DNA of 63,296 nt, filler included, from Choristocarpus tenellus KU-1152 (GCA_964200185.2; 9 parts of 9 records of this genome joined end to end with filler, not necessarily neighbours in it), one strand, 5' to 3'; numbered from the whole stretch's first letter, positions 1-63,296 are shown. A program made the numbers and translations. The notes: generated by a model from the sequence alone, not told the origin.

Positions 1-381
1 TCTCCCCCACCCGGCCAGATATTTTGGGTCTCACCAGATGACTCTTTCACCTCTCTGCTCAATTGTCTCCATTGAGAAGGTTGTGTCTGCTTTTCCCGAG
101 CATGGCAGAGAGGGCCTTTCAGCTCTCTTGTCATGCATTCCTTTCCTTGACCTCTTCTGCTAACCATATTACGAGGTTCAGCTCGACCTTCACCAGTCTG
201 CGACTTTTATGGGCAACCTACCTTTGTCGATACTCAGATAGTTTGATCAGGCAAACCTTTTTCTCACTCCTTCAAAACCATTTCATTCATTGAAAAGTCG
301 AAAGAAAATGGCGCATAAACAAGTCAAATAGTTTATTCTCCAGTTAACCACAGCGGTTGGTAAAAGACATACTGCATTACT

Positions 382-600
382 CCTCCAACGATAATGGAAT
401 TGGCTGAAGCACTCCACATAATGAGAAACGGGAAGGCTACCGATCCCAACAATCTTCCAGTTGAGCTCCTAATCTTTGGCCAAGAGGAGGATGTGACTAT
501 CCTCCTGCGTATCCATGAAATTGTGCTAGCTATGTAGTACCAGGAAGTCGCGCCACAGGTCTGAAAGATGCAGTCACGACTATGCGCTACAAGAAGAATA
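382..600 (+). mobile_element. Decayed LINE (RTE-like) fragment, N-terminal edge of the reverse transcriptase
   Basis: Translates as PPTIMELAEALHIMRNGKATDPNNLPVELLIFG...IHEIVLAM*YQEVAPQV*KDAV, matching the LINE pre-RT motif GKAPGPDGIPxELLK...W..G.VP..WKDA; contains stops and a frameshift. Confidence 0.75.
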
Positions 601-620
601 ACAAGGCAAAGTAAACAAAT

Positions 621-840
621 GGTACCCATTTTTTACTGTTTTGCGCTATATAACAGTTTTTCATCTGGTGCGATTCACCCATAGTTCTATGGATGAAGTC
701 CTAAGGTTGACTTTGGGACGGTTGATTTCTCTATTGCTTGAAATTTTCCCACACAACTCGAAAAAAATCTTACACGGATTTGTAATAAAAGTCTGATTTT
801 GCACATATAAGCCGGCATCCTTAAAATGGAACTGGGTGTC
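621..840. mobile_element. Dispersed ~220-bp repeat, putative MITE family C (copy 1)
   Basis: Aligns by eye with 23458-23679 (GGTACCCA start; shared acacggatttg and ttaaaatggaac blocks); right end degraded. Confidence 0.5.
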
Positions 841-861
841 TCTCGTTTACTTTGATTCTGA

Positions 862-1039
862 GACCCAAAATACCTGGAAGGGGGGGGGGGTCTACACCGG
901 GGTGTCCATTTGGGCCATAACCAGGAAAAGTGCACTTAGATTATTCGTCCGACGTATGCCACCAAATCACACAAAAATCGCGACGTGGAAAAAATGGCCC
1001 CAAATAGACAGCTGCCACCCCACCCAGATACTTTGAGTC
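862..1039. mobile_element. MITE family A (TIR GGCTCAAAGTATCT + G-tract)
   Basis: gacccaaaatacctggaaggggg...cccacccagatactttgagtc; internal inverted GTCCATTTGGG/CCCAAATAGAC; flanks ctga/ctgt. Confidence 0.85.
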
Positions 1040-1479
1040 CTGTGACCACATTGATTATGAAAACTACAGGGGTGTCTCATTGATGGCACATACTGCAAAG
1101 TTCTACTCAAAGTTGGTGCATGGCGGTTGGGGGATTACCTGAAACGGGAGAATATTCTTCTTCGTGAGAAACAGTGGGACTTCCGGTCCCAACGCTCCAC
1201 AGTGGGCATTATATACTCTGTACGTGCCCTCTAAGAGCTTGACTGGGAAAAGCATGTACCCCTCTTCGTGTGTTTTGGCGATATACAACTTATGACTCTT
1301 GGCCCATAGTATCCTAGTGGGGAGGGTGTTTAGCTGATGCTATCCATTCGAAGCTTGATGGGGTGTTCTGTTCTATAATACCTTACTTTGATGCCCCTTT
1401 TCCAGGAGATTTTCATTCGGATTTGGTCCAGGCAGGGGAATGGAAAATGAAGGTGTGTCCAGATGAAGAAATTATCATT

Positions 1480-1513
1480 GGCTCAAAGTATCTGGGGGGA
1501 GGGGGTGGCGGCT
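1480..1513. mobile_element. MITE family A terminus fused to a CRE-like 3' region
   Basis: ggctcaaagtatctgggggga...ggcggctg runs directly into the retrotransposon 3' sequence. Confidence 0.65.
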
Positions 1514-2750
1514 GGGAAGGACCCCAAGAATCTGACAGTCCCCTCCTTGCCCATCTCCCTGGTGTCTCCAGCTTAAAACGCATTACACGTTTTGAGAGAG
1601 CAGCTTGTGTAGTGACAGACACTACATGTCGAAAGCAGGATTTGCAGGTCCTTTCCTCCTGTAACCTCCCACCCCTCTCCCCCCTACTGCATGTGTAGCC
1701 AACTCATCCAGAAAACGTTCTGCTTACTTACTGGCCCGATCAAACCTTTCCACCGCGAGGACCAAGTTTGATACGTGTTCTCTAAACCTTGTTAAACCTT
1801 CTTCTTGATTTGTTATATGAGAGAGGCATTAAATATGCTGAAATAAGGTATTCCATTATAGTCATAATGTTAGCAACCATTAATGTTGGTCTAGTATGAT
1901 CAAAATCGTATAAACCGTTACTTCTTCAAGTAATAATTTGTCGTTATCTTTCGAGTTTATATACGTGAACTACTGCTGAAAGAACTGCGATGATAACGGG
2001 TAATAACATGAATAGTGAAGATGGTATTATAAATAGTGTTAATTTTAGGAAATGACCCAATTCTGCTTCTTTATCAAATGAATCATACTGAGTAATTGTG
2101 CTATCCATACTAGGCTAGTTAGAACCAATGTTAACAAAAGAACCCTCGTAGTGGGTGCGTTTTCCTCGCCTCAGCTTTGGTCGCACCTACACCATTGCTG
2201 GTGAATGAGTGGGGCAGATGGGAGGCTGCTTGCACTTCCGCAAATGTAACGTCCAGGATGATATTATCCCGGTAGGGAGCTGATCCAGCGTCTGCAAGTG
2301 CCCCAGCATGAAAGACCACATTCATGCTGAAATTCCGGTCCACTATAAAGTACTACCGCCCTCCATACTACAAGGGATGTCCATTCCTTGCAGAGTTGAC
2401 CTAGATGCTTGACCATTGGTGTGTGCTGGCGTGCCTCTCTCCCTACCCTAGGGCAGGTACGAGCTTGTCGGGTGTCAATATTATGCCTTCTGCACCCAGC
2501 ACCTGTTGGATAGGATCTCTTCCCTCCCTAGGGATCTCTTGTTGGCAGTGAGTATAAACTCTATGGTAAGGATCTGGAGTGCTGGAACTAGGGGTTATGT
2601 GGAGGCCCATACCCCTTGTCCACACTGGCTCCGTTGGTGGGCTAGGGCTAGCGAAGAAGTTTCCCTCCCTTCTTCTGCATCGTCTGGTTGGTAGGCTGGG
2701 CAATTGCTTCTGGAAAGAGTCGTTCCTGATCCTCTTCAGGAAGTGGATGT
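1514..2750 (-). mobile_element. CRE-like non-LTR retrotransposon 3' fragment (zinc knuckle + RLE), interrupted at 1761-2133
   Basis: Minus-strand peptides NIDTRQARTCPRVGREARQHTPMVKHLG, MNVVFHAGALADA..IILDVTFAEVQAASHL..GVGATKAEARK and QAALSKRVMRFKL; collinear with the copies at 5890-6850 and 21520-22263. Confidence 0.8.
1761..2133 (-). pseudogene. lptF: Bacterial LptF/LptG (YjgP/YjgQ) LPS-export permease N-terminal fragment, Rickettsiaceae-like, decayed
   Basis: With two frameshifts reads LTLVLTSLVWIAQLLSMIH/FDKEAELGHFLKLTLFIIPSSLFMLLPVIIAVLSAVVHVYKLER*RQIIT*RSNGLYDFDHTRPTLMVANIMTIMEYLISAYLMPLSYNK/EGLTRFREHVSNL; TM pattern and motifs of LptF/G TM1-3; intronless and AT-rich relative to flanks. 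Confidence 0.7.
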
Positions 2751-3988
2751 TTTTATGTTCATTGGACACTTGTATTTTTATTATTATACCCTCTGACATT
2801 TATAAGATGTGTCAGACACTTGTATAATGCAACATACTTGAGTACACCTTCTCTCGAACCATCTATAGTGTGTTCTGATTTGGTATCTTCTATCTAAAAC
2901 ACTATCATATGTAAATACGATCATATGTAGTATGTATAATATTATATTTCGCAAGACATTGTCAATGTTAGCCTATGTTTGATCACATATTTTATTCTTT
3001 GATTAGTTGTCAATTAATACTATATCACACTTTAAATTTTCTACAATAACAGAATACTAAGACAATTTACTCTATATTGTAGATCAAGAGAAATCACCAT
3101 AATACACGACTACTTTTTAGAAGTATGTAAGTATTTTGTTCTGAGTTTGTTTGTTTTGCCAATACATATACTATTTATGAACTACAAGAATGTTTGGGAA
3201 AATACCTTGGGTGTCTGTTCATTTCATTGTATCGGATCATTAAATGTCAATTGATATCGACACGAACAGAATACTATCTATTTCAAATCATGAACAGAAA
3301 TTAGATTGTTTCATTATTGGTTCGAAGTAGTAACTTTTTGGTTTGGTGACGATTCTGAAATTCGGTGTACATCTACCAAGTCAAATGTACAATTACAGAA
3401 GAGTATTTGCTCAATTGTCGTGTCACTTTTGTGCTTTTGTGTGCTGAAAGGGAATATCATTTTTGCGTATATTTAGCGTATCCAATCACCAACCAATCCG
3501 ACCAATTCCACGTATCGTACCCACTCATAAACCAGTGGGAACAGTTTTTGCGTATCGTATCCGCCAACAAACCACTGCGACTAATTTCTAGTATGCCCAT
3601 TATCTGTGTATGTTGTACACTCACAAACCCCTATCCCCAACCTTCGAGCATAATCACTTTCAAATTAAAACAACAAATTTCCACTTTTCCACTCAAAAAC
3701 CAATGCGCCAATTTTCGCGGATCCACTCCCACACCAATCCTCCCAAAACGCTTCACCTCCATCCGTCGCCCTCCACATTCTTTCACAGCAATCCACATAA
3801 TTCATCCAACAACACCCCACAATTATCCACTTCCATACCTTGCTTTCGAACAATAATACACCTACCCCTCGTAAACTTGACTTTCCCTCCCCCCAACATC
3901 CCACTCGATCGTGGGCAATCAAAAGGGTGAGCGGGTGCGAAAGATCGCTCAGAATTTGCCTTGATCCTGCCCCCTTTGTTCTTCTTCC

Positions 3989-4210
3989 GAGTGATAGTAT
4001 CTTAGAGGGTATGAGTTTTGCCCTGTTTGTCCATTTTGGGGCTTGGCTTCCCATGATTTTTTTATGACCTTATCTATGAAAAGGTATGTCCGGAACAAGG
4101 ATATTGACACTTCCTAAACAAACACGACAGCCAGAAACTACATCAAAATCGCAACATTGGATTGTGGCCCCCAAGTGGACGCGGATCTACCCTCTAAGAT
4201 ACCGTGGCTC
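3989..4210. mobile_element. MITE family B (GAG...CTC termini), internally deleted
   Basis: gagtgatagtatcttagagggt...acctctaagataccgtggctc; flanks TCC/TCC. Confidence 0.85.
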
Positions 4211-4959
4211 TCCCCAAACCTCTGTCCTTGACCTTTCTTTCTGTCTACTCATCCCTAGCCTCCCTCTCCCACTGCTACTCACCTCCGACTAACTTCCTGA
4301 TTACGAAGTCTGCTTTCAAGTTATACGATCTATAACCTTTCGTCTACCCTCCCGATTTTTTTCTTCTTCTCTTGTCACAATGTCAGCTGGTTTGCTTATC
4401 TACCACAGCGAATGCTCGCACTTACTCAGATTACTTCATAAACTATCCCTGTAACACTATCCAAAACAATGGTGACGATGGTTGCACTAAGAAATACACT
4501 ACCAACCTTGACCGTGTGCACATCTTCAAATTATATCCTCTCACTTGGACAGGTTTAAGTGGGGGGTGTTCACCATCTGGTTCCTCGTAAAGAGCATGCC
4601 CTCTTGGGCATGTTAATGCCAGCAATCCGTCGACCACAACCCTAGTTCAGTTCAAAACGACGAGTCTTCACGACACCTGTGTCACCAACACGACTTCATC
4701 CCTCAGTAATTGAAGTAACTTTTTAATCGCTAGTGTGCCCACCTGTGTCGCCCTTGCTTAATAACACCTGTAAGGACATGCTTCGATAATTAATTGTTCC
4801 TTCCTCTCACACTTGCTAAAATTTTGAGTGTTTTATTTGAGTACCTAGAAAATCACAGCCCGTACATGGTTCTTACGTCTACTCACTACTGGTGCATTTC
4901 GTGTTCTGAATGATGTTGAATGATATTTCGTTGTACATAATGTTCATTACGATATTGAA

Positions 4960-5150
4960 TTGCTTTTTCCCTGACGCATGTGCAAAATGCCAGAGGGTAT
5001 TAAAATATTATAATGAAAATACCCCCTGACATTTTGCAGATGTGTATGTCAAGGGGGTGTGAACAGAGATCGAATGTATATAACGTTAACTACAACATAC
5101 ATACTATTATACCCTTCTCACATTTTGCACATGTGTAACGGAAAAACCAA
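4960..5150. mobile_element. Cluster of three very short CRE-like 3' tails in both orientations
   Basis: Hairpin motif ccctgacrcatstgcaaaatgycagaggg + AT tail at ~4965-5003 (+), ~5020-5058 (-), ~5105-5150 (-). Confidence 0.65.
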
Positions 5151-5584
5151 GACTATTTAGAAGGACTATTGGTAGATACAACACCTATCGTCAATGGTGA
5201 GACACCTCTGTAAAATATGTAATATTCGAACGCTAACAAAACAGCAATGTCCCTTTAAAAGTGTTTCAATTCCCAGTAATGTGGTATACTGCTATGCTTC
5301 TAACTTACCTTAGGCCTACGAACGTGGGTAAGGAGCTAGGGAAGCATACCAAGAATTTGTCAGCCCCCTTCTCGCCTACCTGCCCGATATCTCTACCTTG
5401 AAACGCATGACGCGTCTCCACATAATCACTTGTGCAGTAATGGATACTATCTATCTACCTCAAACGAAACTTGGCAGCCTAGCTTCAACTACTACTACTG
5501 GGATACAATAAGTATTGATGGTAAGATACCTCCCTAAAATATGACTATATAAAACTAGCAATAAAATTGTCAGGCGTGGAAGTT

Positions 5585-5843
5585 GAGCCAAAGTATCTTA
5601 GAGGGTAGAGCCGCGTCCATTTGGGGGGTCAAAATCCAATTTGGCGATATTGATGTAATTTTGGCTATTGTGTTTGTTAGGAAGTGTAAATATCCATGTT
5701 CTGGACACACCTTTCATATCATATACATTTTGCCTACTCCAAAACATTTCTGAGTAGAAAAATGTCATGAAAAACCCCAAGAGAAGCCAAGCCCCAAATG
5801 GACAAACAGGGCAAAACTCGTACCCTCTAAGATAATTTCACTC
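5585..5843. mobile_element. MITE family B, reverse orientation
   Basis: gagccaaagtatcttagagggtag...gtaccctctaagataatttcactc. Confidence 0.9.
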
Positions 5844-5889
5844 GGTTATTATCTAGAAGCTAAAGTGCACACTTATATTGCTTCCAACC

Positions 5890-7770
5890 TAGCCCCGTAC
5901 GAAGGTGGTCAAGAAGCTAGGGAAGCATCTCAAAAATCTATCAAGCCCCCTTTACCTACCTGACAAAGTGTCTCAGACTTGAAACACATGATGCTTCTTG
6001 AAAGAGTCACTTGTGCTGTGACAGATACTATCTGTCCCAAATGAGACTTGACATCTCCTTTCCAACAATAACCCTGAGCGACCCTCTCCCCCCTACCGCA
6101 TGGGCGACCAACTCATCCAGGGAAATGTTTCTTGCTTACCAAGGCACTCAACTTTCCTCAACAAAGGTTTTAACACTGAAACTACAAGGGACAAAAGATC
6201 CCCTGTAGTGGGTGCGCTTTTGCACCTCAGGTACAGCAACAGCGACGTCATTCCTGGCGGATGAGTGGGTCAGATGACAGGCTGCCTGAACCTCTGCAAA
6301 GCATCCAGAGTAAGGTCTTTGTCCCTGTAAGGAGCTGAGTCAGCCTCCGATAATGTCCCAGCATGGAGCACCACACACTCCATGCGGAAGGTTCTGTCCC
6401 AGTCAACGTGCTGTCGTCCTCCATAGTGCAAGGGAGTCCCATTCCCCTGTAGACTTGTCCTAGACGTTTGACCATAGATGTGTGCTTGAGTATTTGCAGG
6501 TGCGGACATGTCTGGTGTCAACATTGTGCCTTCAGCACCGGACCTCCAGGCACCTGTTTTACAGGACCCCCTCTCTCCCCAGAGACCTGTTGTTGGTGAG
6601 CCTAAACTCTACAGGGAGAATATCGCGTGCTGGCTCTATGGGCTGTGTGTGGTAGTCCATGCATCGACCTGCTGTCCACGCTGGCTCTGGTGGTGGGCTA
6701 GAGCTAATTGTTAACTTTCCTTTCCCTGTTCCTCTGCATCAGCACGAAGGTTGGCCAGTTGCGTCTGGAAGGAACCAATTTAGATCCTGTTTGAAAGGGG
6801 GGTGATTTCGTGTTACACTCTCCTCGGTGTCCTGACATCATGAGCTGCCAAGGGGTGGAACTCTAGGACTAGAACGGAAGTCGTTGTACTTGCCTAATCT
6901 ACTCAGCCTCGACCAAAGTCCCTGCAAAGTCCTCCGAAGGGAATCCTGGTGAGAGATAGGTGTGTATCGATTGTCCTAGAGCCTGGTATGTGGGACTCGC
7001 ACAAATGATATGGGTAGAAGCCTCTCCATAGGGTTATTGTTGCCTGGCTAGTAGGGTAGGGAGAAATCGCACTATTGATCCAACTAAAGCTGCATGGTGG
7101 AGATGTCCCATGGAGGATAGGCTTAGCCCACCTCAACTTGTTGGTATCTGTGCCTGCACTTGGTGGTCTGCTTCAAGGGGAAGAGACGCATTTCAAATCC
7201 CCCATCAAAGAACTCAGTGACCCTAGCTGAGCTTGGTAACTCCATTGTATTCTCCAGATTCCACAAAGAGGTGTCGTCAGCTTGTCCCATGGCGAAGTGT
7301 GCAAGGTGGAAGGGAATGATTTTCATTAAACAACCGAAGAGGGAAGGGAGGGACCATCAGTTGAGGAGCCAGCAACTTGTTTATGGCTCAAAGTATCTGG
7401 GGGGGGTGGTGGCGACTGTCCATTTGGGGTCAATTTTTTCATGTTGCAATTTTTGGGTGATTTGGTAGCGTACATCGGATGGATAATGTAAATGCACTAT
7501 CCTAATTTTGGTCCAAATTGAGACCCTTGTGTAGACCCCCCCCAAAAAAAATATATATATTTGGGTCTTATCCTCCATCTCACTCAGGTGCATAGCCAGT
7601 ATTCATCACGGAGAGCTCTCGATCATCCCACCATGTGGACTTGGTTAAGATTATCTGTCCCCGCAGGAGCTTCCCGTATGACAAAACCATTTCAGTCCAG
7701 AGCCAGGTTGATTTCTGCGGCGGCTAGGAGTTCCAGTCACAAGGGAATAGGCTGGTCGCCCTGAGTTGGT
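5890..7770 (-). mobile_element. CRE-like non-LTR retrotransposon remnant (post-RT region, CCHC knuckle, RLE, 3' end)
   Basis: HLAHFAMGQADDTSLWNLEN (shared with the ~61200 copy), RCLEVRC*RHNVDTRHVRTC knuckle, GLPCTMEDDS, RMECVVLHAGTLSEA..KDLTLD; frameshifted; contains a MITE A at 7385-7567. Confidence 0.8.
7385..7567. mobile_element. MITE family A nested in the CRE-like element
   Basis: ggctcaaagtatctggggggg...atatttgggtc with exact 4-bp TSD TTAT/TTAT. Confidence 0.9.
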
Positions 7771-7806
7771 GCAACGTAGGTCTTGCTCTTTTAATACTAT
7801 ACCCAC

Positions 7807-7932
7807 CTCATACAAGTCCGTTTTCAGATGCTCAAAAGCAGCGATAGCAGTGGACTTTATCTCGATTGTGGAGAAAGATGTATCATTCAGGAAGCTTGCA
7901 GAGAAAATCTGTTGGGGTTCAAGTGTTGAAAC
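7807..7932 (-). CDS. Candidate internal exon of an unidentified, possibly decayed gene
   Basis: attcag|VSTLEPQQIFSASFLNDTSFSTIEIKSTAIAAFEHLKTDLYE|gtgggt: 126 nt, phase 0/0, open; no family recognised. Confidence 0.3.
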
Positions 7933-8851
7933 CTGAATCGAATGAATAGTACTTGTAAGCAAAATGCATAGACTACTAGCGATGAGAAATCATGGTGTTG
8001 CAAAGCACAGATGTGTTTATTCTGTTGTAACTGAGGTCATTGATCTCTCAGTCGAGAATGATGCGATGTGAATTCAGTATTCTTGGTTGCTTAATTCAGA
8101 ATGATGTGGTGTGAATTCATTGTTCTTTAATGAGACACTCAACGAAAGAAGTCTATTCTCTGTTGAGAGGCTTGTTACCTTGCCTGACAAGGGTTTCCGC
8201 AGATGATTTTAACTCTGATAATATTTCATCCAGGTGTATAGCTGGTACACTCATTGTAGAGAGATCTTAGTGCATTGTGAGGGATCAATGTCAGTCATGA
8301 AAGAAATAATAATCAACCATAAATGTATAACTGTCATCTGCTGCTGATAAGAAGAAAGAGTGAAAGAAAAACAAACAAGAGAACAAAATTGAAACAATAT
8401 GTTATTCAACTCAAGTGACGTATACTATTCTATACTAAAGGAACGCAGAGAGACTGTTCTGTACACGGTGTTTTGATGGTAATTGATGCGGTGATGATGG
8501 ACAAGTGACAGTAACGTCCAGAACGTAACAGACCAATTAACAGTGTTGACTCGAGGAACTATATCGTATCAAGGAACAAACAGATGAGCAGCCTATGTAT
8601 TAACACCAAGGGTGGACTGGACTTGCTGGAGAGCTTTGGCTGCGGTCATACAGCAAATTGGATGAAGGGGATATCCTTGTTGTGCCTCCATACTTGACCA
8701 CTCTTCCACACAATATTTTCACACGCCCCTCAGTTAAGCAGAGAAGGAGATAGATCACGGTTACCCCCCTACACCTTGGCTATGTATGGCAGGGAGGACC
8801 CTGATGAAAGTCAAGCAGCACACACTGTTGAAGGTGTTTTCACTGTCTATA

Positions 8852-8995
8852 GACTCAAAGTATCTGGTGTATGTGCGTGGTCTACACCAGGGTGTCGATT
8901 CGGGCTCTGACCAGGAGAAGTGCACTTACATCCGAAGAATACAACCAAATCCACCCAAAAATTGCGACATAGAAAAATGGACCCCTAATGGACAG

Positions 8996-9040
<45 letters not shown>
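8852..9040. mobile_element. MITE family A with expanded poly-C end
   Basis: gactcaaagtatctgg...aatggacagc followed by ~40 C; right TIR incomplete. Confidence 0.8.
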
Positions 9041-9041
<1 letters not shown>

Positions 9042-9082
9042 CAACTACCCAACCACACACAAGCACCCAACTAAGACAAAGG

Positions 9083-9182
9083 NNNNNNNNNNNNNNNNNN
9101 NNNNNNNNNNNNNNNNNNNNNNNNNNTTAATTAATTAANNNNNNNNNNNNNNNNNNNNNNNNNNNNNNNNNNNNNNNNNNNN
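9083..9182. other. Artificial assembly linker; identical linkers at 22264-22363, 25382-25481, 36427-36526, 43213-43312, 48272-48371, 53460-53559, 59748-59847
   Basis: Invariant 44 N + TTAATTAATTAA + 44 N (stops in all six frames), eight times. Confidence 0.98.
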
Positions 9183-9195
9183 GTTACCTTACAGT

Positions 9196-12100
9196 ATGTC
9201 AGATCTTGTGTGGTTTCGATTTGACGAGGATGGTGGCTTGCAGTGGCCAGGATTTCTGTGCGCCTTGGTAGAGGACACGGATGCCCGATTAGAGGTGAGG
9301 CTGACATATGACACTCATTCGACCTCGACTTATCTCTGCCCCTCTTGCATGCTTACAACAACGGATTGTTTTTATTGTAATGCTCTCCTGCAGTTCCTGC
9401 GCGAAGTCTCTGCGCCCGGCAGGCGGAGGATCAAACGCCCAGGCCCTGTGTCCATTTTCTGGCTGCCTCACGTCAACAGGCTCGTTGAGGGTTCAGATGC
9501 AACCTCGGAGTGGCCCAACTTCGATTATACATTGGGCGATTGCCGAGGTGACTCACTGTTGATAAAATTGCTTGCTATTCCCCCAGATTATGTTTTACCC
9601 CCTATATGATTCCACGCCAGAGTCAAGTCTTCGAATTTTGTCCTTTTCCACATGCAAGTATTTGTCTTACGTTGTCTTCTGTAACCTTCACATTCTCGCA
9701 CGGCAAACTGGTCATTCCCGGCCTCTACTATTATTCAGCGATGGAGCGCGAGAAGGAGCTGAAGCAGGCTGTGGCCTTGGTGGACAAAATCAAGAGAAGC
9801 TCCGAAAAGTCAGTACATGTTACATGGGATTTATTCTTTATGTTCGCGAACTTTCAACTAATGCCACACCAAATCCACCATTCCCCGTAATTGAACCTGA
9901 GCATCACCCTTCTATATATTTCCCCTGAAAAGGCACCAAGGCATGGCAATCGACCGGTCATCCTCGTTGGATTCCTGTGCCTCTCTTACTCCTTCCTCGA
10001 CTTTGTGCGAATTTGACCTACTACAAACGACGACCACATGTACAACTCCGGATGCCTGCCTGGGATGGACGGATCCGTCCTCACAAAGTGAAACGACCAG
10101 CCCATCGTCGTCTCTATGTACAGAGCTCGAGCCGAGCTCAGGAACGTCAACGTTGCAGAATTTGCACACCTCTGCTGTTTCTGTTGTATTTAACAGGAGC
10201 TCAAAACCACCTTCCCCAACAGAGTCATTCCACTGTTTCTCAAGGTTCAATGAGGATAAGAGAGAATGCAGCAACACACCCAGGACCTTGGACACTAGCT
10301 GGCAAGATGTAACTGGCAGTCTTGTTATGAATGAGAGGGGAATTGACTACAAGGAAGAAACGTCCAAGTCCCATAGTGAATCCCAGGAAACAGAAGGGCA
10401 GGTCTGCTTGGGGGAGGATTTCATTGAGGGCGAACAGATCACTCAAAGTAGGTCCAAACGTCCACGGCAGGAGAATAGCTGCAAAAGCGTGATCCATGCT
10501 GTAGGGGGTAACATTACTTCAGAAAAATGTTGGGAGGATGCCACTGGATGTAGCAGGTCACCAATAGATCGTGAAAGGCACCAGCAAAAGAAACTGCGAC
10601 CTACTGAAGGTGGATGTGGAATGAACGGTCTCCTTATGAGCAATGATTTTGCAAGGATCAATAATTCTTCAGAGTGCAACCTATCTCTTCCTGTTGAGGA
10701 CCAGGCTCTTGTGAAACCAAAGGTGGTAGATACTGTCAAGCACACTAACCAGGATGATAGCAAATGGTTTCCAGGGCGATATGCTGAGGAACATTACAGC
10801 TGTGAGGAAGGAGGTTGTGATGATTCCCACAGTGATAAGGAAAACACTGAGGGCAACATGGAAATGACACTGACACAAGACATACAAATATTTTCAGCAG
10901 AGAGTAGTAAGGAAGATCTTAGGCAACCAGTGCTGCAAATGCAGCATGAAGGAGGAAGAAAAGGACACGAACTTGTGGGGCAAGTGGAGGAAACTGATGC
11001 AAAGGTTGAGGAGATCGAAGAGGTTGAAGAGGAGCAGCACGCGCAAGAGGAAGAGGCAACCTCGATCACGCAGAAGACAGAGGAGCAGATACTGTGTGCT
11101 GCAAACGTGACAGGAAAGGAAGGATTTGCAGCCATGTTTGTAAAGCTAAAGAAGATTGGGTGGAAGTGGGGCCCAAAAGTCAGCATGCTTGATAATCGTG
11201 ACACTATACTCAAGCCAGGTGTTCATGCCAAGGCTTCAACTTTTGGGGTGAACCGGTTCAAAACGAAAGATGAAGTGGTGGAGCATATTCAGAATATTCT
11301 TAGGCAGGGCAGTGTCATATCCTCAGTGGATAATAGTAGTGTGTTGGACAATGACTACAAGAAGGAAGAGAAGGAGGATGATGAGGAAAATCAGGAGGAG
11401 ACTGTGCAACACCATGAGACAGAAAAACACATGGACCATGGACGAGTGCTTCATTCAGAGGCCAACCTCTCGCCTGCAAGTCAAGACCTGCAGAGGGCCC
11501 TAGATTCACTTCGACCACAGATAGCTCCAGGCCTTCTACATCAGCGCTCCACTGAGGCTCAGAGTGTGATACAGTTCATCACACATAGTGTCAAGGAATC
11601 ACTTGGGGGAAGCATCTATCTCTGTGGATGTCCAGGAACCGGCAAGTCTCAGACCATGGCACATGTGCAAGCAGCACTGGAGGCCAAACCTAAGGTACAG
11701 TCCTGTCCTTTCTATATTTAGGTGAACGTATGATTTCACTGGTATGCTTTGATTACTATCTTCCTGAAAAAAAATTCCCTCATGCTTCACCCCCCTGGTC
11801 AATTAGGGGGGCTTCTACACGCACATGTTCCACACATTTCAAGGTGCTTCCTTGACTACACCGGTGGCCATGTTTACTGCAATGTGGCAAGCTCTGGCTG
11901 GAAAGGAGCATGAACCTCTAAACATGGAGAAGGCACTTTCATCAAAGCTCAAGCTAACATCCAAGGCCACAAGGGCTAGACCAATGATTGTTCTTGTAGT
12001 TGATGAGATCGACCAATTGCTTTCCCAAGGCCGGCAAGTGCTGTCAAAGCTCTTCGAGTGGGCCCATGCACCCAAATCCCGACTGGTGAGAACTATTGGG

Positions 12101-13354
12101 ACAGCTGCGCTCATTCAATATATAGGGATGTAATGGTTTTTTTGTTCTCTTGGAAGATTTTAATGTTGACCTTGATAGCACCTAGTGTTACATTTCAAAT
12201 TGATTCCAGGCATGTGTGTGCTGCAAGAAGTGTCAGGTTGTGGCACAAGTGTGTTGACGATCCTCTCATTCCACTATTACCTCAGTAGAAGAATATTGTG
12301 TATCAGAAATATAGGCCTGCTCATCAGATTTGACAGATACTAGGACTCAAATTTAGTATGCCTGTTTCAAATCATGCCAATGAGTTGGAGGATCATGTGG
12401 TTGCAAGGAGGCATGCATTTTGGGCAGCACAACTCACATCCAATTTCAACCAACTTACTAAACCAACCACCCAGCTTTTCCACCTTCTTGGAAAAAAAGA
12501 TGAAGCAACGCCAAGTCTGCTCAGCAAATCCACCCTCCTGTGTTTCTTTCATTGTGAAGGTGCTTGTGGGCATTGCAAATTCAATTGAGTTTGACACACG
12601 CATTCAGGGTCGGCATGAGATCATGGAGAGGAAGCCAGAAAGGGTCCTATTCAGAGCCTATGGCCCTACAGAGTTAAATGAAATACTTCGGCAACGTGTT
12701 GGAACAACGGTGGACCCAGGGGCAATCAACTTCTGCTCAAAAAAAGTGGCAGCTTCATCAGGGGATGCACGCAGGGCCATCAGCCTGTGCCGGGAGGCAG
12801 TGCTTCTTGCCAAGAAAGAGCTTGATGCAAAGGAGGGTAGAGAAGGCAAGAGTAAGTGCAAGTTGCTGGGGGACAGTGTGCAAAGTGGAACAGACCAGGA
12901 TCGGGCCTTGGTAACCATTGCCCACATGGCAAAAGTTGTTCGAGCAGGGAATATGTCCAACTATGAAGAGGTAATCGACGGCCTTGCACCACAGGCACAG
13001 GTTGTCTTATGTGTGGCTGCTGCAATGGTAGCTGAACCAATGGAGGACAGTCAACCGTACAGTGTCTACAGCAAGGTCACTGTACGTGCTCAACCTTTAA
13101 CACAAGGAGACCTACATGAGAGGTGCAAAAAGTTGTGGGAAACATCACGGACAGGAGGTGTCATGAGCCAGATTGAGTTTTCATCTCTGATAGATATAAT
13201 GGCAGCACAGGGCCTCTTGGAGGTAAAGTGTAAACATGGATCACGTACAGTTGGTCGGGCAAGAAAGTTGACTCTCCAGATAGAGTTTACAGATGTGCAG
13301 GCTGCCCTAGGTGACCAGCCCTTTTTTAGAAATGCCACCACTTGTACCAGATGA
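9196..13354 (+). CDS. CDC6: Cdc6 AAA+ replication-licensing ATPase with long N-terminal extension; confident exons 9933-11694, 11807-12085, 12560-13354; short 5' exons 9196-9808 less certain
   Basis: Walker A GSIYLCGCPGTGKS, Walker B VVDEIDQL, Cdc6-type LFEWAHAPKSRL|VLVGIANS, CSKKVAASSGDARRAISLCREA, C-terminal winged-helix region; frame-preserving GT-AG junctions, including phase-2 intron 9809-9932. Confidence 0.9.
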
Positions 13355-13559
13355 GAGTAGTCTTTGGCAATTTTTATTTTGCTGTTTGTTCTTGATTGAA
13401 AGGAATTTACTTGGAGAACAATCATGGATAACCATTTACCATACTTGAAAAGGTCCAATTCCATTGAATTTCATCAGGAGTAACCCCTTAGAAGCACAAA
13501 AAGAGCTATCTTAACATCTCCTTTTGAGGAGCATAGTGCACTTTCAGCCCCAACAGACC

Positions 13560-15791
13560 TCACGCAACATCAGATATTCCTCCCCGATCAACCTCCTTTC
13601 CTCCTATATCTTGAAGTATAGCCTGCACCCTTTCAGCATGCTGGAGGCACAACTCGAGGCACTCATTCAATTCCTCACCAGAAACACAGCTGCCACCAGG
13701 CTTGTGGATACCACACACCTGACATACAAATTTACACAATGTCATCATCTTGTACAAGAAGCATCAAGCATATACTGTAGGGACAAATTACTGATAGTTG
13801 ACTGGGTGTGGTATGGTTAGGTACTAGCCATAACTATATAATAGTACTCTTGCCACTTTCCAGTATGTGCACAATGCTATCTATGTTCTCTGTACATGCT
13901 AGACATGAGTATCCATGTAATGTAAATGCCACAAGTGAATGAACATCTGGCGACACTCCTGTGCGACATGCAGATCCAACAATCTCACCTTCCCTGAACC
14001 AGTCTGTACCACAGTAACATTGGTTGTCACAAGTTGCTCTTCTAACAGGGATGGATCTGTTATTATTACCCCATCAAATACACCACATGTTAGTGGTACT
14101 GGCAAATGCTGGACTGGGAGTGGTGTGGATTTACCTGACGAAAACATTCAAGCAAGATGCAATATGAGAAAAAGAGGGCAATTCTTAGCTTCTTGAAAAT
14201 GCAATATGGGCAGCAAAAGGATGAGTCACACCTCCACCGACTAATAAGCATCACTTTGTTCGCTCACCACTCTTGACAATAATTTCCCCGTCCACCTCTA
14301 TTGTATCCGGCAATTTGAGTCGCAACAGGGCAGCCACTGCTGCTATGAGAGAGGCGTCAGCCAGATTCCCATCATAACTCAGACACACTATGTCCAAGCA
14401 TATTTTCCATGCGTGACTCCCTTGGTTAATACACAAGTCTTCCAAGAGAACAGCGCCTGACCTGAGAAATGTGGAGGTCAATGACACACACAAACATGGA
14501 AAGGAGGTATAGTTCAGACTCCTCTAATGCTGCCTTGGCATAATAACAAACATTTGTGGTAAGTCCCTCTTGACATGAATTTGAAGAGCGTTTTGATCCC
14601 CAACTTTCAACACTGCTAAACCAACAAACCACAGTCATACACTGGTCTTAATAGATACTCCGAAAAAATCGCCAAAGATCATAATCTTGCAAATCATAAA
14701 CTGCTCCATTCTCCTATCCTCACCAGCATAGTCACGGCATTGCACAATACATGGGCTGTCTGCCCCATAACACCATCTTCAAGATCAGTTAGAGTTGTTT
14801 CACAAACGTTTTGGAAGATACGCAGGAGCACAGTCTTATCTACAAAAGTACAGAGCTTGTCGACAACAAGGGCAGGGGCACTCTATCACCACAACCTTTC
14901 GTGTTGTTGCCGTCTAGGATTCCTGAGACATCGCATCTAGGTTCACAGGGACGGACCAGGGAAAAATCGATTCAGTAGCCCCAAATTAATCCAAGCTCCA
15001 TTTCTTCGATATCAAAGTTAGCATCACGGGCATATTGCCACTTTTTACCATATCTTGGCCACACACTATCTACAAAGTAACTCGGCGGGTGTGAGATATG
15101 AAATTTCCATCAAGAAATCTCATTTTAGATACTTTCTCCAGAATCAAATATGTCAACCCACATACGCAACGCTTGCCACATGTCCGCGCCATACATGGAA
15201 TAATGGTTGTGTACAATACTCAACTGGACGATTGAGGCCTTGACGAAGCTACCCAGGGTTTGAGCTTGCTCTGAAGGTCGTCCTGATCCAAACTTTGATG
15301 ACGCAAGTGGGGTTATCAATACTTGTACATCTGGAAGAAGAGGCAACGAGGCAACAATGGGGAGTCTCTTTCACCAGAATAAGGTGTCCAGCATGCCTAG
15401 AGATACAATCATGCTCTATGTCACCAACAGATAGTGTCGACGGTGCCTAGATTAACGACTATCCACACGAAAGTTGGGTTTAGTGTTGTGCCACGCCCCT
15501 GCCATGTAGCCTGAGCAATCATGTAATCGGCACCATTTGCTCACCAATATCTCCAAAATTCGGGGATGATTCGCTGGGCTGGCCAACCTGCAAAGTGATA
15601 CCGACGACTACTTTGGTAGCGCCAATGCCAACTAGGGCCGACCCTTGAACGTGCTCATCCGAAAACACATCAATATCCACCGAAACCGGTCTCACGGCTC
15701 GGAGTTCCCGTCCATCTGGTCTGACATTCTTTGTCACAAATCGTCGATAAAAGCTCTCAGGATCGAGGCGTTGGAAAGCCTCAACTTCCAT
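13560..15791 (-). CDS. RRP43: Exosome core subunit RRP43/EXOSC8; exons 15791-15545, 15330-15225, 14461-14268, 14134-13989, 13718-13560
   Basis: FQRLDPESFYRRFVTKNVRPDGR, GSALVGIGATKV, LEDLCI..AWKICLDIVCLSYDGNLADA, DPSLLEEQL, CGIHKPGG; all intron phases consistent. Confidence 0.93.
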
Positions 15792-15942
15792 GGTACCTTA
15801 GATGTGGATTGGAGGATTCAATATAGGATTTGTCAATATATTCGTTGGCGTGTAAAATTTGAAATATTGCTTCAAACTATAATGCAACAAAGGACTTCAA
15901 AGAGGAGGGGTAGAGACAGGCGTAGCCCACAAACGAAGAAAG
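15792..15942. promoter_or_regulatory. Putative bidirectional promoter between RRP43 and RPC7
   Basis: Divergent start codons 151 bp apart. Confidence 0.6.
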
Positions 15943-16709
15943 ATGCGGGGAGGTAGGGGAGGGCGAGGGAGGGGTGCGGGGAGTGCATCTCAATCTATGA
16001 TCCGAGAGACAGCAATGGACCTTGGCCTGAACTCCTACAGACTAGACCAGGTGTGAATGAGAGATCGGGGGTTGTAGTGAATTTGTCCTCTTCCTCTGAT
16101 CCCACCAAACTCGAATGCTTCAGTAGATTTTTTGCATGACATATCCTCCGTTCGTATCTCTAACCTATTGGTCGACAGAACGAGGCTCCACCACTGTACC
16201 CTTCCTTGGACCTGCCGCCTGCAGCTCGGATCATGGAAAAGGACGTTTGTCTTGTCTCAAAACAGCGTGAGCTAGTTGCAGACTCTGTCAACTCCCCGTA
16301 TTTCATCACCCCAAAGTACGTAGTGAGGGACGTGGAGAGGTATTCCGTTAGATTTACTGCCAACGGTAATGCTAAGGACAAGGACATGGCTAGTGTATTG
16401 ACAAGCTCCATTTTAGACATTCTACCCGCAGAGCTAGTCGATCTCCCAACAGGTCACTCAGGAGGCGCCTTGCAAGCAGGTCTGAAACGTAACAGTAAAT
16501 TCGATGCTAAGTCTCTTACAGCTTTAGAGGACAGGGAGAAACAGAGCGTCGAACAGGGGGGAGATAAGGATAGGGAGAAGGACGGTGTCTTAAGTGACCT
16601 AGAACCAGATATTGAAGAAGAGGAATCGCAGGAAGAGGAGGATTACCTACGAAATCACTATGACAGTGATGTGGAAAGTGACGCGGATGATTCTGGGGCT
16701 GTGTTTTAA
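15943..16709 (+). CDS. RPC31: RNA polymerase III subunit RPC7/C31; exons 15943-16050, 16179-16709
   Basis: MRGGRGGRGRG start, PPLYP, SPYFI..DVERYS, LPAELV, acidic tail DYLRNHYDSD..SGAVF; in-frame GT-AG intron. Confidence 0.88.
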
Positions 16710-17099
16710 TGCATACAGTTTATTCCCGTGTGGTGAGGACCTCCCACTTCCAAGCTGAGATAAAAGTAGATAGGTTTGTGTAAATACTGAAGCAACTCTT
16801 CTGACCAGATGCAGCATTCACCAAGCCCACCATTATTTTCTGGACTTTGTCAATGGAGCTAAGAACTGCTGGTATGGGTACGAGATAGAGGACATTATCT
16901 TTCTGATATGAACGTTCTATTATTGTGTGGACTTCTTCCACTCCTGGAACCCCACCATCCCTACCTTTCTTTCCTTCTCTAACATTCCCACACGGATCTC
17001 AATGTTGACCAAGATACATGCCTCTCGAAGCTTGTTTGGGCACACCAACACTGGCGACTAGTAGAGGAAACTGTAATATATTATTGAAATCTCTCTACC

Positions 17100-18380
17100 C
17101 AGTGAATTTCCACATTCAAATTTGCTCTTTGAAGAGACCATACTGTGCATACACTCCGTAGCACCTTGTCATCAAAGACGATAATTATTTGCTGGATAAT
17201 AGCTAGGATTTCAACTCATCACACACTCATCATAGAGAGGATGGTCTATGTCCGCATTGAGTAGGATGCTTTACTCCTGTGGTCACACAGATAGCACAAG
17301 TATCCAAGAAAATACCTCAACAGCTTCAAGCACACTGGTGGTGGAGGCAGTTTCCAGGTTGTGAACCTGATACAGACTGAGTTAGCTTGCGGTCGCTGCT
17401 TGTGGTTGTTTGAAGCAGAAGATCATAAATGGTCAGCTAAAAAAATCACTAATGCAGTCCTCAGGGGTGGACCGGATAGGTTGTCCTGTCATTTGAGCAT
17501 CCCCCACTCCTTCTGAACTCGTTTACAACAATTGGGTGTAAATCAGATCAAAAGCTGGACTGAAATTGATACTCCGGAGTATAATAAGGTAGGTCAAATT
17601 TCAAGGTAGGATGCATGATCACATTACAAATAAGTTGTTAGTCAGGTTGAAAGGGGATGTAGTCAATGCGACACTATCCACCCGATTGAGCCCCTTGTAG
17701 TTCACATCTTAGTTCACATAGGTATAAGACCCTTTGCCATCTTGGTGCACTTAAAAGGTATTGAAAATAGCATTTTATTCCTATCTTGCAACCTCATCAG
17801 GTGTACACCACTATTGGTCAATTTATCTTAGTCATGGGATCCAAATATAATTGTCTCTATCCTGTCGCCTGCACCCTCTTTGTCATGCCAGCATCCCCAT
17901 TCGTACAGATGAACAATATGTCTGTAAAGGGAACCTGCTTCGCACTTTGGTGCAGGGTCATCCAGAACTACTCCTTCTCCGTCCTTTTCTTTTCTTTCTT
18001 AACCCTTTATGTAACCTTGGTTGGAGAGTAGAAGATTGCAGTTGTCGCTTCATTTGATGCGCCCATCACAATGATCCCAACATTCATCTGGTGGTTGCTG
18101 CTGTATTCTGGCTTCAAGTTTTCTCCCTTAGCGATTGACTTATCCTTCACTACCACGGCGACACCATATCTCCCTGTTCCATCCTTGTCTCCACTGTAAT
18201 ACACAACATACCCACTACTTTTAAGTTGATGCTGACCACCTTGCCTTGTCTCCTCAAGCCCAACCAAATCACATCTGATAGATGCCACTAATAGCAGTAG
18301 TCTGTCCACATGTTCTGTTGACGTCCTCATAGCAATGCTTAATATCCTTGTAGCAATTCTTAATTGGCAGAGACTACCTG
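17100..18380 (-). mobile_element. Decayed LINE (RTE-like) AP-endonuclease region
   Basis: CDLVGLEETR..SGYVVYYSGDKDGTGRYGVAVVV..IFYSPT..KE*FWMTL: EEP endonuclease motifs with stops; 3' boundary approximate. Confidence 0.75.
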
Positions 18381-21300
18381 CACGAATTTCACAGGCCTAG
18401 TGAGTGACCCAGACTTGTGTACACAGAAAGCTGGTTCAATTTCCCCAAATCCACATACCAAGCACTGCAGTTTGTACATCTGCCTGTACAGTCATATGTC
18501 ACTATATTGTAAAAATGCAACACCGAGAATGAGGTGGTGGCAAGACCCCATTGCCAAGCAACGCTGAGGCAAGTTGCGCACAGGATTTGAGGGAGGAGGT
18601 GGAGTGACGAGCAGTGGGATGGGTAAACACCATGAATGAGGTGCAAGGCTCAAACATAAATATACACTTAGTTGCAGTGCAACACAGTTATAGTAGTATT
18701 AAATTAGCAGTAGTAGAGTGCAGCATGTAGTCCTTCAGACCACTGGTTGGGATACAGTCCTGATAATAAAGTAGAGAAGTAGTAATCCTGTCACTGCCGT
18801 TGTACAAACATTCCAGGTTGTACTTGTAACCTTTCTTGCAGTTCCGAATACTATTCCCTTGTAATCCCTCTTGTCCAGGACAGTGCTAAGGGTCAATGTA
18901 TCTGGGAGGGGGGGGTGCCGGCGTCCTTTTTTGACCCTAAGGGTCATTTACTCCTTAAAGTCCATTGTTTAGCAAACATTCAAGTCAATTAGGTTTGTAA
19001 TGTGCATAGGTTCCGGTGGATTGCTCTGTATCGTCTGTTGTCCACCATGCTTTGTCGTTTATATCACCAAACCGTAAAACTGCGCCATGCAAGTGTTACG
19101 CCCTCTGACATACCCACTATTTTCACACCTAGGACAACTGAACGCTCACAACTATATTGTGCCTATAAAACTGGATATGAAAATATGTGGAACTCGATGT
19201 TACTTACACCCAGTCCAAAACATAAACTAAAAAGTACAACAATATCTTGAGTCTGTATCACTCCAGACCAAAACATTTCCATACTGTGTTATGCTGGTAA
19301 CACTCCGGTCCAGATCATACGCATTTTTCCATTTTAACTTAACATACATAATACCAAAACACAATGTTTTCATGATGTTATGTTTTGAAACAACATAGTG
19401 CTACGGCTTCACACTCTCCAAAACGTTGTGAAGCACCCCATTGTGTTGTCCGTAACATAAAATTACAACTTAGTGACACTACTACTTCTGCTAGAGTTAC
19501 TATTTATGCTGTGGAGGTGTTGCATTGTCAACACACAGTATTCAGTGGTTTGTTGTAGTGAGCAAAGTCATTTACTAACTACCCTGGTTGGCGTCTGAGA
19601 TGGTTTACTAAACATCTTAATAAATTGAGCAAGAGTTGATCTGACTTTTGTCATTGGGGGGAACAAGTGAAAGAAAAAAGGGAAGATGATACCATTATTA
19701 CTACTAAACTGTACAACTCAAGAAGTAGACTATACAATGCTCATTGTTTTTACATTATAAATTGTATTTATAATAGCATAGGAGCAGGAGATGATAATAT
19801 TGTATGATCCCTGGTACTCTAGGTGAAGTGCATGTATTTTTTCCCCAGTACTATAGTGGAGCTGCTTCCTCCCCTCCATTGAAGTTTCCCATTGAACCAC
19901 AGGTTGAAGCAGGCCAGCCACACGAGCCCTCTCATTTATGTATGTTGCTCTTACAAACCGACTCTTTTGTCTTCAGAGTCAAACTCGGGTGTATCAAGGT
20001 ACTCATGAGTTGCATCTTCTGAAGAGCTGTCATTGTGCAGTCCCTGCACAGCCCACGCCTTCTCTGGACCTTTAAGACTATCATACACCATATGCGTATC
20101 TCCTCCCTCAAGAACACTTACACCTTTTTTTTTAATGGAATTGTATTACCCTCACAGAAGAACACCATCTCAGTATTTTCTGGGTCCATTGAGTCCCTCT
20201 GGCGATAATGAACCACTTGCCCACCCATGCAATAGTCGTACTCTAGCACAGCAGCACATCCACGGCACCCAAGCACAGTCTGCATGACAGACGCAGGGAG
20301 GGAGAATATCTTACATCCACGCCCTCTCCAAAAGGCTGCAACACCAGCCCCAGAGAAATCTCCCACAGGATAATTATCATATGATCACGTCCTGTAGTAC
20401 CGTGTAACAAATCTCATCACAGGTGGAAAGGATCGAGGTATCTGTGCTAGGTCAATGCTCGATTTTGTTAAACAAGTTCTCAAAGTTGGAAGTCGTAAAT
20501 GCACCGATAAGCTAAAACTTTAAATATTCAAGAAGAAGGGTTGTTCCATCACCAAATCAATTTCTATGGAAAACACTTTGGCACATTGCACACCCACTCA
20601 CTCACGTTTCCATCTGAACTATAGACCTGTGCCTGTGTATGTGACATACTTTCACCTGAGATGGTTCGTGGTGATAGAAGTGTTGCTCTTGTTAATCATA
20701 GTTAACGGAATCTATACATATAACTCCACCCTGCATGTTATGTTTGCGAAGCAGTAGATCTGGTGTGAATCAGAGTTGAACCACAATTTACTGGTACTTC
20801 CTCCACTTGCATACCATGCCCCCCAGTTGTGTTTTAGCAAACAGGTTGTGAGTTCTTTGCCGACACCTTCGACTTCACAAGTCCATTTGGAGGTTCAAAG
20901 GAAGCGCTTACCATTCTGACTACCTCAGACATTACCATTTATTGACAACTTGCTGTTATCCGTGAGTGGTGCTGCTACCAGTGGTGACCGCTTTATTGGA
21001 ACCGCTCAGTCAGAACCACCGGCACGGCAGAGGTCAAGATACCGCTCGTAGGGGAAGCAATGAGCAGTGTCTCTGCACTCTCCACAACACCAACATATAT
21101 GGAAACAACATGGGTGTCTGTCCTGTTGTTCTCAGCTGTAAATGAGAATGAAAGAGGAAGTCAAATTATACTTATCGACCGACTTGATTAATGGTAGTAG
21201 TGTATCTCAGAGTGAAACTATGCAAGAGAGATATCTATTTTGACCCTTCTGAGATTCAAGGCCCATTTGAATCTTGTACAATATACATCACTACCTTGCC

Positions 21301-21519
21301 TGAAATGCAGTTACCCCCCATTTAGGAGGGTGTGCCTCCAGACATTTACCTGCAAACACATTAGGACAAAGTGTCTCCAAAGTGCTCAAAACACATACTC
21401 CACAAATCAGTAATTAGGACTCTTAAACCTCAACGTTAAGCTCATTAATACTCCCCACTTACCTACTTTTCACAACAATATTTATATTTCATTCCATCGT
21501 CCTCTGTTTCTATTTCAAT

Positions 21520-22263
21520 TATTATTATTATTATGCCCTCAGACATTTTGTGGATGTGTCAGGGGGGAAACCAATGAAAACTATACACATTGTCAGTATA
21601 AGCCCTAAATAAATAAAATGTCATAAATGTGAAAGACACTAATCCTTTTGTTACTTAACCACTATCTATGTTGTACTACTGCCTTCCTGTGTCCTCAATC
21701 TACCTATACCTGTGCCCCAGGGGGGAGGAGCTAGAGAGTCATCCTAAGAATCCAATAAACCCCTCCTTGCCCATCTTCCTGGTGATTCCAGGTTAATACG
21801 CATGACAGGTCTAGACAGTGCCACTTGCCTAATTACCAAGACAATTTGGCGTAGCCAGGATTTAACTACTCCTTTCCTGTTATATCCTCCCGCCCCTCTC
21901 CCCCCTACCATGTGAGTAGCCAGCTCATCCAGGAATCATTCCACTTGCTTGCCAAGGCACCCAAAACTTTCTACTGCGAAGGTGTTGAGGTTATTACTAC
22001 GAGGATCAAGAGAGCCATCGTAGTGGGTGCGCTTTTGTGCCTCGGCTGCAGCAGCAGCTACACCATTGCTAGTGGACGAGTGGGTAAGGTGGGAGGTTGC
22101 CTGTACCTCTGCGAATGTGACACCTAGCAGAAGGCCTTTGTCCCTGCAGGGGGTTGTTCTGGCATCCGCTAGTGCCCCTGTGTGGAACACCAGATCCATG
22201 CAGAGATTCCTGTCCACTGTGAAAGGGCTGCCGTCCTCCATAGTGCAAGGGATGCCCATCCCC
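21520..22263 (-). mobile_element. CRE-like retrotransposon 3' end: RLE domain, 3' UTR, terminal hairpin, (TAA)n tail
   Basis: GIPCTMEDGSPF..MDLVFHTGALADA..GLLLGVTFAEVQA..AEAQKRTHYDGS..FAVESFGCLG (PD..D..K RLE-type), then cccccctgacacatccacaaaatgtctgagggcataataataataataat. Confidence 0.85.
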
Positions 22264-23457
22264 NNNNNNNNNNNNNNNNNNNNNNNNNNNNNNNNNNNNN
22301 NNNNNNNTTAATTAATTAANNNNNNNNNNNNNNNNNNNNNNNNNNNNNNNNNNNNNNNNNNNNGGTTGCTCCTTGCAAAGAAGTGCAGTTTGTCCTAGAA
22401 CTAGTGCTTCACTACCCTCCCCTACTTGACTGTATACAAAAAATCAATCTCACTTTCCCATTTCCTCCCCTTCTCGCCCAATCCTGATGGATTCGTCACG
22501 ACGTAAGTACATTATTGTGGTATAAATATTGACCCTTGTTTATGTGACCACTGGTGTTGTGAATCGTAATGATTAAGTCGGTCCGATTTGATTATTTCCC
22601 AGTCTGATTCGAAACCGAAACTCTTGGGACCATTTTGTAAGATATTTCCTATTTCTCAGGTGTGGATGGGTTGGAGAATGTAGAGACCATAAACATTTTT
22701 TAGTATTGGAAAATATGAGTATGACCAGGTACTCTGATGACGGTGAGGGTGAGTTCTTGCATCAGCATGGCGTAGACGTCGATATATCTGATGGATATGC
22801 CCCTTCCCGTGTGAAGGATGACGGCAAGGAAGGTGAACGGTTAGAAGATGTGGAATGTGCCTGAAATATTATTTGACGGCTGTCGACTCCTCGATACTGT
22901 GAAATATCAAGGTCACCAAAATACTTGCTAATTGGGATGTACTTATCACCACAGATGGTCGGACAGGTCCTTCCAGTCATACCTTTCACTCCCTTGGCAC
23001 ATCTGCATTAATTACCTGTTCGAGATTATCACTATCTCTCTCCGCACTACATCAAGCACTCAGGCAGAATGACAAAAGATCTTGGTCAAAACCTTGTAGA
23101 GTTGATAAAATGCGAGATCTTCATGCAGATAGTCCTGTTATGGGACCAAGCCCACATAAACATATTACCCACATTGAAGGGGGGGCAGTCCTCCCAGAAA
23201 CGACACAAGGGCTTCGTAAGAGCCTCCCTTGAAATATTCGAAGGAGGTTCATTTGCTGGTGGTGTGGATATTGGAGCACATACGGGAAGCAGCACATGTG
23301 GAAGGTGAGTGCATTCAAGGTTGCAGGAGGGCTCCCCAAAATTGACTTGGACAATGGAGCTTACAACAACCAGCTGAAGTAACATGGGAAAGGAGTTCCT
23401 AATTTCTCCTGCTGGCCCAATCACCTCGCTGCATTTTGGTCAAATGTGTAAACGAGA

Positions 23458-23679
23458 GGTACCCAGGTTTGACCCGTTTTACATTGGAAGACACTTTTCA
23501 TCTTTGGCATTCACCTTTTATCTCTTTGTATCAAGTACTAGGATGGATTCGAGACTGTTAATTTCTTTAATTTTAGAAATTTTCGACAGAATTCGGAAAT
23601 TCTCAACACGGATTTGAACAAAAAGCCGAGTTTTTCACAAGTTTGTCAGTGTCGTTAAAATGGAACAGTGGTGGGTACC
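23458..23679. mobile_element. Putative MITE family C (copy 2), TIR GGTACCCA/TGGGTACC
   Basis: Short inverted termini and similarity to 621-840. Confidence 0.55.
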
Positions 23680-25029
23680 CGTAGTGTACTTTGACTCATT
23701 TGTTGCACAAAACAGACTCAAGACGCATGTTCTCAACATCTGGGAATATTGCAACTTCCAAACTGGCTGGACCCACAAAATGTGCACCATTCTGTCTTCC
23801 TTGGCAACATAGCCCCAATGAAGGCGGAAGCATGTGCAAAAAAAGTCAACAAAAACGGTACAACCTGAAGACTCTAGCAGCAATGTGTAGCCACTACATA
23901 CACAAACAGATAATGTAACCAATCGAAAAAATAACACACATCATTCCCCATTTCATTATCTTCATCTTCAACAACTCTCCAGTCCCCACTTTCTATTCAA
24001 ACAGAAACAACAAGCGTACCGAAACAAACATTCCCTTGGACAACACATCGACATGAGACATTAATCTGATAGTGGAAAAAAAGCAAATAAAATAGGAACT
24101 TTTTTTTTCTCTTCTGGTCAGATCCTTCATGAGCTGGAGAACCATTTGCCTCGTGGCACTTCGTGCATCATCTCGGTTTGATAATAAAAAGAAATGGAGT
24201 ATATATTCAATAATAGTTGCTTTCGATTGCCAACACTGACTATCTCCCATACAGTCTTTTTGACCCCCATCCATTACATTCATAAATCATGCTGTCCAAC
24301 CCCAGTCCCCCAACTTCACACATTTTATTACCTCTCATCAAAGCTACATGTAGCTGGATGGATATCCTCGCCTCCCTATTAGAAAACCTTTCAGAGGGTT
24401 ACTGCAATCAAAAGTCACATCCACTATAAAAACGAAGTCACGACAGAATCTCAATCGAATCACAAAATATCTCACATTTCAGAGTACTTGTACACCAGAG
24501 TGAAGTATGTTTCTAATATTTCAGAATACAGTGACTGGTGCTACCAGAACTACCACTCACAAGCGTACCCCTAAAAAGCACCCTTTCCTGCGGGCCTTCA
24601 ACTGTACTTTCCCACCTCGCATAAGGAGTTGATTTGAATGGCGAACTTTCAAATATTCCAAGACAGCTAATTCACCCCTGCAACAAAAAGGTAGTGGCCA
24701 ATGAAATACACCCCCTCCCAATAACTATATGTGAGACATACTTCCCCACAGATGCAATCTGCTTCACATCAACACTGGAGAGCTACAGGGTAGCACAGAT
24801 AAATCAATTTCTGCAGAGAACAACACACCAAGTTGATTTTTCAGCACTTCCTAGAACTATTTCAGTGACTTTAATCGCTAACCACACACTACACAACTCG
24901 TGCACCATAGATACACAAACCCCATAACAACAAAGTATGCATAACCATGTACATAAGTTCTCGATCAAAAACAATTATCAGACAAATAGGCTTTCTCAAC
25001 AAACTCTTAAGCACATCATCCAAGCTGCC

Positions 25030-25175
25030 TCAAGGTTGTACATTTTTTCACCAAGCTTGCCCTCATGCTCTCTCATCCTGACATCAAGGTTGTGATTTTT
25101 CTCACCAACCTCGCCCTCACGCTCACTCATCCTGATATCAAGGTCACCAACCTTCTCACCAAGTTTGCCCTCAAG
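25030..25175 (-). repeat. 54-nt tandem repeat (~2.7 units), open on the minus strand
   Basis: EGKLGEKVGDLDIRMSER / EGEVGEKNHNLDVRMREH / EGKLGEKMYNL. Confidence 0.75.
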
Positions 25176-25311
25176 ATCACTGGTAGGTTCAGTGGGTACC
25201 ACCAGTCTCAAGCCTGCAATATCAAAATCAACTCGACACTCCCCCAAATCCCCTCTCCACAACACTGAGTCATTCATCCACTCTTCGACACTACCATCAT
25301 CATATGTGTAA

Positions 25312-25381
25312 GGCTCAAAGTATCTGAGAGGGGGTGGCGGCTGTCCATTTGGGGTCAATTTTTTCATGTCGCGATTTTTGG
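25312..25381. mobile_element. MITE family A, cut by gap
   Basis: ggctcaaagtatctgagagggggtggcggctgtccatttgggg. Confidence 0.85.
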
Positions 25382-25481
25382 NNNNNNNNNNNNNNNNNNN
25401 NNNNNNNNNNNNNNNNNNNNNNNNNTTAATTAATTAANNNNNNNNNNNNNNNNNNNNNNNNNNNNNNNNNNNNNNNNNNNN

Positions 25482-25600
25482 TTTTTTTAGTGTAATTTGG
25501 TCGCACGTGTCGGACTTGAAATGCCAGCAAAAAAACCCGTTGTTTGACCGAAACGGACGCCCCCTTACAAACCACCCCCCCCCCCAAAGATACTTTGACC
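25482..25600. mobile_element. Divergent MITE-A-related terminus
   Basis: ...accacccccccccccaaagatactttgaccc; interior only loosely similar to family A. Confidence 0.6.
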
Positions 25601-25890
25601 CAGATTTTGCTCTTTTTGCTAAGTCTGCCATCTCTGAAAAAACGTTTGTGCTCAGAGGGCGGTTTCTCAACCATTTCGATGTGAAAGAATATTTTGAAGG
25701 TATCTATGTGCAACCCAAAGTTGTTGGCTTTCTAACGATATTATATATTTTTTCTGAACCTCACATTTGAAAAAGGTGATTCACAACAAACCATAACGAT
25801 ACAGACTTAAGGGATAGAGGAGTATAGTTCTAAATAGAATATATCAGCACTGGTTCTGTGTTGAGCAAGGAGGAAAGAAAACAACTAAGA

Positions 25891-26147
25891 GAGTGAAATT
25901 ATCTTAGAGGGTACGAGTTTTGCCCTGTTTGTCCATTTGGGGTTTGACTTCCCTCGTTTTTTTATGACATTTTCCTTCTCCAAAATATTTCGGAGTAGGT
26001 AAAATGTATACGTTATGAAAAGGTGTGTCCGCAACAAGGATATTGACACTTCCTAACAAACACGATAGCCAAAATTACATCAAAATCGCAACATTGGGTT
26101 TCGGCCCCCAAATGGATGCGGTTCTACCTTCTAAGACACTTTGACTC
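25891..26147. mobile_element. MITE family B
   Basis: gagtgaaattatcttagagggtac...ctaccttctaagacactttgactc; flanks AGA/AGA. Confidence 0.9.
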
Positions 26148-27316
26148 AGAGTACAAGGAATTGAGAGGTAGGCAGTTTTGGACCCATTTGCACTGTAAGT
26201 CACCTTTCTCAAGCTGTGCAATACGCCCTGTTTCATTGCTTTATGTATGTAGTAGTGTATACCAAATTGATACTCCCCCTTGCCACACACAAGATGACAC
26301 CATATTTCAGGAAAGGATATTTCTGCAATTAATCGTATGAAAATGGGGGCATCTTCTTACCTTTTTCGGGATGCTTTAAATGCACTCTTCTTGCGCTACA
26401 CCTCAAGTACTTTGCCTCAAAACAAAAAAAATACTACTGTGGAGAATAAGAAGTCCCATGTAAAAGAATACAACGCAACAAATGTGGCAGAGGCTGTATC
26501 ATTAAGTCTAATTAGAGTTGTACTTGTACTTAGGGTTAGGGTTAGGGATTACTTGCACATTTAAAAAATAAGAAAACAACTAAATTCCATTAATAGAGTA
26601 ATACGATGAAGTCCTACTTACTCGAGAGCAAACATTGAATATTCTTCTATGTCAATCAGATTTGGACGCCACACCTTGACTTCAACATCATAATAGCAAG
26701 TTCCCTCGTCCACAAAAACACAAGGAGCCTTGCCACGCTCCCTAATCTTCTCTCTTATCCCCTTTGCAACCCTCGAGGGGTCCAGATCCTTGCAGAGCGG
26801 CGAGTATTTCTTCAAGTCCACTAGAAAATCTCATTGCACCAACACCTACTTGGACCTTCACACAAACGTTACTATCGCTGATAATAAGTATGTATTATAC
26901 TAACGCATTCAGGGAAACAAAGGGAGAAACTTACATAACTTGAGACTGTACCTGATGCCTACTTTCCAATTTCCTGTTTCCCATTTCTATTTTTATTCAT
27001 TTACATCTTTTCTTTCTTTATATGAAGTTTACGATAATCAACTTGAGAGGGTAGTCTGTATACGTTTATGGTGCCCCTCCTTTAAAAGGTATATGCCTCA
27101 GCGTCTGCTTCCTGATATGAAATCAGGATTGCTTCCTGACGACACATTATATGGGATGTTGAGTGGAGTTTGACCTCCCAACTTAGTGACCTCCTGACAC
27201 TTACCCTCTTGTTGTCTTATCTCTCTCCCTTTTCCTCTTCTTTGACTTCTCTCTCCCCTTTGTATAGTGGTTTTCACCTGTTCCACACCAAAAAATAAAT
27301 GAATAAATATATATAT

Positions 27317-27580
27317 GGGCACGGAGGGGTCTGTTGGATTCTTGGGATGCTTCCTTAGCTCCCCCCCTCGGGGCACAGGAGTAGGTAGATGGGAAGATAA
27401 GGAAGACAGTAGTACAATATTTGATGTGGTGAAGTAACTGATTAGTGGTTTCCACAGTCTTAGAGTGTTCTTATGTTTAGGATATTTTATTTCTCTAGGG
27501 CTAATAACGACATATATATATAGTTTTCATTGGTTTCCCCCCTGACACATCTGCAAAATGTCAGAGGGCATAATAATAGT
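27317..27580 (+). mobile_element. 5'-truncated CRE-like copy (3' UTR + hairpin + tail)
   Basis: Reverse-complement match to 21520-21775; ends ctgacacatctgcaaaatgtcagagggcataataatag. Confidence 0.8.
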
Positions 27581-28294
27581 AAAAAATATATCGATAATCG
27601 ATATCGCCATAGATAGTTTAGAGTTGTTGAGTGGAGAGAACAACAAGGGAGAGGAACAGCAGGGATAAGGGGAGATAAATTGAAAAGGAGTAAAGCATGA
27701 CTGAAGATGGCTCGAGTGTCTGCACTTCTTCTGCTGGTGAGCTGGGAATCTTGAATTGTTAGATCCTTTTTGGGACTGGATTGTCATTGCACCCGCTGAG
27801 ACCGTCCTCAAGGTGTTCCCAATCTGAATCGACTCGCCATGTTATCTGCTGCGTACAATCTAAATAATCCACATAGACGGTGGACCTGTAAAAAAATCAA
27901 CCAGACTTATCGGTAAGGATGGTTCGTACCAAAGTTTTCTAATTCGAACAAGAGGTGCTCATTACCTCTCAGCAGTGGCAGTTCCTTGTACAATACAGCT
28001 TTTGTATTCTCATTTGCAAAAAGTACATGGGTCCTTCCTCGTGTGGAAGTTTAGGATATGGTACCATGGGGTGGACAGTACTCTACATCTTTCATGACTT
28101 CGCGCCAAGAAAGTGTTTACTTCTTTTTCGTCCCCCTTGATGGGTTCTTGATAGATTCACGTTACGGGATTTATCTGTTTATACTGGAATTCATGCCTGC
28201 TTCAACCTCTTTTGTATACCGCCGAAGCTTTCATCCCACTCGTCTTTCCAAACCCCGCCCCTTTACTTGCACCTCTTGCCAAACTCGTGGATAG

Positions 28295-30640
28295 ATGTGG
28301 AGGCAGCGTGGAGGGATGCGGACACCATGCGCCATTCCGTGGATGCTCTGCCCCCCGGTCTGGTGAAAGATAGCATGCAAAGGGCGCTGGAAGCTGTGTG
28401 CAGAGAGATTACCTCTCAGAGGGGGACTCATCCCCAGGCAGGGGCTGTGGCATGCGGTGGAAAGGAGGAAGGAATCGACTTGTGGACCCTCAAGGTGAGG
28501 TGGTTAAAGTACTAAGATCATGGGATAAATCCAAAGGATTACCTGTACGCAGGGTACGCATCTTGTTGGTGATGTAAAACTTGTCGCATACACTTTCGAC
28601 CAAACCCCTTCCCAGTATGAAACATTCCTCTTTCCTTCACATCTTTGTTTGCTTTTCACCCTTGTTGGAATGTTCCTGATGTCGCGAACTCTCATAAAGC
28701 TATGTCCCCAATGTTAACTTCCATACTCTGTTGTATAAACTCGGATAGGTGTCTCTACCAGACGGAAGAAGGGTGACAGTGGAAATGCCATCAACTGGGG
28801 GAGATGGTACACTAAGGGACTTGCGCGCACGTATCTCGGTCTTGTGTGGCATACCTCCTCAAGAACAGGTTGGGAAAAGGGGGGGGCGATGTTCAGAATA
28901 ACTCAGGGAATCACAAATCGTATATTTGTAAGTATGGTTGCCTTTTATTGGATGTTTAGTCTTGTGAATTGAAATAAAATCGTGATCTCTTACTGATTGA
29001 CTTGAAACAATTTGATCAACTACATTAGATTCAGTTGCACATGAAGTGTGCCAAGTGCCCCAAAATTAAAGTCCCCCCGGTTAATGAGGAGCTGCACAGA
29101 AGATAAAAATTAATTCTTTGAAAGCTCATTTCTGTGCTCTTCCTCTGTGAGAAGCACTATCCCCCTGTAATATCTGAGACGGACCAAAAATCCACCTGAC
29201 TAAAGGGTTGTAAATAGGGATTTATAATGTTTGATTTCAAAACACTTTCATTACCATGTTATTACCTGCCCACGACCACTCTTGCAATATCATTGGGGGG
29301 AAGACATAGATCAAAGAGATCTTGTACAATGATTACAACCAGACACAGACTCTCTTGTTTGGTTTACAAATCACACTTTTGCTAGTGCAATAAAGAACAA
29401 CGAACTTTTTTTTCTATTCATTGTTTTTGAAAGTATTTTTGTAGTATAGCAGTTCAGTCATGACAGCACTCAAATGACAAGAAGCAAGAAACAAGCTATA
29501 GAGCTGTGTGTTTTGACGAGGACTACTAGCTCCAGGAGTGTCAACTCCAGGTAAAATAGGTGTGGCTACAGAGTGCTGCCATGACTGAACATGGTAGGCT
29601 AACCCTTCTCCTGACCGTGGCTGGGATGACAAATATAGGAAACATCTCAAGAGTCCAGTATTATTTAAGTTTTCCCTTTGAAACACCTTGTTGATGATTG
29701 TAGGTGCTAAGTGCATCTGGACTACCGGAGGAACTGGTTGGTGGTGACCCCAGTACACCTTTAAAGGACTGCCCTGGACTCTCTAATCAAGCGCAGTTGT
29801 CCCTCAGGAAGGCCACCCCTACACCTGCTCAAAGAGAGGGGCGAGGTGTTGTTGCTGTGGGGGGTGGTGGAGATGGGGGGATGTCCGAGACATGGCTTGT
29901 GTTGAGCAAGGTACTCCTATTATTGTTTTCTCTGTGGGGGTCAACTAGGTGTAATTCTGAAGGTGTAGTTTTTGCTGAGTGCATTAGAGTAGGTTTCGTG
30001 TGACTTGATTTTTTTAAAATTATCAGTAAGTGTGTCTGCTTTAAGAGATGTGGTTGGTGCAGATTAAAAGTGGGCAGGTATTGTCATGAGTTGGAGACGT
30101 TGTCAATGGTGGGGTGACCTCTTGTGGAAGGCGAGGTAGGATATGTGCATGTCTCTACACACCGTTAATATTATTATTATTATTATTATTTATACTTGTA
30201 AGTGATAATAGTATCTCTGTTAGTGGTATCGTCTTTTTTTTTCTCTGTTTTTTTTATGACTTTTACATATTTTGTTGTGACTAGTACATGTTTTTTTACA
30301 ACCGGTACATATTTTGATACAACTGGTAAGTGTTTTGATACAACTGGTAAGTGTTTTGATACCACTGCTAAGTGTTTTGTTACGACTAGTACACTAGTAC
30401 ATGTTATGTTATGACTAGTGCATATTTTGTTACAACTGGTACATGCATTTCCTTTCAGGACATAAGTGGGTTCGTAGGTTGTGCTGTTGGGCCAATTAGG
30501 TCGACGAGAGACCGATAGCACAGTGTTGAAACAAATTGGTGCGATAAAGTGTTGATTTTTTTATGCATGATAGTGGGAAATAATTGATTGACACTTGATC
30601 TAATGTAGACACAAAGCTATCCTAAAGGTAGGTATGCCTT

Positions 30641-30673
<33 letters not shown>

Positions 30674-33103
30674 TGGAGCTGGACAGCTCATACGCAGCAC
30701 AGAGAAATACATCCCATCCCCTTCCCCTTCTTGCACTCACCTACAATATCGCAACATCACCTATCATCTTGCTACAGGCAATACAGGCTGGGGTTGTCCC
30801 AGTTACACAAGTCCACCAAGTGGGGGCTTCACTACATTGCTTGCTTATTTCCCGTGGCTTTGTTTGCACTGCAGAGGTTGAGGGGACGGGGGCTGTTAAG
30901 GGTTTTGCACCTCCAATGAAAGATGTTACTGAGCACCAGCTTGTGCCTACTGGATGGTGAGAGGGGGTTAGGGGATTGAAGCTGAGTGTTGGTGGGGAAA
31001 ATATTTGTGTGAGATGAGATGATATATGGTCCAGGAGGGAGGCTTGTTCAGCTCTGGCTGGCTTCACGTATGACTTGAATATTTTTCTTTGTAGAGGTTG
31101 GAAGTTTTGAGGTTCTTGAAAGTTTGTGGTATGAGATGTATGGGGTATGTTTAGTGATGGGGGTGTGATAGGTCGAATTGATCTTGATGCACTTTTGCTT
31201 GAAGCTCTGATGTCTCGTTCCACGTGTTCATTAGTGAACATTAGTAGGTTTCCCCTGCGGTAGGGAAGTCTCTCTACTGTGTATACTGCCGTGTTAAGCT
31301 TGCATTTGGTATTGTTTGACTTTTGCTCTTGAGTTTTTTTTTAATGGTTTGGTGCTTGACGACTGCTGCAGGTTTCTCATCACAGAAGGACAACTGTTGT
31401 GTGTGACTCACTTAAATGTAGATTGTAGTTGATGGTGTGCACTGTCCACTGTAGGGTGAGTTGTTGCCAGCTCGAGGTTATTTTTGTTGCCCTTAGCATG
31501 GTGTCCCGTTGTCCCACAGTGATTATAATCAATACCTGTAGTAGTTTGTTGCAGAGTGTGGTGACACATTTTTTAGATAGCTTAAGAACAGCCTTTTTGT
31601 GATGGGGTGGAGAACTGTTGGAGACTTAAATTGTGTGTTTTTAGATGCACAATTGTAGGAACCATCCAGCTCGTCTCTGCGTAGGTGTCAGGGTGGCTGC
31701 CATAGCTGAGGTTGTTGTTGTGCCTTGAATAGCAGGTGGTGAGTTGGGCGATCTATTTTTTTCTCCTTACCGAGATAGAACCATTTCACTATTACCTTTG
31801 TGAATTTTGCGGGTTCAAATCCCATCGACCCTATATTTTTTTTCATGGAAATGTGATTTCGAGTAGAAAAGGAAGTTTATGTGATAAGCATTGTGTCTAG
31901 CCATAGCTGTTAATTTCTTCAATGGAGCAGTTGTTTGTGTATGTATTTTCTGTCAAGTTAGGGTTAGGGTTAGGGTTAGGGTTAGGGTGAACGGCGTTTG
32001 TAAGTAGTTGTCAGTATGGTCTGAGAGTCTACTACTGTTCCTGTATTTTGATCTCACGCATGTCCCAATCCCCCGATCTTCCAACTACCTATCAATAGTA
32101 TTCCCTCCTACTTCTCTCAGCAGTGTGTTGTTGTAGGTCAATAGATGCGGCAAGTATATATTGTCTCTTACATAACATACCTAAAAAAACTTCACTGTGA
32201 TTCCATTCGTAACCCTTCCCCCCTGTACCTGGTCACCCTCCTGTGCCTGCTTCAATGGTGTGTTGATAGGGATGCTGATGCAGTGGCTGTTAGATTCCGT
32301 TATCGAAGGCCTGATACCTGTGGGACCAGCTACATCCTCTCTGTGCTCGAGGTGGATGCCTCAAAGGTTTTAGTAACCATGGTGAAGAAGGGTGAAGCGC
32401 CGCATATCACTGATGTTGACACAAGCCCTTTGTCCAATGGGGAAGGACTGGTCGTTCAAGATGAGGGTTTCTATGAGGTATGGAAGGGGAATGAGATCAT
32501 TATGCCCCCTTTTGTTTCTCTCAACCAGGGGTAGGCGAGGCTTTTAATCTGTGGGGTGGGGGTGGAGTTGGTTATTGATACAACGATTGAAGATGTGATA
32601 TTTGAAGTTACGATATTTATTATTTTTTACTTAGAGCACATCGGTGCATTTCATTATTGTCAAATCTACCTCATTATTTGGTACATGGACAGATGAGTGA
32701 TGTTGAGACATTGGACTATAGTTCAGTTACAGTTACTACAGTTCCGCACGACACAAGTTGTTGCACAGGAAATATTTGTGTTCACACTTTCCTCCTTTCT
32801 CGTGTATGTGTGTACGTTGTTGAGCATGCGGGTATTACTCTGTAGTTATTATAATAATATTATTATTAACATTTTGAAGTATTTGATTGAATGTGTGATA
32901 CGGGTTAACTATCCTTTTTATTTTAATAGTAATGTCTTATGTTACTTTTGTTTAACTTTTCATTTATAGTTATAATCATGGCTTTCAGGGTAATAAATAA
33001 TAAAACACGTAGGGTCCCCCGCAAGTAACTTCCACACTAATACAATTCGTAGTAAAATTCCCAGTGGAGATATAGTGCAGAAGTGCGCATGGACGCACGC
33101 ACG

Positions 33104-33167
<64 letters not shown>

Positions 33168-35878
33168 CTGGTGTTTTTTTTTGTTTCATTTTTTTAATTT
33201 TTATTTTTATTTTTATTTTTTTTATTTTTTGTATTATAGTATCTTGCACCAATTCACATCCCACATCCTTCCTGTCATTGGGATTCAGGCTCTCTTTGGA
33301 CAATTCCAGCGAGATGTGTTGCTACGCATTCTACCTCCTGGTGCACTTCCTCGGGATGCTTCACCACCTCAACAATCACCTATAGGGCAGGGGGGGGAGA
33401 GGAGAGGTAGTAATCCTCTAGTGTCAGAGCCTGGCCCTGGCCCGACCCAAGGTCTGTTTCCTGATGAGGATGATCCGTTGCGTGTGGGACCGCCAAGGTG
33501 ATGAGTAATGAAGATGGGTGTTTGTGACAAAAACGGTTTTTTAGGTGCTGGGGTGGGGTGGGGGAAGGAGGGTTTGTTGTGTGTTTTGTTTTTGTCTTAG
33601 AGAATTGACGTCATGGGGTACGTGATCGAAAGGTTGAATTTTCATGTACCTTGTTTGGTCAATATACTAAAAATGTTACAGGAGTGTTATTTTTTGTGAT
33701 GCATGAGGTGTACGGCCTTTTATGTGTAAGCGACAAGAAAGATGCTGTGTCTTGACTACCTTTTATGTGTAAGTAATAAAATTGATTATGCTTACTTTGA
33801 TTGGATTTTGTCTCTGATGCCTATAGTTACGGCGTTAAGAATAGTGTACTCCATTAGAAAGCATTTCTGAACTGTATTTGTTGCTTGAGTAGCTTTGAAT
33901 GCCATCTTCTGACTGCTAAACATGGTCTGAAGCCTTTTTGTCAAGATTTGAAGGGAAAAAACACTCTAGGTAGAAATAAACACCTGCACTTAGGAGGCGT
34001 ATGCACATGATCTTCCTCTTTGTTATCATTTGTCATTGTCCCCTACCAACATGTTCCTGCTGCCCTTCTCTTCATTTCCAACAGATTCGGAGGTCCTCCA
34101 GTGCCTCCAGGTATGGATCACACACCATTCTTGCCTGGCAGGAGGGGTGACTTTGATGGTGACTTATTCCCAGGTGGATTGAGAGGACTTCCAGGCCCTG
34201 GAGGTCTAGCAGGACCAGACCACCCTATGTTTGGTGGGGGAGGGGGGAGGTGAGTGTTGTTGCTGAGTAGGGGCTTGTCTGAAACATGAGGCATCCATCG
34301 TTTGTGACATGATCATTTTATTTATATTTTATAATATTTTTGATTCACGTTGAACATGAAGTGTTTTGTAGTAGTAGTGATGTATTAATGGGTTGAGTGA
34401 GTTGAAGGGTGAAGGTTGTGTCCTCTCTTGGTCAATGTCAAGTCGTACTACTATTTTTTAATATTCAATCTTTTTTTGTATATTTTCAGTAATTATTGTT
34501 GTATTGCCAGTAGTATATGGCACTTCAGTTGTGCAACTATTACCTTTTGGATAATGTAAATAAACAATGTTGTGAACCTTGTTTGTTCTCATATATATAT
34601 ATATATTTATTTTCAGTAGCAGGAGGCACAGATAACTATCACAATTGAGTCTTACTCCCCACAAGGTGTCCCTACTCAAGACGCACTAAATGCATTCATT
34701 CATGCCTATGGATTTGCCTGATGCTGACGCCTGTGGAGGCTTTACTCTAGAAAAGTCTTGAGGATCCATCCCATCTGCTGAGTGTGTCCTTCCACGTGTG
34801 ACGACTGAATCAAATTGGTTTGGAATTTTCCACCCAATTTCATATTTTAGTTGTATTAATTATTTTTAATTTTTTGTGGCTTGCAACACTTACGAAAAAT
34901 AATGAAGGACCCTTTCCCCTGCACTTCCGAATGACTTTGAATGGGAGGCGCTAAACTCACCCTGAGAATTGAAAAAAAGGAGTTTTGGAGTGGCTCTAGG
35001 GTGCTCGAGGGTGCTCGAGGGTGCTCTAGGGTACTCTATGCCAATGGCCTAAATATCTCCTTGGGGTGGGATTTCTTGTATCGAGACATGTTCCTGGCTC
35101 CTTTAGATGAGATAACTTATCTTTAGATGCGAACTTTTTTCCTGTGCCCTCTTGCTTGCCGATGTTGATAAAATGCAATGGGAAAGTGATGGAAGTAACT
35201 GGTACCCACTGGGACATGCATGATGAACAGGTAGTTAGTTGGTCAGTGCTGTTGGAAGGTGAACCAGGATGCAGCCATGTCAGGATGTATGAGAAAGCTC
35301 TGGTCTGAGAGGATGCATGTGTATGATATTAGAGTCTGTTGTGGATGTTTGTGGGTATGGACCTATGTTCTGTCCTATCATTGTTTATGGTCTTGCTGAG
35401 ATGAGGGTTGAGTTTATTATTGGATTGTGGTTTAGGGGCTTGGTGGGGATGAGGAGGCAGTGTCCATGTAAAAAGTACTTTCAAGTCAAAAAGGAAGTTT
35501 TGTGCCTGAGTTGTTACATATTTGGTAGTTGAGAGTATGTTAAAAGTATTACAGTTTGTTGCTCTCTCATGCCTTGATGCAGGTATTGGAAATAGTAGTA
35601 ATGGTAATGAGAATAAAAATATATTGTAACGGTAGTAACAACAATGATCATGATGCTTTAAATTATTGACCTGGGGGGAATAAGGGAGAAGCAGCTCTAT
35701 GACTGGTTTGTTGTGCAGTCATATTTACAGAATATCTCAACAATCTACGTAGAGGCTCAAAGTATCGCGGGGGCCATTTTTCCATGTTGCAATTTTTGGA
35801 TGATTTGGTTGCATGTGTCGGATAGGTAATGTAAGTACCCTTTTCCTGATCAGGGCCTGAATGGACACCCTGGTGTAG

Positions 35879-35919
<41 letters not shown>

Positions 35920-36083
35920 CCCCCCATTCGCTTCCTCCCCCCCCCCCCCGCCGCGCCCGGGGCCACGCCGTGGTCTCCCCCCCCCCCCCCCCCCCCCCCC
36001 AGATACTTTGAGCCATAGATATGTTTGTCCTGCAACATCCTTTAAAGCATACTTCAAGTTCTATTATTTTTTCAAGATTTACA

Positions 36084-36133
<50 letters not shown>

Positions 36134-36426
36134 CGATAATGGAGTAATGTTTGTGAGTACACTTCTCTGTGACTCTGATGGAGCTCAGAACATACTGTGA
36201 TGGTGATTCAACTGCTTTTAGGTGTGCTCCCCGTTTCCAACAGTCAATGATGGACCACTTTTTGCTGAACATTATTGTTACTCTCCCCCATCCCCTGAAT
36301 GACTGTGGACCGAAATATTTGTAGGCAAGGACATCTGCAGCCAAGGTTTGATCCGTTTGGTCCCCCCATGCCTGGACAGCTGTTTGGTCCTGGTAGGGGT
36401 GGGGGTGCAGGCCGTGGGCTGGGGAG
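28295..36426 (+). CDS. PSMF1: PI31-family proteasome regulator with N-terminal ubiquitin-like domain; exons 28295-28494, 28749-28868, 29704-29910, 30778-30956, 32270-32477, 33289-33497, 34085-34249, 36325->36426; start uncertain, 3' end in gap
   Basis: FP-domain motifs LHCLLISRGF..LVPTGW..VRFRY; Pro/Gly-rich C-terminus DDPLRVGP, GDFDGDLFP, GPDHPMF, PRFDPFGP; Ubl-like LKVSLPDGRRVTVEM..TLRDLRARISVLCGIPPQEQVL; all junction phases consistent. Confidence 0.85.
30268..30444. repeat. 21-bp minisatellite (~8 degenerate units) in a PI31 intron
   Basis: Unit tgttttgatacaactggtaag and variants. Confidence 0.85.
31958..31987 (+). repeat. Interstitial (TTAGGG)5
   Basis: Five perfect TTAGGG units; shorter runs near 26530-26548, 50733 and 57941. 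Confidence 0.9.
33093..33164. repeat. (ACGC)n(AC)n microsatellite
   Basis: Read directly. Confidence 0.95.
34994..35037. repeat. 10-bp tandem repeat CTC(G/T)AGGGTG x~4
   Basis: ctctagggtgctcgagggtgctcgagggtgctctagggtactct. Confidence 0.85.
35754..36014. mobile_element. MITE family A with expanded C-tracts, in a PI31 intron
   Basis: ggctcaaagtatcgcggggg...cccccccagatactttgagcc. Confidence 0.85.
36084..36133. repeat. (ACT)n microsatellite
   Basis: Read directly. Confidence 0.95.
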
Positions 36427-37218
36427 NNNNNNNNNNNNNNNNNNNNNNNNNNNNNNNNNNNNNNNNNNNNTTAATTAATTAANNNNNNNNNNNNNNNNNN
36501 NNNNNNNNNNNNNNNNNNNNNNNNNNCTGTCCCTGCCTGCCCCACCCCCACCCCCCCCCCCACCCCCACCCCCACCCCCACCCCCATATGCCGACAAAAA
36601 AAATTCTGTGGCTATGATTCTAGATTTCTAGTAAAGCCATTGCAGAAGATTCCAGTATCACTCAGTGCATGGATATGCGAGGAAGATTAGCCATTTGCAT
36701 TAGGAAGGGAAGGGAAGGGAACCATTCAAAGCTCTTCATGCCTCCTTGTTGGAGCTTACTTGAGACGATTATTCTCAAACACCAGGATGTTGTGGCAATT
36801 TAGGTTGATGTGAAGGATCCCGTTACTGTGAAGAAACTGAAACAAGAGGTTCGAGGAGAGGGGGGAGGTATGTCAGGGGAGGGTGGCCACATTAACTCAT
36901 ACGTACATGTAACAACAGGACAAGAACAAAACAGTGACCAGGGTATGACCAGCATGTCTCAGGGGAGGTAGGAGCAAGGACCATTGAGCAATCAGCATGG
37001 AGAAACGGGATGAAGTCATTTGGAATAGAATCTGTGCTTTAAAAAGTTGGAAAAGAATCAACCACATGATACCCCCCTCCCTCCCCTCCCCCTGTCCTAA
37101 ACATTCAATCTCGAAGCAGTCAGAAGAAAATGCAATAAAACTCTCGCCGGAGTTTACTCAGCCTAACCATTGCAACCCTGCAATAGAAGAGAAAAAAAAA
37201 ATACCCTTTGATACATGC

Positions 37219-39618
37219 CTGCATCCCCCTGGCTGCATCATGAAGCATCGCAATCTTCTCACAAACTGTCAAGGGCAAAGATGGCTGCAAGTCAGTCTCC
37301 TTCCCCTTGTTTTTGCCATGCAGAAGTTGGTACAGACTCCCATGTGGCGCCAGCTGCATCACCAAGCACTGGTTCGGAGGCACTGTGCATGCCCCATACA
37401 ACTGAACAATGAACTCAAACTATGTGTGCCAGTCAGAAGGAATACGTATCAATATATATATATATATATATCCAAACAAAGGATATTGGGAGGGCGTTAA
37501 TTGGTAACAATCAATAATATTGCAAAATAAATTGCATGGATTTCTAAGGGCATGAAAAAAGTGAAGTCGAAAAAGCCTGGCATAACACAGGTAAAACTCC
37601 ACTATCAAATGGAAGGAAAGAGAGAGTAGGAGGGATGGGAATAGAGATTGGGTAATGGAGGTGGGAGGTGGTATTAACCAAGGAAGGGGCATGTGGTGTT
37701 CATGAAAATATTATTCAGATTGTGAGGAGACATTGACTTCAATACAAACATCAAATCTTCAAAAAAATACTGGTGTTGCTCAAGTTGGTTCTACAACTGA
37801 ACATTCTACTCTACACATAACTTTAGTTAGACCACAAAAAAACGGTCAAGCAACTGGAATTTAACATCCTTACAAGCACCATGTTATTGAAGCAACCAAG
37901 TCTATCCCTTAGACCACAATTCACCTATAGTTGGCCACATGCGGCAATGTTGAGCAGATCTGCAACAGCTGAACCATAGATGCAGCAAAGGTGAGAAAGG
38001 GGAGGTTTGGGGGTGGGATATGATGGTCAACAAGTACATAAAGACGCACCTGTAGTGCCTGATGGGTTCTTACTTCGTTCTTCAAGTCTTCAATCACATT
38101 GCTGTTGAGGCTATTTGGTGCAATGCTGAGCTTCTTCACAGCAACACGTGCACCAAACCATGTCGCCTCCACCACCTACAAATGCACACAAAGTAGACAT
38201 GTTTCTTGTTTGTTCCTCCTATTCAAAACACGTGTGTAGTGTTACAAAGAAGAACCCTCGGCAACCTTCATTTGAATGCCATTTGTTGAAGTGATATTCA
38301 ACCCCTGCAATGCAAGTTTTTATCCAGAGCAATTTTGTGGGACAAAGAGTGGAGTCAAAACATGCCTTGAACGTGTTGAAGGTCTGTATCGTCTTGCTCT
38401 AAAATAAATGTCTTCACTGCACTATGCAATAAAAGCACAACCAATGGTATCAACCACGTTATACTGATTGTACAATTGTTTGGGGTTGTGGTTTACGGCT
38501 GCTATAGTTGGTGTCAAGTATAAAATATAAAACACTGATAACGTGAACTCTCAACATTACTCCACAAAATAAAATAAAACATTGTTCACACTGAGCATAG
38601 TCTTAAAAGTCTAGGAGTACTCTGAACAGTGCTAAGTTGTTCAACTTGGAGGTGTGGGAATGGGGGTTGGGTGAGGGAAAAGGGGATTACACAATCTCTA
38701 TTCAATATCACAACCATAGGATACAATAAAAATTGAGAACTTTCCCCAGCTCAAACACAGAAACCCTCAAAACAGCCCTCCGCCCCACCTCCCCCCATTT
38801 GCAACCATCATTCATCCTTCCTCTTGCTTACGCCAACCCCTCCCACAGACTGTACCATACCCCCTGTACTCACATTACGTATCTGTATCTGGAGTCCTAG
38901 CCCAATCTCTAAACCACAACCCTGACCCAAAAATTACTGCAATATACAAAGAAAATCAACTGTTACAAGAGTGAAATTATTTTAGAGGGTACCAATTTTG
39001 CCCTGTTTGTCCGTTTGGGGCTTGTCTTCCCATGGTCTTTTAAATGACATTTTCCTAATCTCAAGTGTTTTGGAGTAGGTAAAATATATATATTATGAAA
39101 AGGTGTGTCCGGAAGAAGGATATTATTGACACTTCCTAACAAACACGATAGCCAAAATTACATCTAAATCGCAACATTGGATTTTGGCCCCCAAACGGAC
39201 GCAGCTCTACCCTCTAACATGCAAAAATCCAAAGCATGCCACTGAAACCTCACCGTCCCAAACACCCCACAGCCCAAGGGCTTCGACAGGTCTCCAGAAC
39301 CAAGGCCCAGCTGCTCTGGATCTGGTATATCGACCACAAGAAGCATAGAACAGGGAGTGGGCATAAAGAAATAAATTGGGGATGGAACAGGACAGATGAA
39401 ATATATGTCCAGTGTTGTATTGTGCAGTTTATGGCTGGTAATGTCTCCATATTCCACTTCAATATCCAGCTCCTATGGATACAATTCCTTTGATCATGGT
39501 ACGCACCAATCTCAGCGAACCCAGAAACATGGAGTTCGGTCTTCCTTGTCCTGAGCATATTCAGTGCTTTCAAGGTGTCTTCGTGGTCGTTCAATATCTC
39601 AGTTTGGTCCGAACCACT
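37219..39618 (-). CDS. Tyrosine-kinase-like protein kinase, partial; exons 39618-39507, 39321-39254, 38175-38050, 37419-37219; C-lobe not seen before the gap; further 5' exons possible up to ~41300
   Basis: Spliced FAEI|DPEQLGL..PLGCGVFGT|VVEATWFGARVAVKKL..LKNEVRTHQALQ|FEFIVQLYGAC..CLVMQLAPHGSLYQLLH..DAARGMQ: G-loop, VAVK, helix-C Glu, TKL hinge. Confidence 0.88.
38969..39215. mobile_element. MITE family B in a kinase intron, right TIR truncated
   Basis: gagtgaaattattttagagggtacc...ctctaccctctaa. Confidence 0.85.
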
Positions 39619-42002
39619 CTGCAGGAGTGAAATGGAGGGGTGGGGGGACGACTCAGTGCATGCAACAGCTTAGTGAGATCAGGCATAGAAAATCAAACTA
39701 AATCGGAAGGCGGAGGGGAGGATTAATCGTGATTGTGTCGAAGGAATTGTGCACATAGGGCCTGCAGGCAGAGCAGATGTGCTGAGGGAGTAAGGTATAT
39801 GTGCAATCAACACAACAAAACACACTCTCTGACTCCCCACTACACACTAGTACGTTCACCTCGATATTCGAAGAAAAGAGGGATGTGAGTCTCGCCATTT
39901 TTTTTAACCATATTTATGAGGAAGATGCACCTATGCGTTTTAACGCCGCAAACTTACTCGAGCAAAACCCATACGATACGAACAAAAGATGCTCTTTGAA
40001 GCCCCCCCCTCTCTCCTCCTCCACCATTGTGCATTCCAAACCCTTAAGTAGTATACACAGATTGTTCAACTCCACCTTGCAATCCCTCCCTGGTCCATCC
40101 ATCTCCTCGACACACCAGCAACCATGTAATCCTCTCAAGTTCCCAGTTATATACCTTGAACGTTTCTGTTGCGCGTTCGATATCTTCCACTCTGTCACCT
40201 TTGTTCTCATCATCCATTTGTGATTGGTTTACACGTGGCCCCTAAAACAATTTGTTTCCAAAAGGATGAGCAATTTGGGGGTGTGGGGAGGGGTGGGTAC
40301 ATGTGCAAGGACACATAGACAAAATAATATCCCTTCTACTCGTGTTACGATATCTATGGAAGAGGAACAAAAGATGCTGTTCAAGATCAAGCGAGCGTTC
40401 GAGATAATTGTGGTCGACCATATTTAGAGGCAGAGTGGGGCGATACGATACAACAGTTAGTGTGACTCCAAGAGGTGGGCATCACCGAGATTGACCTAGG
40501 GTAGACGTTAGAGGACAGTGCGCCCATGAAACTCAACATGAAATTGGTGTGTAAAATAGTCCGTGGTCATTTCTCAAGATATCCGACGAGCGAATAACTT
40601 ATAGTCAGGTCTCTCGTTCAGGAAGGTCCATGTCATAGAGGGGTCGACAAACGATTTGATCCTCGAACTGGGATACGTTCTGGTACGAAAAAGACAAGAT
40701 TGTAGAATTGTTAGAATTGTAGAAGTGGGGAACTTCATACTCTTTGGGTGAGGTGTGAGGGCAAAATGAAGAGCTTTGGGTCAGATTATTGGGTCATGTA
40801 GGTGGTACAGTGAAATAACTGTGCAACTCCTCTCTTTCCGTACAAGATTAATAGTCCCTTCTTCTTAATGTTTTCCACAATTTTGTACGCCGCCCCTCAT
40901 AAATTGGAACACTCTATATTAGATTTTCTTGCCTCACCTTGACGAAATTGTCTAGTTTGTACCCAACATTAGAATGAAATGATCGACTTCGCACCTATGT
41001 GGTCGTCGTTGAGAATGTGAGTCTGAACGTCTGTCTACTCTACCGCCGTCTTGTACGTTGTGGTCAACGTGCTTGTAGATTTGCCGCTTCATCTTTTTGC
41101 ATCATACCTTGATAACAATACTTCCAAGCATCTTTCAAAAAACAACATTTGAAATATCACTATTTTAAAACAAAATCTGAATATATAGTTAGTTTTAGTA
41201 GTTCTTGGAATCATTCTTACCCACCTTAAAAATCCTGTCCGTTTATTCTCCTCTAGCATTTCCACAAGATTAAAGATACGCCGCCTTAGATCCAGTACTG
41301 AAATGTTTTGAATCGACACAATAGGAAAACAAGAGTATGAATAATCTTCGATGAGACGATGAGGAACAGTATATTATATTTATCTCCTTCTATTCGATGG
41401 GCTCTAATTCAGAATTGGAAGGATCCAATCAGTGTAATAACATTTCCATTTTGAATTATTGAACGTCCTAGAAATAATATGTATGATCATTTTAGAAACT
41501 AGTAGTCGGCTGCCCCCTTTTAAGGCATCCTAGATAAGGCGTGTTTTGGGTGATACTGAGTGTTATTTCCTCGGAGTCCAACTTCAACACTTTCTTTCAT
41601 TCATGATCACATCAATGTAACCTACACAATTCTTTGTATGTACTTTAAGTCATGGTGTTACCAGCGAAACATCGCTTTGTCACTCCTACCATGACGCCCC
41701 TTTCACCACACTTCACTGGGCATATGTGTCGGTGCGGACCCTACCTTCATGAAATTTGTGGCAATATGTGCATCCAGATGGAGACAATGAGATGGGGCTG
41801 CGCTTCGATTGTCACAACTCCCGATGAATGCATTTGTAATGTGGAGAAGAATGAAGAACGGCAACAGTGATAATGAGCCCATTGTTGTGCCAGTGACTTC
41901 TTCTCTTCCACCCAAAAATACCATTGTCACTTCACAACAAGTTGCGTCCCGCACGGATTCGGCTTTGAAGAAAAAATTAAAAACAAGTTTGGGGGCAGTG
42001 CA

Positions 42003-42660
42003 TTGCCCAGCACGTTAAACCACAAAGGAAAGCGTAAGGACAACACACTAGGGAGCGCCAACAAAAGGAGGCGATTATCTTTGATCGAGAAAAGTCTTTT
42101 GCTGGACTTACTAGGTAGGTACAAGATGAACTACGGCGATATAGCCAAGCAACAGGGTATTGAAGTGAGGTCCATCTCAAGAATTCGATCTTGTAAGGAT
42201 GAGATTTAGGAAGCATCTTATTTGGCAGTGGAAAGGGAAGCTGAAAGGCAGTTAGGAAACCATGATACCCAGTGGTAAGCTCTAGTAATTGTTATTATAT
42301 GTGTGTGTTGTAGTACTGTTGTCTCCACTACTACACCAGTTGTAGTTTGTGCTGTCAACAAGCATGCCAACTGCGACTATGTCCTATGCCTAGATCTAAG
42401 TTATTTTTACAACTAATTAATCGCTGATATGTTTTGTGTACATGTTGCTGGATCAGGTAGAAAGCATGATCGCAGACATTGCAATAGAGGTCAGGAGAGT
42501 TGGTCTGCTGGTGACTTGAGACACCATCATGTCATTTGGTATTTAGTCCAAAGTACTTCTTCCGAAAATGCCGCCTGGTGAACATACCAAGGCCTTGGAG
42601 GACTTTGAAAGTAAGGAAAAGGGTAAGAAACTGTTTTTAAAAAACTCTGCGATTGGGGTC
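42003..42660 (+). mobile_element. pogo/Tigger (CENP-B-like) transposase N-terminal remnant
   Basis: KRRRLSLIEKSLLLDLL..YGDIAKQQGIEVRSISRIRSCKDEI* (Psq-type HTH); after an apparent intron VESMIADIAIEVRRVGLLVT*DTIMSFG (CENP-B HTH); several stops, no DDE domain seen. Confidence 0.65.
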
Positions 42661-43145
42661 CGAAAAGTGGAGAGAGGGAGAGAGATATTGTGACTTTGTG
42701 TGGGGGAGGGCATTGAAAGACCTCAAGGTGAAGACAGGAAAGATCCCGACCAACAACAGCATCACTACTAGGGCTCAGGAATGGCTGTAACATGAAGAGG
42801 AGGAGAACGTATGTTTGACTGGGACTAAGGTATAAGTTAGTGGAGGGAGTTTGTGTTACGAGCTCTGCAAGTCAAGGCTGGTGAGGAGTAGTGTTAATTG
42901 TCCGCAGACCAGAGTGTGACATAGGATGATGATGATGATGATGGTGCAGTGGGGGGGGGAGTCTTCTCCATCTCTCTATGTGCTAAAGTTGTCAATTTTT
43001 CTTCAACTGGAGGCAAAGTTGAAAGAGGGTGGATTAAATCAGGCTTCCACCTTGTTGCACAAGAAAAAAATGTAATTCTTGAGTCCTTCTGTTTTGAGGG
43101 TCTGTTCCGATGCAGACAAATATCATATTGTTCTTTTACTGATGG

Positions 43146-43401
43146 GACCCAACGTATCTGGGGGGGGTGGGGGGTCCACACCAGGGTGTCCATTTGGTCA
43201 AAACCAGGAAAANNNNNNNNNNNNNNNNNNNNNNNNNNNNNNNNNNNNNNNNNNNNTTAATTAATTAANNNNNNNNNNNNNNNNNNNNNNNNNNNNNNNN
43301 NNNNNNNNNNNNCTATGCAACCAAATCACCCAAAAATCGCGACATGAAAAAAATTGACCCCAAATGGACAGCCACCCCCACCCTCCCAGATACTTTGAGC
43401 C
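43146..43401. mobile_element. MITE family A halves on either side of an assembly gap
   Basis: Left half 43146-43212, right half 43313-43401; outer flanks do not form a TSD. Confidence 0.8.
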
Positions 43402-43528
43402 CTGAAGGCTCACTCCTCCTTTCTCCTTAATCTACAACCTGTCCAACCCAATAAGGAATAAATTGAGTCATTTATATACGTAAGTTTTGGGAAACATCAG
43501 CTTCTCTAACACCTTATAGCAAGTTTGT

Positions 43529-43786
43529 GAGTGAAAGCATCTTAGAGGGTACGAGTTTTGCCCTGTTTGTCCATTTGGGGCTTGGCTTCCCATGTGGTTT
43601 TTTATTACATTTTCCTACTTCAAAATCTTTCAGAGTAGGTAAAGCGTATGTGTTATGAAAAGGTTTGCCTGGAACAAGGATATTTACACTTCCTAACAAA
43701 TACGATAGATAAAATTACATCGAAATCCCAACGGTGGATTTTTGTCCCCAATGGACGCGGCCCTACCTTCTAAGATACTTTGGCTC
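43529..43786. mobile_element. MITE family B
   Basis: Both TIRs present; flanks TTGT/TTGT. Confidence 0.9.
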
Positions 43787-43880
43787 TTGTCCTTCAAGGA
43801 GACAGTCTTGTTTTGAGCCACACGCACATGTACATAGCACATAGCAAGAAGTCTGATGACCTTAACACTTTTTCACTTAC

Positions 43881-46800
43881 CGATACACTTGTCGAACATT
43901 TTCCCACTTCCAAGAGATCGTGCCTTCAGGATATCTAGAGCGATGGCAAGGTTTGCTGTTGCCGCCACTACCTGCCCAGGCTCAAGGAGTAGCATCCGGA
44001 GGGCAACATGACCCCTGCTGTTCTTTGATGATTTGATAATGCCAGGAAGACCAATGCCTTCTCCCTCACCTAAGCCCCTGTCCCTTCTTGCAAGATCGAA
44101 CTTGGTTGCTACACAGGTCTAGTATCCAGGATACCAGGTAGGTTTATTTGGAGGAGATACATGGGTAGGGGGAATACGAGACGGAAGGCAATAGAGGAGG
44201 GGTGGCAGGGAGGGATGAGTACAGGAGATTTTGAGCGGAACCTGTACAAAGCACCAGACATTCTAAATGGGAAATCAATTAAGGTGTCACCTTGGAAGTG
44301 GAGAGTGCAAAACAAAGCAGTCAGAAGAACGGACGCTGAACAGGAGGAATGGAAAAGGTGTGATATGTTCAGAACGATGAAATGACGCATGTGTGCTGGA
44401 GTAAGGTAGGTAACAAGGAAGTGGATTGAGTGCACTACAAGAAGAAAGCACAACACAATCACCACTCCAACTCTCTCCCCAATACTCTGTACCAAGTATG
44501 TTAAAGTACCTTATACACAAGGCATTTTGTTTTGTCATCATTGTAGAGTGGATTATTCACACCATTTCAAGCCATAGACCCTTGCCAAGGGCAGGGAGAA
44601 GGAGATGCCCCAAGTCGGCCATATATCCTATGGACTCTGCGTGACAAATTTACTTTATATAATTGGCCGACCATAGGTGTCGCGTTTCTTGACATACCCC
44701 CTAGCCCTCAATCTTCTTACATGAATCATAGGCGCAACCCACTGTAGAACCCTATACTATCTACAATCACCTCTGGCCTTGCGATGAAGTGGGGGAAGTG
44801 GTCAGGGAGAGGTCCTGTGACTCCCCCCGTCACGTTCAGCTGGTCTTGGTTTTCTGGCCCTGTATTCTTCACCTTGATGCACTGTCTAAATAAATCTTCA
44901 CCCTCAAGTTCAACCTGGTTGCATACGAGGACTACTTTAGGCAAGCGGAATGGATTCAGATCAAGGCTGATGGAGAAAGGGGATACTTCTCCACTAACTC
45001 CTCCTACTCACCCTCACAAACACCTCTGCCAGCCCTCGTCAAGTCAGTTTGTCCTTGAAGGTAGTGACAATGGTACTACAGGGCTGTAGTATATAGTGGT
45101 AGATCCGAGTACATTCCCTTCTGCCAATGCTATACAGTTGGTTCTACGTATCTACTCTAGGGGACATTAGCCGCCAATTTCGGAAGGAACAAGACACAGG
45201 CAAGATGAGGAACAGATACAATTGTGCATGGGATTGATGCAAGGAAGAAAAGCACTTGTCCGACCTGACCATGGAAGTGGTTTCCCTGCCAAATCTCCAC
45301 CCTTAGCAGTTCAATGTCTTCGACTGAGGAGTTGGGAGTGGGTGACAGAGCACTGCTTCCCTGCTTGACAACATTATGACCCTGACCATCTTCTTCATCC
45401 TCGCCAATTCTTTGGTCTGATGCGTCTGGCAATGGCAAGAGGAAGGTCTCTTCCTTCCAATAACCGCTATGACCCTTTGAGTTGTGCTCACTGGAATAAT
45501 ATACTGTAGGTCTGTTCCCGCTGTTGTCCCCCCCGCTGTTGTCATTGTTACCTTCAGTGGGCTTATTGATATCAGCCTTGTGAGAGGAAAATGTCGATGG
45601 ATTGGTGCAACCTACCTGTGAGCAAATCAGATCATGTTCAGTTGCTGGAAACTGAACCAACAATTGATACTGTTACAATGTCAACACCGAAGTATTGAAT
45701 TGTGTGAGAGCAGGAGGTACCTATACTTCTACTCCAAAAATTAGATTTCCAAGTTAGCTTGCCCTTTCCTCCCTGATATTAGTTGCGTTAGAGTCGTTAG
45801 TATCAACCGTGCTCCTTGCAGACAGATTCAGCACCCACAACTCTAGTGGGTAATTAGGCAAGACAAGCAGTGTTCCATGCATCAAGCTAGCCGTTCCACC
45901 AACTACATTAGTCTATTTGAACCCAACCACACGTCCACCTACGTTTCTAGAGAACTTACCAGTCAAGCCTTACCTCCACATTATCCCAAAACACTCGAGC
46001 TTCAACATGCCCTCTCATCATTAATGTTCGCTGCAAACCGAATACACCCTCAAGGGTGAGAAATATTGCTCGTTGTGCAGCAGGCAAACGTGGTAGCATC
46101 AACTCGTTCGTTGTAAGGGGTTTATCTGTTTTGAGGATCGATTCCCTTCCTTGATCCTGCACTCCCTTATCATGAACAGAATCATCTCCCTGTCTCCTGA
46201 CATTTATGTCAGCCTCTGCAACTTCCTAAATCAATGAGAATATACATTATACAACCGAACAGGACAGGAAGGTTGGTAAGCACGAGCATTTGCCTAATAT
46301 CAGGGGGTCGTGTCTACTGCAATTACCTCCCTAGGCTTCTACATTGCTATTGGACCCCCGTGTTACTTCAGATTTCATGCTCAATATTTTATTGTCCATT
46401 TGAATTTCGAATTGGTTGGGTCTAGTGCAAGCTCTAGTATCGGCCTATGGCCTGTGGTTTTCGGCAATGCGATATGTATTGATCCAATCTATATACTCCT
46501 AAGAACATCTAAAAGCATATCTGGACATTTCTACAACATTAAATACCAATGGGGTACCTCTTCCTTCAATGGCGTCCTTGTCTCAAGCCCCGTTTCAAGA
46601 CCATTTGCTTTTACTGCGACTCCCTCCACCTGCGCTCGCTGCAATACTGCTTCTTCCATTGCTAGCCTGTGCTCCTTGTTCCTGATATTTGTCCGTCGAG
46701 CCTCCTTTTGTTGTTTCTGACGCTTACGATCCCTTACCTTAGCTGCAGCAGTGCTCCGATTTGTACCATGGATGCTCCCCAATCCAGTTCTACCTCCTTT

Positions 46801-48050
46801 GACGAGACCTCCACCAGAGACTCCATGCCTGCCCTTTTCATTTTTTGTCCGTTGTACTTGCTCCATTGGTACCTCCTGTGTGAGGTGTTGGAGGGTAAGC
46901 GGATAGTGAACAAGGAGATGAGCAAAGGAGAAAGGAGGCAAATGATGGGTAGGGCATGAGAAACCCTCAAGAGCTAGTCGTGGTACATGTTTTCATATTT
47001 TATTATACAATTAGTTATGGCTATTATATACGAAAACTATGACAGTAGGAGAAATGTTACAGGGTGTTTGGTGCTCCAATGCAAAGATGCAGGCAATCAT
47101 AGTTGTCACTCTGATAATGGCAATATATTTCTCCCACACCCTCTTGTTCATCTAAACGACACACTGATAAAATAAAAAATAAAATGGGTAGAAATGCTGA
47201 CGGTTTGGACTACCCTGTATTTTGTTGTATAAATTTTAGAATTTAGGTTCGTAAGTGTGATATGAAATACAAGCACCCTCGAAAATAGATAACTTCTGAA
47301 AGTTTTAGTGTGAAATAGTCTCAGGTCCTCTCTGCTGTTCCTCTCAATCCTGGCAAGAAATTTCAAAAGGCGAGGAAATGTAGAATTAATGAGCTCAGCT
47401 CTTACAAAGAGTGAAAGTATCTTAGAGGGTACGGGTTTTGCCCTGTTTGTCCATTTGGGGCTTGGCTTCTCATACCCTTTTTATGACATTTTACCTACTC
47501 CGAAATGTTTCTGAGTAGTTAAAAAAAATATGTATGAAAAGTTGTGTCCAGAAGACAGATATTGGCACTTCCTTTCAAACACGATGACCAACATTGCATC
47601 AAAATCGTAACATTGGATTTTGACCCCCAAATGGACGCGGCTTTACCCTCTAAGATACTTTGGCTCAAAGAAACTATCAATCACTCTTGGAACAGCAAGG
47701 GGAAAGAGTAGGTGAGTTGAACAGGGTCAAAAGGGTGGGAGAGTAAACGCTCACATCTCGCAACTCGAACGCTGACCTCGCCAATGCCTTGACCTCAGCC
47801 TGTACAGCACGATCTGCCTCCCGTGTCCATGCTCGGATGAATTTCGTTGCTGATTCCATCTCTACTGTCTTTTCCTTTCCCTGGGTTAAGCTTATATCAT
47901 TGCCACCGTTGTCTCCCCTGGTCCGATCACTTGATCTGTTACCCGTGCTGCTAAACTGGAGCTGTGACATTGCTGACTTTACCTCCTGTAACCTGGTGAG
48001 AGCTCCTTGTTTGCTCTTGGCTAATGCAGCAAGGGTTGCGGTGTGGCTGC
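43881..48050 (-). CDS. Part of a large multi-exon gene with C2-like segments; approximate exons 48047-47756, 46873-46558, 46223-45960, 45615-45265, 44914-~44730, 44108-43881
   Basis: Open frames bounded by AG/GT; IFLTLEGVFGL..VEARVFWDNVEV, LLRVEIWQGNHFHGQ|VELEGEDLF and IALDILKARSL resemble C2-domain strands; both ends missing. Confidence 0.55.
47409..47666. mobile_element. MITE family B (intronic)
   Basis: Both TIRs present; flanks AAA/AAA. Confidence 0.9.
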
Positions 48051-48439
48051 ATACGGGAGCTTCCTAAAATTATCATGTGGTTCAATAGAGGGGGAGGATG
48101 TCGAGAGGAGTGCACAACAAGGGGGGAACAGAGCCATGTAATGGATGCCATGTTGCACCATACTCAAGTATGTGGAGGTAGGGGATTTTCCTGACGAACC
48201 TGGGCAGGAAAAGAGTGACGGTGAAGAAATACTAATAACTGGTAAATATAGACCCATAGTATCTGGGGGGGNNNNNNNNNNNNNNNNNNNNNNNNNNNNN
48301 NNNNNNNNNNNNNNNTTAATTAATTAANNNNNNNNNNNNNNNNNNNNNNNNNNNNNNNNNNNNNNNNNNNNTAGCATCGTTTTGAGGTCTTTGGATTTGA
48401 GTTGTACATCCTGGAAGGTGAGCATTGAGGGGCGCCTGT

Positions 48440-49772
48440 AACATGTGCTCCACACTGAAGTCATTCCCTCCTTTGCATCTAAGTACTTGATTGTACACCA
48501 CAAAAAGGAGCTGCCAAGCCCTCTCAAGTGTGGTTTCATCATACTCTTCATACTGTTTCTTAATGACCTTCACCATCTCCCCGAAAGACCCAAACCACTC
48601 CCCCTTCACCCGGCATTTCAATTACCTGAAGAAGCACAGGTCCATGATATTGAGGTTGGGGGAGTTAGATGGCTGTGTCACAAGCCTAATCAACCACCTC
48701 TCAGTCTTCCCTGCCCCTGACAAGATTTCTGAGTTGCCCTTGCTTGTGTGGGGGATGGCACTGTCTTGCTGAACGACAATGTGCTTCCCCTGCAACCGAG
48801 GCATCTTGGTCTTGATTGCAAGGCAGTAACTTCTCATGTACCACTTCCTGTACCACATATGATCTAAAGTACCGTCCTGCTCATGCACATCCCCATTCTT
48901 ATGGTTCTTGCTTGTCCTGTCTGCCGTTTTTGAAGCACACATACGCCAAACATCAAGCTTTCCATTAAAGCTGTGAGCCGAATCTGGGAGGGCATTGGCT
49001 GAAATGATAATGATTTTGGGGATATATGACTCTTGTGCTGCACAGTAGAGGACCCTGGAAGATTGCTATCATCCTCATGCGGAAATACCCTAACCATTTC
49101 CCCATCAGCCATCACGTAAGACCAGGTTTCAGTCACATGGATCGTGTTCACCATGGAGGTGTACACACCACGTTTCTGGTCCACTTGATCGCAAACAAAG
49201 TACATTCTCCATACCTTTTTGCCATGATTTAAACTTGGGTTTGATCCAGCGGCAATTCGGTATGACTCCCATATCATCAAACTATAATTCAGCCCCTTGG
49301 TGACCATCTTCATTATCACCCCACGCACTGTGGGTGACTGATTATCGGAGTTGATACTATGTATTGTGGCGGCCATCTTGGTCGGTGTGAGCTCTGAAGA
49401 CTGCCCACTACGTGCTGCCACCCCTAGGTTAAGCATGTGGCCACGGGCGAGCTGATTGGCAACGTCCTCCCACAGCCCTAGCATGTAACTCTCAAACACT
49501 CCAAACTCCGCTGCAAGGATCAACCCAACGTGTTGCGGCAGTTTATGCTCACCAGGGACAATTGTGAGGGTGTTCCGCACTGCAAGCGCAACCAACCTGG
49601 TATTCAGCAACACTGGGGCACCCTTCCTATGCGGTGGGGTCAATGGGGGGGTTGGCATGCCGACATTCTGACCCTTGATGTGCCCAGTTCTGACCTCAAA
49701 ATCACCCCAGAGACCCCTACTTTGACGACTTGAAGCACGTCGAGCTTGTAGCTGATGATCCTCGACCCCCAC
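48440..49772 (-). mobile_element. Plant/stramenopile-type mariner (DD39D-like) transposase pseudogene
   Basis: NTIHVTETWSY (first Asp lost), VQHKSHI, FNGKLDVW, RTSKN, IVVQQDSAIPH, QPSNSPNLNIMDLCFF, KGGNDFSVEH; 40 residues between second and third Asp; a frameshift near 49020 and a stop at 48622. Confidence 0.88.
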
Positions 49773-50209
49773 CTTTTCTGAAAGCTGAGATTGTCTACCC
49801 GATTTTATTCTGTGGGGTTATCGTCCGATTCGGCGCCGTTCTCGCGCGGCAAGCCCATATGTTTCGCAGCACAAAATTATGGCACAGAGGTAGTATATAT
49901 AGAGTACTACTACACACTACATATTTCTTTGGTAAGTGTACCACTGGATGGTACATTTTTGTGCTATGGTCTTGTTATTAGAACATCGGGACAGTACATT
50001 CTTTGTACTAGATACCACCTGGACGGTAGGTTACGGTAGGATGAAGTGAACCCACAGTCGCCATGGTACCGTTACAGAACTATTACTGTTGTGCACAGTT
50101 TTCCAATGTCTCCGCAGTTGCCGACGGTCCGGTGGTATTTTCGTGTGGGTAGGTTTGTGGCACAAACCAACCACTACTACAGACGTTGTCCCAACAATGA
50201 CTGTATGTT

Positions 50210-50530
50210 TTATTATTATTCCCTCTGACATTTTGCAGATGTGGCAGGGGAAAAAACAATGAAAACTGTTCACATGTCAGAATAACCCCTAAAAAAGGAA
50301 CAGTTGTCGTAAATGTGAAAGACAATTTTCTATAATCTATTTACTATTTTATTACCAGCTATGCTACACTACACCGCTGCCTTCCTGTGCCTCCAACCTA
50401 ACTTAGTCCTGCACCCCAGGGTTAGGGGCTAGGGAACCATCCCACGAATCTAACAAGCCCCTCCTTGCCCATCTCCCTGGTGTTTCCAGCTTAAAATGCA
50501 TGACATGTTTAGATAGATCGGCTGTTATAG
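50210..50530 (-). mobile_element. 5'-truncated CRE-like copy
   Basis: Collinear with 21520-21830, including hairpin and (TAA)n tail. Confidence 0.8.
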
Positions 50531-50806
50531 GGCAACTTGTGTTGACTGTATTGTAAACATGAAACAACTGCGGTTGTAAAACCTGTACTAAAATAAGAAT
50601 GTGATGGGGTTAGGGTGTAGGCCATTGAAGATACAGCTTCATATTGCATCGATCCTCCAATGCAGGACGTATCATTCACCGTGAATCATATCTGTCATAT
50701 TACCCTCCAGTCTCGGCACCACACTCTCTCTTAACCCTAACCCTTGCCCTTAACGACAGTGTTTTAATCGACCAACTCATTACTTGCTATTATCTCTAAG
50801 TCTCAC

Positions 50807-53428
50807 CTGCCACAGTGAGAAGAGGGACACCCCCCCGAAGAGCATCGGTTGCAGTGGAATGTGCCCCGTATGTGAACGTGTCCAGGAACACATCTGCTGC
50901 AATGTGCCTGCGAAGGTGGTCCGCCTTGGGCACTCGGGGAGCCCATATCAGTCGCTCAGCTTGCACGCCATGGGCATGGGCTGCCTCGCAGAGACGGTGC
51001 TTGATTTGTTCCCCCTGTGAGTTCAGCATGCAATCGATCAAGAGGGGGAGGTACGGAGTGCATTAGGACCAATCGGCAACAAATAGTTGGGTTCGTGTTG
51101 TACACTCAAGCGGACACCCACTGCCTACTGCCACGTATGGGGATCTGGAGTGAGCCCTATCAGGCTAAATGGTGCAGTCCTTCCACCTGCCATGGGACAG
51201 TTGCTTGGCATCTGAGCTGCTGACTGGCGATGACTATGACAGTAAAGACATGAGATCGTGTACATGATCATCGTTCCGACCTGTCCTTGAGGCCTGCAGC
51301 AATCCAGTCAGGCGACTGCATATCGTATTAAAGTGTATTAAAGTGTTGCTACTCTTACAGTTCCATTGCCCGGATTGGTGCTATATTGGACGCTTGCCAG
51401 TAAGTTCTCTAGAGCTAGATGCAGGTTTCAAGGGTGTGATAGAAGACAAAAGTGAAAGATCCAACGGATTGGTACCAATACAGTTCCAATGGATTGGTAC
51501 TGATACATTCTCATGACTCAACTGCTGCTACTACCAATCTTTACACTCAGGTGCAGAGCAACTGCCCCACGGCGGAGGGTAGGAGAACACCGGTTCGCCT
51601 GGTAAGGGTATACCTTTCCCATCAAAATCCGTGGACGGTTGTCCAACCCAAGTGCGCTTCTGTCACTGCATCATGAACAGTTGTTGCTGTTGAAGCTTAA
51701 ATGATGCCCTTATCCATGACTCCAAAGGTTGCTATATGCCTTGTTTGAGACCACCTCAGATCACCGCTTCTACCCCATCCTTGGGCGCCTCTCCGTTGTG
51801 CCCCAATCTGCGTCCTCGAAATAGTTTTCATGGTGCTGGCTTTCATGTCCCCTACCCAATCTTGCTCTCCTCGACTACATCACTCACCTCACTCTTGACC
51901 CTGTCGGAGGTTTTGGGTGGACTTGGATCTAGGAGCCACAGCACCCCGTTTGGAACCCTACGCAATATAGCCATCCAGACCCTGAAGGTCTCTGGCTCCA
52001 GCTTGTCGATCTTGTTGAAGTTGACGAAGACAACAGTCTTTGGGTCGGGCGGGAGGTGATACCGAAGCCTTGTGTTGCCCAGTGGACGAGGTAAGGAGTG
52101 ATGTGCGGCAGAAGGAGGTTCAGGGAGGTGTGCTTGGGTTAAGGTACGACATTAGGTAGTGTTCTCGGCTGTCCTAACTGGGAAAAGGAGTTCCTGATTT
52201 CGATGACATTGAGTCGAAGTAACCGAGTGTATTTGACCACTTTTTTCCTTCCTTTTTTTTTCAAGTCTATTTAAGTAGGAGGAGATTTTCGAAAAAGAAG
52301 ACTCCACCATAGATATGTAGTCTTGCCTCTACCAACTGAGTGCACTCATGGAACGGTTGACATACCCTCCACAATTGTCAATTTTCACACTCTCCCCCCA
52401 AAAACAACCCGTGCCACCATAAAATCAGAGGGGGCCTGGAAAGGTCTGCAGCACCCCCCTCTCACTTTCTTCTGCTGATTACTTCGGCAGTTTAGGGGGC
52501 ACTATGAAGGGCATTCAAGATACTGATTAAAAAACTGTCAGTATTTCCTTCAGATAGGAAAAGTAGTGCCAGAGAGATCAATTTTATGTGGCTCCTTGGC
52601 GATTGTAGGGAGGCAACAGCAGTGACTGGATAGTGACCGAGGTGGGAGCTGACAACGCGTACAATGTCAGGATGATAGAGAAACCGTTTCTAAGGTCTTA
52701 TCCTCTTTATGACCCACCTGCACATGTACGTACACAACCCGACACGGGTGTACTGTGGGAAGTCAAAACCTGGTAGATACGTTAGTGGGTTTTATTATTC
52801 TTTTCTGTATGGTGATCTCTAATTGGACAATGAGAGAAAACCCCCCCTGCAGACGCAGGTGGAGGAAGTCTTGTGCTCTCATCAAACCTTTATGCTATAT
52901 GCCTGCCTCTCAGGTGGTGGACAAAATCAAATTCCCATAATTCTTCAGGATATGCAGTTGGGTTGATCTGACGCCACCCCTCTAATGTCAGAACTACTGG
53001 AACTGACTCTCTGACTCCAGGTAATTTTTTTTTCTGTTTCTGCTTTAGATTTAATCAATGAATAGTGTATCACGATTTAAAAAACAGGACCTATTTTTGC
53101 TTGTATAATATAGGCCGGCATGACTTGTTGGATGAAACTGCCTTCTGGGTAACAAGTCACTCAACGACTTGTCTGTTGTACGGAGTTGGGGAGGCATGAA
53201 GCAGCACACCCCAGATACTAACCTCAAGGCCACCATATCCCCCTCCCACGGCTCCTCCTCTGATATGCCGAGGTAGGGCTCATAAAAGTTGACCTGGTAC
53301 GTTTGAGGCAGAAGGACAAGCCTCTCAGTGTATTGGGAAGCGTGCTCTGGGGGAGTCACGTGGCGGTCTGCTATGATGTAGTCCATGTAAGGAGCCCCAC
53401 TGGTGCCAGGGAACACCAGGTAGTTAAC
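50807..53428 (-). CDS. O-GlcNAc transferase family (GT41) catalytic region, partial; exons 53428-53223, 52068-51888, 51014-50807
   Basis: VNYLVFPGTSGAPYMDYIIADRHVTPPE..YTERLVLLP, VVFVNFNKIDKLEPETFRVWMAILRRVPNGVLWLL, ADVFLDTFTYGAHSTATDALRGGVPLLT; phases consistent; TPR region and last exons not in the contig. Confidence 0.92.
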
Positions 53429-53706
53429 CTTTGAGATATTGGTGGGGGGGGGAGGGTGGNNNNNNNNNNNNNNNNNNNNNNNNNNNNNNNNNNNNNNNNN
53501 NNNTTAATTAATTAANNNNNNNNNNNNNNNNNNNNNNNNNNNNNNNNNNNNNNNNNNNNTGCAAAGGTAATTATAGGCACATAATAGAAGGGGGAGAAGG
53601 TAGTGGGTGAGGAGGCGCGCCTGACTAGGTGAGGAGGAGCAGGAGAGTAATGCCACACCTTACACTTCTTGAGGTTTTGCGGGGGGGGAACAAAATTCAA
53701 AAGCAC

Positions 53707-55474
53707 CTGGTTTCCCCCATCTCTGAGCTGCGACCATGTCACACCTGCTTTTTGCAACTCTGCTTTGACGAAGTGTCCCATCGAGTCACTACCTGGCATT
53801 GGTTGATTCGAAGATCAAAGCGTTGAGCAGAGTAGTGGCACAGGAGGAAGAGGAGGGCTTGTTGCAATGAAGGACTCATTCTAAGGACAAGTTGAGGGGC
53901 AGGAGGTGACCCAACGGGAGTGGGTGGCAGGGGTAGGCAGGTTTGCTGGGATGGAAGTTTAGAGAAGGTTCTCACTGGAGGGCATCGACAGACTGATTGG
54001 TACTTTAGGAAATGAGAGGGCTTGTTACAGACTTGAAGTTGCAGTGTTACATCAGTCCAGATGGAACACTTGACAGGCATATCTTCAATACTCTTCAATT
54101 AATCAAATAGATTGTGCTGCTACTGGAGAACATCCTTGAAGAATAATATCCTCAAGACTTGACTGTGTCGATTTAGGTTGGGTTATTACATTTAAAATTT
54201 TGAGGATCAAAGATTTCCGTTATCGTAGTAGAAAGAAATTCGAAGAAAAGAATGCAATCGAGGGCTCTCATTGGTCAGTCATTGCTTGTCTGCCTCATCC
54301 ACATTACATTAAGTTATCCTAGATGCTTACTTGCATACAAAGCGGATTATTCAAGTAGATTCCTTGAAAGCGCACATACTAGAGTGTTTATTGTTGTGGG
54401 TGGAGTTTAATGAGGTCAAACACTTGTTCTTTTTGTTATGTTCAAGACAAACTTTCTCCTCACGTCCCCCCAGTACCTTTCCTGCTAAGACTCATACCTG
54501 AAGGGATTCTCTCATTCAACGTTCAACATAAAGATTTCACTATGAAAAACAATTAGACCCAGCCTTGGTTTGCCTGCAATGGAGCTCTACGTAACACCTG
54601 GACCAGGAGCCTACCGAAAAGATAAGAATGAGCCTACCGAAAAGATAAGAATGGTTCGACAACTTCGAAGATTGAAAAGAGAGAAACTTGGGGTGAAAGG
54701 CATAGAATGGGGCGTCTGTCCTTCACAACGCGCCATAAAGGGCCGGGGTTGTCACTCACCAATGCTGGAGTGTAGTACACAGGACCAGCAACCCGTTCTT
54801 GGGCTATGTACTGTCCTTGATCCAGATGTTTGGTCTAGTAGTGCTCCTTCCCGGATGAGGTTCAACATGTGGACAGCAAAATTGGCTGCACTTCCCCCAA
54901 GCATGAGTCGGATCGGATCTGATACCACGGTGTCCTTGATATGGATGTCGGACCATGATTTGCTCTCAAGGCGCATGCGAGTGATGATTTCTTTGGTTGA
55001 TCTGAAACAATGATGGCCTTGCCCATTAAAAATTTCACTCACCACAGTCAAATGATTCAATCAGAACTGCCCAGACCTTCATCTACAACGTTCCTCCTTC
55101 CTAAGGCAAGACGGAGTTTGGAAGACACTAACATACTCCATCACCGAGATTCCACGTGGGTGGCAACATCACTGCAGTTGCCAAAACCTCATCAAACAGG
55201 TGATATTTGACCATTCCTTTTGTTTTCTCACCATACCCCAACCAGGAAGTCCATCCAGCGGCCCGCACAAGATGTCCACGAAGGTGTCTCCTATAACCGA
55301 GAGGACTCTGTCATCAGTGGTAACCCCAGCAGCAAAGCCAGAAGATTCTTTGGCTGCTACATTTTCACATTCACTGCGCCCCTCGATCAACTTTCCATGC
55401 CCCCGGGACATGCTCAGTAGTCTTTTGCTTGACAGCAGGTAAGAAGATCCTTGCTTGCGAAGTGAATTGATCAT
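53707..55474 (-). CDS. PfkB/ribokinase-family carbohydrate kinase, 5' part; exons 55474-55232, 54934-54760, 53792-53707
   Basis: VLSVIGDTFVDI, GGSAANFAVHM, IG|SDSMGHFVKAELQKAGV: PfkB N-terminal signature; phases consistent; 3' part lost at gap. Confidence 0.87.
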
Positions 55475-55624
55475 TCTGTATCGAGATGAAGTTGAACAAG
55501 TTCACACTCGCTCTATAGGGTTAGGGATGACATGTACAAAGGACAACAGCATCATGCATCTGGATCCATGATGCTGTAACACACTCACCTTTTCACCATT
55601 TGATCAGTTTGGGGTATCTCCAAG
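55475..55624. promoter_or_regulatory. Putative bidirectional promoter between the PfkB and Fe-ADH genes
   Basis: Divergent ATGs 150 bp apart; depends on 55625 being the Fe-ADH start. Confidence 0.4.
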
Positions 55625-58600
55625 ATGAAATTGTGGCAAGGACTTGTGACTTCAGTCATGGGAACTGTGGGTTCTGTGGCCTTCTCGCCCATGATGCCCT
55701 CTTCGCCGAGATCTTCGCTCTGGTCGTGGTTGGATGGTCGTCCTCCAACAAGAGGTGGAAGCAACTTCGTGTCATTTTTTGTGTTTTATTGTGGTGTTAC
55801 ATTCGCTTATGAGACCACCCTATTGTAATAGGCGTATATTGGTGTGCTGATGCACCAAGGACAGGGTTTGTGGGCTATCCTAGAGCTGGACTTGGTCTCA
55901 GCGCGACATTGCCACCTCTCTACTAGGCACAATTACTGCAACGGGATGTTCACTCATGGACGCTATACCAGCATCTACAACTCCACCAGTAATGTACTGT
56001 TATTCAAAGGAACTGGAGTACACCATTCAACAAAGCTGCAACGTTCTTTCAATGTACCTATCATAATGTCTCCGTCCCACAACTGCCGTGTTATGATCAA
56101 ATCTGTGCCTGCAACTCGATCGAGACTGGGGTGCTTTACCCAGTGACTCTCGCTGTTTGGGGAACGTGAAAACTATCGATTCATGCCTCACGAATCCCAA
56201 CGTTAGATATTTCCATGAATAGTCTCACTCTTGCCTGTTGAAACATTGATAAGAGACGCGTACTCCCTGCGTGGCACAGAGAATCATCAGGGTCGGGGTT
56301 GGACGCACAGGGTACCTTGGGGCGTTCGAAACGCACGCCACCTTTCACAAAGTGTCGAGCCAATTGGGGGAGACGAGGGTATTGCTGGTGAGATACCTAC
56401 AGTCAATTAGAATCTTTGGAACATCGTGTTGTCAAATGATAGGCAACCTGACCCGTACCAGACACCTGTATCACCTCGCCCCCCTTTTTTGAGGGGGGTA
56501 AGTAATACCCTCCACAACCCCTCTCCTCCTCTTGTTGCCCACCCATTACCACACCTGTCATATGTCGCTTTTTGTCCCTTTGCCGACCTGGTATTTGGAC
56601 CGTCCTTCCTCACCTGCACCACCGTCAGATTTCTCTAGCATGGTTGACCTCAAACAGGGGAACAAGGGTCTAAGTGAGGACGTTGATGCTCTTCAATATG
56701 GTGCAAGTATTGGTGGGCTTGGTTCAAGCAGTGTGGATAACTTTTTCTCATCAGACACTCGAGTGGTGTTTGGGGTCAATGCGCTGGAGATTGGACTGGT
56801 GGAGCTAGACGAGATTGGCTTTAGGAGGTGAAGTGTGTCGAAGGACCTCCCACAACTTATAATCTGTGTGAATAGGTCAGAGGGCATAAGGGGAAAGTTG
56901 GATTTGTGTTGCCAGGTTGAAGGACTGTGCCTTCTGAGGCATATTCTGTTCAAAACGTGACCATAGAGCTAACAGTATTGCACACCTTGAAAAGGTGATG
57001 CTTACGCAGAACAGCCTGGATATTTTAAACTCTTTGCAAAAAATTGTTGTGTGGGTGATGTGTGTTATGAAGGGAATGCTCTCCAAGTCTCATCCTGTAC
57101 AATGTACACTGTAGCTGAGTGTAGTCTCGAACAGCATCTGCATCAGAGGAAAAGGACTTCAAGCGGTGTCCAGGAACATTAAGAATCCACCCAGTTGTAG
57201 TAAGGTGGTGCTAGCATTGAGGGCTACCTCACTTGAGGTGTGCAGTATTGTTCATCATGTATTGAACTCTGCTCCACAATCCATGCACATATTACAGAAT
57301 CCTCTCAGAGTTCGTGCGAGTACTTTTTTTGATCTGGTAGGGGATAGTCCGGATGGACATACAGTATCTTTGTCTGGTAGTGCTGCACCGGTCTAGATGA
57401 ATCAAAAACGAAAATGGCTCAAATGATTCATTTCTCTCTGGTGTTTTGAGCCCTTTCCGTTGTTTTTTTTCACCTCCCTAGTGTTTTCAAACTTTTGTTT
57501 TCAAACTTTTGTGTTGGATTCGATATTGCATCTCTTTCAAAGAGCACCACCTTCTATCCCACCTTTTTGATTCAGTGTGAGTAATGTAAGTATCGGTGAC
57601 GTACCAACTCATAGGCCATGCAATCCCAATTGTTGGAGTATTTTGGAATGGTATCATTTTTGTCGTTGTTTGTGATCTGGAACAAGAGTTATCAGTCGAT
57701 GCAATAATATCCCCTTATTTCCTGTGTCGAATATCCTTTCAACCCTCCCCCCTTCCTCCTCTGCTACCCCCTCCTATGCATGATCCCCCAGGCCACTAAT
57801 TGTAACTGGATGGAACCAGGCAAGAGCGGACCCACTTGTGTGGGAGCTTCTACCAAGGGACTTTGACCTGGGGTGGCACTCTGTCAAGGCTGAGCCCTCT
57901 CTTGCAGATGTGGTGGCTGGTGTGTGCCAGTATATCTGGACCCTAACCCTAACACATAGCATTTTTTCCTACTCTATTTTGTGATACCACATGAGATTAT
58001 GGTTGAATCTTGACCCACCCCCACCCACCTACCCGTTCTCTCACTCAAACACGCTCTTTTAGCTCTTGTAAGTTCGTATTAATAGACCCCTGTGACACCC
58101 TCTCCATTCCCTTTACCAACCCTAATGCTAACCCTACATGTCTGCGCCAGTGTTTTCCCATGCTCACTCTGTTGGTGATCCCTACCCCCCACCCCAACCC
58201 TCCACCCTGCCCCCCCTGCTAAATATTTGAACGGTACGTGTATGTATACATACACGCCTTGCGCGGTAAACATTTTTTTCTTTCTTACTTGTGCTGGGGG
58301 GCCAAAATATTGATGAAATCGGGGCTGGAGCAGGTGCTGATGTGGCTCTGGAGCACCGCTGCGACTGCGTCATTGGTGTGGGAGGAGCTTCGGTGCTGGA
58401 TGCTGCGAAGGTGATTGCTGCCATAGCCTATTCTGCCAAGGACCACTTGCATGCTGCAAGGAGGCTGCTTGGCGCTGCTGGAGAGCCCAGGTGCAAAGGG
58501 GCTCTTGTTCAGGAACCCGGGGAAGAGCCTTGAGAGAGCAGTGATGCGTCTCTGGTGGACTTCCCGACCAGTAGGTTCCAATGACCGTAAGGTGTTAAAC

Positions 58601-59395
58601 TCATAGGTGTGCTCTTTGTGGAGGATGGTTTTGGTACGTACACCACGCCTGTTGTATTGGTAAACCCAATCACTGGCTCTTTTGATAGTCTGCGACGAAG
58701 GCGCTGTTGTTGATTGTTTCCTAGGTTCGAGTCTGACCCACTTCCCCCCAAATGCTTTTTTTTTTCTGCGTCAGAGTGTCTTGACAACAATGTTATCTTA
58801 CGTTTCTACTTTTTTTTTTATTTCGAGAGGATGTTTTTGACTTTTTTGTTTTTGTGTGTCGTAGGTTTTGCGTTCTTTTTTTTTTTTTTTGTTTTTGTTT
58901 TTGTTTAGTTGAGGAGTTTTTGCCCGTAATGAACTGGAGGCCGTCTAGTTCTTGAGGGAAGAGACTTCGTATATCAACTTTGTAAGAAATTTTGGAAGCA
59001 AAAATTTTCGAAAAAAAAAATGAACAGAAAGTTTTTTAATAAAGAAAAAGAAATATATATATTTTTTTAATGTGTAATTTTTCATTTTCTTTTTCAAACC
59101 ATTTTACTGCTCCGAGTACCAAGTTGTGCTGAAATTCACAACACATTCTGATTTTTCGTGTTTTGTTTTGCTTTTGTTGTTTTCCCCCTTTTACTATAGG
59201 ATGCCTCCCCGGGACCAATACTCTGAAGGACAAACCCAGTCCCCAGAAGGCACAAGAGAGGAGGTGGATGGAGATGAGGAACCTGTTCTTGGACCGGTCC
59301 CATTTGTTGCTGTCCCGCTGGTGGCAGGCGTTGGGGCAGAGGTGACCCCGATGGCGTCTATCATTCTCGATGAAGATGCGCTCATCCCTGCCAAG
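55625..59395 (+). CDS. Iron-containing (type III) alcohol dehydrogenase-like protein, 5' part; confident exons 56629-56827, 57792-57919, 58334-58490, 59200-59395; tentative upstream exons from 55625 and ending 56387
   Basis: TRVVFGVNALE..FR|RPLIVTG..AEPSLADVVA|GADVALEHRCDCVIGVGGASVLDAAKVIAA..PVPFVAVPLVAGVGAEVT; phases consistent; 3' metal-binding region lost at gap. Confidence 0.8.
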
Positions 59396-59899
59396 GTGAA
59401 CACATTGGAGAAAATATTGACGAGCCCATCTTGCATGATAGGCCTGGACGCCAACCCCTCATCTCATCCCATACCCGTATCCATTAAGAGGAGAAAAGAG
59501 TAATGGGCCCCCAGAGGAGAGATGCGACACTCGTCTAGAATCCCTAAGTTGTGAGGAGCGACAAAGGTAGAGGTGACAGCATAAACAAATGAGCACTCTG
59601 CAATGAAAAACGATAGAAACCATTCGCACACGCACGCATACACTCTTTAATTCATCAATCTGTGTGCAAGCAGGAGTAGTGCTTTCCTATACAGTCATGA
59701 TACACAAATCCTGTAGCGGGGGGTACTGCCTTGTATGCCCCCCCCCCNNNNNNNNNNNNNNNNNNNNNNNNNNNNNNNNNNNNNNNNNNNNTTAATTAAT
59801 TAANNNNNNNNNNNNNNNNNNNNNNNNNNNNNNNNNNNNNNNNNNNNCCCCCCCCAGATACTTTGACCCGCCTACGAGAAATAGTCTCGGTAACAACGC

Positions 59900-60205
59900 A
59901 GGTGGCCCTGTCCAGACGTGTCATGCGTTTCAACCTGGAGTTACCAGGGAGATAGGCAAAGAGGGGCTTGTTAGATTCTTGGGGTGCTTCCCTAGCTCCT
60001 CACGCTGGGGTGCAGGAATAGGTAAATTGGAGGCACAGGAAGACAGCGGTACAACATAGATGGTACCAAAATAGCAAATAGACAATTTATGTTCACATTT
60101 TGTGACAACTGTTTCTTCCTTAGGGATTTTTCTGATATGTGAATAGTTTTCATTAGTTTTTCCCCTGGCACAACTGGAAAGTGTCATAGGGCATAATAAT
60201 AAAAT
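59900..60205 (+). mobile_element. 5'-truncated CRE-like copy
   Basis: QVALSRRVMRFNL then 3' UTR, degenerate hairpin and cataataataaaat tail. Confidence 0.8.
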
Positions 60206-60651
60206 ATTAGGGCTAATGATAAAAACTTGAGTAACGACTGTACCAATGTGCGAATCAACGGTCAGTATGAAATGGTCATACTGTATCATATCAAGTACTC
60301 AAAAGATTAGTAGCCTATGTTTTAACACTGCCAGATGACGAGGAGGAGGAGCTAGAGGGGAAAATTTTCTCTGAGTCATTACTCGTGGATTACTCCTTGT
60401 CCTGGACTGACTCGCCCTTGCCAACCTTCTGCTCCTCTTCTTCTGTTTCCTTGACAAGATCAGCAAGATATTCTTGTTGACAACGGATTCTTCTTCTAGT
60501 TTGCGCGTTAGGCATGTTGGTCAGTGATCAAAAATAAATTTACCAGTCACCCTAAATTTGAATTTCACTGGTGTCACCAATGTGAATTGTATGATTCTGT
60601 GGCGGTGTGATTCACTTAGCCAAGGGTGGTGAAGAGATTCACTCGGCAAGA

Positions 60652-60832
60652 GACTCAAAATATCCGGGGGGGGGGGGTGGCTGTCCATTTGTGGCCCTAT
60701 TTTTCCATGGCGCGATTTTTGGGTGATTTGGTTGCATGCTACGGATGGATAATGTAAGCCCACTTCTCCTGGTCAGGACCCGAATGGACATCCTGGTGTA
60801 GACCCACCCACCCACCCCAGATACTTTGAGCG
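60652..60832. mobile_element. MITE family A
   Basis: Both TIRs; exact 4-bp TSD AAGA/AAGA. Confidence 0.9.
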
Positions 60833-60900
60833 AAGACGGACCAGACAAACCAAGATGAGTAGTAACCGAGAGGACGAGGTTAAGGTTGGGAGAGAAAAAG

Positions 60901-60958
60901 CTGCAGAGAACTGCAGAGAATTCCAGAGAATTCCAGAGAATTCCAGAGAATTCCAGAG
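60901..60958. repeat. 10-bp tandem repeat (C/T)T(G/C)CAGAGAA x~6
   Basis: Read directly. Confidence 0.9.
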
Positions 60959-60959
60959 T

Positions 60960-62850
60960 GGGGAGGATCTCATGAGAGGGGGATCATCAGAATGTGAAGA
61001 TGTGATCCTACGAATGCTGCGTGTCGGCGGTGTTTCATAGAGGAGAGGCCTAACCTCCCCGCACTTGTGGCCATCTGTGCCTGCACTTGTTGGTGGGTCT
61101 CTAGGCAGAGCGTTCCATTGTCACACCCCCCCCTCAAAACCGTCCGTCGCCTCTGTCGAGTCTTCTACCTCTATTATGTTCTCTAGTGTCCATAACGAGG
61201 TGTTGTCTGCTTGCTCCATGGTGGAGTGTGCCAGGTGGGGGGGAGTGACCCTAGCAAGATAACCTAGGTGGGAGGACAGAGATCAGGAGTTGAGAAGTCA
61301 GGCCATCTGTTTGTCCTCCAATTCGCTGAGGTGTGTGGCCAAAGTTCGTGTCCCAGAGCTCCCGATCACCTCAGTCATATGGGCTTAGATAAAGCCATAT
61401 GTTCCCACAGGAGCCCCTAATGTGACAAAACCATTGGGGTTCTGAGTGAAAGTATCTTAGAGGGTACGAATTTTGCCCTGTTTGTCCGTTTGGGGCTTGG
61501 CTCCCCACTGTTTTTTTATGACATTTTCCTATTCCAAAAGTAGGTAAAATGTATACGTTATGACAATGCATGTACAGAACAAGAACATTGACACTTCCTA
61601 ACAAAAACGTAGCCAAAATTACATCAAAATCGCAACATTGGATTTTCACCCCCAAACGGACACAGCTCTATTATCTAAGATACTATGACTCTTCTGGGCT
61701 AGGTTGATTCCCGCTGCAGAGAGGAACTCCAGTTCTGAGGGCATGGGTTGGTGGCCCTAGGGAGGTGCAGCAAAGGTCTTGTCCATATTTAGGTCAATAC
61801 CTACCTCATGGAGGGCAGTTTTTAACTGCTCGAAAGCTGCTATGGTGATAGGGCCGATCTCCCTTTCTGATATGGATGTGTCGTCCAGCCAGGGGTAGCT
61901 TCGGGAGGAAATCCATTGGGGTCCAAAAACAGATTAGATCTGTTGAAGGGCCCTGTGTGTTGCCATGCAATTTAAGAAGGGATCCAGTGGGTCTCCCTGT
62001 TGTGCCCCTGATCTTGATGGCAGGATCTTCATCCCTCCCTCTTCCAGGGGGGAAGAAGATTGCGGGTGTCCCCATATACCTTAGAGACATAAGGCAGGAG
62101 TCCTGGTAGAATCTCTGGGAGGGCCTGGATGACAGCTGGGCGACGTACGCTGTTAGGAGCATTTCTTCTGTCCAAACTGAAGACCCATTCTCCACAATCA
62201 TTCCTTAGGCAAATATCTAGGAGTGCACGCCTTACTCCATTTGGGACCCCGACGTCAAATTGTCCAACTCCATCAAAGAATTCCTCCAGGTAGGGACGCC
62301 AGTCTGTACAGAAAGCTGAAGCACATACCCTTTTGAAGAAAGACCCGCAGGCAACTGGGCGACACTTCTCCCCAATTGCGGACAGTCTGAAGTTTGTGTG
62401 AAATGTCCCGAACTCTAGGGGTAAAGAGTCCGGGGAGGTGTAGGCTAGCTCCCATAGTTTTATAAAGGCCTCCGCCACTTCTTTGTGACCAAAATCTGTC
62501 GTGATGGCTGATCTGATGTGGCTGGGGCGCATCCCGCTAGGGCTTGGTGCCGAGTTGCTGTTAGCCCTTATGAAGGCGGTTCGAAGGGAGATGGGGGTGT
62601 ACTCCCCTTCCGGGGGGCAGCACCTTTGTTCCCCCGATTTTGCATTCCCTTGTACCCTGTCTTTTGCGTCTGTGATGGCCTGCCTTAAGCTCGTCCTGGT
62701 TCTCACTCGGGTGTTTGGGGGCCAGTACACGGAAAGTCTCGTTTGTGCTAGGAGCACACTCGTCCCCTTGGAAATTCCTCCATGGTGGTGACCCAGAACT
62801 GCGGCGCTTACAGTTTTCATAATCCCATGGTACCGTAAACTACTGTCCAA
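60960..62850 (-). mobile_element. CRE-like retrotransposon reverse-transcriptase region, decayed, split by a MITE B
   Basis: SAPSPSGMRPSHI, KCRPVACGSFFKR, QFDVGVPNGV, FSLDRRNAPNSVRR, LLPYVSKVYG (CRE/SLACS/Cnl1-type RT motifs RPIA.G..R, Q.GVG..G, D..NAFNS); downstream QAQMATSAGGLGL. Confidence 0.85.
61444..61691. mobile_element. MITE family B nested in the CRE-like element
   Basis: Both TIRs; flanks TTCT/TTCT. Confidence 0.9.
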
Positions 62851-62916
62851 TTACTGTGTACATATTATTGGAGTAAGCAATACTATAGTGGTATGATGAA
62901 GTAACTGATAGATTAG

Positions 62917-63296
62917 TGACACATCTGCAAAATGTCAGAGGGCGTAATAATAAAATTATAGATTAGTGGTTTCCACACTTACAATGTTTTGTAGAGGTCC
63001 ACATCCTGGCAGCTCATGACGCCAGGATCACAAGGAGGGCTCAGCACGAGATCACACGCCTCCTCAACAGGATCCGTTTCGACTCCTTCAGGACACAGCT
63101 AGCTGATCTTCCCAATGAGGCACACCAAGGGAGGGAAAGCTCTTCATTAGCCCTAGCGTGCCACCGGAGCCAGTGTGGACAAGGAGCAAACGCCTGGGCC
63201 TTGACGCAACCGCTGGAACCAGCATGCCAGATCTCCCCTCAGGAATTCAAGCTCACAGTCAGCAGATCCCTAGGGAGAGAGGAGGCCCTATCGAAC
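62917..63296 (+). mobile_element. CRE-like 3' tail (62917-62955) followed by an internal CRE-like fragment (62995-end)
   Basis: Hairpin + taataataaaa; then sequence matching the reverse complement of ~6570-6860. Confidence 0.75.

Follow-up and report, generated by a model that had tools for sequence, protein, structure and literature searches.

A decayed lptF fragment of probable Megaira-group Rickettsiaceae origin within a host repeat of Choristocarpus tenellus

The window analysed here, a stretch of 63,296 nucleotides (filler included) from the assembly of Choristocarpus tenellus KU-1152 (GCA_964200185.2), carries an AT-rich block that is very probably the dead remnant of part of a bacterial lptF gene, integrated in the nucleus and derived from an obligately intracellular member of the Megaira group of Rickettsiaceae; this reading best explains the observations as a whole. 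The relic is a further case of a known phenomenon, the transfer of symbiont DNA to the nucleus, and reveals no new mechanism and no functional gene. Read in this way, an integrated and decayed lptF is physical evidence of Megaira-group Rickettsiaceae inside the cells of this host line, and this evidence is independent of whether the sequenced culture still carries the bacterium.

An AT-rich block interrupts a host repeat

The block, 373 bp at positions 1761-2133, has a GC content of 0.316, and GC is 0.31-0.37 over 1701-2200 compared with approximately 0.50 on either side. A preliminary description of this DNA had reported an AT-rich block interrupting a repeat copy, and both the GC profile and the uninterrupted copies bear this out. 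In approximately 18 copies fetched from the assembly, the repeat runs without a break (...CGAAGG, 24 nt, then CAAAAGAACCC...); the window copy lacks the 24 nt present in these copies and has the 373 bp in their place, with no target-site duplication. The earlier estimate of some 20 nt replaced without such a duplication was therefore accurate, the replaced stretch being 24 nt. The empty insertion site is seen in paralogous copies of the repeat only, namely these ~18 copies of the same assembly.

The two sides of the block, at 1562-1727 and 2134-2718, match a second copy within the window (5968-6139 and 6191-6773) with 67-70% identity, and the 24 nt at ~6168-6191 of that copy are the counterpart of the stretch replaced by the block. 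Outside the window, the flanks have over 1000 candidate matches in the assembly, with identities of 76-88%. A first look returned 2480 candidates for 1400-1760, with the scored copies 82-88% identical, and 1162 for 2134-2720 (scored copies 76-80% identical).

Judging by its sequence, the repeat appears to be retroelement-like. Its copies are truncated at one end, and four longer copies share a conserved box ending in YLDDTSIS, the sole retroelement-like sign among the coding features; a decayed box of the YLDD type lies near 7850 in the second window copy. A Pfam search of ten plus four ORFs from the repeat found no domain of any family, and so no reverse transcriptase or endonuclease, even at E <= 10, and the label "CRE-like" given to the repeat in the preliminary description is unsupported. 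CRE elements are non-LTR retrotransposons that insert specifically into spliced-leader genes; copies of the window repeat occur on many contigs. A MITE-like short repeat in the window (Table 1) is separate from the lptF relic; it flanks an lptF piece on another contig (C2540) and occupies the same 24-nt repeat site on a further one (C25404).

Table 1 Features of the window and lptF pieces on other contigs
Feature	Position	Strand	Basis or remark
MITE-like short repeat	861-1037		More copies at 7381-7543 and 8851-9012
3' part of interrupted repeat copy	1514-1760	minus (inferred sense)	Homology to other copies begins at ~1514
Decayed lptF fragment, probably Rickettsiaceae (Megaira group)	1761-2133	minus	PF03739, TIGR04407, LptF alignments; 83% nucleotide identity to L247:148-1188
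Reading piece D, 16 aa	1763-1810	minus	Codon map, LptF alignment; final lptF-derived codons, with the host repeat next
Reading piece C, 38 aa	1812-1925	minus	Codon map, LptF alignment; frameshift 2 next
Reading piece M, 5 aa	1929-1943	minus	Between the TAA and TGA stops; aligns with the conserved ERQ-(I/L)-(V/I) of LptF
Reading piece B, 41 aa	1947-2069	minus	Codon map, LptF alignment; runs to the in-frame TAA
Reading piece A, 20 aa	2072-2131	minus	LptF residues ~20-39; codon map, LptF alignment; frameshift 1 next
Rest of the same repeat copy, 5'-truncated	2134-2800	minus	Own-genome copies, coverage profile
Second, longer repeat copy, insertion site intact	5900-7880	minus	Alignment to the interrupted copy
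lptF residues ~50-78 and 96-113	Contig C2540		87-89% nucleotide identity to donor-like gene
lptF residues 115-163, past the end of the window copy	Contig C15604		77-78% nucleotide identity
lptF residues 285-351	Contig C4351		29 bits, 41% protein identity

The block is a pseudogene fragment of lptF

The minus strand of the block reads as the preliminary description wrote it, with two frameshifts and two stops. On the best path, the frameshifts lie near 2070-2074 and 1811-1814 and the in-frame stops are TAA at 1944-1946 and TGA at 1926-1928; at the first frameshift, the nucleotide alignment has a 4-nt gap relative to donor-like genes. Joining the five reading pieces with an X at each break gives a full reading of 124 residues, which over its entire length aligns with residues 20-142 of ~358-aa LptF proteins. 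This N-terminal stretch had earlier been taken for TM1-TM3.

The HMM search proposed in the preliminary description upheld its assignment of the block to the LptF/LptG family. In a six-frame scan of the 164-Mb assembly, the Pfam profile PF03739 (LptF_LptG) scored 34 bits, above the curated cut-off of 27.9 (E = 1.1e-6), at 1755-2090 on the minus strand (profile positions 30-141 of 353), and this match within the block was the sole candidate in the whole assembly. The NCBIfam model for LptF, TIGR04407, gave the relic 25 bits. Taken singly, the stop-free pieces are too short for family matches: they had none in Pfam and only TIGR04407 in NCBIfam (E = 0.017). LptF is the permease of the LptB2FG lipopolysaccharide exporter. 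The relic is LptF rather than LptG, with LptF proteins of the order Rickettsiales scoring 30-134 bits and LptG types at most 20; in the genomes that supplied these LptG types, LptF scored 30-111 bits. Against Rickettsiaceae LptF, the full reading reached 111-134 bits and 59-71% identity over its whole length.

The relic is homologous to the N-terminal third of LptF, but it is not a gene. A full-length protein of this family has six transmembrane helices and a periplasmic domain in an open frame, whereas the relic holds residues ~20-142 only, with the two stops and two frameshifts described above. Neither an intact LptF or LptG nor a partner lptG was found in the assembly, where PF03739 matched in one place only and a full-length LptF query added three decayed pieces. 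The block is a pseudogene fragment and not a functional member of the LptF/LptG family. An organelle origin was considered and rejected: a DNA search gave no match between the block and the plastid contig (C1) or the mitochondrial contig (C71), and PF03739 had no match there.

The donor probably belonged to the Megaira group

The preliminary description had named Rickettsiaceae LptF as nearest; the contrast between order and phylum, the NCBI names of the best-matching family and a maximum-likelihood (ML) tree agree on this. Comparators were chosen with a published Rickettsia gltA primer (PMC9360493), which as a DNA pattern matched 120 stretches, 80 of them listed with names. One named match was "Rickettsiaceae bacterium H1", and its order served as the Rickettsiales sample. 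Its GTDB family (98 genomes) has neither PF03739 nor LpxC and was therefore unusable as a comparator; across the order, PF03739 was present in 344 of 401 sampled genomes.

A 47-aa piece of the relic matched 63 of these 401 Rickettsiales genomes (E <= 5e-4) versus three of 401 evenly sampled Pseudomonadota genomes; two of these three are also in the Rickettsiales sample. The best matches were concentrated in a single family of 130 genomes, whose LptF proteins appear in NCBI nr as "Rickettsiaceae bacterium", Ca. Megaira (Megaera) polyxenophila, Ca. Tisiphia and Ca. Rickettsia vulgarisii. Before the closest protein, P0088, was added, the full reading scored 58-111 bits against LptF of this family, compared with 30-63 bits against other Rickettsiales, 28.7 bits against an unclassified alphaproteobacterium, and less than 5 bits against Coxiella, Francisella and E. 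coli (strain K-12, used as an outgroup only).

P0088 (gene L247:148-1188) comes from the ENA metagenome assembly ERZ3929068 (contig NODE_1159), where ubiD is next after lptF. It was found by a word search seeded with the best Rickettsiaceae protein, a search that gave the Megaira-group clade only. It aligns with the relic at 133.6 bits, with 84 of 118 residues identical (71%), and its gene shares 83% nucleotide identity over 363-366 aligned positions. A donor in a phylum other than Pseudomonadota is unlikely because of this nucleotide identity.

The genome-by-genome sampling covered Pseudomonadota; other phyla were reached through phmmer with the 47-aa piece and through the Rickettsiaceae-seeded word search, two methods that do not rank weak matches. 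With phmmer, the 47-aa piece had no match at E <= 1e-3 among 1.84 billion representatives. A 56-aa piece matched nothing among genome and metagenome contigs in a search that needs exact 8-residue words, and the word search gave no candidate for it; ESM Atlas gave no usable lead for either piece. Searches with tblastn for other donor genes (mreB, mreC, ubiD and neighbours) found none in the window, C2540 or C15604.

The phylogeny for which the preliminary description had called nests the relic in a Megaira-group clade. A 44-row ML tree groups the relic and P0088 as sisters (support 97/82). The other members of their four-row clade (98/98) are proteins from one NCBI assembly and from two Logan assemblies. 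This clade lies inside one that is sister to the Ca. Megaira polyxenophila clade, with Tisiphia further out. An earlier 79-row tree without P0088 placed the relic within the Rickettsiaceae family clade (100/99); in an AU test on that tree, a position just outside the sampled family was not rejected (p = 0.31). Together, the alignments and trees support a donor from the Megaira group of Rickettsiaceae.

Further lptF pieces point to a longer integrant

Three further contigs of the assembly carry decayed lptF pieces (Table 1). On C2540, both pieces lie beside the MITE-like repeat and beside pieces of the repeat that flanks the block. The C15604 piece stays in one frame where the window copy has its second frameshift. 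In total, lptF material occurs in only ~4 of more than 1000 repeat copies. One of the other copies is a C-terminal piece, which argues for a longer integrant that was later scattered; the simplest history is one integrant over most of lptF, followed by scattering and decay.

Alternatively, the four loci could be separate integrations from the same or similar symbionts, and not copies of one integrant, a reading that we consider unlikely though by no means negligible. The pieces do span different parts of lptF, and none of the host pieces is closer to the window copy than to the donor-like gene: at the nucleotide level, C2540, for example, is 87-89% identical to L247 and 85-86% to the window copy. 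However, overlapping host pieces share derived bases that are absent from donor-like genes (4, 2 and 4 shared, against 4-12 private), and the C2540 pieces adjoin pieces of the block-flanking repeat. Separate events would also require that a single 1-kb gene be picked repeatedly from a genome of ~1.3 Mb, an odd coincidence.

The preliminary description presented the window copy as a genuine integration, and the genuineness stands. It is not necessarily the primary one, since the paralogues reach residue 163 and cover residues 285-351, and an older nuclear copy, as opposed to the bacterium itself, may have been the direct source of the piece in the window.

Break repair is the favoured route of insertion

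The proposed course of events begins with bacterial DNA set free in a host cell and joined into the nucleus. The original integrant would have spanned most of lptF, at least residues 20-351. It would then have decayed without selection while pieces of it were copied or moved to at least four loci, and the piece in the window would have been joined by end joining into a double-strand break in a repeat copy that was already there. End joining at such a break would account for all three features: 24 nt were lost, 373 nt were gained, and the target site was not duplicated. An insert with a small loss and no target duplication is the usual pattern of organelle-derived inserts. The lptF relic presumably has no function at present.

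The preliminary description had left the route between break repair and template switching by a reverse transcriptase. In the second case, the repeat's reverse transcriptase, at work on the element's RNA, would have jumped to a bacterial lptF transcript in the host cell and then back, so that lptF entered as RNA and the chimera arose in the course of retrotransposition. Such a capture would fit a piece that is short and internal to its gene, and the lptF pieces on C2540 likewise lie beside pieces of the same repeat. The sense of lptF and the sense of the repeat, as judged by the conserved YLDD box in the longer copies, also both correspond to the minus strand of the window, but the same orientation is expected by chance half the time. 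Known chimeras of this kind are usually 5' fusions, and a return to the template 24 nt further on is unlike them. Moreover, a longer DNA integrant existed, as the paralogues carry lptF beyond the window piece (residues 143-163 and 285-351). The small share of repeat copies with lptF material and the absence of a Pfam match to a reverse transcriptase in the repeat's ORFs also count against RNA capture. Of the two routes, end joining at a break is favoured, and template switching is improbable.

The block is continuous with host repeat DNA

An independently built Logan contig (run X1, record 4; 523 bp, depth 26.2) covers 1696-2218 with zero differences, reaching 65 nt past the left junction and 85 nt past the right. 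The comparison of depth that the preliminary description had suggested gives 26.2 for the block against 12-26 for its unique neighbours in X1, a run that may be the assembly's own data set, which would leave room for an error in the reads themselves. In a second sample of the organism (X2), 1844-2144 is present, reaching only 11 nt past the right junction, and depth is lower on the block than elsewhere (2.3-2.9 compared with ~7-8). From the repeat context and the depth, we infer that the block is located in the nucleus.

Compared with donor-like genes, the relic shows several indels besides its two stops and two frameshifts, a pattern that indicates decay without selection. These data are in line with the suggested genuine integration: one contig spans the two junctions at a depth like that of single-copy DNA, lptF has decayed, and related but diverged pieces are found among host repeats.

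A chimeric contig or read that joined host DNA to that of a contaminating bacterium is very improbable and already largely refuted. The contig is short and rich in repeats, and unmarked Megaira-group contaminant contigs do occur in algal assemblies, as in the case of a 665-bp contig of Ectocarpus sp. 12. Yet both junctions lie within one Logan contig of 523 bp that shows no difference and has a flank-like depth, and decayed paralogous pieces occur on three further contigs. A living bacterium would not keep such stops and frameshifts. Furthermore, the assembly has no intact LptF, and its bacterial-type 16S sequences are the plastid and mitochondrial genes plus mitochondrial fragments in the nucleus, with no others.

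One might suspect that AT-rich host DNA resembles a hydrophobic membrane protein by chance, given the bias of such DNA towards I, L, F, K and N and the weak or missing scores of single pieces in Pfam and NCBIfam. This can be dismissed in view of the colinear match (71% identity over 118 residues, 83% over 366 aligned nucleotides) and the genome-wide E value of the Pfam profile.

Relation to known transfers

Transfers from Wolbachia to arthropod and nematode hosts, and the nuclear inserts of mitochondrial and plastid DNA (NUMTs and NUPTs), are typically joined at repaired breaks without target-site duplication and then decay as pseudogenes. The relic resembles them as DNA of a compartment or an intracellular bacterium that lies decayed in nuclear DNA. 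It differs in its donor, a probable member of the Rickettsiaceae of protists and algae, and in the very small amount detected.

A closer parallel comes from Volvox carteri (strain EVE; Kawafune et al. 2015, PMC4324946), whose nucleus contains integrated rickettsial DNA. There, too, DNA of an algal-endosymbiont Rickettsiaceae lies in an algal nucleus as a trace of past infection, with the bacterium not necessarily present today. That insert is ~9 kb long, has four gene-like regions and is found in a green alga, whereas the relic consists of 373 bp inside a repeat and three smaller, scattered pieces of one gene. The donor of the relic also falls on a different Megaira-group branch, and its host looks like a brown alga.

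Living Megaira-type bacteria have been linked to brown algae before. A MAG of a Megaira-group bacterium was obtained from data of Nemacystus decipiens (PMC10132079), and Ca. Penulousia, or Megaera_A in GTDB, was reported with Ectocarpus sp. 12 (preprint 10.64898/2026.03.27.714854). Independently, we came upon the 665-bp Ectocarpus sp. 12 contig; its partial LptF is intact and shares a 90% cluster with a Rickettsiaceae MAG. This LptF belongs to the same wide clade as the relic, within the Megaira group but not with Ca. Megaira polyxenophila. The four-row clade of the relic is separate from the Ectocarpus-linked one, and no host is recorded for its members. Those reports concern living bacteria or their contigs, whereas the relic is integrated, decayed DNA. 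According to the same 2026 preprint (10.64898/2026.03.27.714854), professional intracellular bacteria in ochrophyte algae amount to two clear cases plus inferences from sequence data. We found no report of integrated Megaira-type DNA in the nucleus of a brown alga or other ochrophyte in a search that covered the full-text literature incompletely, so that this absence weighs little.

The preliminary description saw in the block the footprint of a past or present intracellular symbiont, and a decayed Megaira-group lptF that is continuous with host repeat on both sides fits this view. The relic could serve as a marker in related species and could help to date the association. It also warns that Rickettsiaceae-like matches in algal assemblies are not all contamination, and it provides a small, clean example of foreign DNA caught at a probable break in a repeat. 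A bolder reading, to which we give only a slim chance, is that the relic is one of many: the ancestors of the host would have had a long Megaira-group endosymbiosis, fragments would be common to related species, and at least this copy would have been captured as RNA by the reverse transcriptase of a retroelement. If this were true, the association could be dated and bacterial transcripts would reach the retrotransposition machinery of the host.

Organelle sequences in the assembly

The organelle contigs yielded some observations in their own right. Contig C1 carries two inverted bacterial-type rRNA operons, which constitute the plastid inverted repeat. The mitochondrial contig, C71, holds rns, rnl, tRNAs and a permuted mitochondrial 5S rRNA (RF02547, 87.6 bits). 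The RF02547 model draws on mitochondria of brown algae and perhaps of a few other stramenopiles (PMC4267664), and the organelle rRNA features therefore point to a brown alga as the probable host. The assembly also contains mitochondrial inserts in the nucleus (NUMTs).

Read depth across the lptF relic

The two Logan sequencing samples of this organism were compared for depth on the lptF relic and its surroundings. In X2, word depth over window positions 1801-2200 was 2.3-2.9 on the block vs about 7-8 on its unique flanks, whereas in X1 the depth on the block equals that on the flanks. The lower X2 depth could reflect AT bias, polymorphism inside the block, or a block that some haplotypes carry and others lack.

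Repeats and other sequences around the lptF pieces

Several further features were recorded in the window and elsewhere in the assembly (see table). One, a MITE-like repeat, is short (~170-190 bp) and has inverted ends (GGCTCAAAGTATCTGGG ... CCCAGATACTTTGAGCC). The abundant host repeat on contig C25404 carries it within the 24 nt whose place is taken by the lptF block in the window; on C2540, which carries further diverged lptF pieces, it immediately precedes one of them. The window also holds extremely abundant repeats, whose word depths in the Logan contigs sum to 1e5-5e5; one of these recurs at the end of C15604, ~600 bp from the lptF piece of that contig. Directly after the interrupted copy of the host repeat comes a second AT-rich stretch (GC 0.25-0.33), which occurs nowhere else in the assembly, contains no long ORF, and did not match the plastid or mitochondrial contigs.

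Nuclear copies of the mitochondrial small-subunit rRNA were detected at two loci, so uptake of organelle DNA does occur in this genome. One copy is recent, with 97% identity to the mitochondrial gene, and the other is old, with about 69%.

Features recorded in the window and in the Choristocarpus tenellus assembly (G000)
Feature	Location	Locus
MITE-like repeat	window 861-1037
MITE-like repeat	window 7381-7543
MITE-like repeat	window 8851-9012
MITE-like repeat	G000:C25404, about 740-950	L027
Extremely abundant repeat	window 4000-4200
Extremely abundant repeat	window 5400-6000
AT-rich stretch	window about 2820-3385
Nuclear mitochondrial small-subunit rRNA	G000:C13979:600-978	L035
Nuclear mitochondrial small-subunit rRNA	G000:C3948:7515-8301	L037

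Rickettsiaceae lptF in public data

The genome entitled "Rickettsiaceae bacterium H1" (G001, L097) bears this family name despite belonging to a GTDB family in which 0 of 98 genomes matched PF03739 (LptF/LptG) or LpxC. The whole family is therefore without lipopolysaccharide genes, and it behaves like Anaplasmataceae.

Megaira-group lptF was also found under an algal label. A 665-bp contig (L246; GCA_964200275.2, CAXNAL020074322.1) in the publicly available assembly of Ectocarpus sp. 12 AP-2014 is annotated as algal protein CAN0602660.1 and actually contains an intact partial LptF. Since this LptF shares a 90% cluster with a Rickettsiaceae MAG protein, the contig probably comes from a symbiont or contaminant and was deposited under the alga's name. 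Within the relic's four-row clade, intact lptF-ubiD contigs were recovered for P0096, on a 3962-bp contig of a very large NCBI assembly (GCA_024449895.1), and for P0095, in two Logan sequencing runs (SRR29999183 and DRR496536). The hosts behind these data could hint at which organisms the donor line naturally inhabits.
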